Of a stretch of DNA of 64,000 nt, positions 1-64,000 are shown one piece after another. The notes below the pieces were generated by a model that made no database searches, was not told the origin of the DNA, and was given only the letters and a program-made list of their open reading frames with translations. The position numbers and the translations under genes are program-made. Position 1 is the first letter of the stretch. The number at the start of each line of letters is the position of its first letter. This DNA is from Clostridia bacterium (GTDB lineage Bacteria; Bacillota; Clostridia; Christensenellales; Borkfalkiaceae), in assembly GCA_017473605.1 (NCBI GenBank), contig JAFUKM010000008.1, forward strand, positions 26,881 through 90,880, given 5' to 3'.

Positions 1-2
1 AA

Positions 3-113
3 CTTTCGGGCAAGACGAACGCGATTCCCGCGGAATTGCGTAAGAAGGTGCGTCGCGTGATGACGCGCGTTGTGAACGAGGGCAAGAGCAATCTTTTCTG
101 TTTGTTGTTTTAG
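3..113 (+). CDS. 3' end of an unidentified CDS entering from upstream (partial)
   Basis: Open frame from the window edge to TAG 111-113 (...KKVRRVMTRVVNEGKSNLFCLLF*). No recognisable domain. Confidence 0.3.
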   Translation, partial: LSGKTNAIPAELRKKVRRVMTRVVNEGKSNLFCLLF

Positions 114-171
114 GAATAAAAGCAAATGGATTCGGGCATACTTTTTACAAATTCCAAGGGAGGATTTTTGT

Positions 172-327
172 ATGGGTAAGTCTTCGAAGAATAAGAAAAA
201 CAAAGTGCCCCGTTTAACGGAAGCGGAGTACGCAAATTACGTCAATTCTCTTAAAACGGCAGGGCAAGTATGCGACGAATCGCAAAAACCGCCGACAGAT
301 ACAAAGCAAAACACCGAAAAGGTATAA
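172..327 (+). CDS. small hypothetical protein (51 aa, Lys-rich N-terminus)
   Basis: ATG 172 lies 8 nt after AAGGGAGG (156-163). TAA 325-327 is followed directly by a strong intrinsic terminator. Too short for the ORF track. Confidence 0.4.
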   Translation: MGKSSKNKKNKVPRLTEAEYANYVNSLKTAGQVCDESQKPPTDTKQNTEKV

Positions 328-359
328 AAAACGGCGAGCGGAAACGCTCGCCGTTTTTT
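328..359 (+). terminator. rho-independent terminator
   Basis: Stem AACGGCGAGCG / CGCTCGCCGTT with a GAAA loop, then a T-run. Confidence 0.75.
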
Positions 360-431
360 GCTTCAAGTATACAAAAAACGCGCTTTGGGCATACTTTATA
401 TAGTGAAAATCATAAAAAGGAGATAACACCC

Positions 432-1709
432 ATGAATCCGTTTGAAGAAAAAGCGCAACCGATAGAAAAGGCGTTGCAAAATTGGCAGGAAATGTACCCA
501 AAAGCGTATAATAAACGGGAAATCGACCCGTATACCAAAACGCGGATTATCTTGATGAACGGCACCGAATATGAAGCCAACTGGTTTTCTCATCAATTTG
601 CAAGACATACCGACAATAACGATTTGCGTCGGGATTTGGCGCTTGCACGACAGGTGGAAAAACAGCAACAGCAAAAACTCTTCTTATTAAAACCGCAAAA
701 CGAGAGCGTATTGGAACATACGATAGGGTATGAACAACTCGCCGTCGATTTAACGGCAGAGCTTGCGAAGCGAGAGCTAGATTGCAACGTCAAAACGGCG
801 CTTGATTTCGCGTTGCTCGAAGATTTCGACCATTTGTACCGTTACGCCGATTTGCTGGAAATGGAACAGGGCATATACGCCGAGTGGTTGGTGGGAAGAT
901 ATACGGAAATTATGCCGGGTAGACCGACGATTGCCCATCACCGCCATCCCGTGGATAACGTACGGCGCAATATCAACGCAAAAACAGCGGATACGCAAAC
1001 GGTGCTTTCCACGATGATTATCACGGCGGCTGAACAGCAAACGATGAACTATTATATGAACGCCAGCGCGTTCGCTTGCTCCGATTTGGGGCGCAGATTG
1101 TACGAAGAAATCGCGCTCGTGGAAGAAGCGCACGTTACGCAATACGAATCGCTCATCGACCCCAACGCCACGTGGTTGGAAATGCTGTTGTGGCACGAAT
1201 ATACCGAGTGCTATTTGTATTGGTCGTGCTATAAAACGGAAACGGACGCATGTATTAAAAAGCTTTGGGAACAAAATTTCGAATTTGAAATCGCCCATTT
1301 GCATAAGGCGGCGGAACTTTTGAAAAAATACGAGAAAAAGGATTGGCAGGAGGTCATCAAAGACCCCGTATTCCCCAAACCGCTCGAACTGCACGAAAAT
1401 ATCGATTACGTGCGGAAGATATTAGGGGAAACGGTGCAATATACTTCGGTAAAGGAAGATTATAAAAAAATAAAAGATTTGCCCAAAGACGCGGATTTTT
1501 TCCGTTTTCAAGAAATTACCAACCCCAGCGTGGATATCGTGCCGTCCCATTGCGTAATACAACAATATATTTGTCGTCACGGCGCAGATTACCGCTATCA
1601 AGTAGCGCCTTCGCCCGTACCCGAGCTTCGTAACCGCCGTCAAGATAATACCTGCGTAGGCAGAAAAGCGGACGCGGCGGATTCTACCGAATTTTTTTGC
1701 GACGAGTAA
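432..1709 (+). CDS. ferritin-like / di-iron helical-bundle-like protein of unknown function
   Basis: I use the internal ATG at 432 with AAGGAG 6-7 nt upstream. The track start at 270 lies upstream of the terminator at 328-359. ExxH-type motifs are present (LVEEAHVTQYE, FEIAHLH). Confidence 0.6.
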   Translation: MNPFEEKAQPIEKALQNWQEMYPKAYNKREIDPYTKTRIILMNGTEYEANWFSHQFARHTDNNDLRRDLALARQVEKQQQQKLFLLKPQNESVLEHTIGYEQLAVDLTAELAKRELDCNVKTALDFALLEDFDHLYRYADLLEMEQGIYAEWLVGRYTEIMPGRPTIAHHRHPVDNVRRNINAKTADTQTVLSTMIITAAEQQTMNYYMNASAFACSDLGRRLYEEIALVEEAHVTQYESLIDPNATWLEMLLWHEYTECYLYWSCYKTETDACIKKLWEQNFEFEIAHLHKAAELLKKYEKKDWQEVIKDPVFPKPLELHENIDYVRKILGETVQYTSVKEDYKKIKDLPKDADFFRFQEITNPSVDIVPSHCVIQQYICRHGADYRYQVAPSPVPELRNRRQDNTCVGRKADAADSTEFFCDE

Positions 1710-1828
1710 CTTTTATCACTAAAAAAACGCTTTGCATTTTAGACGGCGGTACGTTGACGGCTACGGCAGGGAATTATAAGGTAACGTTGATATTGTTTGA
1801 AAAAGTATAAATGCGAAAGACGGCGTTA

Positions 1829-1856
1829 AAAAGGACGGATTTGCCGTCCTTTTTTC
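1829..1856 (+). terminator. rho-independent terminator
   Basis: Stem AAGGACGG / CCGTCCTT followed by a T-run. Confidence 0.7.
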
Positions 1857-1895
1857 GTTACTGTGAAAACGGGGTAAAAAATCGGGGTAAACGTA

Positions 1896-1924
1896 TTGAC
1901 ATTTATTGTCAGTAGTGCTATAAT
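1896..1924 (+). promoter_or_regulatory. sigma-A type promoter of the glycosyltransferase operon
   Basis: TTGACA, 17-nt spacer, TATAAT. An inverted repeat GTCATAA-N3-TTATGAC follows at about 1934-1951. Confidence 0.55.
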
Positions 1925-1969
1925 GGAGAAAATTGTCATAAAATGTTATGACTTTAAGGGAAGTTGCTT

Positions 1970-3118
1970 ATGAGAATAACGGTGGTTAGCGACGTTCTGG
2001 GCGAAGAGAACAATGGAACGACGATTGCGGCGTATAATTTAATACGGTTTTTGAAAAAGCGGGGACACGACGTGCGGGTGCTTTGTTCCGACCAAACGAA
2101 AAAGGGAGAAGAGGGCTTTTTTGTCGTACCCAATTTGAACCTTGGAAGACCGCTCAATAATTATTTGAAAAAGGTGGGCGTAGCCCTTTCCAAACCGCAA
2201 AGAGAGATAGTGGAAGCGTCGCTTGACGGCGTAGAACACGTACACTCGATTTTACCCTTTGCGCTTGGGAAAATGGCGCTTGAAATAGCAAGGGAAAAGG
2301 GGATTTCTTTTACGGCGGGCTTTCATATGCAGGCGGAGAATTTTACCAGTCACGTGAAATTGAATAAACTAAGAGCCGCCAATCAAATGGTATACAAATA
2401 CGTATATAACGGATTCTATAAATACGTAGACGGAATTCATTATCCCACGCAATTTATTCGCGATACGTTTGAAGAAGAGATAAAGGAAAGGACGAACGGG
2501 TACGTGATTTCCAACGGCGTTCACGCCTACGTAAAACGGCGCGAATCGGTAAAGCCGACGGAGTATCAAGACAAAACCGTGATTTTGTCCGTGGGGCGTT
2601 ACTCCCGTGAAAAGTCGCAAGACACGCTATTGAAAGCGGTGCTGTATTCCAAATATAAAGATAAAATCCAAATTATACTTGCAGGGCAAGGTCAAAAAGA
2701 AAAAGCTTACAAAAAATTGGCGAAAAAATTACCCGTTCCGCCCGTCATGAAATTTTTTGACCGTGAAGAAATGATAGACGTGCTTAATTACGCGGATATT
2801 TACGCGCATCCTGCGGAGGTGGAGCTGGAAGGTATTGCCTGTTTGGAGGCGATAGCGTGCGGAAAATTGGTGGTCGTTTCCGATTCCAAATTGTCCGCTA
2901 CGCGTAATTTTGCCGTGGACAAGCGCTGTGTGTTTGAAAACCGTAACCCCGAAGCTTTGGCAAAGGTGCTCGATTATTGGATAGAGAATCCCGAAGAAAG
3001 AGCGGCAATCGAGCAAAAATACTTGGATGAGTCGGTTACGTTCGACCAAGAAGAGTGTATGAAACGTATGGAAGAGATGATGTTTGAGGTGGTACGTGCG
3101 AAAAAGGAAAATTCCTGA
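1970..3118 (+). CDS. GT-B fold glycosyltransferase (Glycos_transf_1 / GT4-like)
   Basis: N-terminus MRITVVSD..NGTT is typical of GT4. C-terminal E-x7-E region is EGIACLEAIACGKLVVVSD. ATG 1970 is preferred over TTG 1964. Confidence 0.85.
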   Translation: MRITVVSDVLGEENNGTTIAAYNLIRFLKKRGHDVRVLCSDQTKKGEEGFFVVPNLNLGRPLNNYLKKVGVALSKPQREIVEASLDGVEHVHSILPFALGKMALEIAREKGISFTAGFHMQAENFTSHVKLNKLRAANQMVYKYVYNGFYKYVDGIHYPTQFIRDTFEEEIKERTNGYVISNGVHAYVKRRESVKPTEYQDKTVILSVGRYSREKSQDTLLKAVLYSKYKDKIQIILAGQGQKEKAYKKLAKKLPVPPVMKFFDREEMIDVLNYADIYAHPAEVELEGIACLEAIACGKLVVVSDSKLSATRNFAVDKRCVFENRNPEALAKVLDYWIENPEERAAIEQKYLDESVTFDQEECMKRMEEMMFEVVRAKKENS

Positions 3119-3902
3119 AAAGACGGTATATTATAAAGACCCGTTGAACGACGAGTTTTCGGGAACGAATATCCACCGTACGGTGGTGGGCGATAATTTT
3201 AAGTATATTCACAAAAATCCGTTGTGGCGCGCGACGGCGTTTCTCGTATATTTTCTGATAGTTGTGCCTGTCGTTTGGTTTTTTGAAAGGGTACTTCGTC
3301 GGGTAAAATACGTAAACCGCAAAGCGCTGAAAAAGGTGCGGAAACAAAAATGCTTTTTCTACGGCAATCACACGCGCGTTTTAGACGTATTTACGTCCAG
3401 CCTTATGGTATTGCCAAAGCGCAGCAAGGTTGTCGCCGACCCCGATTCCGCTTCGCTCAAAGGCTTGAAAAACCTTATACAAATGCTTGGCGCGTTGCCG
3501 CTGCCCACAACGAAGCGGGGTATGATGGAATTCGTAAAGGCGATGGATTACTACCAAGAGAAATTCCATATTGTCATCTATCCCGAAGCGCACGTGTGGC
3601 CTTTTTATACGGGCGTAAGACCGTTTACGAGCGCGTCTTTCCGTTATCCCGTTAAATACGACGCGCCCGTCATTGCGTTCTTCACCGTTTATACCGAGCC
3701 GAAAGGCTTTTTGGCTCGTTTCCGAAAGGCGAACAGGACGATATATTTAAGCGACCCTATCTATCCCGACGAAGGGCTTTCTCCCAAGGAGGCGCAGCAG
3801 AATTTACGCGATAAAGTGTATGCATTTATGATGGAAAAATCCAAATTAAGTACGTATAAAGTAATTGAATATATCCAAGAAGAGCAAAACGTCTGCGAGT
3901 AA
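3084..3902 (+). CDS. lysophospholipid (1-acyl-sn-glycerol-3-phosphate type) acyltransferase
   Basis: HX4D motif NHTRVLD and a YPEAHV block. The start is uncertain (TTG 3084 or GTG 3096) and overlaps the end of the glycosyltransferase gene. Confidence 0.78.
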   Translation: MRWYVRKRKIPEKTVYYKDPLNDEFSGTNIHRTVVGDNFKYIHKNPLWRATAFLVYFLIVVPVVWFFERVLRRVKYVNRKALKKVRKQKCFFYGNHTRVLDVFTSSLMVLPKRSKVVADPDSASLKGLKNLIQMLGALPLPTTKRGMMEFVKAMDYYQEKFHIVIYPEAHVWPFYTGVRPFTSASFRYPVKYDAPVIAFFTVYTEPKGFLARFRKANRTIYLSDPIYPDEGLSPKEAQQNLRDKVYAFMMEKSKLSTYKVIEYIQEEQNVCE

Positions 3903-4111
3903 CGCAGGCGTTTTTAGACGCTGTTTTATTGGATACATTACGTCGTCCCGTTTGTGCATATGACAAAATTCGAGCGGCGAAAAAGGACGAAAACGCTCGT
4001 ATGGGGGCAACCGCAATCGCGGACGTCCGCATACGACAAGGATAGGGCAGGTATGCGTTCAATCGTCTAAATTCGACAATGGGAAAAAGATTTCTCGATA
4101 GGGGAGTTTTA

Positions 4112-4160
4112 CCGTAAAAATAAATATGAGGCGAACGACATTTGTCGTTCGCCTCATATA
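4112..4160. terminator. bidirectional terminator between convergent genes
   Basis: 17-bp perfect palindrome ATATGAGGCGAACGACA/TGTCGTTCGCCTCATAT flanked by A/T runs. Confidence 0.75.
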
Positions 4161-4175
4161 TTTGAACTATTTTAA

Positions 4176-5543
4176 TTAAACGTTGGGCAGTTTTGCAAGC
4201 GCTTTGCCGATTTCTTCGTCCGAAGGGATATAGTCGCTCATCTTGCCGTCGTGGAATTTTTCATACGCCACCATATCGAAGTAACCCGTTCCCGTCAAGC
4301 CGAATACAATCGTCTTTTCTTCGCCCGTTTCCTTGCATTTGACAGCTTCGTCTATCGCCACCCGTATTGCGTGTGAGCTTTCGGGAGCGGGTAAAATACC
4401 TTCTACTCTTGCAAAGTATTCTGCCGCTTCGAATACCGAAGTCTGTTCTACTGCTCTCGCTTCCATAAGCCCTTGTGCGTACAGTTCGGAAAGGGTACTC
4501 GTCATGCCGTGATAGCGTAATCCGCCTGCGTGGTTTGCCGACGGGATAAAGCCGCTGCCGAGCGTATACATTTTGGAAAGGGGACATACTTTGCCCGTAT
4601 CGCAATAATCGTATGCGTATTTACCGCGCGTAAGCGAAGGACAGGACGCGGGTTCTACCGCGATAAAACGATAGTCCGCTTTGCCTTCCAGTTTTTCCGC
4701 CATAAACGGCGCAATCAAACCGCCGAGATTGCTTCCGCCGCCTGCGCAACCGATAATGATATCCGGCTTCACGTCGTATTTATCGAGCGCCGCTTTCGCT
4801 TCCAATCCGATAACCGATTGGTGCAAAAGGACTTGATTGAGTACGCTGCCGAGAACGTAGCGGTAGCCGTCCATACTCGTCGCCGCTTCCACCGCTTCGG
4901 AAATGGCGCAACCCAAGCTTCCCGTCGTGCCGGGGAATTCTTCCAAAATTTTTCTGCCTACCGCCGTCGTCGTGGAAGGGGAAGGGGTTACGTTTGCACC
5001 GTAGGTACGCATAACTTCTCTTCTGAACGGCTTTTGTTCGTAGGAAACTTTGACCATATATACTCTGCAATCGAGTCCGAAATACGAGCAAGCCATAGAA
5101 AGCGCCGTGCCCCATTGTCCTGCGCCCGTTTCCGTTGTAACGCCTTTCAGCCCCTGTTTTTGGGCATAATACGCTTGCGCGATTGCCGAGTTGAGTTTGT
5201 GCGACCCGCTCGTGTTATTTCCCTCGAATTTGTAATAGATATGCGCAGGCGTGCCGAGCGCTTTTTCCAAGCAGTACGCACGTACCAAGGGGGCAGGGCG
5301 GTACATTTTGTAAAAGTCCCGAATTTCCTGCGGAATTTCAATCATTTTCGTCGTATCGTCGAGTTCCTGCTTGACGAGTTCTTCGCAAAAGACTTGCGAA
5401 AGTTCTTCCTTTGTCATCGGCTGCAACGTTGCGGGGTTGAGCAACGGCGCGGGTTTTTTATCCATATACGCGCGGAGATTCATCCACGCTTTGGGAAGCT
5501 CGTTTTCTTCTAAATAAATTTTATAAGGGATTTCTTTTTTCAT
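4176..5543 (-). CDS. trpB: TrpB-like PLP enzyme, TrpB2 class tryptophan synthase beta
   Basis: 455 aa. PLP-lysine context NTSGSHKLNSA and GAGQWG..GGGSN blocks. AAGGAG sits 8 nt upstream of the ATG. No trpA in the window. Confidence 0.9.
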   Translation of the reverse strand: MKKEIPYKIYLEENELPKAWMNLRAYMDKKPAPLLNPATLQPMTKEELSQVFCEELVKQELDDTTKMIEIPQEIRDFYKMYRPAPLVRAYCLEKALGTPAHIYYKFEGNNTSGSHKLNSAIAQAYYAQKQGLKGVTTETGAGQWGTALSMACSYFGLDCRVYMVKVSYEQKPFRREVMRTYGANVTPSPSTTTAVGRKILEEFPGTTGSLGCAISEAVEAATSMDGYRYVLGSVLNQVLLHQSVIGLEAKAALDKYDVKPDIIIGCAGGGSNLGGLIAPFMAEKLEGKADYRFIAVEPASCPSLTRGKYAYDYCDTGKVCPLSKMYTLGSGFIPSANHAGGLRYHGMTSTLSELYAQGLMEARAVEQTSVFEAAEYFARVEGILPAPESSHAIRVAIDEAVKCKETGEEKTIVFGLTGTGYFDMVAYEKFHDGKMSDYIPSDEEIGKALAKLPNV

Positions 5544-5654
5544 AACCTTGTTCTCCTTTTTAACGATGAATTTTTAATGGTGATTTTGAAGTGTGTTAAA
5601 AGCGCGGTATCCGTTTGCCGCCATCGAAAAATATTGTGTTGGTCCATACGTTAC

Positions 5655-5984
5655 CTCCTGAAAATAAAAAGCCCGAAGGACGGATTTCTCCGTGCTTCGG
5701 GACGATATTTCTACCGCGGTGCCACCCAAAATTGACTTTGTTCAAGTCCGCTTATTTGCGTACCATCATACGCATTGCGCTGTTACGGGCGCTGCCCGTC
5801 GATTGCTACTGGCAAAATTTCTTTCGCGTTCGTTCGCCCTCATAAGCCCATTCCTTGCCGTTCGCCGTATTGCATTTCACCAATCGCAACTCTCTTTGCC
5901 GTTCGAATTCGGAAGTACTACTCTTATTCATCGGTTTATCTATGAAATTGTTTATATCTTACCACTTTTTTTTTGCGCCGTCAA
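5655..5984 (-). promoter_or_regulatory. T-box leader (Trp specifier UGG) with promoter and terminator
   Basis: On the minus strand: TTGACG-17-TAAGAT (5984-5956). AGAGA/GGTGAAA stem I elements. GGAA-UGG-G specifier (UGG = 5850-5848). T-box core AATTTTGGGTGGCACCGCGG (5733-5711). Terminator hairpin 5702-5671 plus a U-run. Confidence 0.85.
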
Positions 5985-6020
5985 GCGTTTGAGAGAAGAA
6001 AAATGATATTTTTTGAGATT

Positions 6021-6572
6021 TTACAATTTTACGCAGTCGAAAATGCCGCCCGTTTCCAAGTCTTTCCAAGTAAATTCCCCGTTTTCGTAGACGATATACG
6101 AGTGAGGCGTTCCGTCCTTGGGGAGAGATACCGAACCGCAGTTAATATACGTCACGCCATTAGACAGTTTTTCCGCTTTGGGCGCGTGGAAATGCCCGTT
6201 TAAGAGCGCGTCGCCTTTTTTCAGCAAAGGGGGATTTTCGGCATTGAATAAATGTCCGTGTGTGGCGAACAGCGTTTTGTCTTCGTCGGTGATAAGCGCA
6301 AAGTCCGCCATCATCGGGAAATCGAGCACCATTTGGTCGACTTCGCTGTCGCAATTCCCGCGAATCGCCGTGATTTTATCGGCAAAACGGTTGAGCATAT
6401 CGAATACCTTTCTCGGTTCGTACCCATCGGGGAAATCGTTTCTCGGACCGTGATAAAGCAAATCGCCGAGAAGCAAGAGCTTGTCGGCGTTTTCGTTTTC
6501 AAAAGCTTGTAAAAGCGCTTCGCACCAATACGCAGAGCCGTGAATATCCGAAGCGATGATGATTTTTTGCAT
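6021..6572 (-). CDS. yfcE: YfcE/MJ0936-family metallophosphodiesterase
   Basis: SDIHGS, GDLLYHGPRN and GHFH motifs. 183 aa. Confidence 0.85.
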   Translation of the reverse strand: MQKIIIASDIHGSAYWCEALLQAFENENADKLLLLGDLLYHGPRNDFPDGYEPRKVFDMLNRFADKITAIRGNCDSEVDQMVLDFPMMADFALITDEDKTLFATHGHLFNAENPPLLKKGDALLNGHFHAPKAEKLSNGVTYINCGSVSLPKDGTPHSYIVYENGEFTWKDLETGGIFDCVKL

Positions 6573-6582
6573 AAAGCACCTG

Positions 6583-7581
6583 TTAGAAAATAAATTTGAT
6601 AACGTCCATTTGTTCGGGTAAATTCACGCCGCTTTCCACCATATGCGCGTAATGCTCCATAAGCTTGGGCAGTTCTTCTTCCTTAAAGCTATGGTAGGGG
6701 AATTCCGTATAATTTACCGCTTTATTGGCGAGCAGGTTGATTGCCGTGGAAACGAATTCACGGCTTTCCGTGATGCCCTTAATCGTAACGTTGTTTTTCA
6801 AGGCGTATTCGAGATTGACGTGCAAGCTCTTATACGTCGGCGCGCAAAACGCGACGAAAGCGTCCCGTTTGACAAGGGGGAAGAGCACGGAAGGTTCGCT
6901 GCGGTTGACGTATGCAAGGTACACTGCGCCGTCCGCCAGCTTTCCGCCCGTAACGTTCATAACGTTCGTCTTTAACGTGTCGTCGTTGGGGAAGGTGTAA
7001 TAAATACCGCTCTTTTTCGCACGTGCAAGCCGTTCCGCGTTGTTGTCCGCAAGAATAGGCACAGCTCTATGATAGATAAGGATTTGGCAAAGCACGTTTG
7101 CATACAAACCGCCGCCAAGCACCAAGATATGCTGACCTACGTCTACTTGCATTTCGTCTACGACCCGTTCCGCAAGCGCGATAGCGTCGATGAGAAATGC
7201 GGCTTCGTCCGACACGGAAGAAGGCAGGGGATACACGTCGTCCACGCCTGCTAAGACGAAATCGCGGTAAAATCCGTCCGACGTTTCGCCTGCAACGCGC
7301 AAGCCGTCGGGGGCAAGTTCGTCTTCCGTTACGCCTGCAAGATAGACTCTTTCCCCCTTTTTAATAAAGGAATCTTCGCCGACTTCCGTTACTTGCCCGA
7401 TGGCGAATTTACCGGGAATAAACGGCGCCTTAACCTTAATTGCGCCCGTATAGACGGCTACGTCCGATTCGGTGAGCAAAGCTTTGGTGATTTTCACCTT
7501 TACTTTATCCGATTCTAATTTCAAATCGGGAGAAGTAACGTGTTGTAAGTTGTGTGGATACGCGAGTTGCCATACTTTCAT
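6583..7581 (-). CDS. medium-chain dehydrogenase/reductase (alcohol dehydrogenase-like) family protein
   Basis: Start at the internal ATG 7581 (MKVWQLAYP...). GroES-like N-terminal domain, VLGGGLYA Rossmann motif. The usual Zn ligands are not obvious. Confidence 0.72.
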   Translation of the reverse strand: MKVWQLAYPHNLQHVTSPDLKLESDKVKVKITKALLTESDVAVYTGAIKVKAPFIPGKFAIGQVTEVGEDSFIKKGERVYLAGVTEDELAPDGLRVAGETSDGFYRDFVLAGVDDVYPLPSSVSDEAAFLIDAIALAERVVDEMQVDVGQHILVLGGGLYANVLCQILIYHRAVPILADNNAERLARAKKSGIYYTFPNDDTLKTNVMNVTGGKLADGAVYLAYVNRSEPSVLFPLVKRDAFVAFCAPTYKSLHVNLEYALKNNVTIKGITESREFVSTAINLLANKAVNYTEFPYHSFKEEELPKLMEHYAHMVESGVNLPEQMDVIKFIF

Positions 7582-7721
7582 AAGAGCTCGTTTCCTTTTT
7601 ATTTCGCGTTCGCGCGTTGAAATAGAACGCGGAAAAAATCCGCTTCTCACGCAAACAAGATAAGTATAACGCATTTTCAATAAATTTGCAAGTATTTTTT
7701 ATAATTTGGGCGTAAAAACAG

Positions 7722-7750
7722 TTGACGAAGCAAAAAAAAAGCGTTATAAT
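7722..7750 (+). promoter_or_regulatory. sigma-A type promoter of rpmE
   Basis: TTGACG, 17-nt spacer, TATAAT. Confidence 0.6.
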
Positions 7751-7795
7751 TGGAAAGCATTGTAATGAAAATAACGAACAGCGAGGTGAAAATAT

Positions 7796-7999
7796 ATGAA
7801 AGCGGACATTCATCCCAATTATCACGAAGTAACGGTTACCTGCGCTTGCGGCGCTACGTTTAAGACCGGCACGACGAAAGATTGCGAAGTGTTGAAGGTG
7901 GATATTTGCAGCAACTGCCACCCTTTCTTCACGGGTAAACAAAAGTTGGTTGATACCGGTGGACGTATCGATAAGTTCAAGAAGAGATACGGTATGTAA
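7796..7999 (+). CDS. rpmE: 50S ribosomal protein L31
   Basis: [15 protein letters not shown]...[13 protein letters not shown] signature. 67 aa. Confidence 0.96.
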
Positions 8000-8006
8000 C
8001 AAAAGC

Positions 8007-8045
8007 AAGGGCTTTAAGACGCCACGGTGTCTTAAAGCCTTTTAC
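8007..8045 (+). terminator. rho-independent terminator
   Basis: Stem AAGGCTTTAAGAC / GTCTTAAAGCCTT followed by TTT. Confidence 0.65.
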
Positions 8046-8091
8046 TTTCCGAAAATGCAGTACGCGTAACGCGTTTTGGGTGTGATATAAT

Positions 8092-9933
8092 ATGAAAGAC
8101 AAAAAGAAAAAACAAAAATGCGTGTCGATTGGCGGTCAAGCGGTATTGGAAGGGGTAATGATGCGCGGGAAGTCGGTTATGGCGACTGCCGTGCGCGACC
8201 CCGAAGGAAAAATTCAAGTGGAATCGGAGCGGTTGGAGCCGCCTGAAAAAAAGAGCAGATTTTCTCGCTTGCCCTTTATTCGCGGCGTCGTCAATTTCGT
8301 ACACTCGCTTGTAGACGGAAATCGAATTTTAATGCGCAGCGCGGATGTCGCCGTGGGCGACGACGAACAGCCGACGAAAGCCGAGCAATGGCTTCGGGAA
8401 AAGCACAAAATCCATTTGGGGGATATTCTTAATTGGATATCCATCGTGCTTGGCGTAGGGCTTGCGCTCGTCATCTTTATTTGGCTTCCGCAATGGGTAA
8501 CGGGCTTTTTGCCTGCGGAAACTTTCGATAAAACGAGTACGGGTTGGTCGGGCTTTTGGTTCAATCTTACCGAAGGCGGAATCCGTTTGGGGATTTTTAT
8601 TCTATATATACTTTTCATATCCTTAATCCCGTCGCTGAAAAGAGTATTTATGTATCACGGCGCGGAGCATAAGACGATATCCTGTTTCGAAAGGGGCGAA
8701 GAGTTGACGGTGGAGAACGTAAAGAAATGTTCGCGCGTACACGATAGATGCGGCACGACGTTTTTATTTCTCGTGATGATAGTATCTATTCTCGTCTTTT
8801 CGCTTGCCAATATCGTGGTGGCGAGATGGCTGTATACGGACAACGATAAATTAAACGGCGTTATCCGTTTTGCGTTCAAATTGTTGATGCTTCCTATCGT
8901 AGCGGGCGTATCGTATGAAATTTTGCGGTTGCTTTCCAAGACGAAAAACAAATTTTTTCTTATTTTCAAAGCGCCCGGGTTGTTGTTGCAGCGTTTGACC
9001 ACGCGCGAACCGCAAGACGATATGATAGAATGCGCCATTACGGCTTTTAATACCGTTTTGGAAATGGAAGCCGACCCGACAATTCCCGAAAAGGTATTCG
9101 CGACGGCGGGCAAAATGAGTTTCCTTTTGAAAAACACCAAAAAACGTTTCTCGGCGGCGGATATCGAAGAAGACGAAGCGGAGTGGATTTTCGCGCTGAC
9201 TTTGGATATTCCCAAGAGTTCGGTGGCTACGGAAGAATATATCTTAAAAGTGGCGCAGGCAAAGGAAATTATCCGTATTGCGGACGAACGGTTGACGGGT
9301 AGACCGCTTTGGTATATCATCGGGGATACCGATTTTTACGGCTATACAATCAAAGTGGACGAAAGGGTATTGATTCCCCGTCCCGAAACGGAAGAACTTG
9401 CTTCGCTCGTTATCGGCGCAGCGGAAGAAGGACAAAGCGTGCTCGATTTATGCACGGGCAGCGGCGCAATAGCGATTGCGGTGTATAAAGAATTGGAAAA
9501 GCGCGGTACGCCCGTGAAAGTAACGGCGGTGGATATCAGCGCGGACGCGTTGGCGCTTGCGAAAGAGAACGCGGAAAATAACGGCGCGGACGTCACGTTC
9601 GTGCAATCCGATTTGTTCAAACGTTTACGCGGAAGATTCGACATTATCGTATCCAATCCGCCCTATATCCCGTCGGCGGATATTGAAGGCTTGCAAAGAG
9701 AAGTACGCGACTACGAGCCGCGTCTTGCATTGGACGGCGGCGCGGACGGGTTGGATATTTACCGCAAAATCGCGCAAGAAGCAATGAAATATCTCAATCG
9801 CGGCGGCACGCTGATTATGGAAGTGGGCGAAGGCGAAGCGGAAGCGGTTATCCGTATGTTCAAGAGCGTTTCCTATTCAATGATTATCAAAGATTTCAAC
9901 GGCGTAGACAGATACGTGAAAGTGGTTATTTAA
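8092..9933 (+). CDS. prmC: fusion protein: DUF1385 membrane domain + release-factor glutamine N5-methyltransferase PrmC/HemK
   Basis: The N-terminal half carries IGGQAVLEGVMMRG and YHGAEHK (DUF1385). The C-terminal half carries VLIPRPETE, LDLCTGSGAI and the NPPY catalytic motif (VSNPPYIP). It is a single uninterrupted 613-aa frame. Confidence 0.85.
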   Translation: MKDKKKKQKCVSIGGQAVLEGVMMRGKSVMATAVRDPEGKIQVESERLEPPEKKSRFSRLPFIRGVVNFVHSLVDGNRILMRSADVAVGDDEQPTKAEQWLREKHKIHLGDILNWISIVLGVGLALVIFIWLPQWVTGFLPAETFDKTSTGWSGFWFNLTEGGIRLGIFILYILFISLIPSLKRVFMYHGAEHKTISCFERGEELTVENVKKCSRVHDRCGTTFLFLVMIVSILVFSLANIVVARWLYTDNDKLNGVIRFAFKLLMLPIVAGVSYEILRLLSKTKNKFFLIFKAPGLLLQRLTTREPQDDMIECAITAFNTVLEMEADPTIPEKVFATAGKMSFLLKNTKKRFSAADIEEDEAEWIFALTLDIPKSSVATEEYILKVAQAKEIIRIADERLTGRPLWYIIGDTDFYGYTIKVDERVLIPRPETEELASLVIGAAEEGQSVLDLCTGSGAIAIAVYKELEKRGTPVKVTAVDISADALALAKENAENNGADVTFVQSDLFKRLRGRFDIIVSNPPYIPSADIEGLQREVRDYEPRLALDGGADGLDIYRKIAQEAMKYLNRGGTLIMEVGEGEAEAVIRMFKSVSYSMIIKDFNGVDRYVKVVI

Positions 9934-9944
9934 TCGGGGGAGTT

Positions 9945-11021
9945 ATGCTGAAAAAACTCGACGGCATTTTGAAACGGTACGAATTTTTATCGGAAAAGCT
10001 CGCCGATAGCGAAGTTATCGCGGATATGAGCGTTTGGCAAAAGTATTCCAAAGAACAGGCGGAGCTTACGGAAACGGCGGAAAAATATACGGAATATTTG
10101 GAAACGGAACGGCAAATGCAAGACGCGTTCACGTTGGCGGAAACGGAAACGGACGCGGAAATGCGCAAGCTGTTTTCCACCGAAGCGTACGACTGTAAGG
10201 AAAAGCTCGCCAATCTTTTAAGCGAGTTGAAGATATTGCTTTTGCCCAAGGACAAAAACGACGAAAGAAGCTGTATTTTGGAAATCCGCGCAGGCACGGG
10301 CGGCGAAGAAGCGGCGTTGTTTGCCGGCGAGCTTTGCCGTATGTATCAAAATTATTGCGCGGCGCACAGACTTCGCGTAGAAGAAATCGAAGTGAGCGCA
10401 ACCGAGCTTGGCGGCGTCAAGGAAGCGATTTTCGGGGTTACGGGCGCAGGCGCGTATAAACTGTTGAAATACGAAAGCGGCGTGCACCGCGTACAGCGCG
10501 TACCCGCAACGGAAACGCAAGGGCGAATTCATACTTCGGCGGCGACGGTTGCCGTGCTTCCCGAAGCGGAAGAAGTGGAAGTGGAAATCAACGACAAGGA
10601 TATCCGTATCGATATATTTCACTCTGGCGGGGCAGGCGGTCAAAACGTCAATAAAGTGGCTTCCGCCGTGCGTATCACGCATTTCCCTACGGGGATAGTG
10701 GTTACCTGCCAAGACGAGCGTTCGCAGCTCAAAAACAAAGAACGCGCTTTCAAGGTCTTGCGTTCGCGTATCTACGATTTTTATAACGGACAGAGTGCGA
10801 AAGCGAGGGAAGAGAACCGCCGCAGTATGGTAGGCACGGGGGATAGAAGCGAACGAATCCGCACCTACAATTTCCCGCAAAGCCGCGTAACCGACCATAG
10901 AATCGGGTTGAGTCAATACAATCTCGACGCGTTTATGACGGGTGATATCGATTCGATGGTGGAAGCGTTGGCGATAGCCGATAGAGAAGCGCTGTTGGCA
11001 AGCCAAGAAACCGAAAATTAA
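9945..11021 (+). CDS. prfA: peptide chain release factor 1
   Basis: PAT tripeptide (VPATETQGR) and GGQ motif (SGGAGGQNVNKV). Confidence 0.96.
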   Translation: MLKKLDGILKRYEFLSEKLADSEVIADMSVWQKYSKEQAELTETAEKYTEYLETERQMQDAFTLAETETDAEMRKLFSTEAYDCKEKLANLLSELKILLLPKDKNDERSCILEIRAGTGGEEAALFAGELCRMYQNYCAAHRLRVEEIEVSATELGGVKEAIFGVTGAGAYKLLKYESGVHRVQRVPATETQGRIHTSAATVAVLPEAEEVEVEINDKDIRIDIFHSGGAGGQNVNKVASAVRITHFPTGIVVTCQDERSQLKNKERAFKVLRSRIYDFYNGQSAKAREENRRSMVGTGDRSERIRTYNFPQSRVTDHRIGLSQYNLDAFMTGDIDSMVEALAIADREALLASQETEN

Positions 11022-11046
11022 AACAGGGCGTCCGCCCTGTTTTTTA
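11021..11046 (+). terminator. rho-independent terminator
   Basis: Stem ACAGGGCG / CGCCCTGT followed by TTTTT. Confidence 0.75.
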
Positions 11047-11116
11047 TGAAGAAATACGCCCCGCAAACCAAATTTTTTGCAGGGCGTATCGTTTAGGGAT
11101 GTGTGTATGGGCAAGG

Positions 11117-11398
11117 TTATTGGGCGTTCGTATGCGCGCGTTCACGCTTTTTATTGATAAAATACAACGCCAAATCTACGGTAACAAACGCAAGATTGAT
11201 AAGGTATAATGCAAAGACGTAGTTATAATTTCCGCCCAGCGCTTTGCCGATAATGCCTGCGATATATCCGATAATAATCGCAAACGTAAAAACGACGCTT
11301 TTGCCTTTCGTTGAACGGGATTTCAGACTTTTGTACACTGATATGGGCCAAGACAAACCGAAACATATTAACATGATGCTTTCAAATACGGTTACCAT
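11117..11398 (-). CDS. small 3-TM membrane protein, PQ-loop / semiSWEET-like
   Basis: ATG 11398 with AAGGAG 9 nt upstream. 93 aa. WPISVYKSLKSRSTKGKS resembles a PQ-loop motif. Confidence 0.45.
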   Translation of the reverse strand: MVTVFESIMLICFGLSWPISVYKSLKSRSTKGKSVVFTFAIIIGYIAGIIGKALGGNYNYVFALYLINLAFVTVDLALYFINKKRERAHTNAQ

Positions 11399-11507
11399 AG
11401 TAAAAAACTCCTTTCTTCTTGTTTTCCATACCATTATACGCTTGACTTTTGATAAAGTAAAATATATAATTATTATGAAAACGATAACGAACGGTTATGA
11501 ATTTATT

Positions 11508-11552
11508 AAAGTGAAGTTTCGGCTACACCGAAATGCGGAAAACTTCACTTAT
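11508..11552. repeat. inverted pair of the AACTTCACT family unit
   Basis: AGTGAAGTT (11510-11518) and AACTTCACT (11541-11549) can pair as a hairpin. The terminal ...CTTCACTTATAAAGG matches the ends of the other elements. Confidence 0.6.
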
Positions 11553-11564
11553 AAAGGGTGTATT

Positions 11565-12443
11565 ATGGAGCTTGCGAAATTACGGTATTTTTATACGGTG
11601 GCAAAGCTGGGGCACGTAACGAAGGCAGCGGAAGAAATCCACATTGCGCAGCCTGCGCTCACCAAGGCGATAAAACAGCTGGAAGAAGAGCTTGGCGCGC
11701 CGCTTTTTTATAAAAAGGGCAGAAATATTTATTTGACGGTGTTCGGGGAATATCTGAAAAATAAATTAGACGGGATATTGCCGCAAATCGACAATATCGG
11801 GAAGGAATTGCAAGCGCTTAAACAGGAACAGCGCAATACGGTAAAGCTCAACGTTTTGGCGGCGTCGACGGCGGTTACGGACGCAGTTGTGAGCTATAAA
11901 AAGAAGAACAAAGGCGTCGTTTTCCAGTTGATACAAAACGAAGAAGAAACCGATTGCGACGTATCGGTGAGTATGAAAACGGGGAATACGTCCGCGTTGC
12001 CCGTCTTTTTGAAACGGTATGAAATGGACGAGAATATCTATCTTGCCGTGCCGAAAAATTCGCCGTATGCGTCGAGCGAGCATATCTCGCTTATTGAAGT
12101 AAAGGAAGAAGGTTTCGTGCATTTGGCAGGCTCGCGCGTGTTCCGAACGGTATGCGATAAGTTTTGCGCTTTGGCAGGCTTTCAGCCGCATATTTCTTTT
12201 GAATCGGATTCGCCTATGGCGGTGCGGAATATCATCGGCGCGCACGCAGGCGTGGGGTTTTGGCCTGAATATTCTTGGGGTAAGGTATCGTCCGACGTCG
12301 TTTTGCTGCCGATAAACGAGCCGATTTGTCAAAGGGTGCTTGTTTTGGGGTTGCACGATAGCCCGACGCCGAGCACGGTTGCGGAAGATTTTTACGAGTA
12401 TCTCATTAAATTTTTGCAAAACCGCCGAAAACGGAAACCGTAA
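11565..12443 (+). CDS. LysR-family transcriptional regulator
   Basis: Start at the internal ATG 11565 (MELAKLRYFYTVAKLGHVTKAAEEIHIAQPALTKAIKQLE is a LysR HTH). Divergent from the PQ-loop-like gene. Confidence 0.85.
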   Translation: MELAKLRYFYTVAKLGHVTKAAEEIHIAQPALTKAIKQLEEELGAPLFYKKGRNIYLTVFGEYLKNKLDGILPQIDNIGKELQALKQEQRNTVKLNVLAASTAVTDAVVSYKKKNKGVVFQLIQNEEETDCDVSVSMKTGNTSALPVFLKRYEMDENIYLAVPKNSPYASSEHISLIEVKEEGFVHLAGSRVFRTVCDKFCALAGFQPHISFESDSPMAVRNIIGAHAGVGFWPEYSWGKVSSDVVLLPINEPICQRVLVLGLHDSPTPSTVAEDFYEYLIKFLQNRRKRKP

Positions 12444-12532
12444 ATTTACTTTTGAACGGGTTTTTTATTGATTTTTTCTTTGGCGTTTGGTATACTAATA
12501 CTTGAATTTAGAAAAGTAAGGATTGAAAGATT

Positions 12533-13813
12533 ATGGCAACGGGAGAATTTACCGATAAAGTAAGAATACTCATCAAAGCAGGGGACGGCGGCGACGGTAT
12601 GAATTCGTTTAAGGCGTTCAAGGGCAAGCCCGCGTGTGGACCTGACGGCGGCGACGGCGGTAAGGGCGGCGACGTATATTTCGTCGGGGATAAGGATATG
12701 AACGACTTGTTTCCCTTCCGTTTCACGTCCCGTTTTTTGGCGGAGAACGGAGAAGTGGGCGGTACGAACCGTTGTTTTGGTAAAAGCGGTAAAGACGTAT
12801 TTATCAAAGTTCCTTTGGGTACGCTCGTCCGCGACGAAGAGAGCGGAAGATTGATTTGCGACGTATTCGAAGACGGGCAACAGGTACTCGTAGCGCGCGG
12901 CGGCAACGGCGGCAAAGGGAACGTGCGTTTCACGACGGCGCGTAGACACGCGCCCAACTTCGCGCAAAAGGGCGAAAAGGTAAAACAGCATTACGTTATT
13001 TTGGAAATGAAAGTGATTGCGGACGTCGGGTTCGTAGGCTTTCCAAACGTAGGGAAAAGCACGCTGCTTTCCAAAATCTCGGCGGCTCGCCCGAAGATTG
13101 CCAACTATCATTTCACCACGCTTTCGCCCAATCTCGGCGTAGTGCGCTATTATGAAAAATCGTTTGTGGCGGCGGATATCCCGGGGCTTATCGAAGGCGC
13201 GGCGCAAGGCGCGGGCTTGGGACACGACTTTTTACGTCATATCGAACGCACCCGTATGCTTTGCCACGTCGTGGATATTTCCGGTTGCGAAGGACGCGAC
13301 CCGATAGAAGATTTTAAGAAAATCAACGAAGAATTGAAAGAATACAGCGAAGTGCTTGCAACGCTTCCGCAAATCGTCGTATGCAATAAGTGCGACGTTT
13401 ACGGCGCGGAAGATAACTTAAAGGCGTTTAAAAAGAAGTATGGAAGAAAGTACAAAATCTTCCCGATTACGGCGATTTCGGGCGACGGCACGAGAGCGCT
13501 TTTGGAAGGCGTTTTCGAAGTGCTCGATACCCTACCGCCCGTAGAACCCGTACCCGTAGACGAAGAATTCGAATACAAGGCGAACGAAGATTTGAGCTTT
13601 GAAATTTTCAAAGACGAAGACGGCGTGTACGTGGTTGTCGGCGGACTTATCGATATGCTTTGCAGGAACGTCGTATTGAACAATCCCGATTCTATGCAGT
13701 ATTTCCAAAAGATTTTACGGCTTCGCGGCGTTATCAAAGAGCTTTCGAAAATGGGCTGTAAGGAAGGGGATACGGTGTCCATCGGCGACGTCGAATTCGA
13801 CTTTATTCCGTAA
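12533..13813 (+). CDS. obg: GTPase Obg/CgtA
   Basis: Gly-rich Obg fold (GDGGDG..GGDGGKGGDV), G1 motif GFPNVGKST, C-terminal OCT domain. Confidence 0.96.
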   Translation: MATGEFTDKVRILIKAGDGGDGMNSFKAFKGKPACGPDGGDGGKGGDVYFVGDKDMNDLFPFRFTSRFLAENGEVGGTNRCFGKSGKDVFIKVPLGTLVRDEESGRLICDVFEDGQQVLVARGGNGGKGNVRFTTARRHAPNFAQKGEKVKQHYVILEMKVIADVGFVGFPNVGKSTLLSKISAARPKIANYHFTTLSPNLGVVRYYEKSFVAADIPGLIEGAAQGAGLGHDFLRHIERTRMLCHVVDISGCEGRDPIEDFKKINEELKEYSEVLATLPQIVVCNKCDVYGAEDNLKAFKKKYGRKYKIFPITAISGDGTRALLEGVFEVLDTLPPVEPVPVDEEFEYKANEDLSFEIFKDEDGVYVVVGGLIDMLCRNVVLNNPDSMQYFQKILRLRGVIKELSKMGCKEGDTVSIGDVEFDFIP

Positions 13814-13861
13814 GCGTTAAGCATGGCGTTATCGTAGACAAACTAAAAAAGGAAAATAATT

Positions 13862-14176
13862 ATGAATATTGTTACGAGTGAAAATATAACGAGCAAACAA
13901 AGAAGCAAATTAAAATCGATAGCGGCGAATTTATCGCCCGTTACGCAAATCGGGAAAGGCGGTATTACGGACAATTTATTGAAAACGCTTTCCGACGCAT
14001 TGGACGCGCACGAAATTATCAAGGTAAATATTTTGGAAACGGCGGACGACGACGTGAGAAATCTTGCGGACAACGTTGCCGAGCTTTTAGAAGCCGTACC
14101 CGTAGCGGTAATCGGCAGAAAAGCGATTTTTTACCGTTATTCCTCCCGCCAAAATTTTGCGCATTTAGAATTCTAA
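13862..14176 (+). CDS. yhbY: YhbY/CRS1-type RNA-binding protein
   Basis: LKSIAANL.P..QIGKGGIT signature. 104 aa. Confidence 0.85.
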   Translation: MNIVTSENITSKQRSKLKSIAANLSPVTQIGKGGITDNLLKTLSDALDAHEIIKVNILETADDDVRNLADNVAELLEAVPVAVIGRKAIFYRYSSRQNFAHLEF

Positions 14177-14243
14177 AAAAGCGTTTAGAAAAGGAAAATT
14201 TGCTTTATAAATAAGAGTAAAGAAAATAAAGGTCGGTTGAATT

Positions 14244-14795
14244 ATGGAAAACGAAGAATTGCAAGAAGAAATCAAGACGGAAGCGGCAGAACCCGTTTGT
14301 GAAAACAAGGACGAAAGCAAGCCCGAAAAGAAAAAGAGCGCGGCGAAAAAAGCGCAGGAAGAGCTTGCCAAAGCCTTGGAAGAAGCGGAAGAAAACAAAC
14401 GTAAATGGTACGCGGTAACCGCCGAATACGAAAACTACCGTCGCCGTACGCAAAACCAAGCGGCGCAGCGTTATAACGAAGGCAGAAACGACGTTTTGGC
14501 TTCGCTTTTCCCTATCGGGGACAATTTAGAACGCGCTTTAAGCTCGATTGCGGACGAGAACACCAAACAGGGCGTGGATATGGTGTTGAAAGCGTATAAA
14601 AAAGTATTGGAAGGGGAAGGCGTGGAAGAAATCAATCCCGTGGGCGAACCGTTCAATGCGGATATCGCGGAAGCGATTATGGCGATGCCGGCAGAAGAAG
14701 GGGAAGAGAGCGGAATTGTCAAGCAAGTCTACGTGAAAGGTTATAAAAAAGGAGATAAAGTTTTGCGTTACGCGCAAGTAATCGTTACGCAATAA
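14244..14795 (+). CDS. grpE: nucleotide exchange factor GrpE
   Basis: AEYENYRRRT and FPIGDNLERAL blocks. No hrcA, dnaK or dnaJ adjacent. Confidence 0.9.
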   Translation: MENEELQEEIKTEAAEPVCENKDESKPEKKKSAAKKAQEELAKALEEAEENKRKWYAVTAEYENYRRRTQNQAAQRYNEGRNDVLASLFPIGDNLERALSSIADENTKQGVDMVLKAYKKVLEGEGVEEINPVGEPFNADIAEAIMAMPAEEGEESGIVKQVYVKGYKKGDKVLRYAQVIVTQ

Positions 14796-14818
14796 TATAA
14801 TAAGGAAAGAAAAAACAA

Positions 14819-14852
14819 AAAGGAACAGGCAATCGAGCCTGTTCCTTTTTCT
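14819..14852 (+). terminator. rho-independent terminator
   Basis: Stem AGGAACAGGC / GCCTGTTCCT followed by TTTTT. Confidence 0.8.
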
Positions 14853-14998
14853 TGCGCAAATGTGGTGTAGTTGGCTTCATATTAAAAATTTTTCAAAAAA
14901 ATTCAAAAATTTACCAACCGTTTTGATTTTTGCGTTGTCTATATGGGTGTAAAGGGGTTGAGAAACCACAAAAAATAATCAAAAGGCGGTAAATAAAT

Positions 14999-16432
14999 AT
15001 GAAAAAGAACGGTATGAAATGGTTGGCACTTGGTATGGCTTCGTTAATGGGCGTGGGCTTCTTCGCTTGCGACGGAACGACGGGCGACGATACGACGGCT
15101 TCGGCGGACGGATATGCGTATATGGCAATCGATATCAATCCTACGGTGGAGTTCGTGTTGAAAGCAGATAAAGTCGTCAGCGTGGACGCGGTAAACGACG
15201 ACGCGGCGGTGCTTGTCAGCGAAGAAGAATTCGTGGGTATGACGGCGGAAGAAGCGAGCGAAACGGTGGTGGAACTTGCCGAACAGCTTGGTTATCTTAA
15301 CGAAGACAATGCAAACGTGAAAATTACGGTGGCGGCGGACGACGAAACGCAAACGGACGAATTGACGGATAAGGCGAAAAAAGGCGCGAAACGCGGCAGC
15401 GGTCTTGCAAAGGTAAACAGCGAACCCCGTACGGCGGATTGCAGAAAGGAAAAGAAACTCAAAGAAGAAAACCCCGAACTGTACGAAGGGATTAATCCTG
15501 CAAAAGTACGTCTTATCGAAGCGATTATGCGTTACGACGAAACGATGACGTACGAAACCGGTGCGGCGATGAGCTTTGACGAGCTTGCGGATTTGCTTGA
15601 AGATTACGTAGAAGAATATAAGGAGCTCGTAGGCGAACAGTTGCGCGAAGAATATAAGGCGGCGCTCGAAGCGAAGAAACAGGAAGCGGAACTTGCGATA
15701 GCGGAAAAGTACGGCGAAGAATACAAAGCGCAATGGGAAGCGTACCAAGCGGCGAAAGTAGCGTATAAAGCATTGGAAGAAAAAGCGGAAAATATGGTCA
15801 TTACGGCGGAAGACGTATCGGCGATTATGGAATTGCTCGGTATCGAAGACGCGGAGCTGATTTCCGTATCCGGCACGGTAACGGTGGATAGCGTAGATAA
15901 CTATCTTGACAAATACTGCGTAGAAGAATACGCGGCTTCCGAAGCGGAAGAAGAAGCGTTGGAAGCAATCGAAGACGCGGTGGAAGATATCCTTGACAAG
16001 TACGACGAAGACGAATACGTTTTGACGGAAGAAGATTTGACGGCGTTGCAAGCGACGCTCGGCGAAGAAATCGAATTGGAAGCAGGCGCGACGCTCGAAG
16101 ACTTGGAAGAAATCGTAGAAGATTTGGAAGAAGCGTTGGAAGAACTGCGTGAAGATATCCACTTGGATAAAGAAACGCACGAAGATATCTTCCGTTTGAA
16201 AGAAGATATGAAGGGTTTCAAGGAAGAAGCGCATAATGAATTGAAAGACCGTATCGAAGAAATCAAAAACCAATTCAAAGACGAAAAACAGGACAGAAAA
16301 GAATTATTCGAAGATGGCAAGCTTCCTGAACTTCCTTCCGATGAACAAGTAGAAGATACGACCACGGAAGGCACGACCGTCGAAGGTACGGTTACCGAAG
16401 ATACGACCACGGAAGAAGACGTAGCGGCGTAA
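14999..16432 (+). CDS. acidic lipoprotein, paralogous to the ectodomain of the downstream anti-sigma factor
   Basis: Signal peptide with a lipobox (GVGFFAC). DINPTVEF..VVSVDAVNDDA block. Long Glu/Asp-rich helical C-terminus. Confidence 0.7.
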   Translation: MKKNGMKWLALGMASLMGVGFFACDGTTGDDTTASADGYAYMAIDINPTVEFVLKADKVVSVDAVNDDAAVLVSEEEFVGMTAEEASETVVELAEQLGYLNEDNANVKITVAADDETQTDELTDKAKKGAKRGSGLAKVNSEPRTADCRKEKKLKEENPELYEGINPAKVRLIEAIMRYDETMTYETGAAMSFDELADLLEDYVEEYKELVGEQLREEYKAALEAKKQEAELAIAEKYGEEYKAQWEAYQAAKVAYKALEEKAENMVITAEDVSAIMELLGIEDAELISVSGTVTVDSVDNYLDKYCVEEYAASEAEEEALEAIEDAVEDILDKYDEDEYVLTEEDLTALQATLGEEIELEAGATLEDLEEIVEDLEEALEELREDIHLDKETHEDIFRLKEDMKGFKEEAHNELKDRIEEIKNQFKDEKQDRKELFEDGKLPELPSDEQVEDTTTEGTTVEGTVTEDTTTEEDVAA

Positions 16433-16525
16433 CGCTTGATTTTCGGTAAAAAATATGTTATACTATGCGTATAACGGAAAGGACGTAAGGCGAGCCGTTA
16501 TAGGCTCGCCTACAAAGGAAAAGAG

Positions 16526-17032
16526 ATGAATTTTGATAAGCTTGCCTTGAAGATAGCCGAACACGATAAACGGGCGTTCGAGCTGCTATACGAACAGACG
16601 CGACGACTTGTTTTCAGCGTTTGTTTGGGCGTAGTTAAAAATCAGGGCGTAGCGGAAGAGTTAACGCAAGAAACGTTCGTTACCGTTTGGCAACGAAGCG
16701 GCGAGTTCCGCGGAAACGGGTATAAAACGTGGATACTGACGGTGGCAAAGCACAAATCGATTAACGCGTTGAAGAAAAACCGACGGGAAACGCCCATCGA
16801 TTTTTTTGAGAACGAGCGCGCGGGCGGAAGCTATGAAGTGGACGCGGACACGGGTATCGTATTAAAGACGGCGTTACGGGCTTTGGACGACGACGAACGG
16901 CAAATCGTGTTGATGCGAAACGCGGGTCTAAAAGCCAAAGAAATTGCCGAAATGCTGGGTATACCGCGCGGCACGGTGTCGTGGAAATATGCGGAGGCAT
17001 TGAAAAAGCTCAAAAAACTGTTGGAGGGGTAG
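16526..17032 (+). CDS. ECF-type RNA polymerase sigma-70 family factor
   Basis: 168 aa. Region 2 (ELTQETFVTVW) and region 4 HTH (AKEIAEMLGIPRGTVSWKYAEALKKL). TTGATT-17-TATACT promoter upstream. Confidence 0.85.
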   Translation: MNFDKLALKIAEHDKRAFELLYEQTRRLVFSVCLGVVKNQGVAEELTQETFVTVWQRSGEFRGNGYKTWILTVAKHKSINALKKNRRETPIDFFENERAGGSYEVDADTGIVLKTALRALDDDERQIVLMRNAGLKAKEIAEMLGIPRGTVSWKYAEALKKLKKLLEG

Positions 17033-17034
17033 CA

Positions 17035-18327
17035 ATGAAAAAATCGGATATCGAAAGACAACTGAAAAACGACTTGCATCAAGCTACGCCGACGGCGTTT
17101 GACGAGCTTTGGGCAAAGTGCGAAAACGTATCTACGGAAACGGAAAAAGAGTACGTTTTGGAATTGGAAACGGTTGCCGCAGGCGTAGAAAACGATACGC
17201 ATAGAAAGGGCGGCAAACGCTTGTTTAACACGCTGATAGCGCTTTTCTTGGCGGCGGCGCTCGCCATCGTAGGCGTGTGGGGCGCGGCGGCAGGCTGGTT
17301 TGAAAAGGGCGGCTCAACGGGCAAACCGCTGGGAAGCAAAGGCTATTTTCTTCTCGATATCAATCCTTCTATCGAAGTGGATTACGACGAGAACGGAAAG
17401 GTTAGCGAAGTAGTGGGCTTGAACGCCGACGGCAAAGTGCTGATATACGGTATAGAAAACACTTTGGTGGGGGAAACCTACGAAACGGCGGTAGACGTAC
17501 TGTTTGACCGTTGCATATTGCTCGGATATTTTTCCGCGGCAAGCGAAACGAACGCGGTGCTGGTATCCGCAACGAAGCAGACGGGCGGCAGCGATGAAAC
17601 GATGGCGGAAAACGTACGCAAGCTTTTTTCTGAAAAGTTCGTGAATAAAAAGTTGTACGGCGTGGCGCTTGCGGGGAAAGACGACCCGAATTTGGCGGAT
17701 GAAGCGGCGGCGTACGGTATCGACGCTCAAAAATACGCGTTAATCCAAGACTACCTTGCGCAAGTGGAAACATTGGGCGTGGAAAGCGGCATTGACGAAG
17801 ACGAATACGGCGAAATTTCCATACGGGAAATTTACGAAGAAATGGAAGAGTTGAGAGAACTCAAAATCGGGGATACCGCTTCCGACGCCATTGAAGAGAT
17901 GTTGGAAGAGATGGAAACCGCCTTGGGCGGTAGAATCGACGGCGGTGTTTTCGAAGAGTTGGAAACGTTGGCGGAAGCGCTGGAAAGGGCAAAAACGTTC
18001 GACGAGCTTTCTACGATAGCCGAGCCGTTGTTGAGCTTGTTGGAACGCTTGGAAGCGGACGCGCAAGGCGACGATAAAGAAATTGTCCGCGCCACGCGCG
18101 AAGCGGTGGGAATGCTCCTTGTGGGTGTGGAAACGGATAAACAAAAATTACAAAAAACCACGGAAGACGCGTATAAGGAACGGGAAGAAAGGTACAAGGA
18201 CGATTTCCATAACGAGTCGGAAGAGCCCGAAGGCGGATTTGAAGCTTGGCAAGACCAGAATAAGGAACATTTCGAAAACGATTGGCAGGGCAAAAAAGAA
18301 GATTGGCTCAACCGTTTCGACGATTAA
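17035..18327 (+). CDS. putative single-pass anti-sigma factor with RsgI-like DINPS ectodomain and acidic tail
   Basis: ATG 17035 is 2 nt after the sigma stop codon. TM segment LFNTLIALFLAAALAIVGVW. YFLLDINPSIEV..GLNADGKVLI block. The anti-sigma role is inferred from position. Confidence 0.62.
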   Translation: MKKSDIERQLKNDLHQATPTAFDELWAKCENVSTETEKEYVLELETVAAGVENDTHRKGGKRLFNTLIALFLAAALAIVGVWGAAAGWFEKGGSTGKPLGSKGYFLLDINPSIEVDYDENGKVSEVVGLNADGKVLIYGIENTLVGETYETAVDVLFDRCILLGYFSAASETNAVLVSATKQTGGSDETMAENVRKLFSEKFVNKKLYGVALAGKDDPNLADEAAAYGIDAQKYALIQDYLAQVETLGVESGIDEDEYGEISIREIYEEMEELRELKIGDTASDAIEEMLEEMETALGGRIDGGVFEELETLAEALERAKTFDELSTIAEPLLSLLERLEADAQGDDKEIVRATREAVGMLLVGVETDKQKLQKTTEDAYKEREERYKDDFHNESEEPEGGFEAWQDQNKEHFENDWQGKKEDWLNRFDD

Positions 18328-18337
18328 AAAATACACG

Positions 18338-18367
18338 CTCCCCGCGCAAAATGCGCGGGGGATTTTG
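18338..18367 (+). terminator. rho-independent terminator
   Basis: Stem CCCCGCGC / GCGCGGGG followed by GATTTT. Confidence 0.65.
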
Positions 18368-18528
18368 TTGATTAAATCAATCGATAAAACGAATAGCATT
18401 ATAGGCTAACTCTAAAAATTTCGATTATTTTTCAAGAATTTTCGAAAAAGGATAGTATTCGAGTTGCTTTATTTCAAAAAAGATAGTAGAATAGTAACGT
18501 GAATACAAATTACGGAGAAAAAATACTT

Positions 18529-19728
18529 ATGAAAAACAGAATTGCAAACAGGATGACCACTCTTTCGCCGTCGTTGACGCTTGCGATATCCGCAAAGGCG
18601 AAAGCGATGAAAGCCGCGGGGGAGAGCGTTGTTTCTTTCGGCGTGGGCGAGCCTGATTTTAATACGCCCGAACATATCATCGGCGCGGCGAAGGTTGCGT
18701 TGGATAACGGGCATACGAAATACACGCCCTCGTCCGGTTTATTGCCCTTGCGCAAAGCGATTTGCGAAAAATTCCAAAAGGATAACGGACTTTCTTACGA
18801 GCCGTCGCAAATTATCGTTTCCAACGGCGCGAAGCACTCTATTTTCAACGCTTGCTATGCAGTTTTGGAAGAAGGGGACGAAGTGATTATTCCCGCGCCC
18901 TATTGGCTGACCTATCCCGAAGTGGTAAAGGTGTGCGGCGCTACGCCCGTATACTTGCAATGCAAAAAGGAAAACAAATTCAAGTTTACGGCGGAAGAAC
19001 TGAAAGCGGTCATCACGCCCAAGACGAAAATGCTTATCTTCAATTCCCCGTCCAACCCCACGGGTGCGGTGTACACGGAAGAAGAAGTGCGCGCGATTGC
19101 AAAAGTTTGCGAAGAAGCGGAGATTTTCGTGCTTTCGGACGAGATTTACGAAAAGCTTTGCTATAACGGCGTAAAACCGTTTTCGATTGCAAAATGCAGT
19201 GAAAAAATGCAAGACTTGACCATTGTTATCAACGGTGTTTCCAAGACGTACGCCATGACGGGCTGGCGCGTAGGCTATCTTGCCGCCCCCAAGGATATTG
19301 CTAAGGCAATCGATTCCTTCCAAAGCCACGCAACGAGTAACGCTTGCTCCATTTCCCAGTACGCGACGATAGAAGCGCTTGCTTCTTCCGACGAAGAAAT
19401 CCAAGCGATGGTAGACGTGTTCGATAAGAGAAGAGCAAACCTTTTGAAGCTGATTTCGGAAATCGACGGCGTATCGGCGGTAGAACCCGACGGCGCGTTT
19501 TACGTAATGCTCGTGGTAAGCGGCTTGTACGGCAAGAGTTATAACGGCAAGGTTATCGATAACTCGATAGCGTTTGCGGACGCGCTTTTGGACGGCGAAA
19601 AGGTAGCCACCGTGCCCGGCGTATCGTTCGGCGCGGACGACTGCGTTCGCCTTTCCTATGCGTTATCCGAAGCGGATATCGAAGAAGGCTTAAAGAGAAT
19701 TAAGCGTTTTGTGGAAGCATTGCAATAA
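18529..19728 (+). CDS. class I/II PLP-dependent aminotransferase (aspartate aminotransferase-like)
   Basis: ATG 18529 follows a GGAG. LSPSLTLAISAKA, GEPDF, NSPSNPTG, and PLP lysine in SKTYAMTGWRVGY. Confidence 0.9.
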   Translation: MKNRIANRMTTLSPSLTLAISAKAKAMKAAGESVVSFGVGEPDFNTPEHIIGAAKVALDNGHTKYTPSSGLLPLRKAICEKFQKDNGLSYEPSQIIVSNGAKHSIFNACYAVLEEGDEVIIPAPYWLTYPEVVKVCGATPVYLQCKKENKFKFTAEELKAVITPKTKMLIFNSPSNPTGAVYTEEEVRAIAKVCEEAEIFVLSDEIYEKLCYNGVKPFSIAKCSEKMQDLTIVINGVSKTYAMTGWRVGYLAAPKDIAKAIDSFQSHATSNACSISQYATIEALASSDEEIQAMVDVFDKRRANLLKLISEIDGVSAVEPDGAFYVMLVVSGLYGKSYNGKVIDNSIAFADALLDGEKVATVPGVSFGADDCVRLSYALSEADIEEGLKRIKRFVEALQ

Positions 19729-19741
19729 TAAAAACAAACGA

Positions 19742-19769
19742 AAAACGGGCGAAAAGTCGCCCGTTTTTC
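19742..19769 (+). terminator. rho-independent terminator
   Basis: Stem AACGGGCG / CGCCCGTT followed by TTT. Confidence 0.8.
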
Positions 19770-19927
19770 CGTATTTACAAAAAAATTAAAAAAAATTGCG
19801 AAATCGGGCAAAAATTTTTCCCAAAAGTCTTGAAATTGTGCGAAAAATTTGGTAAACTATATGTAACCTGAACCAGGAGACCTTCCAAGTTCGGGGTGTA
19901 CGACAAAATCTGGGAGGATTGGCTATT

Positions 19928-20335
19928 ATGATTAAAGTAATTTACGGCGCAAAAGGTACGGGTAAAACCAAGATGATGATTGACGCGGCGAACGCCGCCG
20001 TTGCAGAGGCGAAAGGGCATCTTATTTTCATCACCGACAGTAAGCGCTATATGTATGATTTGGAACGCGAAGTACGTTTTATCGATACCAGCGAATACGA
20101 TATCGCAGGCGAATCTGCGCTTTGCGGTTTCATTAAGGGCGTTATCGCGGGCAACCACGACAACGAGTACGTATATATCGACGGCGTTGTCCGTATCGCA
20201 GGGAAACCCGTATCGGAACTCGCGGCGTTCTTCTATATGCTCGATAAAGTGGCGAAGAACAATAATATGGTCATCACCGTATCGGTATCGGCGGCAAAGG
20301 AAGAGCTTCCCGATTTCGTAACGAAGTATCTTTAA
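19928..20335 (+). CDS. minimal stand-alone P-loop NTPase-like protein (135 aa)
   Basis: Walker A GAKGTGKT at residues 7-14. Walker B-like YVYIDG. GGGAGG lies 10 nt upstream of ATG 19928. Confidence 0.6.
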   Translation: MIKVIYGAKGTGKTKMMIDAANAAVAEAKGHLIFITDSKRYMYDLEREVRFIDTSEYDIAGESALCGFIKGVIAGNHDNEYVYIDGVVRIAGKPVSELAAFFYMLDKVAKNNNMVITVSVSAAKEELPDFVTKYL

Positions 20336-20388
20336 GACAGCAAACCGTTTGCCTAAAAAAGCAAGACGAACGGTAACTCTTGGAAAGA

Positions 20389-20422
20389 GAAGCCGAGCGG
20401 TCTTTTCCGTTCGGCTTTTTTC
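20389..20422 (+). terminator. rho-independent terminator
   Basis: Stem AGCCGAGCGG / CCGTTCGGCT followed by TTTTT. Confidence 0.7.
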
Positions 20423-20586
20423 AATCGTTTGACGGTCATATAGTATATAAATTGCATATAAGGGGAAAAAGACGAGTGCGTCAAGCGGCAGAGAAACAGG
20501 CTCTGTCCGTTTTGGCGTGTTTTCAGCCGTTTATCAGAATACGGTATAAAGAAAAACAGGAAGTACGTAAAGGTAGGTAATAGAAG

Positions 20587-22134
20587 ATGTATTTTATCAG
20601 CACGAGAGGCGGAGAAAAGGTAACGGGCGCGCAAGCGATTGTCAAAGGGCTTGCGGATAACGGCGGTTTGTACGTGCCCGAAAAATTCCCTGCCGTAACC
20701 CAAGCGGAAATGCAAGAAATGGCGAATATGAGTTATCCCGAACGCGCGGCTTTTGTTCTTGGGAAATATCTCGCCGACGATTTAGGCGCGGAGTATTTGA
20801 AAGAAATTTGTGAAAAAGCGTATTCCACGTTCACGGGCGACGACCCCGCTCCGCTCGTGAAAGTCAACGGCAATTTATTCGTGTTGGAGCTTTTCCACGG
20901 TCCTACTTGCGCGTTTAAGGATATGGCGCTCACCGTGCTGCCCTATCTTTTGAAAAAGAGCTGTGAAGTAACGGGGATTAACGACGATATTTTAATTCTC
21001 ACGGCGACGAGCGGCGACACGGGCAAAGCGGCGCTTGAAGGCTTCCGCGACGTTAAGGGCACGAAAGTGGCGGTATTCTATCCCGACGAAGGGGTGGCGA
21101 AAATGCAGCGTTTGCAAATGTGCGCGCAAGATGGCAACAACGTGTTCGTAGCGGCTGTTAAGGGAAATTTCGACGATTGCCAACGCGCCGTGAAAAAGAT
21201 GTTCTCATCGGAAGAATTCAATGCGAAAATGGCGAAAAAAGGGGTACGCCTTTCCAGCGCGAACTCGATTAACTTCGGGCGTTTAGCGCCGCAAATCGCG
21301 TACTATTTCTCGTCGTATCTCGATTTGTTGACGTCTAATCAAATTGAAATGGGCGACGAAATCGATTTTGTCGTGCCCACGGGCAATTTCGGGGATATTC
21401 TCGCCGGCTGGTACGCAAAACAAATGGGCTTGCCCGTAAGAAAGCTTGTTTGCGCGTCCAACCGCAATAAAGTGCTTTCCGATTTCTTCAAAAAGGGCGT
21501 GTACGACGTAAAACGCAATTTCTTCCGTACGATGTCCCCGTCGATGGATATTCTCGTTTCGTCTAATTTGGAACGGTTGCTTTTTGAAATCAGCGGACGG
21601 AACGCCAAGCTCACGGCGCAGCGTATGGCGGATTTGGCGGAGAAGAAGGAATATTCGATTACTTCGGAAGAAAAAGCGAAGCTGGATAAAGAATTCTTCG
21701 GCGGTTTTGCAAGCGAAGACGATATGATAGAAGCGATGTACGAAACGTTCGACGAGTTCGGTTACGCGATGGATACGCACACGGGCGTAGCGCTTGCGGT
21801 GTGCGAGCAGTACCGTAATACGCTCAAAAAGGACGAAGACGGCGAAGTTATCGACAAGACGCCTATCGTCGTGCTGTCCACGGCGAACCCGTATAAATTC
21901 CCCCAAGACGTATTGTACGCTTTGTCGGGCAACGACGTAAAAGACAGTTTCAAGGGCGTAAAACGTTTGAATTTGCTTACGGCGATGAAACCGCCCAAGA
22001 GCCTTACCGAGCTTCGGTATAAACCGATTCGGTTTAAGACGGTGGTCGACAACGATTTGGACAAGATGTCGGCGCTCATTGAAAAATTCGCGGACGGGGA
22101 AATTGTGCCCGTACCCGCGCCCGTTAAGAAATAA
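20587..22134 (+). CDS. thrC: threonine synthase (long form)
   Basis: MYFISTRG N-terminus. PLP lysine in PTCAFKDMAL. 515 aa. Confidence 0.92.
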   Translation: MYFISTRGGEKVTGAQAIVKGLADNGGLYVPEKFPAVTQAEMQEMANMSYPERAAFVLGKYLADDLGAEYLKEICEKAYSTFTGDDPAPLVKVNGNLFVLELFHGPTCAFKDMALTVLPYLLKKSCEVTGINDDILILTATSGDTGKAALEGFRDVKGTKVAVFYPDEGVAKMQRLQMCAQDGNNVFVAAVKGNFDDCQRAVKKMFSSEEFNAKMAKKGVRLSSANSINFGRLAPQIAYYFSSYLDLLTSNQIEMGDEIDFVVPTGNFGDILAGWYAKQMGLPVRKLVCASNRNKVLSDFFKKGVYDVKRNFFRTMSPSMDILVSSNLERLLFEISGRNAKLTAQRMADLAEKKEYSITSEEKAKLDKEFFGGFASEDDMIEAMYETFDEFGYAMDTHTGVALAVCEQYRNTLKKDEDGEVIDKTPIVVLSTANPYKFPQDVLYALSGNDVKDSFKGVKRLNLLTAMKPPKSLTELRYKPIRFKTVVDNDLDKMSALIEKFADGEIVPVPAPVKK

Positions 22135-22295
22135 ACGGTAAAATTCCCTACGTTTTTCGTCGTGGCTATACCGCGATAAGAGCGCGGGGGATTTTGTCGA
22201 TTGCGTGAAATCTTGATGATTTATGGTAAAACCGCCTTTTTGCGGTTGTTTATTCCCGTGGGCTATGGTATAATAGTACCGTAATAGGAGAGAAT

Positions 22296-23183
22296 ATGTT
22301 TGGGTACGTTCATACGGATACGCCGTACTTATATATAAAGGATAAAACTTTATACGAAGCGATGTATTGCGGCGTTTGTAAAGGAATTGCCGAAGTATGC
22401 GGTCATGCCGCAAGGTTCGCCCTTTCCTACGACGTTACCTTTCTTTCCGTTATTCTACACAATATTTTAGGCGAAGACGTGCGGATAGAGAAATCGCATT
22501 GTATGACCCATTGTATCCGCTCGAAGATGATGGCGAAAACGGACGAGTTGACGAGAAAACTGGGCGCGCTCAATACCCTTTTGGCGTATTACAAATACAC
22601 GGACGACATCATGGACGAAGGCAAGGGAAGGGGTAAGCGTTTTCTATTCAAAAAGGGGTATAAACGCGCGAAGAAAGCATATCCCGAAATCGAAGATATC
22701 GTGAAAAAAAATCTTGCCAAGCAGGAAGAAGTGGAAAAAACACAAACGGACAGTATCGATAGAGCCGCCGATTCCACGGCGAAGATGTTGGCGCAGTTTG
22801 CCGATTACGCGCTGGGGGATAAGGCAAGCGAACATACGTATAACCTTTTCTATGCAGTAGGGAAATGGATATATCTTATCGACGCTTTGGACGATTACGA
22901 AAAGGATATCAAAAAGGGCGCGTATAATCCTTTTTATCTTGCGTACGGCGCGGATAGCAGGTGCGCGCTGCTCAAAGGTAAGAGCGGCGAAGAAGTACAA
23001 TTTGCCTTCCACGCGATATTCTATGATATCCGTGAAAGCTTGGCGGAAATACCTTTCCGTTTCAATCACGATTTATCGGATAATATTCTTTTACGGGGGT
23101 TGCCGAAAATAACGAAAAACGTTATGAGCGGTTGTTATTGTCAAAAGGATAGAAAACGGGAAACGGAAGATACTAATATGTAA
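22296..23183 (+). CDS. DUF5685-like conserved hypothetical protein
   Basis: MFGYV...YEAMYCGVCKGI..SYDVTFLSV N-terminal pattern as I recall it for DUF5685. No experimental function is known to me. Confidence 0.62.
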   Translation: MFGYVHTDTPYLYIKDKTLYEAMYCGVCKGIAEVCGHAARFALSYDVTFLSVILHNILGEDVRIEKSHCMTHCIRSKMMAKTDELTRKLGALNTLLAYYKYTDDIMDEGKGRGKRFLFKKGYKRAKKAYPEIEDIVKKNLAKQEEVEKTQTDSIDRAADSTAKMLAQFADYALGDKASEHTYNLFYAVGKWIYLIDALDDYEKDIKKGAYNPFYLAYGADSRCALLKGKSGEEVQFAFHAIFYDIRESLAEIPFRFNHDLSDNILLRGLPKITKNVMSGCYCQKDRKRETEDTNM

Positions 23184-23216
23184 ACGTACTCGGCGCTTTT
23201 GCCGAAGGGAGAAAAT

Positions 23217-23825
23217 ATGAACGAATATTATGAATTTTTAGGACTTGGTGAAGACGCTACGGACGAAGAGCTTGCGGTGCGCTATCAAGAACTTCGCGAA
23301 AAATACGCGGAAGAGAGATGGCAGGACGGCGAAGCTGGCAACGAAGCGGCGAAAAATTTAACAAAACTCGACGTGGCGTATAAAGAAATAATGGCGGCGA
23401 GAAAAGAACAAAATAAAAACACCGGCGGCGAAAGCTCGTTGGAAACGGTTGCGCAGCTTTTGAAAGACAATAAAGTGGATGAGGCGCAGGCGATGCTCGA
23501 CGATTTTAACGAACGCAGCGCCGAGTGGCATTATTTGCAAGCGGTGGTATTCTATAAAAAGAATTGGACGAACGACAGCAAAAAGCAGTTGGAAATCGCC
23601 ATGCAAATGGACCCCGACAATCTCAAATACCGTAACGCATACGGTAAAATGAACGCTAAAAACGATTACGAAAAACAGCACGAGAAAAAGGAAAACCCGT
23701 ATGCCAATTCCGCGCCGATGAACGATAACGAGCAAATGGGCGGGAATATTTGCGGCGACTGTATGACGTGTTGCTGCGCGTCTATGTGCGCGAACTATTG
23801 TTTGCGTTGCTGCTGTCCTATGTAA
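23217..23825 (+). CDS. J-like domain / TPR-like protein with a cysteine-string C-terminus
   Basis: ATG 23217 follows AAGGGAG. EYYEFLGL...ELAVRYQELREKY has J-domain helix I-II but no HPD tripeptide. The last 28 aa contain 10 Cys. Confidence 0.7.
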   Translation: MNEYYEFLGLGEDATDEELAVRYQELREKYAEERWQDGEAGNEAAKNLTKLDVAYKEIMAARKEQNKNTGGESSLETVAQLLKDNKVDEAQAMLDDFNERSAEWHYLQAVVFYKKNWTNDSKKQLEIAMQMDPDNLKYRNAYGKMNAKNDYEKQHEKKENPYANSAPMNDNEQMGGNICGDCMTCCCASMCANYCLRCCCPM

Positions 23826-23837
23826 TCAAGGCGCGAA

Positions 23838-24362
23838 ATGAAGAAAATATCCGCTTATGAAATCGCGCTTTCCGCGCTCGCTTGCGCGCTCGCTACGCTG
23901 TTTTTGACGTTGGGTGTGTATTCGGGATTTTTCCTGTTCACCGCATACCTGGCTGCGAGTATTGCGTTAATGTTGCCGCTTTGTCAACAAAGCTGGCGCG
24001 GCTACGTATTCGCGTATATATCCACGTGTTTGCTTTCGCTCCTGTTGGCGTCTTTCCGATTTTGGGAGATTATTCCGTTTGCTATGTTTTTCGGCTTGCA
24101 TCCGCTCGTGAACGAGTTGCAGTTAAAGACGAAAATCAACCGTTGGGTTGCTTGTTTTATCAAAGCGCTTTGGTTTGACGGAACGGTATATTTCACGTGG
24201 AAAGTGGTATTTGCGATAACGACGTCTATTCCGTTTGTCGAGAAATACTTGATACTTATCATTTTGGTGGTAGGCACGTTGCTGTTTATAGGTTACGATT
24301 ATTTTATGTTCAAGTGGCGGATTTGGGCGAGCAATTTGGTGCGTAGAATCGGTAAAAAATAA
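23838..24362 (+). CDS. polytopic membrane protein, unknown function
   Basis: 174 aa with about 5 hydrophobic segments. Tightly packed after the J-like gene. Confidence 0.6.
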   Translation: MKKISAYEIALSALACALATLFLTLGVYSGFFLFTAYLAASIALMLPLCQQSWRGYVFAYISTCLLSLLLASFRFWEIIPFAMFFGLHPLVNELQLKTKINRWVACFIKALWFDGTVYFTWKVVFAITTSIPFVEKYLILIILVVGTLLFIGYDYFMFKWRIWASNLVRRIGKK

Positions 24363-24392
24363 AAGTTCGAAACGACGAAAGGCGAAAGAAAG

Positions 24393-25811
24393 ATGATGAA
24401 GAAAAACGATAGCGTTTGCGCCGTAGTAGAAGGCGTCGGTTCAAACGGGGAAGGTATTATCAGGCACGAAGGGGTTACTTTTTTCGTGCCTTACTCTTTG
24501 CCCTCGGAACGGGTACGTTTTAAGGTGCTGAAAATCAAAGGGAATATCGGTTACGGAAAGGTAGAAGAAGTGCTTACTCCCGCAATGTGCCGTGTACAAC
24601 CGCAATGTGAAGTATTTGAAAAGTGCGGCGGTTGTTGTTTGCAGCATTTGAAATATGAAGAACAGCTCGTACATAAGGGCAACGTGGTAAAAGACGCGCT
24701 TCGGAAAATTGGCGGGTTGAACGTAGAAGTGCCTTGTGCCGTCGCGAGCGATTTTCCGTATGGGTATAGGAATAAATTGCAGCTTCCTATCGGCGTGGAT
24801 AAAGACGGAAATAACGTTATCGGTTTTTATGCCGAACGCTCGCATAGAATTATTCCCGTGGATAGTTGTGAGATTCATCCAAAGTGGGCGGAAACGCTGA
24901 TTGCGACATTGAAACGGTATATGGCGGAAACGGGCGTGAGCGGCTACGACGAAGAGAGAAAGACGGGCGTTTTAAGACATATCGTTGCAAGAGAAATTGG
25001 CGGTAAATTTATCTTCACGCTCGTGTGTGCAAAACGCAAAGTAAAAGGCGTAGAACGTTTGATAACGATGTTGCAAGAAAATTTTGCGGATTTCACGCTG
25101 TATCTCAATTTTAACGACAAGGATACGAACGTGATTTTCGGAAAAGAATTTTCGCTTGTTTACGGCGACGGATTTTTTGAGGCGGAAGAACAAGGCATAC
25201 GCTATGAGGCGGGACCCGTTACCTTTTTGCAGGTCAATGAAAACGTACGAGAAAAACTGTATCAAGCGGCACTTAAAACGGTGGTGGAAACGGGAGACGA
25301 AGTGGTGGTTGACGCGTATTCGGGAGGCGGATTGTTGACGGCGATGATTGCCAAGAAGTCCAAAAGAGTTTACGGCATCGAGCTGGAACAAGAAGCAAGC
25401 GACTGCGCCGATAAATTAAAGGCGAAAAACGGCTTGACGAATATGACGAATATTTGCGGCTACGTAGAAGAGAGATTGCCGTTCGTTTTGAACAGAGAAA
25501 AGAGCGAAAAATTGCGTTTGATACTCGACCCGCCCAGGGCAGGTATCGCGCGAAGCGTACTGAAAGCACTGCTTCAAAGCGGAATTCCGCGTTTAACGAT
25601 TATCAGCTGCAATCCCGCTACGCTCGCAAGGGATTTGGGGGTATTGACGGGTAGTTTAAAGGAAAACGAGAAAGGGGAGCTAATAAAAAACCCCGTTTAT
25701 ACGGAAAACGGGTTAGACGGTTATTATCAAATTGAGCGTATTCAGCCGTATGATATGTTCCCCCAGACCAAACACGTGGAGACGCTCGTGTGCCTTGTGC
25801 GCAAGGCGTAA
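24393..25811 (+). CDS. 23S rRNA (uracil-C5)-methyltransferase, RumA/RlmD(CD) family
   Basis: TRAM N-terminus, Fe-S cysteines (C..CGGCCLQH), SAM fold, DPPRAG. C-terminal YDMFPQTKHVETLVCL. Confidence 0.9.
   Translation: MMKKNDSVCAVVEGVGSNGEGIIRHEGVTFFVPYSLPSERVRFKVLKIKGNIGYGKVEEVLTPAMCRVQPQCEVFEKCGGCCLQHLKYEEQLVHKGNVVKDALRKIGGLNVEVPCAVASDFPYGYRNKLQLPIGVDKDGNNVIGFYAERSHRIIPVDSCEIHPKWAETLIATLKRYMAETGVSGYDEERKTGVLRHIVAREIGGKFIFTLVCAKRKVKGVERLITMLQENFADFTLYLNFNDKDTNVIFGKEFSLVYGDGFFEAEEQGIRYEAGPVTFLQVNENVREKLYQAALKTVVETGDEVVVDAYSGGGLLTAMIAKKSKRVYGIELEQEASDCADKLKAKNGLTNMTNICGYVEERLPFVLNREKSEKLRLILDPPRAGIARSVLKALLQSGIPRLTIISCNPATLARDLGVLTGSLKENEKGELIKNPVYTENGLDGYYQIERIQPYDMFPQTKHVETLVCLVRKA
25753..25786 (+). 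repeat. direct repeat copy 1 (inside the rumA-family 3' end)
   Basis: ATATGTTCCCCCAGACCAAACACGTGGAGACGCT, identical to 25969-26002. Confidence 0.95.
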
Positions 25812-25968
25812 GAAAAAATTACAAAACGCCTACGCCGTGCGTTGGCATACGTGCGGGGGGGCGGTTTTGAAATTTTTAATACGTTGTGGAACAACGAAAA
25901 CGGGGGAGTCAAGTGTTTGAAGTCCGCCGTCGGCGCAAGACGAACATACATTTTCTTGCAAAGAAGAT

Positions 25969-26039
25969 ATATGTTCCCCCAGACCAAACACGTGGAGACG
26001 CTTGTAGTACTTGGCGTAAGCAAATATAAAAAAAGATGA
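25969..26039 (+). pseudogene. orphan duplicate of a rumA-family 3' end (direct repeat copy 2 + alternative C-terminal codons)
   Basis: 34/34-nt identity to 25753-25786. It encodes ..YMFPQTKHVETLVVLGVSKYKKR* with no upstream methyltransferase body. Confidence 0.6.
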
Positions 26040-26068
26040 AAACGGTTGTTTTCAAGGATAAGGAAACG

Positions 26069-26350
26069 ATGGAAGAACAGAACGAAAGAATCGATTGATT
26101 GGACGGCTTAAAAGGCATATTATGTGTGCTGATATTTGCGCATCATTTTTGCTTGTCGTTTTCTCTGACGACGTCGCTGTTTTTATGGATATATCCCGTT
26201 TGGGGATATTTGCCGAGCGCGGCGGTATGCTTTGTCGCGTCGCTGGCGGTGTTGCTTGCATTGGCGTTCGTTTATCAAAGATACGTGGAAAGCAGTTGCA
26301 ATAAGTTGCAAAATAAATTGTTTAAAGCGCTTGAAGAAAAAACCGAATAA
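26069..26350 (+). pseudogene. decayed N-terminal fragment of an acyltransferase-3-like membrane protein
   Basis: ATG 26069 (MEEQNERID), an in-frame TGA at 26096-26098, then LDGLKGILCVLIFAHH (acyltransferase_3-type start). The frame ends after about 93 codons. Confidence 0.5.
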
Positions 26351-26385
26351 AAAATCCCCGTGCGTGAAAGCATGGGGATTTTTAT
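26349..26385. terminator. bidirectional terminator
   Basis: Stem AAAAATCCCCGTGC / GCATGGGGATTTTT between convergent genes. Confidence 0.7.
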
Positions 26386-26390
26386 GTGGG

Positions 26391-27224
26391 TTATCGCTCT
26401 GTCAAAGGCTCGATAACGGTTTTCCGTATATATTTTTCAAAGGTTGGTGCGGCGACAAATTGTAGCCTGCCTTCCGCAAATTCTCCCGTATGGGAAACGT
26501 GCGTATGCCCTGCGAAAACCGCTTGCACGTTGCTATCCGCAGCTTGTATGCGTTTGCAAAAAGCTTGGGTTAACGGCGTATCGTTTTCCGACCCGAGCGT
26601 AAAATATTGCACGCCGTCCCGTCCCCATTTTTCCCGTACGCTCGGTGCGAGCGATTCGGTATAAAGGGGAATATGGAGCAGTAAGATTATCGGTAAGTTT
26701 CGCGCAATTTGACTTTCTAAAAAATCGTATTGTTCGTGCGTGATTTCCCTGTCCGAATCGTCTATACCGACGATAAGCATTTCGCCGTAATCTTTCACCC
26801 AACAGGCGGGAGTGCCGCGCATAAGCGACTTATAATAGGGATAATATACGTGCGTATCGGGGACGGTTTCTACATAGCTTCCGCCTTCGTGGTTGCCGTA
26901 AACGTAGAAAAGTTCCAAGCCCGTTGCGGTAAGCGTTTCTTTTAGGTGTTCTATGCAGCTTGGGTGTATATAATCCACGCAATCGCCTGTGATAAACAGT
27001 CCGTCGTTACGTTGAGCTTTGACGAGCGCAAGCGCTTGATAAAACGCTTCTATCGGGGGGATATCGGCGATATTCCATTTGTCGGTGTGCTCGGCGGCGA
27101 GCTGTTTGTCCGCTTCGTCGTCCGTGTCGCGCGCGTATACGATATGTGCGTCGGAGATGTGGAAGAAGGTGTACGTGTTTTTGATACCGCGCAGTTTCAA
27201 TATCTGTTTTTCAACGTGGAACAT
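26391..27224 (-). CDS. calcineurin-like metallophosphoesterase
   Basis: ISDAHI, GDCVD, GNHEG and GHTHVSH motifs. Confidence 0.85.
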   Translation of the reverse strand: MFHVEKQILKLRGIKNTYTFFHISDAHIVYARDTDDEADKQLAAEHTDKWNIADIPPIEAFYQALALVKAQRNDGLFITGDCVDYIHPSCIEHLKETLTATGLELFYVYGNHEGGSYVETVPDTHVYYPYYKSLMRGTPACWVKDYGEMLIVGIDDSDREITHEQYDFLESQIARNLPIILLLHIPLYTESLAPSVREKWGRDGVQYFTLGSENDTPLTQAFCKRIQAADSNVQAVFAGHTHVSHTGEFAEGRLQFVAAPTFEKYIRKTVIEPLTER

Positions 27225-27512
27225 ATCACTCCTTTAAAGCTTTTCATTTTCGTTGAACAAGCCCTTAAACAAAGGAGAATTTTTGAGATAGAGCCTGTTC
27301 TTTCGTCGTCTTGTATGCGTACGGGAGTCCCCGATTGGTTATATGATAGCACGCGCACGGAAAATTGTCAACGGCTGGGGAAATTTTTGCAAAATATTTT
27401 CGCCGTTCTTTCACGCGGAAAAACTTGATATACGCGCATAATTGTGGTATAATCAAGACGTAATCGTAAGATAAAACCGTTTACGCAATGAAAAACAGGG
27501 TATAAATAGAGT

Positions 27513-28229
27513 ATGAGAGAACCTTTATTGGATAAATTGGATAGAAAATTCGGACGATTCGCGCTGAAACATTTGATGACGGTTATCGTTATCGGTACAG
27601 CGCTCGTTTGGATACTCAATTATATTGTCTATCTCAATACGGGAGTTTTGATAGACTCGTATATCGACTTCAATAGAGAAGCGATTTTGCACGGTCAAGT
27701 TTGGCGGCTTGTTACGTTCTTGTTCGTATCCACCGAATTTAATCCGATTATGCTGATGATTTCCCTGTATTTTTATTGGCTGATTGGCAATTCTTTGGAA
27801 CGAGCGTGGGGTTCGTTTAAATTCGATTTATTCTATTTGTGCGGCGTGTTGGGCGCAATCGGTTCGGGGTTCATTACCGGATACGCTACGGTGTATTATC
27901 TCAACCTTTCGCTGTTTTTGGCGTTTGCGCTGCTTTATCCCAATCATAGAGTGCTGCTGTTTTTCTTTATCCCCATCAAGATGAAATGGCTGGCGATTTT
28001 CGACCTTGTTTGTATCGCGTTTTTATTGGTATTCAATACGTGGGCAGGGCGGATTGCTATCTTTGTGGCGCTTGCCAATATAGCGCTGTTTTTCGTGGGT
28101 AGCGTTATTCGGAATATTGCGGCGTGGCGACGTAGAAGAAAATGGCAAAAGGGCATTTATGTAGTAGAAGAACCGCGGAAAAAAGCAAGCTGTAAAAAGA
28201 AAGATAAGGACGACCCTTTTGAGTTGTAA
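27513..28229 (+). CDS. rhomboid-like fold membrane protein (catalytic motif not evident)
   Basis: GQVWRLVTFLF resembles the rhomboid WR motif. The sequence is IGSG rather than GxSG. 6-7 TM segments and a basic tail. Confidence 0.45.
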   Translation: MREPLLDKLDRKFGRFALKHLMTVIVIGTALVWILNYIVYLNTGVLIDSYIDFNREAILHGQVWRLVTFLFVSTEFNPIMLMISLYFYWLIGNSLERAWGSFKFDLFYLCGVLGAIGSGFITGYATVYYLNLSLFLAFALLYPNHRVLLFFFIPIKMKWLAIFDLVCIAFLLVFNTWAGRIAIFVALANIALFFVGSVIRNIAAWRRRRKWQKGIYVVEEPRKKASCKKKDKDDPFEL

Positions 28230-28236
28230 AGCGAGT

Positions 28237-29244
28237 ATGGAAAGAAGAACGGGAAAGGAAAAAAGAACGGGGCAGGTACGCGGTGAAAAACAGTCGCATA
28301 CGCCTGTAAAATACGGAGATGATCCGTATACCGCCGTATATAAAGTAAACAGAAGCGATACGCTGATGGAGTTTTTGCTCCGCAAATGCAACACTTCGCG
28401 CAACAACGTAAAATCGTTGCTTGTTCGCCGTCAAGTGCTGGTAAACGGCAGCGTCGTTACGCAGTACGATTTTCCGCTTGCCAAAGACGACGAAGTGAAG
28501 CTTTCGAAAAAGAGCGTGCAGGGGAATATCGCGCCTGCGCCCAAACGCCGAGAAACGGAAAAAACGTTTAAAGCGGAACGGAACAAAAGGGAACAAACGA
28601 CGGTTAAGATTATTTACGAAGACGACGATTTTATCGCTATTGACAAACCCGTTGGGCTGCTTTCGGTGGAAAGCGATAACGAAACGGAGTGCGCCTTTGC
28701 TTGCGTGTTCGAATATTTGCAACAAAGCGGTAAAAACGCCCGTCCGTATGTATTGCACCGTATCGATAAGGAAACCTCGGGCGTGTTGGTATTTGCGAAA
28801 AATCCAAAAATACACTCTATGCTCAAAATGCGTTGGAACGAGTGCGTAACGCTTCGGGAGTATTACGCCGTCGTGGAAGGGATAATGGAGAAAAAGGAAG
28901 ACACGGTGATTTCCTATCTCAAAGAGAATAAGAACAATTTGATGTATTCCACGCAAGATATCACGGGACAAAAGGCGGTAACGAAATACGCCGTGCTGAA
29001 AGAAAACGAGCAGTATTCCCTGTTAAGGGTACAAATCGAAACGGGCAAGAAAAACCAAATCCGCGTACATATGCAATCGCTGAACCACCCCGTAGTAGGA
29101 GACGATAAGTACGGTTGTACCAAAAACCCGTTGAAGCGCTTGGGGTTGCATGCTTCCAAGCTTTGTTTTATTCACCCCGTAACCAAGGCGGAAATTTGTC
29201 TTTCCGCAAGCGTACCCGCGTCGTTTAGAACGCTGTTTACTTAA
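28237..29244 (+). CDS. RluA-family pseudouridine synthase with S4-like N-terminal domain
   Basis: HRIDKETSGVLVFAK catalytic Asp motif and KKNQIRVH. The start is uncertain (ATG 28237 vs TTG 28219). Confidence 0.86.
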   Translation: MERRTGKEKRTGQVRGEKQSHTPVKYGDDPYTAVYKVNRSDTLMEFLLRKCNTSRNNVKSLLVRRQVLVNGSVVTQYDFPLAKDDEVKLSKKSVQGNIAPAPKRRETEKTFKAERNKREQTTVKIIYEDDDFIAIDKPVGLLSVESDNETECAFACVFEYLQQSGKNARPYVLHRIDKETSGVLVFAKNPKIHSMLKMRWNECVTLREYYAVVEGIMEKKEDTVISYLKENKNNLMYSTQDITGQKAVTKYAVLKENEQYSLLRVQIETGKKNQIRVHMQSLNHPVVGDDKYGCTKNPLKRLGLHASKLCFIHPVTKAEICLSASVPASFRTLFT

Positions 29245-29261
29245 AAGAACGAATAGAATAT

Positions 29262-29288
29262 AACTGCCCCTATGGGGCAGTTTTTTTC
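29262..29288 (+). terminator. rho-independent terminator
   Basis: Stem ACTGCCCC / GGGGCAGT followed by TTTTTT. Confidence 0.8.
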
Positions 29289-29375
29289 ATTATTTTTCAA
29301 CAGGGGTATTGACTTTACGCGCGTGCGTGTGATATAATAGATAAAATATTCGTTTTTTAAGGGAGTGAAAAGGGT

Positions 29376-29813
29376 ATGTCGGAATTTACGGAAGCGTTGA
29401 GAAGTTTTTTCAAGACGGATAAATACGTAGAATTATCGGGCATAAAAATCGTGGACGTCAACGACGAACAAGCGGTGGTGCAGGCGGAAATAAACGAGAA
29501 CCACTTAAACGCCAACGGTTGCGTGCAGGGCGGTATGTTATACACGATTGCCGATTTTGCTTTTGCGGTGCTTGGCAATTACTTGCACCCGTCCACCGTA
29601 ACGCAAAGCGGACAAATTACCTATCTTCGTCCTGCGTTTACGAAAACGCTCACGGCAACGGCGGTGGAAACGGAACGGGCAGGGCATTGTACTATCTCTG
29701 AAGTGACTGTTCGCGGCGATAAAGGGGAAACGTTTTGCATTTGCCATTTTAACGGATTCGTGAAAGACGTGGATAAAAACGAGTGGATAAAGAAAATTAA
29801 CGAAGGAAAATAA
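29376..29813 (+). CDS. PaaI-family hotdog-fold thioesterase
   Basis: NANGCVQGGMLYTIADFAFA block. 145 aa. Confidence 0.8.
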   Translation: MSEFTEALRSFFKTDKYVELSGIKIVDVNDEQAVVQAEINENHLNANGCVQGGMLYTIADFAFAVLGNYLHPSTVTQSGQITYLRPAFTKTLTATAVETERAGHCTISEVTVRGDKGETFCICHFNGFVKDVDKNEWIKKINEGK

Positions 29814-29826
29814 AGAGAGAAGGGTT

Positions 29827-31542
29827 ATGAAAGAATTGATTTTGACCAACCACGCGATTGCGCGCGGCGCGTACGAAGCAGGGGTAAAGGTATTGTCCGC
29901 CTATCCCGGTACGCCTAGTACGGAAATTGCGGAAAGCTTCGTCAAATACGACGGTGTATACGCGGAGTGGGCACCCAATGAAAAGGTGGCGTTGGAAGTG
30001 GCTATCGGCGCTTCGATAGCAGGCGCGAGAGCGATGGCGTGTATGAAACACGTGGGATTGAACGTTGCCGCAGACCCCCTGTTTACCGCGGCGTATACGG
30101 GGGTGAACGGCGGACTCGTTATCGTCGTTGCGGACGACCCCGGTATGCACTCGTCGCAAAACGAGCAGGACACCCGTTTATACGGCAAGAGCGCACACGT
30201 GCCCGTATTAGAACCGTCCAACGCGCAAGAAGCGAAGGATTTTGTAAAACTTGCGTTTGATATCAGCGAAGATTTTGATACGCCCGTTATCTTGCGTGAA
30301 ACGACGCGCGTGGCGCACTCGCACGGGGTAGTGGAGCTTTGCGAGAGAACGGAAAGAGAGAACCGTCCTTATGCGGACAATTCGAAAAAATACGTAATGA
30401 TGCCTGCGAACGCGATTGGTCGTCATATTGCGGTAGAAGAACGGGAAAATGCTTTTGCCGATTTCGTCAACGGTATGGCAATCAACCGCGCGGAGTATAC
30501 GAACGAGAACGAGATTGGTGTCGTTTGCGGCGGCGTGGTGTACGAATACGTAAAAGAAGCGTTGCCCCAAGCAAACGTCTATAAAATAGGCACGCCGTAT
30601 CCCGTACCCGTAAAGGCGATTGGCGAATTTGCCAAAAAGGTAAAAAAACTGTACGTTATCGAAGAACTCGAACCGTTTGTGGAAGAAACGCTCAAAGCCA
30701 ACGGCATTGCTTGCGTGGGGAAGGAATTGTTTTCCGTGCAAGGCGAACTTTCGGTTGCAAAAATCAGACAGGCGTTTTTCGGCGGGGAAATTCCTGCGGC
30801 GGAAAGCGTGCCCGTCCGCCCGCCCGTAATGTGCGCAGGCTGTCCGCATAGGGGCGTATTTTACGTATTTAATAAACTCGGTTTGACGGTCAACGGAGAT
30901 ATCGGTTGTTATACGCTCGGCGCGGTAGCGCCCCTGTCGGCGCTCCATACGTGCATTTGTATGGGAGCGTCCGTAGGTACGGCGCACGGTTTCAAAAAGG
31001 CTACGGACGGTAAGGGTAAGAACGTTGCCGTTATCGGCGATTCCACTTTCTTACATAGCGGCGTTACGGGGCTTATCAACGCCGTGTATAACCAAAGCGG
31101 TATTACGCTCGTGATACTTGATAATTCGACAACGGGTATGACGGGGCATCAACAGCATCCTGCCACGGGGAAGAATTTAAAGGGAGAAGTTGCGCCCGTT
31201 GTGCTTTTGGACGAGCTTGTGAAAGCGTGCGGCGTAAAAGATTTGCAAATCGTGGACGCGTACGACGTCGTTGCGGTGGAAAAAGCGGTAAAAGCCGCGA
31301 CGGCAAACGACGAAGTGAGCGTGATTATCGCGCAAAGACCTTGCGCGTTGCTTGATAAAAAATTGAAAAAGCCTGCCGTCACGGTGCGCGATTGTAAGAA
31401 TTGCGGAAAGTGCATGAAGCTCGGTTGCCCTGCGATTAGCCGTGGGGAAAAGGGAATCGTTATCGACACGGCGCAATGCGTGGGCTGCGAAGTTTGCGCG
31501 CAAGTTTGTCCGTTTAAATGTATACAAAAGGAGAATGCGTAA
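29827..31542 (+). CDS. iorA: indolepyruvate:ferredoxin oxidoreductase subunit alpha
   Basis: YPGTPSTEI, TPP motif GDSTFLHSG, and two C-terminal 4Fe-4S CxxCxxCxxxCP motifs. Confidence 0.92.
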   Translation: MKELILTNHAIARGAYEAGVKVLSAYPGTPSTEIAESFVKYDGVYAEWAPNEKVALEVAIGASIAGARAMACMKHVGLNVAADPLFTAAYTGVNGGLVIVVADDPGMHSSQNEQDTRLYGKSAHVPVLEPSNAQEAKDFVKLAFDISEDFDTPVILRETTRVAHSHGVVELCERTERENRPYADNSKKYVMMPANAIGRHIAVEERENAFADFVNGMAINRAEYTNENEIGVVCGGVVYEYVKEALPQANVYKIGTPYPVPVKAIGEFAKKVKKLYVIEELEPFVEETLKANGIACVGKELFSVQGELSVAKIRQAFFGGEIPAAESVPVRPPVMCAGCPHRGVFYVFNKLGLTVNGDIGCYTLGAVAPLSALHTCICMGASVGTAHGFKKATDGKGKNVAVIGDSTFLHSGVTGLINAVYNQSGITLVILDNSTTGMTGHQQHPATGKNLKGEVAPVVLLDELVKACGVKDLQIVDAYDVVAVEKAVKAATANDEVSVIIAQRPCALLDKKLKKPAVTVRDCKNCGKCMKLGCPAISRGEKGIVIDTAQCVGCEVCAQVCPFKCIQKENA

Positions 31543-31543
31543 G

Positions 31544-32113
31544 ATGATGAATATTCTTATTTCGGGCGTAGGCGGTCAAGGCACGATACTTGCAAGCCGT
31601 GTGCTGGGGAAATACGCGCTCCTTTGCGGTATGGATTGCAAGATTAGCGAAATCCACGGTATGAGCCAGCGCGGCGGCAGCGTTACGACGCACCTGCGTA
31701 TGGGCGAAAAGATTTATTCGCCTGTCGTATGGGAAGGCGGCGCGGATATGATTATTGCGTTTGAAACGTTGGAAGCGGCAAGGGTAAAGCACTACTTAAA
31801 AGCCGACGGTATTTTGCTGGTCAACGAAGAGAAAATTTTGCCTATGCCCTGCATTACGGGCGCGGCGAAATATCCCGAAGATATCAGGGAGAAATTGCTT
31901 GCCGATTGCAAGGGGGCGAAATTCGTAAACGCCAAAGAGATAGCAAAACAGGCAGGTAGCGAAAAGACGACGAATATCGTAATGCTTGGCGGCATTTGTA
32001 AGCTTTACGGCTTTGATAAAGCGGTCATGGAAGAAGCGGTTGTTTCTTGCGTACCCGAAAAATTCAAGCAGCTTAATCTAACGGCGTTCCGTATGGGTTA
32101 TGAACAAGTATGA
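31544..32113 (+). CDS. iorB: indolepyruvate:ferredoxin oxidoreductase subunit beta
   Basis: ATG 31544 is 2 nt after the iorA stop. ISGVGGQGTILAS motif. Confidence 0.9.
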   Translation: MMNILISGVGGQGTILASRVLGKYALLCGMDCKISEIHGMSQRGGSVTTHLRMGEKIYSPVVWEGGADMIIAFETLEAARVKHYLKADGILLVNEEKILPMPCITGAAKYPEDIREKLLADCKGAKFVNAKEIAKQAGSEKTTNIVMLGGICKLYGFDKAVMEEAVVSCVPEKFKQLNLTAFRMGYEQV

Positions 32114-32142
32114 GAAAAATTATTATTAAGAAGGGAAAAAAT

Positions 32143-33447
32143 ATGCAATACTTTCAAAAAGAAATCGAAACGATGAGCAAAGAAGAAAAGCGTGCGTTAC
32201 AATCGGAAAGATTGGTAAAAATCGTCAAGTACGCATACGAGAACCAAGCGCCGTACCGCGCGAAAATGGACGCAATGGGCGTGAAACCGGAAGATATTAA
32301 ATCGATAGACGATATTTCCAAATTGCCCTTTACCGTGAAACAGGATTTGCGCGACGCATATCCGTTCGGTATGATGGCGCGCCCTAAAAAAGACCTTGTG
32401 CGTTTGCACGCGAGCAGCGCGACGACGGGAAAACTGACGGTGGCAGGCTATACGATGAACGATATCGACGTTTGGGGCGAGTGCGCGGCGCGTTCGCTCG
32501 TGATGGCGGGGGGCGACGCGGAAAGTATCGTGCACGTAGCGTACGGGTACGGGTTGTTCACAGGCGGCTTGGGTATGCACTACGGCGGCGAAAAATTGGG
32601 CGCGTGCGTAGTACCGGCTTCGGCAGGCAATACGCAAAAACAAATCCAACTGCTCGTCGATTTCGGCGCGGATATCATTTGCTGTACGCCGTCGTATATC
32701 ATTTATCTTGCGGAAGAAATCGAGCGTATGGGCTTAAAGATTGGCGAAGATATCAAACTTAAAGGGGGCGTATTCGGCGCGGAAGCGTGGTCGGAAGGTA
32801 TGCGTGAAGATATCGAAAAACGCCTGAATATCCGCGCGTGCGATATCTACGGTTTGTCCGAAATCGCAGGACCGGGCGTTGCGTGCGATTGTCAGTTTAA
32901 GACGGGTATGCACTTCCAAGACGACCATTTCTATCCTGAAATCGTGGACGTGGATACGTTAGAACCGCTTCCTTACGGCGAATCGGGCGAACTCGTTATT
33001 ACGACGCTCACCAAAGAAGGTATGCCGCTTATCCGTTACAGAACGCGCGATATCGCAAGCTTGAACGACGACCCTTGTCCTTGCGGAAGAACGTCGGTGA
33101 AACTTAACAAAATTACGGGAAGAAGCGACGATATGCTCATTATTCGTGGCGTTAACGTATTCCCTTCGCAAATTGAAAGCGTGCTGTTGAAGAATCCTGA
33201 TATTACGCCCAATTATCATATCAACGTCGACAGAGTAAACAATCTCGATACGATGGAAATCGTGGTGGAGCTTTCCCCCAACGTGAAGTTAGACGAAGTG
33301 GCGCACGTGGAAGAAATCAGAAGAAAGCTTGCCGCCGATATGACGTCCGCGCTTTCGGTGAGCGCGAAAATCACGCTGGTATCGCCGGGTACGGTGGCGA
33401 GAAGCGAAGGAAAAGCCAAGAGAATTACCGATAAACGTAAGTTGTAA
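32143..33447 (+). CDS. paaK: phenylacetate-CoA ligase family enzyme
   Basis: ATG 32143 follows GAAGGGA. HASSATTGK AMP-binding motif. PaaK-type C-terminus. Confidence 0.9.
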   Translation: MQYFQKEIETMSKEEKRALQSERLVKIVKYAYENQAPYRAKMDAMGVKPEDIKSIDDISKLPFTVKQDLRDAYPFGMMARPKKDLVRLHASSATTGKLTVAGYTMNDIDVWGECAARSLVMAGGDAESIVHVAYGYGLFTGGLGMHYGGEKLGACVVPASAGNTQKQIQLLVDFGADIICCTPSYIIYLAEEIERMGLKIGEDIKLKGGVFGAEAWSEGMREDIEKRLNIRACDIYGLSEIAGPGVACDCQFKTGMHFQDDHFYPEIVDVDTLEPLPYGESGELVITTLTKEGMPLIRYRTRDIASLNDDPCPCGRTSVKLNKITGRSDDMLIIRGVNVFPSQIESVLLKNPDITPNYHINVDRVNNLDTMEIVVELSPNVKLDEVAHVEEIRRKLAADMTSALSVSAKITLVSPGTVARSEGKAKRITDKRKL

Positions 33448-33471
33448 TCAGGGAAATAAGGAGAGAAAAAG

Positions 33472-33873
33472 ATGGTAAAACAAATAGCGGTGTTTTTGGA
33501 AAACCGAGAAGGTAGACTCAGCGATTGCTGTAAGGTTTTAAAACAAGCAGACGTCAACTTGAATTCGTTGTCTATTGCCGACACCAAAGAATTTGGTATC
33601 GTGCGTTTGATTGTAGACGACAGCGACAAAGCGCTTTCCGCGTTACAAGCGGCGGGATTTTTGTCGTCGGTGGTGGAGCTTGTGGCAATCGAAGTGCCCG
33701 ATAAAGCAGGCGCGCTCGCGGACGAGTTGATTGCTTTAAGCGACAGCGGTGTGAATATCGAATATATGTATTCGTTTGCAGGAAAAGACGGGCATGCGAA
33801 TATCGGCTTTAAGACGTCTATGCCCGAAAAGGCGGTTGCCGTATTGCAGGCGGCGGGCGCGAAGGTGTTGTAA
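33472..33873 (+). CDS. ACT domain-containing protein
   Basis: Tandem ACT pattern (IAVFLENREGRL.. / VAIEVPDKAGAL..). This is the usual partner of iorAB-paaK. Confidence 0.8.
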   Translation: MVKQIAVFLENREGRLSDCCKVLKQADVNLNSLSIADTKEFGIVRLIVDDSDKALSALQAAGFLSSVVELVAIEVPDKAGALADELIALSDSGVNIEYMYSFAGKDGHANIGFKTSMPEKAVAVLQAAGAKVL

Positions 33874-33876
33874 ACG

Positions 33877-34773
33877 ATGGAAAAAGAGAAAAGGGCGCTG
33901 GTACTTATCAACGCCTATTTGCAATCGGAATCCCAGTTTTCCCAAGCGGAGCGGATGAAAGAAGAATTGGAAAAATTGGGCGTGCGTACGGATATTTTAC
34001 GGAACGACGGTTTTTACGCCGTTGTTTCCGACGGTAAAATCAAGACGGAACTCGTTGAAAAATACGATTTTTGCGTGTATTTCGATAAGGATAAATACGT
34101 TTCCGAAGCGTTGGAAAAGGCGGGATTGAAACTGTTTAACAACCACGAAGCGATACGCGTATGCGACGATAAAATGCAAACGTATATCGCTCTTTGCGGC
34201 AAAAATATTCCTATGCCGAAAACGGTTTCGGGACTTTTATGTTATCACGAAAACGCTACGATTCGCAAACAAACGGTGGATAAAGTGGAATCGCTCGTCG
34301 GCTATCCCGTTATCGTGAAAGAGTGCTTCGGTTCGCAGGGGAAAGGGGTGTATATGGCAAAGGATAGAACGGAGCTTGTTGCGCTCATGAAAAAGTTGAA
34401 ATGCCGTCCGCACCTTTTCCAAGAAACGGTAAAAACGAGCGTTGGGAAAGACGTACGCGTGATTGTCGTGGGGGGTAAAGCGATAGCGGCGATGCTCCGC
34501 CAATCGGATACCGATTTCAGAAGCAATATCGAGCTTGGCGGTAAGGGTAGCGCCTATTCTTTGCCTTTCCAAACGCAAATGCTTTGCGAACAAATCGCGG
34601 AAGAACTCGCGCTTGATTATTGCGGTATCGATATCCTGTTCGGCGTAGGCGGCAAGCCGTTGGTATGCGAAGTCAATTCCAATGCGTTTTTTGCGGGAAT
34701 CGAGCGCGTTACGGGGGTAAACGTGGCAAAAGCGTATGCAAGCCACATTTGCCGTCAGGTTTACGGAGTGTAA
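33877..34773 (+). CDS. RimK-type ATP-grasp ligase
   Basis: YPVIVKECFGSQGKGV, DVRVIVVGG, GIDILF..VCEVNSN. Confidence 0.8.
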   Translation: MEKEKRALVLINAYLQSESQFSQAERMKEELEKLGVRTDILRNDGFYAVVSDGKIKTELVEKYDFCVYFDKDKYVSEALEKAGLKLFNNHEAIRVCDDKMQTYIALCGKNIPMPKTVSGLLCYHENATIRKQTVDKVESLVGYPVIVKECFGSQGKGVYMAKDRTELVALMKKLKCRPHLFQETVKTSVGKDVRVIVVGGKAIAAMLRQSDTDFRSNIELGGKGSAYSLPFQTQMLCEQIAEELALDYCGIDILFGVGGKPLVCEVNSNAFFAGIERVTGVNVAKAYASHICRQVYGV

Positions 34774-34775
34774 AA

Positions 34776-35366
34776 ATGATACGTTCTTTACAGGAAATCA
34801 AAAGAGAATTGAAAAACCGTCGCGGCGCGCGGGAAAAGGAACGGGATAACGACGGTAGGGTAATCGTCGATTTTTGCGTGCATAGCGACGACGATTTCTT
34901 ATCGCCGTACAGCTTGCGTTCCAGCGCCGAGCTTTCTACGGACGCGGGGGAGTTTATCGAACGGAGTTTGGAAACCGTACCCGTAAAAGAACAGGTACGG
35001 TTGCGCGTGCATAGCAACGTGATTACAAACGAAGAGCAGGTGGCTTATACGGAAGCGATAAGCAGTTTTTACCATGACAAATACGAATCCGTACGTCGGG
35101 AGAAACGCAGACTGGTCGTTCTCGCCGCGGTTATGGCGATAATTGGCGTTTTAGCTTTGACGGTCATGATTGGCTTGGAAGTAACGGGCACGCGTACGGC
35201 GGTGATTTCGGAAATTATAGACGTATTCGCTTGGGTATTTTTATGGGAAGCGGTGGATTTGCTATGTTTTCAGCTTTTGGCTTTAAGGCTGAAATCGTGG
35301 CGGTATTTATCCCTTTTGGCATGCGTCGTCGAATACCTGCCCTTGGCAAAACAGGAGAAAATATAA
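34776..35366 (+). CDS. hypothetical protein with C-terminal TM pair
   Basis: ATG 34776 is 3 nt after the previous stop. Its TAA overlaps the luxS ATG by 1 nt. Confidence 0.55.
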   Translation: MIRSLQEIKRELKNRRGAREKERDNDGRVIVDFCVHSDDDFLSPYSLRSSAELSTDAGEFIERSLETVPVKEQVRLRVHSNVITNEEQVAYTEAISSFYHDKYESVRREKRRLVVLAAVMAIIGVLALTVMIGLEVTGTRTAVISEIIDVFAWVFLWEAVDLLCFQLLALRLKSWRYLSLLACVVEYLPLAKQEKI

Positions 35367-35827
35367 TGAAAAGGATAGCCAGTTTCACGGTCAATCACGA
35401 CGTATTGCAAAAAGGTATGTATATCTCGCGCATAGACGGCGACGTGGTTACGTATGATATTCGTATGAAAATCCCCAACGGCGGCGATTATCTTTCCATG
35501 CGCGCCGCGCATACGATAGAGCATTTGTTCGCAACGTTTACGCGTAACAGCAAGGACGGCGATAAGATAATATACGTAGGTCCTATGGGTTGTAAGACGG
35601 GTTTTTATTTGCTCGTAAGAGATACGCTTTCTCGTAGCCAAGCGATTGCGCTTGTGCAAGCGAGTATGGCGTTTATCGCCACGTATGAAGGGGAAATTCC
35701 CGGCAATACCAAAAAAGAGTGCGGAAACTATTTATATCACGATTTAGACGGCGCAAAAGCGATTGCGGCGGATATGCAAAAGGTGCTTGCCGATTGGTCG
35801 GTGGAAAAATTGCAATATCAGGAGTAA
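35366..35827 (+). CDS. luxS: S-ribosylhomocysteine lyase (AI-2 synthase)
   Basis: HTIEHL metal motif and GPMGCKTGFY. Confidence 0.93.
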   Translation: MKRIASFTVNHDVLQKGMYISRIDGDVVTYDIRMKIPNGGDYLSMRAAHTIEHLFATFTRNSKDGDKIIYVGPMGCKTGFYLLVRDTLSRSQAIALVQASMAFIATYEGEIPGNTKKECGNYLYHDLDGAKAIAADMQKVLADWSVEKLQYQE

Positions 35828-35832
35828 AAAAT

Positions 35833-36357
35833 ATGAACGAAACGTTGGAACTTATCAAATCGAGAAGAAGCGTTAAAAAATACAAAGATACGCCCGTAGA
35901 AAAAGAATTGATTGAAAAAATTGTGGAAGCAGGCGCGTGGGCGCCGTCGGGTATGAATAAACAGTCGCCTATTATTTTAGCGGTAACGAATAAAGAGCTT
36001 CGCGATAAGCTGTCTGCGCTCAATGCGGGCTACGATACCGTTCTCAAACGCGCCGACCCCTTTTACGGCGCGCCCTGCGTGTTGGTCGTGCTTGCAGATA
36101 AAAGCGTGCCCACGTATTTGTACGACGGCTCTCTCGTTATGGAGAATATGCTGCTTGCGGCGCACGCCTTGGGTTTGGGCGCGTGTTGGATACACCGTGC
36201 CAAGCAAACGTTTGAAACGGAAGAAGGCAAAGCGATTTTGAAAAAACTCGGTATCGAAGGAGATTACGAGGGGATTGGGAACTGCATTATCGGCTACGCG
36301 GATATGACGCCTGCTGAAAAACCGAGAAAGGATAATTGGGTATATTTTGTAGAATAA
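35833..36357 (+). CDS. nitroreductase family protein
   Basis: IKSRRSVKKY and APSGMNKQ motifs. 174 aa. Confidence 0.85.
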   Translation: MNETLELIKSRRSVKKYKDTPVEKELIEKIVEAGAWAPSGMNKQSPIILAVTNKELRDKLSALNAGYDTVLKRADPFYGAPCVLVVLADKSVPTYLYDGSLVMENMLLAAHALGLGACWIHRAKQTFETEEGKAILKKLGIEGDYEGIGNCIIGYADMTPAEKPRKDNWVYFVE

Positions 36358-36358
36358 G

Positions 36359-37168
36359 ATGAAAACGGGAATATCGACAGCGTCGCTGTTTTTGAGAAAA
36401 AATAACGAAGAAGCATTGCCTTTTTTAAGGGAAATCGGGGTATATACCGCCGAAGTTTTTCTCACGTCCTTTTCCGAGTACGGGCAACCGTTTGCCGATA
36501 CGCTCGTGAAGAACAAAGGGGCTTTGGGAATCAATTCCGTGCATATTCTCAATACCCAGTTCGAGCCGCAGCTTTTCAACGCGCACGAACGCGTGCGCGC
36601 GGACGCATATTATTGGTTGAATAAGGTCTTGCAAAGCGCAAAAGCGTTGGGCGCGCCGTATTATACCTTCCACGGCACGGCAAGGATAAAACGCGCGGCG
36701 CGTACGGGACAAAACGACGATTTTGGCAAGATGATAAGCAGCTTTCGGGATATTCTCGTCGCTTGCGAAAATTACGGCGTAAAATTGTGCTTGGAAAACG
36801 TGGAGTGGGCTACGTATAACCGTGTGGGCGTATTCGAAAGATTGAAAAAAGAACTCCCAGCCCTTGGCGGCGTGCTCGATATCAAACAGGCGAGAATTTC
36901 TGAATATCCCTATCAAGACTATCTTGCGGAAATGGGCGAACGGCTTGCGTACGTACACGTTTCCGATTGCGACGGGAACGGAAAAATGTGTTTGCCCGGG
37001 AAAGGCTCTTTCGATTTTGATACGCTGATAAACCGCTTACAAGATATCGGCTTCGACGGCGCGCTTCTTATCGAAGTGTACACCGATAATTACGACAAAG
37101 AAACGGAATTGAAAACGGCAATCGAATATTTGAACGAACGCCTGTATAAATATAATTGCTTGCATTAA
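36359..37168 (+). CDS. sugar phosphate isomerase/epimerase (xylose isomerase-like TIM barrel)
   Basis: Length and pattern (FHGT..., LENVEW, HVSD) are typical of the AP endonuclease 2 / TIM-barrel family. Confidence 0.75.
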   Translation: MKTGISTASLFLRKNNEEALPFLREIGVYTAEVFLTSFSEYGQPFADTLVKNKGALGINSVHILNTQFEPQLFNAHERVRADAYYWLNKVLQSAKALGAPYYTFHGTARIKRAARTGQNDDFGKMISSFRDILVACENYGVKLCLENVEWATYNRVGVFERLKKELPALGGVLDIKQARISEYPYQDYLAEMGERLAYVHVSDCDGNGKMCLPGKGSFDFDTLINRLQDIGFDGALLIEVYTDNYDKETELKTAIEYLNERLYKYNCLH

Positions 37169-37279
37169 AAATTTTTTCGCTTTTTTTGCATAAAACTATT
37201 GACAGGAATTAAAATTTATGCTATTTTATAAATAGGATTAAATCTTAATAAAGCTTTAAGAAAATAGGAGAATAAAAAG

Positions 37280-37633
37280 ATGTTGAAATTTTATCAATGC
37301 GAAAAATGCAAAAAAGTGATTATAACGAAAGACGAGTTAGCGCTTGACGGCTGGAAGGAATTGATTGCCTGTTCGACGGACGCGGCGAAGGAAAAGCACG
37401 TGCCTGTGGTTACGAAGAAATGTAAGCAAGTAAAGGTAGACGTAGGCAGCGTAGCGCACCCGATGACGCAGGAGCACCTTATCGAGTGGGTGGCGCTTGA
37501 AACGGAAAAGGGGTATCAAGTGAAACACCTTACGGCAGGGGAATCGCCCGTATGTAATTTCTCGCTTGTGGACGGAGATAAAGCGGTACGCGTGTACGCG
37601 TATTGCAATTTGCACGGGCTTTGGGCGGACTAA
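37280..37633 (+). CDS. dfx: superoxide reductase (desulfoferrodoxin-type)
   Basis: N-terminal CxxC, then KHVP, HPMTQEHLIEW and CNLHGLW iron-site motifs. Confidence 0.88.
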   Translation: MLKFYQCEKCKKVIITKDELALDGWKELIACSTDAAKEKHVPVVTKKCKQVKVDVGSVAHPMTQEHLIEWVALETEKGYQVKHLTAGESPVCNFSLVDGDKAVRVYAYCNLHGLWAD

Positions 37634-37750
37634 ACGGAGAAGTTTTTGCCCTGTCCGTGTCATTGCGAACGAAGTGAGGCAATCTTGTGAAATATACTTG
37701 TAATGACAAGGATAACGAAAGATAGAAAGATTTGGTGGCGGCTCGCCGCA
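37634..37750 (-). repeat. degenerate, inverted copy of the modular repeat (left module + 2 decayed units)
   Basis: The reverse complement reads GCGGCGAGCCGCCAC-CAAATCTTTCTATCTTTC..., as at 48353-48388. The hairpin ends 1 nt before the AAGGAG of the next gene. Confidence 0.75.
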
Positions 37751-37763
37751 AGGAGAAAACAGT

Positions 37764-38375
37764 ATGATTGAAAACGAAGCAATGTACAAAATTTCTTACG
37801 GGTTGTTCGTATTGACGACGACGGACGGGGAAAAGCAAAACGGCTGTATCGTCAACACCGTGTCGATGATTACCGACAATCCCAAACGGATAGTCGTTTT
37901 CGTCAATAAGTCGAATTATTCGGAAAGCTTGCTGAAAAAGACGGGGGTTTGCAACGTGTCCGTTTTGACGGAAAGCACGCCGTTCGACGTGTTCAAACAA
38001 TTCGGTTTTCAATCGGGGAAAGACGCGGATAAGTTCGCGGGGAAATCGTATCCCAAGACGGAAAACGGGTTGTATTATTTGCCCGAAGCGAACGCCGTGA
38101 TAAGCGCAAACGTGGTAGATAGCTACGATTACGGCACGCATACGCTGTTTGTGGCGGAAGTTACGGAAGCGAAGAAGCTTTCGAACGAAAAATCGACGAC
38201 GTACGAATATTATCAAAGCAATATCAAACCCAAACCCCAAGCCAAAGCGGAAGAAAACGCGAAAGAGAAATGGGTGTGCAAAGTGTGCGGTTATACACAC
38301 GAGGGGGAATTGCCCGAAGACTTTATTTGCCCTTGGTGTAAACACCCTGCAAGCGATTTCGAGAAAGTAAGCTAA
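37764..38375 (+). CDS. flavin reductase domain fused to rubredoxin (high-molecular-weight rubredoxin type)
   Basis: YGLFVLTT..NGCIVNTV flavin reductase fold. C-terminal WVCKVCGY...CPWC rubredoxin. Confidence 0.88.
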   Translation: MIENEAMYKISYGLFVLTTTDGEKQNGCIVNTVSMITDNPKRIVVFVNKSNYSESLLKKTGVCNVSVLTESTPFDVFKQFGFQSGKDADKFAGKSYPKTENGLYYLPEANAVISANVVDSYDYGTHTLFVAEVTEAKKLSNEKSTTYEYYQSNIKPKPQAKAEENAKEKWVCKVCGYTHEGELPEDFICPWCKHPASDFEKVS

Positions 38376-38464
38376 AAAACGACGCGCTTCGCGGTATTTT
38401 TTAAAAGGCAGGAAAAAACAGGAAAAATTTTCTCTAAAAAGCGTCAAAAACGCCGAAAAAAGAC

Positions 38465-38493
38465 TTGACATCGTTTTTTGAAATTGCTATAAT
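38465..38493 (+). promoter_or_regulatory. sigma-A type promoter of rpsU
   Basis: TTGACA, 17-nt spacer, TATAAT. Confidence 0.65.
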
Positions 38494-38537
38494 TACGGGG
38501 TAATGATTAAACGCATCGGCAAAGGATGGTGAAAACA

Positions 38538-38714
38538 ATGTCCACGGTAAAAGTAGGAGAAAACGAAAACGTTGAAAGCGCATTGAGACGTTTTAAGAGA
38601 AAGTGCTCCCGCGACGGTATCATCGGCGACCTTCGTAAAAAGGAATTCTATGAAAAACCTTCCGTAAAGAAAAAGAAGAAATCGGAAGCCGCTCGCAAGA
38701 GAAGCAGAAATTAA
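38538..38714 (+). CDS. rpsU: 30S ribosomal protein S21
   Basis: [20 protein letters not shown]...[22 protein letters not shown] 38538 is preferred. Confidence 0.92.
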
Positions 38715-38719
38715 CGAAC

Positions 38720-38750
38720 GAAAGAGCTCACAAGATTGTGGGCTCTTTTC
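38720..38750 (+). terminator. rho-independent terminator
   Basis: Stem AGAGCTCACA / TGTGGGCTCT followed by TTT. Confidence 0.65.
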
Positions 38751-38830
38751 ATTTACAAAAATGTCGAAACAGGGCAAACGCCGTCGGAATATTCCGTAAA
38801 AAAACAAGAAAAGTCGGGGAGGGGCTTACT

Positions 38831-39235
38831 ATGTCGAAAGATACGAATACACTCAAAGAAGAAGCCAGAAAAGCGAAATCGCGATTGAAAAAAGGTTTTT
38901 GGACGGATTGTAAAGAAAGTATGGACGAACGACTTGAAAAAGCGCGCGCTTTGGGCGTCAACGAGAGCAAAGCGGGACGGTATTTCGCCGAGCAAGTCAC
39001 CAAACAAATTTCGGGCGAAAAGGAAGACGGTTTTTATCTTCGGGTGAAGGAAATGCTGCTTTCGGACGGGGAAGTGAGCGACGCCATCGGACGGCTTACG
39101 GACAAGCCCTATTTCGACACGCTTTCCTATGAAGAGAAACAGCGGTATACCCTTTCTTTAAGCGAGCGCTATCTTCGCGCGTTGGAGCGTTTTAGAAGAG
39201 AGTGCGAATTTGAGAGCGTAGACAAAAAGGCGTAA
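38831..39235 (+). CDS. hypothetical protein (134 aa, charged, helical)
   Basis: ATG 38831 follows GGGGAGGGG. No recognisable domain. Confidence 0.55.
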   Translation: MSKDTNTLKEEARKAKSRLKKGFWTDCKESMDERLEKARALGVNESKAGRYFAEQVTKQISGEKEDGFYLRVKEMLLSDGEVSDAIGRLTDKPYFDTLSYEEKQRYTLSLSERYLRALERFRRECEFESVDKKA

Positions 39236-39345
39236 AAAAGTGAAGTTTGCTTCGCAAGTGAAGTTACTGCGTAGTGAAGTTTTGACTTTGTCAAAGTGAA
39301 GTTTTTTTGCGTAAACGCAAAAAAGTTGTGGCTAAAAAGACAACG
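39236..39345 (-). repeat. inverted AACTTCACT/hairpin array (4 exact units)
   Basis: AGTGAAGTT at 39239, 39257, 39273 and 39295. T7-GCGTAAACGC-A6 hairpin, then GTTGTGGCTA (compare the reverse complement of 50835-50842). Confidence 0.85.
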
Positions 39346-39433
39346 TGATTAGCGTTTTGGAGAGATTTTTATTGGATAATTGGAAAAACTCGATTTTTAT
39401 AAGTTGAGTTTTCTTTTATTTATGAAAAAGTGA

Positions 39434-39462
39434 TTGAAAAAATCAAAAAAGTGTGGTATACT
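39434..39462 (+). promoter_or_regulatory. sigma-A type promoter with extended -10, driving the candidate RNA
   Basis: TTGAAA, 17-nt spacer, TGG-TATACT. The predicted start is about 39469, which is the first base of stem P1. Confidence 0.6.
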
Positions 39463-39468
39463 GTAAAT

Positions 39469-39660
39469 GGCATACAATTTAATAATTTTTAGATGAGTAG
39501 ACAAAGGGAATATTATCCCCTTTTTATTGTCATACTCCCATTATGCGATTTGTTAAAAATGCAAATTCCAAATGGGAGTGTTTACTCATTTCTATTAAAT
39601 TGTATGCCAACAACGGAGTTTGCGTTTTTGGTGCGTTAACTTCGGTTGGCGCACTTTTTT
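39469..39660 (+). ncRNA. candidate structured RNA (about 190 nt), family not recognised
   Basis: P1 is a perfect 16 bp (39469-84 / 39593-608). P2 is 11 bp (39493-503 / 39579-89). There is a GGG/CCC hairpin (about 39503-22). P4 is 9 bp (39534-42 / 39571-79). The terminator is a 10-bp stem with a UUCG loop (39631-54) plus T6. Confidence 0.5.
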
Positions 39661-39697
39661 ATTGGCAAAATAAATATTGAGAAAAGGAGAAGAAAAT

Positions 39698-39850
39698 ATG
39701 TGTTTTTTGCGTAGAAAAAGACAAAAACAAGCGGAGATGGAAGAAGCTTTTCACGATTGGATTGAAGAACAAGACAGAGAAGAAAAAGAACGCGTATGGA
39801 AAAAGATACAGGAGAAAGAAAGAGAACGGCAAAAGGATAAAGAAAAGTAA
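39698..39850 (+). CDS. small highly charged protein (50 aa)
   Basis: AAAAGGAGAAG lies 7 nt before ATG 39698. MCFLRRKRQKQAEMEE...KERERQKDKEK*. Its own terminator follows. Confidence 0.4.
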   Translation: MCFLRRKRQKQAEMEEAFHDWIEEQDREEKERVWKKIQEKERERQKDKEK

Positions 39851-39874
39851 GGCGAAAACCTTACTTTTATTTTT
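39847..39874 (+). terminator. rho-independent terminator
   Basis: Stem GTAAGG / CCTTAC with loop CGAAAA, then TTTTATTTT. Confidence 0.65.
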
Positions 39875-39905
39875 GGGAAACGGGGCGTTGAATTTACGAA
39901 TATAC

Positions 39906-39934
39906 TTGCAAAAAAACGGGGGATATGCTATAAT
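39906..39934 (+). promoter_or_regulatory. sigma-A type promoter abutting the 132-aa ORF
   Basis: TTGCAA, 17-nt spacer, TATAAT. The -10 is only 9 nt from ATG 39944. Confidence 0.5.
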
Positions 39935-39946
39935 ATTTACGTTATG
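39929..39946 (+). repeat. 18-nt direct repeat, copy 1
   Basis: TATAATATTTACGTTATG, identical to 40381-40398. Confidence 0.95.
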
Positions 39947-40342
39947 AAACTCGTTGGCGTAAAGAAAAACATAATAGAAAAACTAAACGGCGTCAAAGTG
40001 GAAGAAGATGATTTATATAAATACGTTCAATCTCCTAATTGGATGAAAAATGCTACTCCAACGGAGATATTGTATTTTTTTACTGAATTAGAGCTTCCAA
40101 AATCTTGTTATGATAGCGTATATACTATTCCCCATGAAACAAAAAAGGAAATGTTATTTGATGAAAGTGTTTATTACCTGAAAAAGATTTTGATTTTTTT
40201 GGGCACGGAAGATGGGTTCCACGCAGATTATATATGTCCAGCATTTCCTGTTGATTTATCGTTGGAAGAACAACATGATATTATCACTAAATTATTGAAT
40301 AAAGAACAAAACGAAAGCTATGAAAAAAAGCGAAATGGATAA
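39944..40342 (+). CDS. hypothetical protein (132 aa) in an AT-rich insert
   Basis: Clean ORF with AT-rich codon usage unlike its neighbours. Its ATG belongs to the duplicated 18-mer. No recognisable domain. Confidence 0.5.
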   Translation: MKLVGVKKNIIEKLNGVKVEEDDLYKYVQSPNWMKNATPTEILYFFTELELPKSCYDSVYTIPHETKKEMLFDESVYYLKKILIFLGTEDGFHADYICPAFPVDLSLEEQHDIITKLLNKEQNESYEKKRNG

Positions 40343-40380
40343 TCGTTGTTTAACGGACTTATTCATTGCGAAAAATAAGG

Positions 40381-40398
40381 TATAATATTTACGTTATG
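40381..40398 (+). repeat. 18-nt direct repeat, copy 2 (contains the pcrA ATG)
   Basis: TATAATATTTACGTTATG. Confidence 0.95.
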
Positions 40399-42825
40399 GT
40401 ACTTATTGACGAAATTTTGGAAAAATTAAACGAAGAACAAATCAAACCCGTTTTGCAAACGGAAGGGGCGGTGCTCGTTTTGGCGGGGGCAGGTAGCGGT
40501 AAAACGCGCGTTTTGACTTCCCGTATCGCCTATCTTATCGAAGAAAAGGGCGTGCCTGCATCGGCTATCCTTGCAATCACGTTCACCAACAAGGCGGCGA
40601 AGGAAATGCAAGAACGCCTTTTCAAAATTACCGACGTGTCCCGTTCTTGGGTATGTACGATTCACAGTATGTGCGTGCGCATTTTGCGTATGTACGCCGA
40701 AGACGTGGGGATTAGCTCCAATTTCTCCATTTACAGCGAAACGGAACGCAACAATATCATCAAAAAGTCCTTTCAAGAGTGCGATTTCGACGACGAAAAA
40801 CTGTTGAAATCGGTAAAATTCCATATTGCCAATGCCAAAATGCTCGGCTTCGAGCCTGAACGCTACGCGGAAGAATACGCAGGCGAACACGATATCGAAG
40901 AAGTGGTAAAGGTATACAAACGCTATCAAAAGCACTTGCGGGAAAACAACGCGCTCGATTTCGACGATTTGCTCAACGAAACGCGTCTGCTTCTCCGCAG
41001 AAACGAAGACGCGAGAGAGTATCTCGGCGGTAAATTCCGCTATATTTTGGTGGACGAGTTCCAAGACACCAACGCGGTGCAATACGAGATTGTCAAACTG
41101 CTCGCTTCCGTGCACGGAAACCTGTTTGCCGTGGGCGACGACGACCAATCCATTTACGGTTGGCGCGGCGCGAAAATTGAAAACATTTTGCACTTTGAAA
41201 AGGATTTCAAGGGCGCAAAAGTGTTTAAGTTAGAGCGCAATTACCGTTCGACGAAGCATATTTTGAAGCTTGCGAATACCGTTATCAAGAACAACGGACG
41301 CAGAAAGGATAAGACGCTTTGGACGGAGAACGACGACGGGCAGGACGCCAAGGTGTACGAAGCGGAAGAAGAAAGCGGCGAAGCGCGCTATATCGCGCAT
41401 ACCATTGCGGGGCTTCTCCGTCAAGGGTATAAATATTCCGATTTCGCGGTGCTGATGCGGCTCAACGCCCTTACCCGTTCTTTCGAACAAGAGTTCACGG
41501 GGGACGGAATCCCCTATAAAGTGTTCGGGGGCTTTAAGTTCTTCGAGAGAAAAGAAATCAAGGACTTGCTTGCGTATTTGCGTTTAATCAACAACCCGTT
41601 CGACAGCGAAGCGGCAACGCGGATTATCAACTTTCCCAAGCGCGGTATCGGCGCGAAAACGGTGGAAACGCTGCAAAATTACGCGTTTGAAACGGAGCTT
41701 TCCGTATACGACGCGTTGCTCGATTTGGATATGCTCGGTTTTTCGGGCGCGACCAAACAAAAGCTCGTCGATTTTCGGGACTTGGTCAAGGGCTGGATTA
41801 TCGACAGCCAAGGTATGCCTGTCAACGAGCTTGTGAAGAAAATCGTTGCGGAAACGCGTATGCGCGAAGCGTACGCGGACGATTCGGACGAGAGTATCAA
41901 CAAACGCGCGAATATCGAAGAATTTATCCAATCGGTAGACGAATATTGCAAGCTCAACGAAGGGGCGAGTTTAACCGATTATCTTAACCAAGTAACCCTT
42001 TCTTCCGACACGGACGAAATGGACGACGGCAACTACGTAACGCTGGCTACGATTCACTCGGTGAAAGGGTTGGAGTTTAAGTGCGTATTCCTTTGCGGTA
42101 TGGAAGAGAACATTATGCCCGTATCGCGCGCGGTGGGCAACGACGAAGATATGGAAGAAGAACGCAGGCTTATGTACGTGGCGATTACCCGCGCCAAGGA
42201 AAGACTGTGGCTTACACGTTCCAAAAGCCGTTATTTATACGGCAGACGAGAGCCGTCTATGCGTTCCAGATTCTTAAAAGAACTTTCTTCCGAGCTGGAT
42301 ATGCCCAAAGAAACGCGCCGTTCGCCCTACGGGTACGACGGCTACGACGACCCCGAAAGCTACGGAAATTCCGCATACGGCGGGGGCAGGTATGCGATGG
42401 ACGACGATTATAGCGGCAGAAAAACGTCGTTTGGGGGCGGGTACGGCTCGTCCTACGGCAGTCCGTCTTACGGCAGGGATAGCAGTAGGCAAAATTCGGG
42501 GATTACCCGTAGCGTATGGAAAGGCAATACGTACGGCAATAGTTATAGTAGCGGCTACGGCGGAAGCAAGCCGCAAAGCGCGAGCGCGCAAAAGAGCAGT
42601 TCGTTCGTATTTGGCGGCGTAGGCAAGCCTATGGCAAAGCCCGTGGGGGCAGGCAAAGACCTGTCGGCGTTCAAAATGGGGGTTAAAGTCAGCCACCCGA
42701 AATTCGGCGTAGGCATGATTGTAAACGTGCGCGGTACGGGGGTAAACACCATTTTGGATATCGCGTTCGAAGGCTTGGGGATTAAACAGCTTTCCGCGAA
42801 TTTAGCGCCGCTTACCTTGGTGTAA
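40396..42825 (+). CDS. pcrA: ATP-dependent DNA helicase PcrA (UvrD family)
   Basis: AGAGSGKT, DEFQDTN, VTLATIHSVKGLEF, and a C-terminal Tudor-like domain (VSHPKFGVGMIV). ATG 40396 (MVLIDEILEKLNEEQ). Confidence 0.93.
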   Translation: MVLIDEILEKLNEEQIKPVLQTEGAVLVLAGAGSGKTRVLTSRIAYLIEEKGVPASAILAITFTNKAAKEMQERLFKITDVSRSWVCTIHSMCVRILRMYAEDVGISSNFSIYSETERNNIIKKSFQECDFDDEKLLKSVKFHIANAKMLGFEPERYAEEYAGEHDIEEVVKVYKRYQKHLRENNALDFDDLLNETRLLLRRNEDAREYLGGKFRYILVDEFQDTNAVQYEIVKLLASVHGNLFAVGDDDQSIYGWRGAKIENILHFEKDFKGAKVFKLERNYRSTKHILKLANTVIKNNGRRKDKTLWTENDDGQDAKVYEAEEESGEARYIAHTIAGLLRQGYKYSDFAVLMRLNALTRSFEQEFTGDGIPYKVFGGFKFFERKEIKDLLAYLRLINNPFDSEAATRIINFPKRGIGAKTVETLQNYAFETELSVYDALLDLDMLGFSGATKQKLVDFRDLVKGWIIDSQGMPVNELVKKIVAETRMREAYADDSDESINKRANIEEFIQSVDEYCKLNEGASLTDYLNQVTLSSDTDEMDDGNYVTLATIHSVKGLEFKCVFLCGMEENIMPVSRAVGNDEDMEEERRLMYVAITRAKERLWLTRSKSRYLYGRREPSMRSRFLKELSSELDMPKETRRSPYGYDGYDDPESYGNSAYGGGRYAMDDDYSGRKTSFGGGYGSSYGSPSYGRDSSRQNSGITRSVWKGNTYGNSYSSGYGGSKPQSASAQKSSSFVFGGVGKPMAKPVGAGKDLSAFKMGVKVSHPKFGVGMIVNVRGTGVNTILDIAFEGLGIKQLSANLAPLTLV

Positions 42826-42961
42826 TAATAGGCGAAACGCAGATAGCGCACCGTTTTATCCGCAAAAACGGAACTTGTCCTTGCTCGTTTACGCATTAGT
42901 AAACTCCCGTCGGACAAAACCGCGTATTTTGCGGCAAACCGCTACACTCTTTGCGTTTTAA

Positions 42962-44938
<1,977 letters not shown>

Positions 44939-44945
44939 AGATAAA

Positions 44946-44971
44946 AAAAGAGGGGTGTCCCTCTTTTTTTG
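44946..44971 (+). terminator. rho-independent terminator
   Basis: Stem AGAGGG / CCCTCT followed by T7. Confidence 0.75.
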
Positions 44972-44977
44972 TATAAG

Positions 44978-45006
44978 AAAACGCCTACGATTTCGTAGGC
45001 GTTTTA
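44978..45006 (-). terminator. terminator hairpin of the XRE gene (bidirectional)
   Basis: AAAACGCCTACGA / TCGTAGGCGTTTT. Confidence 0.7.
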
Positions 45007-45216
45007 CATTTCTTTTCTACCGATTAAATAATCGACGGATACGTCAAAATAGTCGGCTATTTTCCACAGCAAATTTAAATCAGGCTCGACCTTCCCTTGC
45101 TCTAAATAGGAAATTCGTCTTTGCGTAGTATTAAATACTTTGGCGAGCTGTTCTTGCGTGGCGCAAATTTCTTGTCGCAAACTTTTTAATCTTTCCGCGA
45201 ACTCGATTTTTTTCAT
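45004..45216 (-). CDS. XRE/Cro-C1 family HTH transcriptional regulator
   Basis: MKKIEFAERLKSLRQE..TQEQLAKVFNTTQRRISYLEQG. 70 aa from ATG 45216. Confidence 0.85.
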   Translation of the reverse strand: MKKIEFAERLKSLRQEICATQEQLAKVFNTTQRRISYLEQGKVEPDLNLLWKIADYFDVSVDYLIGRKEM

Positions 45217-45288
45217 AACATACCCCAAGAAAATATAAAATCTTATTTTCCAAAAAACTTATATTCTCAAATTTTCTCATCTCAAATA

Positions 45289-45340
45289 TAGACAAAAACA
45301 GTCTAAAATAGTTGACATAGACAAAAAATGTCTATATAAT
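45289..45340 (+). promoter_or_regulatory. two TAGAC-N7-GTCTA operators; the second fills the spacer of a consensus promoter
   Basis: Operators at 45289-45305 and 45318-45334. TTGACA (45312-17), a 17-nt spacer that equals operator 2, TATAAT (45335-40). Confidence 0.65.
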
Positions 45341-45413
45341 TATAGTCGACGGGTGTAATTTTGTTTTGGAACGGACGAAAGACATTTGTCAAGAAAGCAA
45401 AAAGGAGAAGGAA

Positions 45414-46439
45414 ATGATTACTTACGAAGAACAAAAGAAGCTGTTGCAAGAAATCAAACAACGCCCCGACGTGAAGAAATTGCATACGGCGGCGAAAATT
45501 TGTCAAACAATAGGAACGATTTCGTTTATCGTCGGCATTGGTTTTGTGTTGTGGATTGTCGGGGATATTCTTGCGAAAAAGAGCGAAGAGCGCATCAATC
45601 AAATTTTGGCGATAGAAACGGCAGAACGGGAAAAGGCAAAAGAAACGCCCGAAATATCCGAAACTCCGACGGAAGAAGCGGCGGCAAACGCGGAAGAATA
45701 CGTGGAAAAATCCGTTACGGAAAAACAACAGTCGGTAGAAGGCAACGACGGATTGTTTTCATCGGCAAAAGAAGACGAAAAAGACGAAGAACAAGCAAGA
45801 GTGGAGCGTTTGGTCAGTTTGTCTAAAAAGAACAACGTGATGGGTGTTCTTGTGAACGGTATTTTCTTTTTTTCTTGCATTTTACTGTTTTTTATGCCGA
45901 TAGGGAAAGTGTTGGGTATTGCCAATATCAGCGTGTTTGATTTGGTAAAAGACAGGATACAAAACGGAACGGCAAGCTTGCTGTATTCTTTGGACGTTTG
46001 GTGGGTGGATTTTTTTTGTATTATGTTTTGTGTTATAGGAATTGTCTGTGGCATAGCGAGTATTGTGACGTTGATTGCTGCGCTTGTAGGCAGCGGAGAA
46101 AAAGCCATACGCGAAACCAAAGGGCAAATAATAGGGGAATTGACGATACAAGAGTTGCGTAGCAGTAACGTTACGACGGGTTCGCTGACAATGCTCATTT
46201 TTATGCTTATTGCTTGGGCTATAATATTGTTTTTTCCGATTGCTTTTTTGGTGGAGATGAAAGGGCTTGTAAGCGTAAATATTTTTACGGCGGTTATCAT
46301 TGGTTTGCTTTTTGTGGTAGATTATATTGTCGTGATAGCTAATAGCGTATTCAATTTGACAAATAAAAAAGATATGCAACTGATTTCCGGTATCGGTTTT
46401 TCTTACAATCGTTACAAACGGTATCAACGCTTAAAATAA
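45414..46439 (+). CDS. polytopic membrane protein of unknown function (341 aa)
   Basis: AAAGGAGAAGG directly upstream of ATG 45414. One N-terminal TM, an acidic linker, then about 5 TM segments. Lower G+C than its flanks. Confidence 0.6.
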   Translation: MITYEEQKKLLQEIKQRPDVKKLHTAAKICQTIGTISFIVGIGFVLWIVGDILAKKSEERINQILAIETAEREKAKETPEISETPTEEAAANAEEYVEKSVTEKQQSVEGNDGLFSSAKEDEKDEEQARVERLVSLSKKNNVMGVLVNGIFFFSCILLFFMPIGKVLGIANISVFDLVKDRIQNGTASLLYSLDVWWVDFFCIMFCVIGIVCGIASIVTLIAALVGSGEKAIRETKGQIIGELTIQELRSSNVTTGSLTMLIFMLIAWAIILFFPIAFLVEMKGLVSVNIFTAVIIGLLFVVDYIVVIANSVFNLTNKKDMQLISGIGFSYNRYKRYQRLK

Positions 46440-46535
46440 ATTTACAAAATCCGTTGAAAAATTAACTCGTACGCGCGTGCGGGTTATTTTTTTATTAAAA
46501 AAATACAAAAAGGGGAAAAAGAAAGGGCAATAGTA

Positions 46536-46564
46536 CTTGAAATTTTCATTTTTATTTGCTATAA
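46536..46564 (+). promoter_or_regulatory. sigma-A type promoter of yicC-gmk-rpoZ
   Basis: TTGAAA, 17-nt spacer, TATAAT. Confidence 0.6.
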
Positions 46565-46614
46565 TAATGTAGCTTATACAATGGGCTAAAATTGGCGCAA
46601 GGGGATAAACGCGT

Positions 46615-47490
46615 ATGTGGAGTATGACGGGCTACGGCAAGGGAACGTATGAAGAGGGCGGCGTAGAGCTGACTTGTGAAATGAAAACGGTGAATAACCG
46701 TTATTTGGACGTTACCGTAAAAGCGCCGAGAATTTTCGCCGCATACGAAGAAATTATCCGTGGCAAGGTGCGTGAAAAGATGACGCGCGGACACGTGGAC
46801 TTGTTCGTGTCGTTTAAAGACAAGAGAGAAAAGGAAACGGCGCTCTCTATCGATATGGCGGTGGCGGCTTCCTACGTGGCGGCGGCAAAGCAAATGAAAG
46901 CGGCTTTCCCCGATTTGACGGACGATATCACCCTTTCTTCCGTACTTCGTTATCCCGAAGTGTTGAAACAAGACGACGTGCAAACGCTGGACGAAACGCT
47001 TATCAACGCGCTTTATGCCGCTTTGGAACAGGCTCTTGAAAATCTCAACGAAATGCGGCTTGTTGAAGGGGAGAAATTGCAAGCGGATATGCTCTCTCGC
47101 GTGGATACGATTGAAACGCTCGTGGGGCAAATTGCCGAACGCGCGCCGTTGATTGCCCAAGAGCATAAGGACAAAATTTTCGCGCGGGTACAGGAGTATT
47201 TGGACGGGGCGAATATCGACGAGGGGCGCATTTTAACCGAAGTGGCGGTGTTTGCCGATAAGAGCAATATCGACGAAGAGCTCACCCGTTTGCGCTCGCA
47301 TATCGGACAATTCAGAGAGATTTGCAAAGAGGGCGTCGTGGGTAGAAAGCTCGATTTTTTGGTGCAAGAGTTTAACCGCGAAGCGAATACGACTTGTTCC
47401 AAGAGCAACGACGTAACGATTACCAAGCTTGGGTTGGCGCTCAAAAACGAGATTGAGAAAATCCGCGAACAAGTACAAAATATCGAATAA
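46615..47490 (+). CDS. yicC: YicC-family stress-induced protein
   Basis: SMTGYG N-terminus and DUF1732-type C-terminus (EANT..SK). Confidence 0.88.
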   Translation: MWSMTGYGKGTYEEGGVELTCEMKTVNNRYLDVTVKAPRIFAAYEEIIRGKVREKMTRGHVDLFVSFKDKREKETALSIDMAVAASYVAAAKQMKAAFPDLTDDITLSSVLRYPEVLKQDDVQTLDETLINALYAALEQALENLNEMRLVEGEKLQADMLSRVDTIETLVGQIAERAPLIAQEHKDKIFARVQEYLDGANIDEGRILTEVAVFADKSNIDEELTRLRSHIGQFREICKEGVVGRKLDFLVQEFNREANTTCSKSNDVTITKLGLALKNEIEKIREQVQNIE

Positions 47491-47504
47491 ACGGAAAGAA
47501 GAAG

Positions 47505-48062
47505 ATGAAAGGAAAACTTATCGTAGTAAGCGGACCGTCGGGCGTTGGAAAAGGGACGATAGTAAAAACGCTGGTAGGGCGTAGAGCGGACGTCGTGGAA
47601 TCGGTTTCCTGCACGACGCGCGCGCCACGCACGGGCGAAGTGCACGGCAGGGAATATTTCTTTTTAAGCAAAGAAGAATTTACGCGCCGTATCAGCGAAA
47701 ACGATTTTTTGGAATACGACGAGCATTTCGGTAATTTTTACGGTACGCCAAAATCGTTCGTAAGAGAGATGTTAAAAGAAAAGCACGTGATTTTGGAAAT
47801 CGACGTGGTGGGGGCGCTCAATGCGAAAAAGGCGTTTCCCGAAAGCGTACTCGTGATGATAGCGCCGCCGTCGGTGGAAGAGCTTAAACGCCGTCTAATA
47901 GGGCGCGGCACGGAAACGGACGAAGAGATAGAAAACCGTTTAAAACGGCTCGATTACGAGTTGTCTAAAAAAGACCAATACGATTACGTGGTTATCAACG
48001 ACAATTTGGAAGAAGCGATAGCGCGGCTTTCGGATATCGTGGATAACGGCAAATCGAAATAA
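47505..48062 (+). CDS. gmk: guanylate kinase
   Basis: GPSGVGKGT P-loop and TTRAPR.GE..G..Y.F. Confidence 0.95.
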   Translation: MKGKLIVVSGPSGVGKGTIVKTLVGRRADVVESVSCTTRAPRTGEVHGREYFFLSKEEFTRRISENDFLEYDEHFGNFYGTPKSFVREMLKEKHVILEIDVVGALNAKKAFPESVLVMIAPPSVEELKRRLIGRGTETDEEIENRLKRLDYELSKKDQYDYVVINDNLEEAIARLSDIVDNGKSK

Positions 48063-48092
48063 ATATGGAAAAATAAAGGAGTGTAAATAAAT

Positions 48093-48314
48093 ATGATTAA
48101 CGAACCTTCTGTAGACGTAATGATTAGAAAGCTGGGAACGGAAGAAGAACCCATTAGCCGTTACGCGCTTTGCACGGTTGCGGCGAAACGCGCGCGCCAA
48201 ATCATCGAAACGGAAAAGAACGCAGGTATTACCGATTCGATGGGAAAGGACAAAGAATTGCTTTCCGCTTGCAAGGATATTGCGGACGGTAAAGTGGTTA
48301 TCGCAAAAGACTAA
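48093..48314 (+). CDS. rpoZ: DNA-directed RNA polymerase subunit omega
   Basis: SRYALCTVAAKRARQI. 73 aa. Syntenic after gmk. Confidence 0.9.
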   Translation: MINEPSVDVMIRKLGTEEEPISRYALCTVAAKRARQIIETEKNAGITDSMGKDKELLSACKDIADGKVVIAKD

Positions 48315-48315
48315 C

Positions 48316-48350
48316 AAAAAATTGCCCTGCTTGCGTAGGGCAATTTTTTA
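48316..48350 (+). terminator. rho-independent terminator
   Basis: Stem ATTGCCCT / AGGGCAAT followed by TTTTT. Confidence 0.8.
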
Positions 48351-48552
48351 GTGCGGCGAGCCGCCGCTCCCAAATCTTTCTATCTTTCCACAACGCTTAT
48401 AAGTAGCGTTATCGTGAATAAATAGAAATATAAGCCTTAACTTTTTGTTCGCTTGCGGACAAAAAACTTCACTTTCCGCCTCGCGGAAAACTTCACTTGA
48501 TTTATCAAACTTCACTTTTGCCCAAAGGGCAAAAACTTCACTTCATTAAGAG
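48351..48552 (+). repeat. full-length modular repeat element (archetype)
   Basis: Hairpin 48353-67, core 48370-88, hairpin 48442-65, and AACTTCACT at 48465, 48489, 48508 and 48534. It ends 12 nt before the priA ATG. Confidence 0.9.
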
Positions 48553-48563
48553 GTAAAAAACGT

Positions 48564-50738
48564 ATGATAGCGGAAGTCATCGTCGATATCGCGGCGAGTG
48601 AAACGGACAGAATATTCGATTATCTCTGCGACGAAGATACCGTCGTCGGCAGCCGCGTCCGCGCGCCCTTTGGCGGTAAAACCGTTACGGGCTTCGTTAT
48701 GCGCTTAAAGGAAACTTCCGATTATCCGATAGAGAAATTGAAAAAAATACTGCCCACCAGCGACGAATTGCCTGCGCTCAATAAAGAGTGCTTGGCTCTT
48801 GCAGAAAAGCTGACGGTGCGCTACCGCGTACCCAAAGCGCTTACGCTCCGATTGTTTTTGCCAACGGAAATGCGTACGGGTAAGGTTAGACAGCTACTTC
48901 GGAATTATGCCGAACTTACGGTGGCGCTTGCGGAAATGAAGCTTTCCAAAACGGCGAAAAACCAAACGGGCGCGGCGGAATATTTGGCGCAACACGGCAA
49001 GAGCGATTGCGCATATCTCAACGGTATTTACCCGGGCGGCGTAAGCGGCTTGGAAAAGAAAGGGTACGTCCGTATCACGCAGGAACAAATCTTGCGCGAC
49101 CCGTATAAAAGCGTGGAAGGGGCGCACGTAAAACGTACGCTGACGGACGAGCAGGAACGTGCGGTGCAAACGATTCGCACGGATAAGCGGACGGTACAGC
49201 TTTTGCACGGCGTTACGGGCAGCGGAAAAACGGAAATTTATTTGACCTTGATTGCCGAGTGTCTGCAAAAGGGACAAGGCTCGATTTTTCTTGTTCCCGA
49301 AATTTCGTTGACACCGCAAATGCTCTCTCAGCTTCGCGCAAGGTTCGGCAAAAACGCGGCGATATTGCATAGCGGACTTTCCGCAGGGGAAAGATTCGAC
49401 GAGTGGTGGCGGCTGCGCACGGGTGAAGCGAAAATTGCCATCGGGGCAAGAAGCGCGATTTTCGCGCCGATGGAAAATCTCGGCGTGATTATCATCGACG
49501 AAGAACACGATTCGAGTTATTCGAGCGAATCCGCGCCAAGATACAACACCTTTGACGTGGCGCTGCTTCGCGCGAAGAAAAACGGTTGTAAATTGGTTTT
49601 GGGTAGCGCGACGCCGTCGGTAGAAACGTATAAAAAGGCGAAAGACGGGGAAATTTCTTTAATCCGTTTGGAAAAGCGTATCAACCGCCGCCCGTTGCCC
49701 GAAATCATTATTTCGGATATGCGCCGAGAAGTGCGTCGGGGGAATAATTCTTCCTTTTCCACAGCGCTTAAAGAAGAGATAGAAAAATGCCTTGCAACCG
49801 ACAAACAGGCGATTTTGTTCTTGAACCGCAGGGGGTATTCCCAAACGGTTATTTGTAAAGAGTGCGGTTTCGTGGCGAAATGCGAGCATTGCGACGTGTC
49901 GCTTACCTATCATAGGGACGAAGATACGCTCAAATGCCATTATTGCGGTATGCGCTATTCCATGCTTTCCGCTTGTCCCGATTGCGGCGGGAAGAAGCTC
50001 ACTTACGCTGGCACGGGGACGCAAAGGATAGTGGCGGAACTGCAAAAGTTATACCCGTCGGCGCGTATTTTGCGTATGGATAACGACACGACGAGCGGTA
50101 AAGAAGGGCATTATAAAATCTTAAAGGCGTTTGCCGAGAAAAAGGCGGATATCCTTGTAGGCACGCAAATGATAGCAAAGGGGCACGATTTCCCGTCCGT
50201 TACGCTTGTGGGGATTTTGGACGCAGATATGAGCTTGCATTTCTCCGATTACAGAAGCGGTGAAAGAACCTTTCAACTTTTGACGCAGGTGGCGGGCAGA
50301 AGCGGTAGAGCGGAAGAAAAGGGGAAAGTGGTATTGCAAACGTTCGACCCCGAAAACGAAGTGTTGCGCTATGCAACGTCGTACGATTACGAAGGGTTTT
50401 ACAAAAACGAAATATCCCTTCGCGCGGCGATGATGTTTCCGCCCTTTTCCAAAATCGTTCGGGTTTTGGTGACGGGCGAAGACGATAAAAAGACGTTGGA
50501 AGCGCTAAAAGAAGCGTACTTCGCTTTGGAGAAGTTATATACGGAAAATCCTGAAAAGTTCTTATTTTTCAATAAAATGCGTTCCCCGATAAAACGGATA
50601 CAAAACAAGCACCGCTATCAAGTGTTGATGCGGCTTTGCGATACGGGCATATTGCCCGACGTTTATGAGATTTGCGCACAGGCAAGAACGAAAGACGTGT
50701 TGGTAAGCGTGGAGGAAAATCCCGTGAATTTGAGCTAA
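48564..50738 (+). CDS. priA: primosomal protein N' (replication restart helicase PriA)
   Basis: GVTGSGKTE, DEEHD and four CxxC zinc-binding pairs. Confidence 0.95.
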   Translation: MIAEVIVDIAASETDRIFDYLCDEDTVVGSRVRAPFGGKTVTGFVMRLKETSDYPIEKLKKILPTSDELPALNKECLALAEKLTVRYRVPKALTLRLFLPTEMRTGKVRQLLRNYAELTVALAEMKLSKTAKNQTGAAEYLAQHGKSDCAYLNGIYPGGVSGLEKKGYVRITQEQILRDPYKSVEGAHVKRTLTDEQERAVQTIRTDKRTVQLLHGVTGSGKTEIYLTLIAECLQKGQGSIFLVPEISLTPQMLSQLRARFGKNAAILHSGLSAGERFDEWWRLRTGEAKIAIGARSAIFAPMENLGVIIIDEEHDSSYSSESAPRYNTFDVALLRAKKNGCKLVLGSATPSVETYKKAKDGEISLIRLEKRINRRPLPEIIISDMRREVRRGNNSSFSTALKEEIEKCLATDKQAILFLNRRGYSQTVICKECGFVAKCEHCDVSLTYHRDEDTLKCHYCGMRYSMLSACPDCGGKKLTYAGTGTQRIVAELQKLYPSARILRMDNDTTSGKEGHYKILKAFAEKKADILVGTQMIAKGHDFPSVTLVGILDADMSLHFSDYRSGERTFQLLTQVAGRSGRAEEKGKVVLQTFDPENEVLRYATSYDYEGFYKNEISLRAAMMFPPFSKIVRVLVTGEDDKKTLEALKEAYFALEKLYTENPEKFLFFNKMRSPIKRIQNKHRYQVLMRLCDTGILPDVYEICAQARTKDVLVSVEENPVNLS

Positions 50739-50935
50739 ATTTTTACGCTATGCGTAAAAGTGAAGTAGGTCTAACGAAAAGTGGAGTTTTTTGTCCGTTT
50801 CTCGGACAAAAAGTTATTGCAAATATAAATAATAGCCACAACTGCAACCAAAGGTTGCAACTTCACTTTAACGTGGTTAAAACTTCACTGCGAAGCAACT
50901 TCACTACGCTGTGGGCGTAACTTCACATATATAAA
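50739..50935. repeat. composite head-to-head pair of repeat elements
   Basis: Left arm inverted (AGTGAAGTa 50759, AGTGgAGTT 50780, hairpin 50787-50815). Right arm forward (AACTTCACT 50859, 50881, 50897; AACTTCACa 50919). Confidence 0.85.
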
Positions 50936-50947
50936 GGAGAAAAAACT

Positions 50948-51400
50948 ATGGCAATCAGAAACGTAGTACAAGTTGGCGACGACGTATTAAGACAAAAATG
51001 TTTCCCTGTGGAAACGTTCGACGAGTCGCTTTGGAAGCTTTTAGACGATATGAAAGATACGGTAAAAAAGGAAGAAGGCGCAGGTCTTGCCGCGCCGCAG
51101 GTTGGTGTACTCCGTCGTGTATGCGTGGTGGACGTTGACGACGGCTATTTCGAATTTATCAACCCCGTAATTCTTTCGCAAAAGGGGGAACAGGCAGGCT
51201 GGGAGGGCTGTCTTTCCGTGCGCGGAAAACAGGGCGTGGTCAACCGTCCTATGCGCCTTACCCTTTCCTATCAAGACAGATACGGCGAAAAGCATATCTT
51301 AAAAGCCAAAGGCTTTTTCGCGCGTGCGATTTGCCACGAAACCGACCATTTGGACGGCGTTTTGTACATCGACAAAGCTACGGATATTGAGAGCGTATAA
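50948..51400 (+). CDS. def: peptide deformylase
   Basis: GAGLAAPQVG, EGCLS and HETDHL motifs. Confidence 0.96.
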   Translation: MAIRNVVQVGDDVLRQKCFPVETFDESLWKLLDDMKDTVKKEEGAGLAAPQVGVLRRVCVVDVDDGYFEFINPVILSQKGEQAGWEGCLSVRGKQGVVNRPMRLTLSYQDRYGEKHILKAKGFFARAICHETDHLDGVLYIDKATDIESV

Positions 51401-51403
51401 TCT

Positions 51404-52354
51404 ATGAAAATTCTTTTTGCAGGTACGCCCGATTTTGCGGTGTTGCCTTTAAAAAACATCATTGAAAACGGTTTTAACGTCGTAGGCGTCGTTACGCAGG
51501 CGGATAAACCGCAAGGACGGAAAGGCGTGTTGACGGCGCCTCCCGTCAAAGTTTTTGCGCGTGAAAAGGGGATTCCCGTATTCCAGCCTGCAAAGATAAA
51601 GGACGAAATCAATACGTTGAAAAGCTTTGGCGCGGATATTATGATTACTTGCGCATACGGACAAATTTTAACGCAAGGGGTACTCGATTGTTTTCCCAAA
51701 GGGGTATGGAATATTCACGCAGGTTTGCTCCCTGCCTACCGCGGCGCGTCGCCTATTCAAAGCTGTATCATTAGCGGCGAAACGGAAACGGGCGTGTCGA
51801 TTATGCAAACGGAATTGGGCTTGGATTGCGGCGATATTTTATGCGTGGAAAAGACGGAAATTTCGCCTGACGAAACGTACGGTCAGCTTTCGGACAGGCT
51901 TTCGATTATCGGCGCGGATTTGATTGTAAAAGCACTGAAACTGCTTGAAACAGGCGATTATACTTTGGTAAAGCAAGCGGAAACGGGCGTCAACGTCGTA
52001 CGGAAAATAGGGAAAGAACAGGGGAAGATTGACTTTACGAAAACGGCGCGCGAAATCGTTGATTTGGTGCGCGGTATGAACCCCGCGCCTGTTGCTTATA
52101 CGCAAGTAAACGATTTGAAAATCAACGTATATCTTGCAGAAAAAGCAGTGCTTACAGACGAAGAAAAAGCGGCGTGGACGCAAGCAGTTTGCGGCGAAGT
52201 GCTTTCGGATAAAGTGAAAAGGGGGCTTATCGTCAAATGCGGCGACGGTGCGGTAAAATTGTTGCAGGTGCAAGCGGCGGGCGGTAAGATAATGAGCGGA
52301 AACGATTTTCTCAACGGCAGAAAGGCGCAAAAGGGGCAGGTTTTCGTATGTTGA
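51404..52354 (+). CDS. fmt: methionyl-tRNA formyltransferase
   Basis: MKILFAGTPDFAV, HAGLLPAYRGASPIQ. Confidence 0.95.
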   Translation: MKILFAGTPDFAVLPLKNIIENGFNVVGVVTQADKPQGRKGVLTAPPVKVFAREKGIPVFQPAKIKDEINTLKSFGADIMITCAYGQILTQGVLDCFPKGVWNIHAGLLPAYRGASPIQSCIISGETETGVSIMQTELGLDCGDILCVEKTEISPDETYGQLSDRLSIIGADLIVKALKLLETGDYTLVKQAETGVNVVRKIGKEQGKIDFTKTAREIVDLVRGMNPAPVAYTQVNDLKINVYLAEKAVLTDEEKAAWTQAVCGEVLSDKVKRGLIVKCGDGAVKLLQVQAAGGKIMSGNDFLNGRKAQKGQVFVC

Positions 52355-53589
52355 GCAATCCCGTTTACGACCCCTTTCAAATATTGACGAAAATCTATCA
52401 AGGCGGCGCGCACGTCAAGCAAGCGATAACCGATACGTATATCGAAGAACAGTACCGTTCGCGCACCGTTAAAATCGTGTACGGCGTACTCGAAAACGAC
52501 GGCTATTTGGAGTTTTGTATCAAGAGCAATACAGATAAATCTCCCAAGCCCGTCGTGCGGATTTTATTGAAAATTTCGCTGTATATGCTGTTGTTTATGG
52601 ATAAAAAACGGTATATGGTTACCGATTGCGCCGTCAGTCTTTGCAAAAAACTGGGCAAGAGCGGCGTCAGCGGTTTCGTCAATGCGTTTTTGCGCCGTTT
52701 TGACAAAGAAGAAACGGACAGCAAGTTGCCAAAAGGTAACGTAGGAGAAGCCATTGCGCGTTCTTATCCTTTATACGCATACGAGTGGTTGAAAAAGGAA
52801 TACGGCGATAGGGCAAAAGATATCGCTTCGGCAAAAAGCAAAGGCGTAAGCGTGCGTTTTGAAAGTAACGCAGAAAATTACTTGTCCAAAACGCATTTTG
52901 TGACGCCGTTTTCGGCAAAATACGGAAATTATATCTTTGATAATTTCGTGCGCGACGAAAGGTTTGATAAAGGGGAATATACCTTTCAATCGATAGGTAG
53001 TATCGCCATTTGCGATTGCGTTTCCCCGTGCGAAAAACTGCTTGACGCGTGCGCCGCGCCGGGCGGGAAATCGGTGCTTTTGTCCAAGCAATGTAAAAGC
53101 GTAACTTCGTTTGAATTGCACGAACACCGCGTGGCGTTAATCGGGCAATATAAGCGGCGTATGGGCGTGAAAAACGTAACGGAAACACAAAAGGACAGCG
53201 GCGTTTTCGACGGCGCATACGAAGAGCAATTCGACGGCGTTTTATGCGACGTACCCTGTTCGGGGTTCGGTACGGTCAGCGAGAACCCGGATATCAAACA
53301 TTTCCGTAAAAAAGAAGATTTCGCGGCGCTGGAAAAGGCGCAAAAAGCCATTTTGCAAACGTGTAGTAAGTACGTGAAAAGGGGTGGCGCGCTGTATTAT
53401 TCCACCTGTTCGCTTTTTGAAAGCGAGAACGATAAAATCGTAGGGTGGTTTTTGCAAAACAATCCCGAATACGAAATTGCGATAATCGACAGCCCGCTTT
53501 GCCACGACAAGAAAAAATACGGTTTGCAGTTTTTGCCCGATACGGCGTTCGGCGCAGGTTTTTACGTTTGTAAAATGATTAGGAAATAA
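52348..53589 (+). CDS. rsmB: 16S rRNA (cytosine-C5)-methyltransferase RsmB/Sun family
   Basis: DACAAPGGKS, DVPCSGFGT and YSTCS motifs. It overlaps fmt by 7 nt. Confidence 0.85.
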   Translation: MLSNPVYDPFQILTKIYQGGAHVKQAITDTYIEEQYRSRTVKIVYGVLENDGYLEFCIKSNTDKSPKPVVRILLKISLYMLLFMDKKRYMVTDCAVSLCKKLGKSGVSGFVNAFLRRFDKEETDSKLPKGNVGEAIARSYPLYAYEWLKKEYGDRAKDIASAKSKGVSVRFESNAENYLSKTHFVTPFSAKYGNYIFDNFVRDERFDKGEYTFQSIGSIAICDCVSPCEKLLDACAAPGGKSVLLSKQCKSVTSFELHEHRVALIGQYKRRMGVKNVTETQKDSGVFDGAYEEQFDGVLCDVPCSGFGTVSENPDIKHFRKKEDFAALEKAQKAILQTCSKYVKRGGALYYSTCSLFESENDKIVGWFLQNNPEYEIAIIDSPLCHDKKKYGLQFLPDTAFGAGFYVCKMIRK

Positions 53590-53594
53590 CCCAA

Positions 53595-54650
53595 ATGAAA
53601 AAGATTTTACAAGATTTGAATTTTGCCGAAACGGAAGCGTTGGTGCTTTCGCTCGGTGAAAAAAAATTCCGAGCCAAACAGCTTTTCGAAGGCTTAACGC
53701 AAGGAAAAGCGATTACGGAAATTTCTTCGCTGTCCAAGGCGTTTAAGGAAAAACTGTGCGAAGAATACGAAGATAGACCCGTGAAGATAAAGGAAACGTT
53801 TTTCTCGTCGGACGGAACGGAAAAATATTTGTTCGAGCTGGCGGACGGAAATCTAATCGAAGGGGTGCTTATGAAATATAAATACGGATATACCCAATGC
53901 GTTTCCACGCAGGTGGGTTGCCGTATGGGTTGTCGATTTTGCGCGTCCACTTTGGGCGGTTTGGTGCGCAATATGACGGCGGGGGAAATACTTTCGCAAA
54001 TTCTCGTAGTCAACGCCCTGCATAAAGCGGACGTACGGGGCAAGGGCGGAGAGGCTCGCGCCGTTACCAACGTAGTGCTTATGGGCAGCGGCGAACCGCT
54101 GGATAATTATGATGAAACGTTGAAATTTTTGAAAAACGTTACGGCGGAAGAAGGACTTTGTATCAGCGCGAGAAACATCTCGCTTTCCACTTGCGGTATC
54201 GTGCCGAAAATGTATAAACTTGCGGACGAGAATATTCCGCTCAATCTCACCGTTTCCTTGCACGCAACGGACGATATTACGCGCGCAAGAACGATGCCCG
54301 TTGCCAAGGCGTATAAGATAGCCGAGATATTAAAAGCTTGCGAATATTACTTTGAGAAAACGGGTAGAAGATACTATTTCGAATACACCCTTATCGACGG
54401 GGAGAATTGTGACGAAACGCACGCGGACGCGCTTGTAAAATTATTGAAAGGCAAGCCCTGCCACGTGAATTTGATACGCTTGAACGAAGTGAAAGAACGG
54501 GAGTTAAAAGCCGTGGACGATAAAAACGCCTACCGTTTTTTGGGCAGGTTGGAAAAGGGCGGGCTTTCCGCTACGCTGCGCCGACAAATCGGCGTGGATA
54601 TAGGCGGCGCTTGCGGTCAACTTCGGGCGAGTTATTTAGCAGAAGAATAA
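53595..54650 (+). CDS. rlmN: 23S rRNA/tRNA (adenine-C2)-methyltransferase RlmN (radical SAM)
   Basis: CRMGCRFCAS cluster motif and GSGEPL. Confidence 0.95.
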   Translation: MKKILQDLNFAETEALVLSLGEKKFRAKQLFEGLTQGKAITEISSLSKAFKEKLCEEYEDRPVKIKETFFSSDGTEKYLFELADGNLIEGVLMKYKYGYTQCVSTQVGCRMGCRFCASTLGGLVRNMTAGEILSQILVVNALHKADVRGKGGEARAVTNVVLMGSGEPLDNYDETLKFLKNVTAEEGLCISARNISLSTCGIVPKMYKLADENIPLNLTVSLHATDDITRARTMPVAKAYKIAEILKACEYYFEKTGRRYYFEYTLIDGENCDETHADALVKLLKGKPCHVNLIRLNEVKERELKAVDDKNAYRFLGRLEKGGLSATLRRQIGVDIGGACGQLRASYLAEE

Positions 54651-54670
54651 ACATACAAAAGGAGTAAGAT

Positions 54671-55324
54671 ATGAAAAAAACTCAAATTGCGCCGTCTATT
54701 TTATCGGCAAACTTTTCCAAAATGGGCGAAGAAGTACTCTCGCTTGAACAATGCGGCGCGGACGTCGTGCATTGCGACGTGATGGACGGCGTATTCGTCA
54801 ATAATATCACGTTCGGTATTAAGATGGTGGAAGATTTGCGGAAAATCACGAAATTGCCCCTTGATTGCCACCTGATGATTGTACATCCCGAGAAGTACGT
54901 GGAGCGTTTCGCCAAAGCGGGCGCGGATATCATCACCGTGCACTGGGAAGCGTGTCAGGACAATTTGAAAGAAGTATTACAGCTTATCAAATCGATGGGC
55001 GTAAAATGCGGCGCAGTCATCAATCCCGATACGCCTGTGAAAAAAATCGCGGACGTTATCCCTATGTGCGATATGGTACTTGTGATGAGCGTATTCCCCG
55101 GTTTCGGCGGACAAAAGTTTATCCCCGAAGCGCTTGACAAACTCCGTCAAGTAAAGGCAATCGTGGAAAGTTGCGGCAAGGAAATCGATATCGAAATCGA
55201 CGGCGGCGTAACGGAAGAAAACGTGGAAGAAATCAAGGCGGCGGGCGCAAACGTCATCGTCGCCGGTAGCACCGTTTTCAAGGCGCAAGACAGGGCGGCT
55301 TGTATTGCAAAATTAAAAGCGTAA
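54671..55324 (+). CDS. rpe: ribulose-phosphate 3-epimerase
   Basis: PSILSANF, HCDVMDG, and VMSV.PGFGGQKF. Confidence 0.95.
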   Translation: MKKTQIAPSILSANFSKMGEEVLSLEQCGADVVHCDVMDGVFVNNITFGIKMVEDLRKITKLPLDCHLMIVHPEKYVERFAKAGADIITVHWEACQDNLKEVLQLIKSMGVKCGAVINPDTPVKKIADVIPMCDMVLVMSVFPGFGGQKFIPEALDKLRQVKAIVESCGKEIDIEIDGGVTEENVEEIKAAGANVIVAGSTVFKAQDRAACIAKLKA

Positions 55325-55348
55325 AGAAAAAAGACGGAACTTTGATAT

Positions 55349-55390
55349 GCACCCCAAAAGTTAGACAAACTTTTGGGGTGCACTTCACTT
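55349..55390 (+). repeat. solo hairpin + cACTTCACTT unit after rpe
   Basis: 12-bp stem GCACCCCAAAAG / CTTTTGGGGTGC followed by ACTTCACTT instead of a U-tract. Confidence 0.5.
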
Positions 55391-55532
55391 ATTCCGTCTT
55401 TTCTATTTACAAAAAAATGAAACTTTTGTGAAAATACTTGACGAATTATTTCTTTTACAGTTATAATACAAAAAAACAAATACGCGCATATCTAATATAA
55501 TATATAATAGCAAACATAAAAGGAGAACGGCT

Positions 55533-55616
55533 ATGAAAAAGAAGAGTTTACAAAAGGTGTTGCTAACTTTGGCTCTTGGCGTTATGTGCGTAAAGGCAAA
55601 AAAGAGAAAAGAATAA
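55533..55616 (+). CDS. 27-aa peptide MKKKSLQKVLLTLALGVMCVKAKKRKE
   Basis: TTGACG-18-TATAAT (55438-67). AAAAGGAGAA lies 7 nt before the ATG. Terminator at 55624-52. It sits between rpe and rpmB. Confidence 0.4.
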   Translation: MKKKSLQKVLLTLALGVMCVKAKKRKE

Positions 55617-55623
55617 AATAATA

Positions 55624-55652
55624 AAACCGAACGGTTATCCGCTCGGTTTTTT
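55624..55652 (+). terminator. rho-independent terminator
   Basis: Stem AACCGAACGG / CCGCTCGGTT followed by TTTT. Confidence 0.65.
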
Positions 55653-55660
55653 CATAACGC

Positions 55661-55690
55661 AAAAAGCCGACTGAAACCAGTCGGCTTTTA
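55661..55690 (-). terminator. terminator of rpmB (bidirectional hairpin)
   Basis: AAAGCCGACTG / CAGTCGGCTTT. Confidence 0.75.
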
Positions 55691-55709
55691 CACTACTTTC
55701 GTGCGATGA

Positions 55710-55895
55710 TTAGTCTGCTTTTTTAAGCGTTCTGATGCATCTTGCGCAAACGTAACCGTTCGTTTCCTTGCCGTCTTCCACGTAGGAAATTTTCTGTACG
55801 TTTACCTTGAACGTTCTTCTCGTTTTACGGTTGGAGTGGCTGACGTTATTGCCCGAAGCTTGACCTTTACCGCAAATATTGCATACTCTCGACAT
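55710..55895 (-). CDS. rpmB: 50S ribosomal protein L28
   Basis: [11 protein letters not shown]...[14 protein letters not shown] 55895 follows GGAGGTG. Confidence 0.93.
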
Positions 55896-56134
55896 ATGAA
55901 CACCTCCGTTGGGATAATTTTTCCGTATTTTGTACATAAAATATCTTGTTATTGCCTACGCCAAGAACATAGGCGAACGAACAAGCATAAATAATATATC
56001 ATTTTTAATGAGAAAAATCAATCAAAAATACGCCCTAAAAAACAAAAAATAAAAAATATTCCGATTTTTTTGGAAAAGTACTTGCCAAAAGAGCATAAAT
56101 AGTGTAAAATGAAATAGTCTATTGGAGAAAGTTT

Positions 56135-56485
56135 ATGTCAGTTAATACCAACAACGCATACGGCAAAATTTCGATATCGGACTTGGCGATTGCCAAGGTC
56201 GCTTCTCATACTGCGATGGAATCCTACGGAATCGTAGAAATGGTATCGCGCCGTTTTACGGATACGCTTGCGCTGCTTTTGAAAAAAGACGGCGAAGGGC
56301 GTGGTATTAAAGTAACCGCTTTCGGGAACAGAATTTATATCGACGTGTACGTCATAATTAAATACGGCGTATCGATTGCCGCTGTTGCCGATTCGCTCAA
56401 AGAAGCAATTAAATACAAAGTAGAAGCCTTTACGGGCATGATAGTCGATACGGTGAACGTAAACGTCATCGACGTAAAATTATGA
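56135..56485 (+). CDS. Asp23/Gls24-family envelope stress protein
   Basis: GKISISDLAIAKVASHTAMESYGIV pattern. Syntenic with yloU. Confidence 0.88.
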   Translation: MSVNTNNAYGKISISDLAIAKVASHTAMESYGIVEMVSRRFTDTLALLLKKDGEGRGIKVTAFGNRIYIDVYVIIKYGVSIAAVADSLKEAIKYKVEAFTGMIVDTVNVNVIDVKL

Positions 56486-56582
56486 TTTTTCCCGAGCGCA
56501 TACGGATTGCCGTGATTGCGCTTTTTTGCGTATAAAGTCTTTTTCGAAAGACGCACAATTACGAATTTAAGGAGCATTTATA

Positions 56583-58223
56583 ATGCATAAAACGATAAAC
56601 AGCATCGAATTTAGAAAGATGGTTCTTGTCGGTGCGAAACAATTAGAGATAAACCGCGCGAAAGTGGACGCGCTTAACGTTTTCCCCGTCCCCGACGGCG
56701 ATACGGGTACGAATATGTCGCTGACGATGCAGTCGGCTGTAAGAGAGCTTACCGCTTGTCAATCCAACGCGTTTTCCGAAGTATGCAACAGTGTTTCCAA
56801 AGGCGCGCTCCGCGGCGCAAGGGGCAACTCGGGCGTTATCCTTTCCCAGATACTCAAAGGGATTTGTACCGTTTTGAGTAATTGTGAAGAAGTAGATACC
56901 AAGACGTTTGCCAAAGCGCTTGAACAAGGCACGAAGGTAGCGTACGGCGCGGTGTCCGTACCCAAAGAAGGTACGATTCTCACCGTTATCCGTATGATGA
57001 GCGAATATGCGATGAAAATCGCGAATAAAAAGAAGAATTTTGAAGACTTTTTCAAAGAAGTTATCGATGAAGGCGAAAGAGCCTTGGCGCTCACGCCCAC
57101 TCTTCTTCCCGTTCTTAAAAAAGCGGGCGTTGTAGACTCTGGCGGCGTAGGGCTTATGGTTATCATCAAAGGCTTTGCGTCCGAGCTGACGGGTGAAGAA
57201 ATTGCGGATAGCGTAACGGAAGCGGAAGCTGCCGCTCCCGAAGCGGAATTTGGCGACAATTCCAATATTATCAATATGGATTTGGGCGATATTCAATACG
57301 CCTATTGTACGGAATTCTTCATTATCAATATGAAGAAGAGCACGACGCTTTCGGCGATAGATAAATTGCGCGAAAGATTGATGAATTTGGGCGACAGCGT
57401 TATTTGTATCGGGGATTTGGATTTGGTAAAAGTACACGTGCATACCAATCAACCGGGCAAAGCGCTTACTTATGCGTTGGAGCTTGGCGAGCTTGACCGT
57501 CCGAAGATTGAAAATATGCTCGAACAAAACCGCCAGCTGAAAGCGAAGATGGAAGCGGAAAAGAAAGAAATGGGTATGCTTGCCATTTGTACGGGCACGG
57601 GTTTGACGGAAATCTTCAAGGATTTGTCGGTGGACGGCATTATCGAAGGTGGGCAAACGATGAACCCCAGCGCCAGCGACATTGCGACTGCGGCGCAAAA
57701 AATCAACGCGGAGCATATCTTCGTGTTCCCCAATAATAAAAATATTATTTTGGCGGCGGAACAGGCAAAAGCGCTCGTGGAAAATAAAACGATTCACGTT
57801 ATCCCCACTAAAAACGTACCGCAAGGCTTTGCGGCTGCGCTTGAATTCAATCCCGAAGCCAGCGCAGAAGAAAATAAGACGAATATGATTCACGCGCTCG
57901 ATAACGTGAAAGCGGGGCAAGTAACGTATGCGGTGCGTAATACTTCGCTCAACGGCTTCTCCATTAAAGAAGGGGATATCATCGGCTTGGACGATAAGAA
58001 AATTTTGGCGAAATCGCACTCGGTGGAAGAAACGATGTTGAAGCTGATTGCCAAGATGAAGGAAGAATTCCACCAAATGATTACCTTGTATTACGGCGAA
58101 GACGTCAAGGAAGAAGAGGCGGAGGCGCTGTGCGCGGCAATCGCGGAAAAATATCCCGATTGCGACGTCGATTTCCATAACGGCGGTCAATCGGTATACT
58201 ATTATATCCTTTCCTTGGAATAA
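56583..58223 (+). CDS. yloV: DAK2 domain-containing protein (YloV type)
   Basis: VFPVPDGDTGTNM motif. 546 aa. Syntenic before recG. Confidence 0.88.
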   Translation: MHKTINSIEFRKMVLVGAKQLEINRAKVDALNVFPVPDGDTGTNMSLTMQSAVRELTACQSNAFSEVCNSVSKGALRGARGNSGVILSQILKGICTVLSNCEEVDTKTFAKALEQGTKVAYGAVSVPKEGTILTVIRMMSEYAMKIANKKKNFEDFFKEVIDEGERALALTPTLLPVLKKAGVVDSGGVGLMVIIKGFASELTGEEIADSVTEAEAAAPEAEFGDNSNIINMDLGDIQYAYCTEFFIINMKKSTTLSAIDKLRERLMNLGDSVICIGDLDLVKVHVHTNQPGKALTYALELGELDRPKIENMLEQNRQLKAKMEAEKKEMGMLAICTGTGLTEIFKDLSVDGIIEGGQTMNPSASDIATAAQKINAEHIFVFPNNKNIILAAEQAKALVENKTIHVIPTKNVPQGFAAALEFNPEASAEENKTNMIHALDNVKAGQVTYAVRNTSLNGFSIKEGDIIGLDDKKILAKSHSVEETMLKLIAKMKEEFHQMITLYYGEDVKEEEAEALCAAIAEKYPDCDVDFHNGGQSVYYYILSLE

Positions 58224-58270
58224 TGTATAACTGTTTGCATAATATTATAAAAATACAAAAATAACACAAA

Positions 58271-58301
58271 GGCGACGGGGCGGGCAGTTTCGTCGCTTTT
58301 T
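58271..58301 (+). terminator. probable rho-independent terminator
   Basis: Stem GCGACG / CGTCGC followed by TTTTT. Confidence 0.55.
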
Positions 58302-58320
58302 GCATAAAGCGGTAGGAAAT

Positions 58321-60327
58321 ATGCGGATTTCAGCACTTCGCTCGATAGGCGAAAAACGGGAAAAAGATTTTAATAAATTGGGGCTGTACGAAGCGGAAGA
58401 TTTGGTACGGTTTTATCCGCGCGCATACCTTGATTTAACCGAGCGCTCGTCGCTCAAAACCGCCTATCATAACGACATGGTTTTAATTGCCTGCGAAGTA
58501 ACGCGGCTTGCGCCCGTTAACTATGGAAGTCGGCAAAAGCTTGTAAAAGCCTACTGTTCGCAAGACGGTTATCCTTTTACTGCCGTGTGGTTCAATCAGC
58601 CTTACGTGGCGCAAAAATTAAAGGCGGGCGAGTATTTGTTTTATGGCAGAGTACAAAACAAATACGGACAAATTTCACTGGTCAATCCCACGTTCGAGCC
58701 GTTGGATAAAAACTACCTTTTAAAGGGCATTATCCCCGTTTATCCGCTCAAAGGCAAGCTCAATCAAAAGCTGGTAAGGAGCGCGGTAAAAGAAGCGCTC
58801 TCCCGTACGGATATCGGCAGCGTAATCCCCGATAAAATTATACAAAAATACAATCTCCCGTCTTTGGAAAAAGCCTTTTTTCAGGTGCATAATCCGACAA
58901 GTCAAGCGGAAAAGGCCGAGGCGAGCGAACGGATAGCGCTTGAAGAGTATTTCACGCTCATTTCCGCGTTCAAGATTATCAAAGGTGGCAAGGAAGAAGC
59001 GCGACTTCGCCGTTATGGCGTGAGCGCGAGCGAAGTGAAAGATTTTGCGGGTCGGTTCGGCTTCGAATTTACCGACGGGCAAAAACACGCGGTCAACGAT
59101 ATTTTCGAAAACCTGCGCGCGCCGACGAAGATGAACAGGCTGTTGCAAGGGGACGTAGGCAGCGGTAAAACCGCGGTGGCGCTTTGCGGCATATTTATGG
59201 CGGTAAAAAGCGGTTACACGGCGGCGTATTTATCGCCTACCGAAGTGCTTGCCGCGCAAAATTGCGAAGTATTGAAAAAATATTTTCCCGAATACAAGGT
59301 AGGGTATCTTGCCGGCGGTATGACGGCGAAAGAGAAACGGGAAATGAAAACCCGTTTGAAAAACGGAGAAATCGATATTATTTGCGGTACGCACGCGGTT
59401 ATACAAGGGGACGTGGAAATCCCCAAGCTTGCGTTTATCGTGTGTGACGAACAACACCGCTTCGGCGTAGCGCAAAGAAACGCTTTGGCGGAAAAGGGTG
59501 AAGGCGTGGATATGCTGGTTATGAGCGCAACGCCGATTCCCAGAACGCTCTCGCTGATTTTCTACGGCGATTTAGACGTAACGACGATAACGGATAAGCC
59601 CAAGGCAAGACAGGAAATTGCCACGTCGATTATTCCCGAAAGTAAGTATAACGATATGCTCGATTACGTAAAAAGAGAAACGCAAGCGGGCAAGCAAGCG
59701 TACTTTGTTTGCGCGAAAATCGACGATGATGAAGAAAGCTCCATTGTCAGCGTAACCGAGCTATTCGAAGAACTGAAAACGCGGCTTCCCACCGTTCGGT
59801 TCGCCTTGTTACACGGGCGTATGAAAGATAAGGAAAAGGCGGAAGTGATGACGGCGTTCAAAAACCGTGCGTACGACTGTTTGGTTTCCACGACGGTTAT
59901 CGAAGTGGGTATCGACGTGCCCAACGCAACGATAATGATTATTTCCAATGCCGAACGCTTTGGGCTTTCGCAGCTGCACCAATTACGCGGGCGCGTGGGC
60001 AGGGGCGCGGAAAAGAGCTATTGTTTCCTTTTGATGGGCGCGGAGAGCGATACGGCGAAGGAACGGCTGTTGACGCTGAAAAACAATGCGGACGGGTTCA
60101 AGATAGCCGAAAAGGATTTGGAAATGCGCGGCGGCGGCGATTTCTTCGGCACAAGACAATCGGGCAAAATGCTTGGAGATATCAAGAATTTGAAATATCC
60201 CACGGAAGTGGTATTCGCGGCGAAACGGCTTTCGGACGACGCGTTTGAAATGCGGCTGGATAGCGAAGAATTGCGTCGAGCGGCGCTGAAAAAATACGAT
60301 AGCCTGAAAGACGTCGTTTTGAACTGA
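58321..60327 (+). CDS. recG: ATP-dependent DNA helicase RecG
   Basis: GDVGSGKT, DEQHRFG, and a wedge domain at the N-terminus. ATG 58321 is preferred over TTG 58300. Confidence 0.94.
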   Translation: MRISALRSIGEKREKDFNKLGLYEAEDLVRFYPRAYLDLTERSSLKTAYHNDMVLIACEVTRLAPVNYGSRQKLVKAYCSQDGYPFTAVWFNQPYVAQKLKAGEYLFYGRVQNKYGQISLVNPTFEPLDKNYLLKGIIPVYPLKGKLNQKLVRSAVKEALSRTDIGSVIPDKIIQKYNLPSLEKAFFQVHNPTSQAEKAEASERIALEEYFTLISAFKIIKGGKEEARLRRYGVSASEVKDFAGRFGFEFTDGQKHAVNDIFENLRAPTKMNRLLQGDVGSGKTAVALCGIFMAVKSGYTAAYLSPTEVLAAQNCEVLKKYFPEYKVGYLAGGMTAKEKREMKTRLKNGEIDIICGTHAVIQGDVEIPKLAFIVCDEQHRFGVAQRNALAEKGEGVDMLVMSATPIPRTLSLIFYGDLDVTTITDKPKARQEIATSIIPESKYNDMLDYVKRETQAGKQAYFVCAKIDDDEESSIVSVTELFEELKTRLPTVRFALLHGRMKDKEKAEVMTAFKNRAYDCLVSTTVIEVGIDVPNATIMIISNAERFGLSQLHQLRGRVGRGAEKSYCFLLMGAESDTAKERLLTLKNNADGFKIAEKDLEMRGGGDFFGTRQSGKMLGDIKNLKYPTEVVFAAKRLSDDAFEMRLDSEELRRAALKKYDSLKDVVLN

Positions 60328-60384
60328 TTTTGCTTAAAAAAGGTGAAAAATCAAAGAAAATTCGCAAAAATTATCTTTTGGCTA

Positions 60385-60413
60385 TTGACGAATAGAAAAA
60401 ATTGTAGTATAAT
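60385..60413 (+). promoter_or_regulatory. sigma-A type promoter
   Basis: TTGACG, 17-nt spacer, TATAAT. Confidence 0.6.
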
Positions 60414-60443
60414 GTAAAATGAAGAACGCTTTGGAGGTATCGT

Positions 60444-61076
60444 ATGGCGTTGAAAAACAAATGGAACGTAGAACAGTTTGCGTTTGATGAAAACGGTTTG
60501 CTTCCCGTAATCGTGCAAGACTATGAAAGCGGCGAAGTGCTTATGCTTGCTTGCATGAATAAAGAAGCGGCAATGCAAACGGTGGAAACGGGTTACGCGC
60601 ACTATTACGATAAGGCGACGGGCGTGGCGGATACGTTCGGCGCGGTGGAAGGGAATACGCAAAAAGTAATGGCGGCGTTCGTGGCGGACGGCGGCAAAAC
60701 GTTATTGCTCAAAGTAAAACCCAACGGCAACGCTTCTCCCGACGGCAAGTTCTCTTGTTTCAGCGAACAAATCAAGGGCGATTATAAGGATATCGGCGGC
60801 GAGATGTTCGGGCGCTTGCAACGGATTGTGAAAGAATATCAAGCGAACCCCGAAGACGGCGGATACACCAGCTACTTGTTTGCCAAGGGCGTGGACAGAA
60901 TCGGCAAAAAGGTAGGCGAAGAAGCGGTGGAATTCGTGATTGCCAGCAAAAACCCCGAAAAGGAAGGGGTGGTCGCGGAAGCGGCGGACTTATTGTATCA
61001 CGTAATGGTGCTTTTGAGCGCGCGCGACGTGGATATTTCCGAAGTCTGCGCGGAGCTTTGCAAACGGAACAGATAA
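60444..61076 (+). CDS. HisI-like (degenerate) + HisE (PRA-PH) two-domain protein
   Basis: LLPVIVQD..GEVLMLACMN and SCF remain from HisI, but the SR..LW.KGE.SG, DCD.D and C.H.G positions are replaced. The HisE half (KVGEEAVE...EAADLLYH) looks intact. Confidence 0.65.
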   Translation: MALKNKWNVEQFAFDENGLLPVIVQDYESGEVLMLACMNKEAAMQTVETGYAHYYDKATGVADTFGAVEGNTQKVMAAFVADGGKTLLLKVKPNGNASPDGKFSCFSEQIKGDYKDIGGEMFGRLQRIVKEYQANPEDGGYTSYLFAKGVDRIGKKVGEEAVEFVIASKNPEKEGVVAEAADLLYHVMVLLSARDVDISEVCAELCKRNR

Positions 61077-61091
61077 TTACATAAAACCTCA

Positions 61092-61127
61092 AACGGCTTG
61101 GACAAAATCTTCCAAGCCGTTTTTGTT
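61092..61127 (+). terminator. rho-independent terminator
   Basis: Stem AACGGCTTGGA / TCCAAGCCGTT followed by TTTT. Confidence 0.8.
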
Positions 61128-61138
61128 TGCAAAAACCG

Positions 61139-61167
61139 TTGACAACGCTCATTAAAAATGGTACAAT
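61139..61167 (+). promoter_or_regulatory. sigma-A type promoter with extended -10
   Basis: TTGACA, 17-nt spacer, TGG-TACAAT. Confidence 0.6.
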
Positions 61168-61173
61168 ACAGTT

Positions 61174-61337
61174 GCGACTCAAAACTGCATTTTTCAGAAA
61201 GTATACTTCCTGTGGCGGAAGTGTACCTTTTCGCGTTATCAAAAATCTTTCTGAAAAATGATTTTGTGTTTTGTGTCGCAGCAAAGCGAAAAGAACATTT
61301 TTGCAGATGTCGTTCGTTTTGCGAACGGCATTTTTTA
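61174..61337 (+). promoter_or_regulatory. structured 5' leader ending in an intrinsic terminator (riboswitch/attenuator candidate)
   Basis: TTTTTCAGAAAG (61190-) pairs with CTTTCTGAAAAA (61247-). Inner hairpin ACTTCC-TGTGGC-GGAAGT. CTTTTCGC/GCGAAAAG is an alternative pairing. The terminator is a 10-bp stem at 61307-61331 plus a T-run. Confidence 0.45.
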
Positions 61338-61367
61338 TTTTATATCAGTAAAAGGAGAAACATAACA

Positions 61368-62456
61368 ATGTCAAAAAGCAAAGCAAAAAGTATCGTGAGC
61401 ATAATCGTTTCGATTATTTCGTTTGTAATCGCGGCGGTGATGTTGGTGCCGACGATAAAAAACCTGATAGAAAGCCAACGGGAAGCGGAAGCCAACCGCC
61501 CGAAAGCCATATCCGCGCCCGCCGATTTTACGTACGACGAAGAAACGTACACGTTGTCTTGGGGAAGCGTAGAAAACGCAACGGGGTACGTTCTCGATTA
61601 TAACGGGCGGGAAATCGAATTGGAAAAAACGGAAACCGAATATACCGTATTGCTGACGGCAACGGAAAACGCGTTTAAGATAAAGGCGAAAGGGAACGGG
61701 GACAAATATCTCGATTCCGATTGGTCGCAGACGTTGACGTATACGATGGGCGCAATCGGCGAAGATAACGGAAGCGATAATGCCGAACAGGAAATCTCCT
61801 TGTATGATAAAATCAATATGGAGCTTGCCCGCGCCGCGCAAGCAAAAGGGTATACATTGGAACGGGTAATAGGGATTCCCTTTGCGCAAACGACAGGTTT
61901 GGGTTTGCGTTGCGGGATTGATTTTATGTGTATTGTAACTAAACGAAATGTTGAATATAGTGTTGCTGTGTGCTATAATATGGAAAAAGCAATAACAATT
62001 TGTGAGTTGATTGACAACCTATCGAAAGAAACATTTTCATCATTAAGGGTCTATTCCACCGTAGTCTACAACTCGGCGGAAAAGTTTATTGCCAGTAAAA
62101 ACTATGCGGGGGAAATGAAAAAGCTGTACGAGCAAGGGTATGAAATCACGGTATTGGACAGTTGCGTACGGGAAGGGATAACGGGAAGCAATCTATTCCG
62201 TTTTGAAATCGTAGGCACGTACAAAGCGGTACACGAAAACGGGGACGTCAAATATTTTACGTCGGTCAACCAAGTGGACGTGTTGAACGTAAGTTCTGCG
62301 GAAAGCTATAATTATGAGCCGGCGTTTAATATAGAGGGTCGGGTGGAAATCACAGAAACCCAATACATATTACACGAAGAAGGCGGAACGCTGGAATATA
62401 TGGCAAAGCTGATAGAACAGCAAGAGCGAGCGTTAGCGGAAAAAGAAAGCGCGTAA
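61368..62456 (+). CDS. membrane-anchored hypothetical protein with FN3-like ectodomain segment
   Basis: AAAGGAGAAA lies 8 nt before ATG 61368. N-terminal TM SIVSIIVSIISFVIAAVMLV. ...TYTLSWGSVENATGYVLDYNG resembles FN3. Confidence 0.6.
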   Translation: MSKSKAKSIVSIIVSIISFVIAAVMLVPTIKNLIESQREAEANRPKAISAPADFTYDEETYTLSWGSVENATGYVLDYNGREIELEKTETEYTVLLTATENAFKIKAKGNGDKYLDSDWSQTLTYTMGAIGEDNGSDNAEQEISLYDKINMELARAAQAKGYTLERVIGIPFAQTTGLGLRCGIDFMCIVTKRNVEYSVAVCYNMEKAITICELIDNLSKETFSSLRVYSTVVYNSAEKFIASKNYAGEMKKLYEQGYEITVLDSCVREGITGSNLFRFEIVGTYKAVHENGDVKYFTSVNQVDVLNVSSAESYNYEPAFNIEGRVEITETQYILHEEGGTLEYMAKLIEQQERALAEKESA

Positions 62457-62485
62457 AGAGAAAGAATACATAATAAAATGGTAAA

Positions 62486-62526
62486 AAACGGCGATTCTAC
62501 CTTGGGTAGAGTCGTCCGTTTTTTGG
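62486..62526 (+). terminator. rho-independent terminator
   Basis: Stem ACGGCGATTCTAC / GTAGAGTCGTCCGT followed by TTTTT. Confidence 0.7.
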
Positions 62527-62613
62527 TAGAATTTACAAACGGATTTGTAGAAGGGAAAGACGCTGCAAATCCGTTTTTTTGTGGTAAAATATGGAAAAAG
62601 CGGAAGGGGCGCT

Positions 62614-62805
62614 TGCGGTGGTGGCAAGCTGCCACTTCCAAGTCTTTCTATCTTTCACTATCGCTTATGCTTAGCTATATCGTTGACAAATATAAATATA
62701 AGCCGCAACTTTTTGTCCGTTTTACGGACAAAAACTTCACTTCGGCGTAGCCGAAACTTCACTGCGCAGTAACTTCACTTTGGCATAGCCAAAACTTCAC
62801 TATAA
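62614..62805 (+). repeat. second full-length modular repeat element
   Basis: Hairpin GTGGCAAGCTGCCAC (62621-35). Core TTCCAAGTCTTTCTATCTTTC (62636-56). ...AAATATAAGCCGCAAC. Hairpin 62711-34. AACTTCACT at 62733, 62755, 62771 and 62793. Confidence 0.9.
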
Positions 62806-62937
62806 AGCAGCTTCGCTTTTCACGGTAGACGCACTTTTCAAAACTTCCGATAAAACAAGCAAAAACGACAAAATATCCGCCGATAAATCCGTTATCCTAT
62901 TCTATGCGAAATTTTCGGAACAAGGAGCGCGTAGATT

Positions 62938-63708
62938 ATGGCGAGAAAAATCGTGGTGACGAGCGGCAAAGGGGGAGTGGGAAAGACGACGGTGGCGGCT
63001 TCGCTTTCCGCCTATCTTGCCCGTAAAGGGCAAAGAGTCGTACTTTGCGACGCTGATTTGGGTTTAAATAATATCGACGTGGCGACGGGAGTGGAAAGTT
63101 TGATAACCTACGATATTGTGGACGTAATCGAAGGCAGGTGTCGCGCGGTGCAAGCGCTTGTCCAACACCCTGATTTTCCCAATTTGTACGTGCTTACAAG
63201 CAGTCACTCCGCGCCCGAGCGGTACGTATCGCCGCAGGCGTTTAAGCTGGTACTCGATACGCTTGCGCCCAAGTTCGATTTTATCTTTATCGATTGTCCC
63301 GCAGGGATAGAGGACGGGTTTCATAGAGCGGTAGCTTCGGCAAACGAAGCGATGGTAATCACCACGCCGCAGGTTTCCGCTATCCGCGACGCGGACAAAG
63401 TGATAACGCTTTTGAAAAGTTACGATTTTTCCGCGATTTCTTTATTGGTGAACCGTGTGCGCGGGGATTTGCTGTTTTCGGGGGATTGTCTTATGCCGCA
63501 AGAGATAGAAAAGCTTTTGAAAACGCCGCTTATCGGCGTGATTCCCGAAGAATACTCGGTGGCGACGGGCGCGTTGTCCGATATACATACCGCGGTGAAA
63601 ACGGTGGGGAACAACCTGCTTACGGGCAAGAAAAAACTATACGATACGACGCGGAAATACGCGGGGTTTTTCGGCGGTTTGCGGCGTATGTTGAAAAGGA
63701 ATTTGTAA
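62938..63708 (+). CDS. minD: septum site-determining ATPase MinD
   Basis: Deviant Walker A SGKGGVGKTT. C-terminal amphipathic tail GFFGGLRRMLKRNL. Confidence 0.93.
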   Translation: MARKIVVTSGKGGVGKTTVAASLSAYLARKGQRVVLCDADLGLNNIDVATGVESLITYDIVDVIEGRCRAVQALVQHPDFPNLYVLTSSHSAPERYVSPQAFKLVLDTLAPKFDFIFIDCPAGIEDGFHRAVASANEAMVITTPQVSAIRDADKVITLLKSYDFSAISLLVNRVRGDLLFSGDCLMPQEIEKLLKTPLIGVIPEEYSVATGALSDIHTAVKTVGNNLLTGKKKLYDTTRKYAGFFGGLRRMLKRNL

Positions 63709-63719
63709 GGGGGGCAGGT

Positions 63720-63962
63720 ATGAAACGAAACGGGAAAGCGTTGGAAGAATTCAAACGCGCAAACGACGTAATTCAAGCGGATAAATCGGTGATGAGCGAT
63801 GCGTGTAAAGCGCTTGTTTTGCAGGATTTTGCAGAGAAATTCAATGAATATTTCGATTTGACGGGTTTGCCGCGTATGGAGCTTACTTGCCGCAACGGCG
63901 CGTATTTTGTGACGCTTTGTTTTGAAGCGGAACGGATAAAAAAATTCAACGTATTGAAATAA
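63720..63962 (+). CDS. small protein in the minE position (weak MinE-like pattern)
   Basis: 80 aa directly after minD. The C-terminal beta-rich pattern is loosely MinE-like. The canonical N-terminal AKERL-type segment is not seen. Confidence 0.4.
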   Translation: MKRNGKALEEFKRANDVIQADKSVMSDACKALVLQDFAEKFNEYFDLTGLPRMELTCRNGAYFVTLCFEAERIKKFNVLK

Positions 63963-63989
63963 TATGTTTTTTCAACAAAGGAGAATATT

Positions 63990-64000
63990 ATGAAAAGAAA
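63990..64000 (+). CDS. start of an unidentified CDS (truncated by the window edge)
   Basis: AAAGGAGAA lies 7 nt before ATG 63990. Only 3 codons are visible. Confidence 0.25.

Follow-up and report, generated by a model that had tools for sequence, protein, structure and literature searches.

Transcription attenuators of Firmicutes, such as the S-box/SAM-I and T-box platforms and the trp and pyr leaders of B. subtilis, are close in layout to the RNA family studied here. They share with it the order of promoter, structured leader, terminator and ribosome-binding site (RBS), three mutually exclusive helices, termination that is permitted by sequestration of the 5′ strand of the antiterminator, and many copies per genome. 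However, the present family has no recognisable aptamer core, specifier, protein-binding repeat or Rfam match. In addition, its closing helix runs for 16-25 bp from +1, and its anti-antiterminator is a pseudoknot-type pairing to a hairpin tip and not to P1.

Three other systems show partial likeness. The PR′-tR′ region of phage lambda produces a 194-nt "6S" leader, which is read through under Q antitermination. It resembles the family in its strong constitutive promoter, a terminated leader of about 200 nt, and accessory genes that need bypass of the terminator. However, the family has a covarying RNA antiterminator, no Q-like protein or conserved neighbour was found, and its members are chromosomal and multi-copy, with few on viral contigs. 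Meanwhile, the cwpV and flgB switches of C. difficile also have a segment of about 150 nt flanked by inverted repeats, which lies between a promoter and a surface gene and acts after initiation via termination, and one natural flipped copy of the present family is a further shared trait. Unlike these switches, 163 of 164 copies of the family have one orientation, selection acts on the sense-strand RNA, the repeats are copy-specific, and no recombinase was found. 6S RNA is likewise about 190 nt long with a long closing helix, but the family lacks its central bubble, occurs in six or more copies per genome, and has a leader position and a terminator switch.

In this study, we analysed a window of 64,000 nucleotides from a Clostridia bacterium (GCA_017473605.1, contig JAFUKM010000008.1, positions 26,881 to 90,880). 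We propose that the RNA at 39469-39660 is probably a cis-acting, kinetically controlled terminator/antiterminator/anti-antiterminator leader of an uncatalogued family. It is of a known kind by mechanism, and it is new by family, by architecture (the +1 anchor and the long-range pairing to a hairpin tip) and by regulon.

Structure of the element in the window

The features of the element and its surroundings are listed in Table 1. The promoter has 10 of 12 consensus matches plus the TG in a consensus scan. The 192-nt RNA folds into a Y with a three-way junction at a minimum free energy (MFE) of -73.7 kcal/mol, and dinucleotide shuffles (n = 200) gave -35.7 ± 4.2 kcal/mol (z = -9.1; 0/200 equalled the native fold). 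The reverse strand of the same interval folds more weakly (-58.4 kcal/mol). In the window copy, the tip hairpin has an energy of -4.2 kcal/mol, and the antiterminator reaches -12.4 versus -13.5 kcal/mol for the terminator.

The preliminary description had presented a structured RNA bounded by a promoter and a terminator, with a three-way-junction body. All of the parts listed there were found in place, and the MFE fold agrees with the junction. A linker was also found, though of 21 nt and not 22 nt, and it is the switching strand rather than a passive spacer. Furthermore, the DNA is AT-rich as had been noted (GC 31-36% at 39200-40400 versus 45-55% in the flanks); the suggestion that it was acquired is drawn from this difference in composition. 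The 16-bp P1 had been noted as much longer than the usual P1 of riboswitches. However, a long P1 from +1 is a trait of the whole family and gives no argument against a regulatory leader. The 5′-anchored P1 helix probably also stabilises the transcript.

Table 1. Features of the element, its surroundings and a second leader in the window
Feature	Position	Strand	Sequence or description	Method
Promoter	39434-39462	+	-35 TTGAAA (39434-39439), 17-nt spacer, extended -10 TGgTATACT (39454-39462)	Consensus scan
Folded body P1-P4	39469-39608	+		MFE fold
P1	39469-39484 / 39593-39608	+	Perfect 16-bp helix, begins 6 nt past -10	
P2	39491-39502 / 39580-39591	+		MFE fold
P3	39503-39508 / 39518-39523	+	GGG/CCC hairpin, then U-run	MFE fold
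P4	39534-39542 / 39571-39579	+	9 bp, small hairpin as cap	MFE fold
P4 cap hairpin	39547-39553 / 39561-39567	+		MFE fold
P4 tip hairpin	39547-39569	+	Arm A GAUUUGU (39547-39553), A-rich loop, arm B UGCAAAUUCC (39560-39569)	
Linker / switch strand	39609-39629	+	21 nt: pre-linker AACAAC (39609-39614), A′ GGAGUUUGCG (39615-39624), U5 tract (39625-39629)	
Antiterminator hairpin	39611-39648	+	CAAC-GGAGUU (39611-39620) with AACUUCG-GUUG (39638-39648), the loop and top of the terminator	
Intrinsic terminator	39631-39660	+	GUGCGUUAAC-UUCG-GUUGGCGCAC + U6; stem 39631-39640 / 39645-39654	Terminator scan
Window cargo	39683-39850	+	SD AAAAGGAGAAG and highly charged 50-codon ORF (39698-39850)	
Terminator-like hairpin	39843-39868	.	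Bidirectional, closes the unit	Scan
Promoter of 132-aa ORF	39906-39934			
18-nt direct repeat	39929-39946 and 40381-40398		Exact repeat TATAATATTTACGTTATG	
Second leader	61172-61337	+	Promoter TTGACA-17-TGgTACAAT, rod from +1 (z -7.1), terminator	

Copies and distribution of the family

The Rfam 15 covariance models, which include 6S, T-box, riboswitches, raiA and Clostridiales-1, gave no match to 39469-39660, neither at the gathering score nor with a limit of E ≤ 10, which bears out the earlier view of an unrecognised family. No match at E ≤ 0.01 was obtained for 15 other members and relatives, and a full-text literature search with the conserved words and related topics returned only primers and unrelated papers. 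6S RNA was considered and rejected, with no RF00013 match at E ≤ 10 and a three-way junction without a central bubble.

The element is repeated and not an orphan, as the BLAST check for related copies showed. The assembly of its own genome (1.11 Mb, 63% complete) contains six distinct full copies, namely C1, C3, C4, C7 (the window copy), C13 and C15, which were found by BLAST, pattern scan and promoter search; C14 is a duplicate of C15 and was left out of the count. Each of the six copies has its own promoter with the layout TTGAYA-17-TGnTATACT, and P1 and the RNA start 5-6 nt past the -10. The six share one Y-shaped fold, though the sequences of P1, P2 and P4 differ completely.

To estimate the spread of the family, a covariance model was built from these six copies. 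In the genus, copies were found in 40 of 61 sampled genomes, with a maximum of 9 per genome. The model detected the family in 29 of 201 genomes and 19 of 118 genera of the order, and in the phylum it added 2 further genomes among about 400 sampled, both of the same class. Meanwhile, the exact pattern of the 3′ module occurs at more than 119 loci in a collection of species-representative genomes. All of these loci are in metagenome-assembled genomes (MAGs) from human, ruminant, rabbit and other guts, which carry the NCBI labels Clostridia, Oscillospiraceae, Acutalibacteraceae, Christensenellaceae, Faecousia, Fimenecus and Scatosoma. Only four viral contigs have the module. Copies of this undescribed leader RNA number in the hundreds in gut Clostridia, and the window RNA is one of them.

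Neither an internal nor an antisense ORF is conserved between copies, and the internal frame of the C4 copy stops at codon 4. Two candidate peptides were rejected: for a leader peptide from the AUG at the P4 tip, the AUG is U/C-variable, there is no SD, and the C4 copy interrupts the frame; for a peptide coded across the terminator, the frame differs between copies. In addition, pairs of family copies occur in some genomes, arranged head to tail and with a separate promoter and terminator for each copy (L042:97-557; G042:C93:18006-18472), and this arrangement is also seen as a contig back-joint (39698>39434).

Covariation and energies of the switch helices

Pairing was counted in alignment A5, whose 62 members were found by the model and not selected by pattern; such counting alignments are partly fitted to a model made from the same family, and the percentages that follow are to be read accordingly. 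The terminator stem is 98.7% paired, with compensatory changes in 6 of 10 pairs. The long-range helix between A′ and B has 10 pairs and is 97.7% paired, and five of its pairs show compensatory changes (16 cells). None of 500 shuffles reached this value, and pairing fell to at most 50% when the strands were slid. Examples of paired changes are GCAGAUUC with GGAGUCUGC, ACAGAUUCU with GGAGUCUGU, and CAAAUUUC with GAAGUUUG, and two members have a matched one-pair deletion. The antiterminator has 11 pairs, of which the 5′ strand is made up of the pre-linker and the first six bases of A′. It is 94% paired, with 4 compensatory pairs (17 cells; 0/500 shuffles reached this number of cells; at most 62.5% when slid). 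Furthermore, in the pattern-selected set the pre-linkers ACAAUC, ACUAUC and ACGAUU track GUUG, GUAG/GUGG and GUCG in the 3′ arm of the terminator.

The local tip hairpin A:B is 92.4% paired without double changes in the 62 members, and it is the most conserved block of the body. The U5 tract after A′ is nearly invariant. In a set of 98 sequences, pairing at the P1 base amounts to 99.5%, and 8 of its 10 pairs have compensatory changes. The stems therefore covary in homologues, in the P1 base, the terminator and others. At the level of compared sequences, covariation shows that the terminator, the antiterminator and the long-range B:A′ helix are three predicted helices that exclude one another. 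The geometry of the B:A′ pseudoknot received no support from the correlation of P4 length with P1+P2 length (r = -0.5).

In the 62 members, the mean energies are -4.6 kcal/mol for the tip hairpin, -12.1 for B:A′, -15.3 for the antiterminator and -13.9 for the terminator. Thus, the antiterminator competes well with the terminator when A′ is free. For the two combined states, B:A′ plus terminator has a mean of -26.0 versus -19.9 kcal/mol for tip hairpin plus antiterminator.

A MITE or another selfish repeat, with terminal inverted repeats that fold by chance, would also be multi-copy, AT-rich, bounded by inverted repeats and patchy in distribution. However, the "terminal repeats" of P1 differ between copies yet stay paired, the internal stems covary likewise, and conservation is seen in a promoter and a terminator switch. 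In addition, the orientation relative to the downstream gene is non-random. We consider this explanation hardly credible, and the covarying stems and the non-random orientation led us to reject it.

The few conserved unpaired bases are A/U-rich (AAUA, the U-run and the A-rich loop), and the junction strands are poorly conserved. These observations bear on a metabolite or second-messenger riboswitch, in which the three-way junction would be an aptamer and a ligand would control B; such a reading differs from ours only in the trigger. A three-way junction, a long-range pairing and a terminator/antiterminator platform are indeed present, many copies per genome lie ahead of surface-protein genes, and a patchy distribution would need no dedicated protein. 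Regulons of c-di-GMP riboswitches in Clostridia resemble such multi-copy leaders of surface genes. Nevertheless, the poor conservation of the junction and the A/U-rich character of the conserved bases argue against an aptamer, and rod-shaped relatives without a junction keep the same switch logic. Moreover, the length of P1 (16-25 bp) excludes ligand-dependent P1 formation. We therefore regard a ligand-binding riboswitch as unlikely, though it deserves mention.

Strand specificity and the inverted copy

When 88 bodies were compared by strand, G-U pairs outnumbered A-C single mismatches by 493 to 13 on the sense strand and by 131 to 107 on the reverse complement. Folding favours the sense strand in 87 of the 88 bodies, with means of -58.1 versus -46.1 kcal/mol. 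The asymmetry of 493:13 points to selection on one transcribed orientation and speaks against a pure DNA inverted repeat. Thus, we read the strand-specific structure as that of a cis-acting transcription attenuator.

One copy is inverted. It lies on a viral contig (L176:3653-3856 (-)) and is the same DNA as a metagenome contig (L209:787-1104). Its body of about 120 nt is reverse-complemented between intact P1 arms, and the promoter and terminator module stand in normal order. In the transcribed orientation its folding energy is -42.3 kcal/mol, versus -55.4 kcal/mol for the reverse complement. A flipped body was found in 1 of 164 distinct copies, which were classed by loop composition and folding energy, the tip hairpin being nearly palindromic. 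A search of viral and metagenome collections with the pattern of the flipped form gave no match beyond this sequence. Contigs of four unrelated runs from sludge, soil and wastewater all carry it in an identical, fixed form, and the other orientation is not visible in any of them.

This copy means that inversion can happen, and it raises the question of an inverton, in which the P1 arms would be the inverted repeats of a recombinase and a flip of the body would switch the surface gene, as at cwpV and flgB of C. difficile. The surface-protein and restriction-modification cargo is typical of phase-variable genes, and the P1 base is conserved in sequence (GCCAAAC/GUUUGGC). Nevertheless, the single flipped copy is fixed and no mixed orientation appears in the assembled contigs, the P1 sequences differ among the six copies of one genome, and no recombinase recurs beside the copies. 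Together with the G-U versus A-C asymmetry, these results make an inverton very improbable. Under the attenuator reading, inversion should weaken B:A′ and favour read-through. It is not the normal mode of the family.

Gene context and cargo

We examined 117 loci found by pattern, of which 101 have a callable downstream gene. This gene is co-oriented in 80 of the 101 loci, and its start lies at most 150 nt past the T-run in 57 of them. The typical distance is 17-30 nt, which leaves room for an RBS and none for a promoter. In the window, the 50-codon ORF starts 38 nt past the T-run, and the consensus scan found no promoter-like site between 39660 and 39698. The position ahead of genes without a promoter of their own argues for a leader rather than a free-standing sRNA. 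The family thus has a co-oriented promoterless gene behind it and a conserved antiterminator that is exclusive with an intrinsic terminator, as an attenuator leader would. Meanwhile, about 20% of the copies, including C13 in the own genome, face a convergent or a distant gene. A part of the family may therefore work as stand-alone RNAs only.

Among 59 downstream products that were scanned, there were 9 BspA-type LRR proteins, 6 zinc ribbons, 3 SPFH proteins, 2 AMP-binding proteins and 1 EcoRI-type methylase. Most of the 59 have no Pfam family, but they have lipoprotein or signal-peptide N-termini. When 1138 neighbouring ORFs of about 190 copies were clustered, LRR lipoproteins were found at 43 loci, and neither an RNA-binding protein nor a recombinase recurred. 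The cargo in the own genome consists of three lipoproteins, a D12 methylase and TdeIII endonuclease pair, and the 50-codon ORF of the window, and one copy is convergent to its neighbour. The restriction-modification pair, which is of type II with a D12-class adenine methylase and a TdeIII-type endonuclease, follows the C4 copy (L002:1707-3182).

The preliminary description had favoured a trans-acting or protein-binding RNA, or an RNA antitoxin. These proposals were not supported, as no ORF is conserved on either strand and the element sits upstream of co-oriented genes. In a type I toxin-antitoxin system, a conserved toxin ORF would overlap or adjoin the RNA; here the ORFs are not conserved and the neighbours are unrelated. 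The suggested co-occurrence with the 50-aa and 132-aa ORFs was not borne out either, as neither has a Pfam family or a homologue beside any other family copy.

More generally, the element could be a stable stand-alone sRNA that acts in trans or binds a protein, with a constitutive terminator and incidental expression downstream. A 190-nt product should be stable, given its strong terminator and its 5′ end sequestered in P1, and the copies without a nearby co-oriented gene behind them would fit. The same is true of a mini type with the words GAAGUAC/GUACUUC, which is usually single-copy per genome without an RBS behind. It is also known that terminated riboswitch leaders can act in trans, e.g., SreA of Listeria. 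However, 57 of 101 downstream genes start 17-150 nt past the T-run without room for a promoter, a covarying antiterminator and anti-antiterminator would have no purpose in a constitutively terminated RNA, and no seed-like conserved single strand exists besides the switch strand. Thus, we consider a stand-alone sRNA improbable as a general explanation.

Transcription data

Transcription was examined in assembled (Logan) contigs of public runs, in which carry-over of DNA is possible. In gut metagenomes, the 3′ module has a summed depth of about 2700 versus 14 for unique flanks. The module is also present in contigs of two metatranscriptomes, and some of these contigs run past the terminator into RBS/ATG-like sequence. 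At best, the metatranscriptome contigs show transcription. A drop of depth after the module was considered as a signal of termination and rejected; it reflects sequence divergence instead.

Proposed mechanism

The comparative data show the alternative helices and the gene context, from which we infer conditional termination. In the proposed scheme, a strong sigma-A promoter would start the RNA on the first base of the long closing helix. Once polymerase has completed the Y-shaped body, the strand AACAAC-GGAGUUUGCG would emerge, and it could pair with either of two partners. The first is UGCAAAUUCC at the P4 tip. This long-range anti-antiterminator would sequester the antiterminator strand and leave the UUCG terminator free to form. 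The second consists of the loop and the upper stem of the nascent terminator; pairing with it would give the antiterminator, and polymerase would run on into the downstream gene, that is, into an SD and ORF beginning 20-40 nt past the T-run.

The OFF state, an RNA of about 190 nt, would be favoured thermodynamically (family means of about -26 kcal/mol OFF versus -20 kcal/mol ON). Meanwhile, kinetics would favour the ON state, whose tip hairpin and antiterminator are both local and should be the first to form. A pause at the conserved U5 tract behind A′ may determine how long the RNA has to choose between the two.

As to the trigger, our best guess is a general input and not a metabolite pocket, for example the pausing or speed of polymerase, NusA/NusG, an RNA-binding factor, or a sibling RNA that acts on the tip hairpin. 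This guess is based on the scarcity and A/U-rich composition of the conserved unpaired bases and on sister families that use different words for one and the same logic of three partners.

In gut and rumen Clostridia that are abundant but uncultured, the leader precedes variable surface genes, among them those for BspA-type LRR lipoproteins and for zinc-ribbon and SPFH membrane proteins, as well as some restriction-modification genes. Should the switch prove to be regulated, it would govern a large hidden regulon for surface presentation to host and phages, and it would add an orphan attenuator or riboswitch-like class with a +1 anchor and a long-range anti-antiterminator. The family merits an Rfam entry, which would improve the annotation of the genomes that carry it.

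Relatives with other words

Weaker matches of the model are rods of about 135-145 nt that share this plan. Behind the promoter, a helix beginning with GYNACACA starts at +1 and carries an A-rich loop in its tip hairpin; AACA, a switch strand with U5 and a terminator come after the helix. Their words differ, for example GAGAG/CUCUC with CUCUC again in the apex of the terminator, or GAAGUAC/GUACUUC. Most rod relatives have an RBS and an ATG behind them. A mini relative of about 137 nt lies in the own genome outside the window (C7:16429-16565 (-)), and further ones of several word types were found at L210-L228. Members with the words GAAGUAC/GUACUUC lack an RBS behind them and, in genomes where the model detected them, are usually present in a single copy; in L223 they stand in tandem. 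Being single-copy without an RBS, this type may be a stand-alone sRNA.

The window itself contains a second leader with different words, CUUUUCGC and GCGAAAAG (Table 1). It is upstream of a membrane-protein gene, with an RBS and then an ATG at 61369.

Judged from these sequences, the logic of a switch with three partners looks general across the relatives, and the words look arbitrary. Arbitrary-looking words make the sequence-specific recognition of a word by a dedicated factor less likely. A wider and rather doubtful proposal is that the family, the rod minis and the leader at 61172-61337 belong to one superfamily of word-programmable kinetic attenuators that sense a global input. In such a superfamily, a word of 7-10 nt may be held in triplicate, in the hairpin tip, the switch strand and the apex of the terminator. 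The input may be the pausing of RNA polymerase or the supply of NTPs, or terminated sibling leaders that act in trans on a shared word. If this proposal is true, the repertoire of BspA-type LRR lipoproteins would be expressed coordinately or mutually exclusively, and rare inversion of the body, as in L176, would give variants that are locked ON.

Other repeats near the element

The 132-aa ORF next to the element has its own promoter and is bracketed by the two copies of an exact direct repeat (Table 1). The second copy ends in an ATG, most likely the start of pcrA (MVLIDEIL...). Thus, the ORF looks like a cassette inserted at the start of pcrA.

In addition, a Gut-1-like repeat lies at 39238-39345 (+), directly after the stop of a 134-aa ORF, and further ones are present in the window (48466-48541, 50860-50926, 62734-62800 (-)). 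The array is made up of two to four units, each a GTGAAGT motif with a small variable hairpin, and is followed by a T-run or hairpin and GTTGTGGC..ATATTT. The match of the window array to Rfam Gut-1 is weak (31 bits versus a gathering score of 50), and the flank of a relative (L029) reaches 51 bits. The partial genome as a whole contains at least 25 Gut-1-like arrays.

What the first reader, a model, noticed from the sequence alone, without database searches (positions are those of the whole stretch)
48351..48552. Archetype of a dispersed modular intergenic repeat: GC hairpin + CAAATCTTTCTATCTTTC core + 4x AACTTCACT/hairpin array (rpoZ|priA spacer)
The whole rpoZ-priA spacer is one composite element. 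It starts with hairpin GCGGCGAGCCGCCGC (48353-67) and core CCAAATCTTTCTATCTTTC (48370-88). A variable stretch with its own hairpin (AACGCT-TATAAGT-AGCGTT) follows and ends in AAATATAAGCC. Next is a T5...A5 hairpin (48442-65). Then AACTTCACT occurs at 48465, 48489, 48508 and 48534, and two of the spacers between copies are themselves palindromes (CCGCCTCGCGG, TTGCCCAAAGGGCAA). The same architecture recurs complete at 62614-62805. It recurs partial or inverted at 37634-37750, 39236-39345, 50739-50935, 11508-11552 and 55349-55390. I count at least 17 exact copies of the 9-mer, all intergenic. About 0.5 copies are expected for a given 9-mer on both strands of 64 kb (2 x 64000 / 4^9, equal base frequencies). 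Hairpins differ in sequence between copies but keep their pairing (GCGGC/GCCGC vs GTGGCA/TGCCAC; GTTCGCTTGCGGAC vs GTCCGTTTTACGGAC), so structure is conserved rather than sequence. No transposase lies nearby. The units are too short for CRISPR. The modular build recalls BOX/REP-type elements, but I do not recognise this sequence as a described family. The motif lies in single-stranded gaps between hairpins. That layout would also suit a protein-titrating RNA or an iteron-like protein-binding array.
Basis: seen in the sequence. Interest (0 to 1): 0.78.

Follow-up and report, generated by a model that had tools for sequence, protein, structure and literature searches.

The report
Orphan Gut-1-like heptamer–hairpin repeat array
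The rpoZ–priA spacer holds a gene-less copy of a repeat (a short motif alternating with small hairpins) that normally sits next to genes for a small ring-forming protein of unknown function, and that protein's sequence changes in step with the motif, so it probably binds it.

Summary
AACTTCACT occurs 17 times (0.27 expected), in arrays of four separated by hairpins whose sequences differ but whose pairing is kept. It is not an undescribed family. Read on the other strand, the array has the architecture of Rfam Gut-1 (RF01706, function unknown). The best window copy scores 31 bits against a threshold of 50; fuller copies in other gut Clostridia pass it.

Complete elements have two inverted arms: about 3-4 RTGAWWT units, a centre, then about 4 units of the reverse complement. 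They lie directly upstream of genes for S23p/IVP proteins (PF05635, Avd-like four-helix bundle, pentameric in crystals): 26 of 39 non-redundant genes versus 1 of 273 control windows.

The motif differs between protein clades. Its last base tracks one N-terminal residue perfectly: C with Ser (24/24), T with Asn (11/11), over about six independent switches.

The window has no IVP gene. Relatives have short, empty spacers at the same sites. I therefore read the window arrays as orphan, gained-and-lost copies of IVP binding arrays. Whether RNA, ssDNA or duplex DNA is bound, and how copies spread, remains open.

The parts
48353..48367 (+). GC hairpin GCGGCGAGCCGCCGC at the left edge of the inserted segment. 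It is part of the lineage-specific 'core' module.
   Evidence: Sequence and fold. Copies with compensatory changes lie at 62621-62635 and 37738-37750(-).
48370..48388 (+). 19-nt core CCAAATCTTTCTATCTTTC. Function unknown.
   Evidence: 3 copies in the window. Among the 126 loci held at that point, found only in the window's own contig (L121) and in relative L125 (4 copies). A related palindromic form lies in the centre of the L099 element.
48391..48409 (+). Variable hairpin AACGCT-TATAAGT-AGCGTT.
48426..48442 (+). AT-rich stretch plus half-centre AGCCTTAACT (AAATATAAGCCTTAACT). It corresponds to the right half of the element centre, AGTTATTGC-[AT-rich]-AGCCACAACT.
   Evidence: Same motif at 50813-50844, 62692-62710 and 39320-39331(-), and in L006, L073 and L094.
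48442..48542 (+). Right arm: four AACTTCACT units (48465, 48489, 48508, 48534) alternating with four hairpins (48442-48465, 48474-48488, 48498-48507, 48517-48533). It ends 21 nt before the priA ATG at 48564.
   Evidence: Four gene-proximal units is the modal number in front of IVP genes.
62621..62801 (+). Second copy with the same build: hairpin, core (1 mismatch), half-centre, then 4 units spaced 22/16/22.
50739..50927 (+). Two-armed copy in the priA-def spacer. It has a degenerate left arm (AGTGAAGTA, AGTGGAGTT), the centre AGTTATTGC-aaatataaataat-AGCCACAACT, and a right arm of 3 exact units plus one one-mismatch unit. It ends 20 nt before the def ATG.
39239..39331 (-). Half-centre plus a right arm of 4 units, directly after the stop codon of the + strand gene that ends at 39235, in antisense orientation. 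On the + strand it aligns to the whole Gut-1 model.
   Evidence: Gut-1, 31.1 bits, model positions 1-77 of 77.
37634..37750 (-). Decayed copy between the desulfoferrodoxin and flavin reductase genes: GC hairpin, exact core, then degenerate units.
11510..11549 (.). Minimal two-armed copy: AGTGAAGTT, a hairpin, then AACTTCACT. It ends 15 nt before the ATG of a LysR-type regulator gene.

Best explanation
The rpoZ-priA spacer carries an orphan (gene-less, one-armed) copy of a family of k-mer/hairpin array elements. The complete form has this order:
- a left arm of about 3-4 RTGAWWT-type units, each followed by a small hairpin (this arm is Rfam Gut-1);
- a centre;
- a right arm of about 4 units of the reverse-complement k-mer with hairpins;
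- usually, an S23p/IVP gene (PF05635, an Avd-like four-helix bundle that is pentameric in crystals).

I infer that the 7-9-nt motifs are the base-specific docking sites of the cognate IVP oligomer, one motif per subunit. The hairpins would act as foldable spacers that bring the motifs side by side when the nucleic acid is single-stranded. RNA is the most likely bound form; ssDNA is possible.

Gene-less copies such as those in this window were gained in this lineage at sites that are empty in relatives. They would bind IVP made elsewhere in the genome, so they could put neighbouring genes (priA, def) under its influence.

Shown:
- the architecture;
- the link to Gut-1;
- the association with IVP genes;
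- the k-mer/residue covariation;
- the empty sites in relatives.

Inferred:
- actual binding;
- the bound form (RNA, ssDNA or duplex DNA);
- that this genome has the cognate IVP gene;
- how copies spread.
For: Gut-1 link:
- Gut-1 hits reach or pass the gathering score on the AGTGAAGTT strand of canonical elements.
- They lie 150-225 nt upstream of IVP genes, on the gene's strand, in 15 of 20 loci chosen by protein similarity alone.

Association with IVP genes:
- 26 of 39 non-redundant IVP genes have a two-armed 7-mer array within 330 nt upstream. Only 1 of 273 control windows does.
- The AACTTCACT clade of IVP genes starts 15-38 nt after the last unit.
- One MAG contig carries an AACTTCACT array and, separately, a second IVP paralog with its own CATATCGA arrays.

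Covariation between protein and k-mer:
- k-mer classes follow the IVP tree.
- k-mer position 7 = C goes with Ser4 in 24 of 24 cases and with Arg7 in 22 of 24. Position 7 = T goes with Asn4 in 11 of 11, and residue 7 is then never Arg (Val in 9 of 11).
- Parsimony gives about 6 changes on a tree built without the N-terminus. Ser/Asn is the only alignment column that separates the two classes cleanly.

Protein fold:
- The IVP model (pLDDT 94.7) matches S23-family 2rld, Xcc0516 2gsc, Avd 4dwl and Avd in the DGR ribonucleoprotein 8ub7 at TM 0.8-0.9.
- 2rld has 5 chains. S23p is described as a homopentameric toroid (PMC4990558).

Heptamer arrays without hairpins:
- Contiguous heptamer arrays flank other IVP genes (L079 and the L234 group).
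- Three to four GACAGAT heptamers precede the Coxiella IVS S23p ORF.

Gain and loss:
- Empty sites: rpoZ-priA is 54-78 nt and priA-def is 10-30 nt in L122-L124, against 248 and 209 nt here.
- There is no AACTTCACT in 22 kb of five syntenic relatives.
- Relatives carry other k-mers: GTGAATT in L125 and CAATTCA in L124.
- L094 has AACTTCACT arrays in spacers that are empty in the window.
Against: - No IVP gene lies in the 64-kb window, so a cognate protein in this genome is assumed, not shown.
- Binding is inferred from covariation only.
- Arms usually have 4 units, not 5, and some have 7-8. A simple one-pentamer-per-arm picture is therefore not established.
- In the ATTTCAC and ATATCAC families a sigma-70-like promoter lies between the right arm and the IVP start codon. 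There the arrays may not be in the IVP mRNA, which favours a DNA-level role.
- Stems show almost no G-T versus A-C asymmetry (34 vs 23), which is unusual for an RNA structure.
- The metagenome loci are the 80 closest relatives of IVPs that were themselves found beside arrays, so generality across PF05635 is untested.
- The neighbour-joining tree rests on about 100 residues, so the count of six independent switches is approximate.
Confidence: 0.6

Rival explanations
1. The arrays are duplex-DNA operators, and IVP is a transcription factor. The orphan copies would form a regulon or act as decoy sites, and the hairpin potential would be incidental or act through cruciforms.
For: - In the ATTTCAC and ATATCAC families the last unit abuts or overlaps the -35 of a good sigma-70-type promoter of the IVP gene.
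- The two arms are inverted, like a symmetric operator.
- Stems are almost purely Watson-Crick on both strands.
- Arg with G and Asn with A are classic major-groove contacts (established knowledge).
Against: - Unit spacing varies from 16 to 26 bp with no helical phasing.
- The spacers are under strong selection to be palindromes with a strand-specific loop bias. On the AACTTCACT strand the main purine-N-A triloops outnumber their complements 74 to 6. A duplex reader has no use for this.
- Hairpin-spaced and contiguous heptamer arrays are interchangeable next to IVP genes. That makes sense only if the hairpins fold out.
- Orphan positions are not conserved between species, and arms face gene ends more often than gene starts (81 vs 54).
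Confidence: 0.25
2. A REP/BIME- or MITE-like mobile repeat that is moved by an unidentified transposase. IVP genes would be passengers, or sit at favoured insertion sites, and would not be the binding partner.
For: - The element is high-copy, intergenic and occurs in either orientation.
- Presence and absence differ between relatives.
- IVP genes are known to turn up in odd places, including rRNA intervening sequences and cas loci.
- A viral-labelled contig carries two copies.
Against: - No transposase or RAYT-type family recurs among 291 ORFs flanking 137 arrays. The most recurrent family is IVP itself.
- Copies within a genome differ in every hairpin, so they are not recent copies of one master.
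- The base-specific covariation with an IVP residue is not expected for a passenger gene.
- No terminal inverted repeats with target duplications were found.
Confidence: 0.15
3. A free-standing small RNA (Gut-1 as first annotated), or a 5'-leader RNA that regulates priA/def in cis, independent of IVP.
For: - Rfam classifies Gut-1 as an sRNA gene.
- The + strand folds well (z = -5.45).
- Three window arrays end 15-21 nt before a start codon.
- A covarying long-range helix closes the left arm.
Against: - The spacers of relatives are empty, and priA and def are conserved there without the element.
- Two window copies are antisense to their neighbours.
- There is no orientation preference towards gene starts.
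- No sigma-70-type promoter was found in 48250-48620.
- Left arms often start about 10 nt after an upstream terminator.
Confidence: 0.12

Closest known systems
Gut-1 RNA motif (Rfam RF01706; Weinberg et al. 2010, PMC2864571)
   Same: Both have three small hairpins separated by a conserved GUGAAAU-like motif, supported by covariation, and come from uncultured gut bacteria. Canonical AGTGAAGTT elements and the elements upstream of IVP genes score above the family threshold.
   Different: - The window arrays use AGUGAAGUU and fall below the threshold (31.1 vs 50 bits).
- Gut-1 was modelled as one arm on one strand and called an sRNA, with no gene association reported.
- Here it is half of a two-armed element tied to IVP genes and also scattered as orphan copies.
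23S rRNA intervening sequences carrying an S23p/IVP ORF (Leptospira, Coxiella, Xanthomonas; PMC4990558)
   Same: The protein family is the same. In both, the ORF is bounded by inverted repeats (here L107, L272, L200, L199 and L276), heptamer repeats lie in front of the ORF, ORF-less versions exist, and distribution is patchy and 'selfish'.
   Different: - The elements here are not in rRNA. They sit in intergenic spacers, after rlmD or after tRNA genes.
- The arms are arrays of motif plus hairpin, not a plain long stem.
- RNase III excision is untested.
REP/BIME elements with RAYT transposases (enterobacteria, Pseudomonas)
   Same: Both are short palindromic units clustered in alternating orientation, intergenic, in many copies, with family sequence specific to a lineage and a dedicated protein gene flanked by the repeats.
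   Different: - REP stems are conserved in sequence and carry a 5' GTAG. Here the stems are free to vary and the conserved part is the linear motif between them.
- The associated protein is a four-helix bundle with no known catalytic motif, not an HUH/Y1 transposase.
BOX elements of Streptococcus pneumoniae
   Same: Both are modular intergenic mosaics with a variable number of an internal module and predicted stable folds.
   Different: There is no sequence similarity. BOX modules are 45-59 nt and conserved in sequence, and no associated protein gene is known.
Ring proteins that read tandem short RNA repeats (TRAP with 11 GAG/UAG triplets; HutP with 3+3 UAG)
   Same: This is the mechanism I propose: a homo-oligomeric ring with one short motif per subunit and repeats at regular intervals.
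   Different: The fold is unrelated. TRAP and HutP repeats are separated by 2-4 nt linkers rather than hairpins, and they are single regulatory sites, not dispersed repeats. This is analogy only.
Avd of diversity-generating retroelements (PDB 4dwl; DGR ribonucleoprotein 8ub7)
   Same: The fold is the same (TM about 0.8), a pentamer that sits in an RNA-protein complex.
   Different: Sequence identity is 11-13%. No reverse transcriptase or template/variable repeats lie next to the IVP genes examined.

Membership tests
Gut-1 RNA (RF01706) | Score at or above the Rfam gathering threshold (50 bits) | tested here: not met
   No Gut-1 hit in the whole-window scans. The best window copy, 39238-39307(+), scores 31.1 bits with E = 8.4e-5 in a 131-nt search. 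Related elements in other genomes score 50.6-88.8 bits.
Gut-1 RNA (RF01706) | Three hairpins separated and flanked by four copies of a conserved GUGAAAU-like motif | tested here: met
   The window copy aligns to all 77 model positions. There are four AGTGAAGTT/AACTTCACT units with three or four hairpins at four window loci.
S23p/IVP-associated element (23S IVS-like) | Contains or directly adjoins an S23p/IVP (PF05635) ORF | tested here: not met
   tblastn with four IVPs finds nothing in the window. The window copies are orphans. The feature is met for the same k-mer family in L001, L030, L035, L084, L097, L107, L119, L199, L200 and L279-L281.
S23p/IVP-associated element (23S IVS-like) | Inverted repeats at the two ends that can pair | tested here: inconclusive
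   Two inverted arms are present at 50739-50927 and 11510-11549. The copy under review (48351-48552) has one arm only.
S23p/IVP-associated element (23S IVS-like) | Inserted in 23S rRNA helix 25/45 and excised by RNase III | tested here: not met
   Location: the elements lie in intergenic spacers between protein genes, and no rRNA was found in the window. RNase III cleavage cannot be tested with these tools.
REP/BIME | Imperfect palindrome of 20-40 nt conserved in sequence, with a conserved 5' tetranucleotide | tested here: not met
   There are 220 distinct stem sequences and only the linear 9-mer is conserved.
REP/BIME | Cognate RAYT (Y1/HUH transposase) gene flanked by the repeats | tested here: inconclusive
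   No such family recurs among 291 ORFs next to arrays. Whole genomes could not be searched.
CRISPR | Repeats of 23-50 nt, unique spacers of similar length, and cas genes | tested here: not met
   The repeat is 9 nt and the spacers are 7-17 nt and palindromic. No cas genes were identified among the ORFs that were checked against Pfam.
MITE | Terminal inverted repeats plus a target-site duplication at filled versus empty sites | tested here: inconclusive
   Filled and empty sites were found. However, the relatives are only about 82% identical in DNA, so exact junctions and duplications cannot be read.

The most novel reading that the evidence does not exclude
S23p/IVP proteins would be programmable, base-specific readers of tandem heptamers, with Ser4/Arg7 reading a C:G pair and Asn4/Val7 a T:A pair at one motif position. 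Together with their motif-hairpin arrays they would form a previously unrecognised kind of self-propagating genetic element. This would explain both the orphan Gut-1 'RNA' and the 30-year-old orphan ORF of rRNA intervening sequences. Its scattered gene-less arrays would place essential host genes such as priA and def under the control of the element's protein.
Probability: 0.4. Interest if true: 0.85.

Novelty: new variant of a known kind. Interest (0 to 1): 0.74.

Why it matters
- Gut-1 has been a named RNA motif with no function since 2010.
- S23p/IVP has been a solved but function-less protein family since the 1990s, and it is the closest relative of the DGR accessory protein Avd.
- The evidence here ties the two together and gives a concrete experiment: a ring protein reading tandem heptamers, with a one-residue/one-base specificity rule that can be swapped.
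- The motif can be very abundant in some uncultured gut Clostridia: about one element per 10 kb in this window. It is inserted next to essential genes, so it may affect gene expression and it breaks assemblies.
- If the proposed binding is wrong, the result is still a corrected description of Gut-1 as half of a two-armed, gene-linked, dispersed repeat.

Tried and rejected
- tRNA/tmRNA scan: nothing found.
- Rfam at gathering threshold on the window: only a T-box leader. The whole-window E-value scan gave no Gut-1 hit; only a narrow search revealed it.
- BLAST of a canonical element against plasmid and phage collections: no match.
- Viral-contig scan: mostly chance two-copy hits or coding tandem repeats. 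One contig (L147) carries two real elements.
- Literature search for the 9-mer, Gut-1, PF05635, TIGR02436 and S23p: nothing links arrays to IVP genes.
- 5'-leader or regulon idea: rejected on orientation statistics and on empty sites in relatives.
- Promoter inside the rpoZ-priA element: none found by the consensus scan.
- Strand assignment from G-T versus A-C mismatches: uninformative (34 vs 23).
- Strand assignment from loops: units have purine-N-A triloops on the AACTTCACT strand. Because the two arms are inverted, both strands of a full element look alike.
- ssDNA mini-hairpin idea (GCGAAGC-type loops): considered, neither confirmed nor excluded.
- Recombination-site, replication-origin or partition-site readings of the AT-rich centre: no recombinase, Rep or Par partner was seen next to the elements. 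The ParA-like gene at 62938 follows one copy only.
- Looking for IVP downstream of the window's rlmD-like gene, its usual home in other Clostridia: absent. Only a duplicated gene end is there.

Full report
**1.

The sequence at 48351-48552 is as described:
- a GC hairpin;
- the 19-nt core;
- a second hairpin;
- an AT-rich stretch ending in AAATATAAGCC;
- four AACTTCACT units, at 48465, 48489, 48508 and 48534, alternating with hairpins.

The 9-mer has 17 exact copies in the window, against 0.27 expected. The core has 3 copies, against 0.04 expected.

Three arrays share the spacing 22/16/22(18) while their hairpin sequences differ by compensatory changes.

Pooling the window with 120 loci from other genomes gives 220 distinct spacers:
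- 146 are perfect palindromes.
- 83% of symmetric positions are Watson-Crick, against 27.5% in shuffled spacers.
- Loops on the AACTTCACT strand are mostly C-(G/A)NA-G triloops. GAA, AAA, GCA, GTA, ATA and ACA total 74, against 6 of the complementary type.

The + strand of 48436-48552 folds into four hairpins with ACUUCAC unpaired (z = -5.45 as RNA, -5.39 as DNA).

**2. It is a variant of a named motif**

Nearly all are gut or rumen Clostridia MAGs: Christensenella-like, Oscillospiraceae, Acutalibacteraceae and Ca. Scatosoma.

Most loci there show a fuller element:
- left end AACTAAGTTTGCCC-loop-GGGCA;
- three AGTGAAGTT units with mini-hairpins;
- a centre;
- three or four AACTTCACT units with hairpins.

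When both orientations occur together, the order is almost always AGTGAAGTT units first and AACTTCACT units second: about 50 clusters against 3.

The left arm hits Rfam Gut-1 (RF01706) at 50.6-53.4 bits in four cases, against a threshold of 50. The window array at 39238-39307 aligns to the whole model but scores only 31.1 bits.

Gut-1 was published in 2010 as a candidate non-coding RNA seen only in human-gut metagenomes. No function or gene association was given. Its own seed alignment already shows the opposite arm in the flanks, and other k-mers as well, for example GUGAUAUU ... AAUAUCAC.

**3. The copies in this window were gained, and they are not tied to gene starts**

The window comes from an uncultured Clostridia metagenome scaffold. 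I compared five syntenic relatives (PriA 84-92% identical, DNA about 82% identical).

| Spacer | Window | Relatives |
|---|---|---|
| rpoZ-priA | 248 nt | 54-78 nt (L122-L126) |
| priA-def | 209 nt | 10-30 nt in L122-L124 |
| desulfoferrodoxin-flavin reductase | 130 nt | 28-70 nt in four of five relatives (442 nt in L125) |

- None of the five relatives has a single AACTTCACT in 22 kb.
- Two of them carry other k-mer families: GTGAATT in L125 and CAATTCA in L124.
- A more distant relative, L094, has AACTTCACT arrays in spacers that are empty here.
- Across 137 arrays, the next gene boundary outward from an arm is a gene end 81 times and a gene start 54 times.
- Two window copies are antisense to their neighbours.

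This rules out a conserved leader or regulon. It points to a repeat that comes and goes.

**4. The elements belong with S23p/IVP genes**

[quoted passage not shown] In each case the gene starts 15-38 nt after the last unit of the right arm, on the same strand.

One contig (L041) has both an AACTTCACT array and a second IVP paralog preceded by its own two-armed array built from TCGATATG/CATATCGA.

I then searched metagenome contigs with the protein alone:
- Of 39 non-redundant IVP genes with enough upstream sequence, 26 have a 7-mer present at least twice, with its reverse complement at least twice and five or more occurrences in total, within 330 nt upstream. Only 1 of 273 control windows does. 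Most of the 'negatives' have one-armed arrays.
- The k-mers found are GTGAAAT (classical Gut-1), GTGATAT, GTGAAGT, ATGAAAT, ATGAATT, ATGATTT and TCGATAT.
- The usual count is 3 distal plus 4 proximal units.
- Rfam Gut-1 passes its threshold 150-225 nt upstream of the gene, on the gene's strand, in 15 of 20 such loci.
- IVP genes can also sit between the arms, in either arrangement (L199, L276; L272, L107, L200).
- Some IVP genes are flanked by contiguous heptamers without hairpins (L079 and the L234 group).
- The Coxiella 23S intervening sequence has 3-4 GACAGAT heptamers before its S23p ORF (PMC4990558).

**5. Evidence that the protein reads the motif**

- k-mer classes follow the IVP tree.
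- One base tracks one residue. Elements whose proximal unit ends ...TCAC have Ser at residue 4 (24 of 24) and Arg at residue 7 (22 of 24).
- Elements ending ...TCAT have Asn at residue 4 (11 of 11). Residue 7 is then never Arg: Val in 9 of 11, Ala or Ile in the other two.
- On a tree built without the first 12 residues, parsimony needs about six changes of each character.
- Ser/Asn is the only alignment column with non-overlapping residues between the two classes.
- The switches occur inside the ATATCAC clade (L258, L266) and several times inside the ATTTCAC clade (L267, L271, L219). They are therefore not explained by shared ancestry alone.

On the protein side:
- The IVP model (pLDDT 94.7) is a four-helix bundle. 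Residues 4 and 7 sit at the N-terminal cap of helix 1.
- It superposes on S23-family 2rld, Xcc0516 2gsc, Avd 4dwl and Avd within the DGR ribonucleoprotein at TM 0.8-0.9.
- 2rld has five chains, and S23p is reported as a homopentameric toroid.

A ring protein with one motif per subunit, in the manner of TRAP or HutP, is my inference. It has not been shown.

**6. Which nucleic acid is bound**

For a single-stranded form:
- Hairpins are selected for pairing, not for sequence.
- Loop bias is strand-specific.
- Hairpin-spaced and contiguous arrays are interchangeable.
- A 9-13-bp long-range helix joins the left end to the centre in 17 of 27 elements, with at least ten different sequences.
- In the AACTTCACT clade only about 20 nt separate the array from the start codon. 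The element there follows rlmD with no terminator-like T-run after the rlmD-end hairpin (read by eye), so it is probably transcribed.

For a DNA-level role:
- In the ATTTCAC and ATATCAC families a good promoter lies between the right arm and the gene, with its -35 touching the last unit.
- Left arms often begin right after an upstream terminator.
- Stems show no G-T excess.

I lean towards RNA or ssDNA, but I regard this as open.

**7. What the rpoZ-priA element is**

It is an orphan. The order along the spacer is:
- the rpoZ terminator (48316-48349);
- a lineage-specific module (GC hairpin plus 19-mer core), also seen in relative L125 next to GTGAATT arrays in the same relative order;
- the right half of the centre;
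- a four-unit right arm ending 21 nt before the priA start.

The distance from the last unit to the start codon (21 nt for priA, 20 nt for def, 15 nt for the LysR-type gene) falls in the same range as in front of IVP genes. If IVP binds, these genes could be affected. That is speculation.

How orphan copies arise is unknown:
- No transposase was found near them.
- No target duplication could be read at this level of divergence.
- Every copy has its own hairpin sequences, so simple recent copying from one master does not fit.

**8. Limits**

- The cognate IVP gene of this genome was not seen.
- The metagenome set is biased towards close relatives of array-linked IVPs and is redundant; I counted 90%-identity clusters.
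- All functional statements rest on comparative evidence.

Noticed in passing
window 25754-26027: The last ~55 nt of the rlmD-like gene (24393..25811) are repeated about 215 nt downstream (25970-26027), enclosing about 160 nt of unrelated sequence. This looks like the scar of an integration or excision at the gene's 3' end. In other Clostridia the two-armed element plus IVP gene sits exactly after rlmD, preceded by a hairpin made from rlmD's last codons and an inverted copy of them (L030, L035, L041, L097, L119, L279-L281).
   Followed up: partly
L202, L203, L206, L213, L219, L221, L236, L239, L260, L271: In the GTGAAAT and GTGATAT families the Gut-1 element plus IVP gene lies directly downstream of one or several tRNA genes. 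This is a second preferred home in stable-RNA operons, alongside the known 23S rRNA location.
   Followed up: no
L079 7172-8000 (gene on the minus strand); L234 upstream region: An IVP (pseudo)gene is flanked by four contiguous heptamers on each side in inverted orientation: TTGAAAG TTGAAAA TGGAAAA TTGAAAA, then the gene, then TTTTCAA CTTTCCA CTTTCAA TTTTCAA. There are no hairpin spacers. The L234 group has contiguous TTCACTC x3 and AGTGAAA x3.
   Followed up: partly
window 39236-40365: About 1.1 kb is present here between the conserved 134-aa-type gene (ending at 39235) and pcrA (starting at 40366), but absent in relative L122, where the two genes overlap. It holds the antisense array, a 50-aa Lys/Glu-rich ORF (39698-39850) and a 132-aa ORF with no Pfam hit (39944-40342).
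   Followed up: no
L030 2703-3602(-), L035 1061-1960(+): The IVP gene is followed by an HTH plus T5orf172 (GIY-YIG-related) gene. In L035 a second full array element lies 2.6 kb downstream, so the genes sit between two elements.
   Followed up: partly
L147 3865-4056 and 7847-8059 (IMG/VR contig): Two complete elements lie 4 kb apart with a longer centre that carries two extra hairpins. The centres are reverse complements of each other while the arm order stays the same. This shows the centre is asymmetric and that elements insert in both orientations.
   Followed up: partly
(proteins P0121-P0240): IVPs of the AACTTCACT clade exist as very many close variants: all 120 proteins listed are 82-97% identical to the query. 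Most are on contigs shorter than 3 kb, which suggests assemblies break at the flanking repeats.
   Followed up: no
window 5695-5940 (-): A T-box leader (100.5 bits), the only Rfam family above threshold in the window.
   Followed up: no
L099 3310-3400; L125 421-469 and 9497-9545: The 19-nt core recurs as GAAAGATAGAA...TCTATCTTT (a palindrome) in the 200-nt centre of a 7+3-unit element in L099. It occurs as two direct copies around a hairpin in L125. Its role is unexplained.
   Followed up: partly
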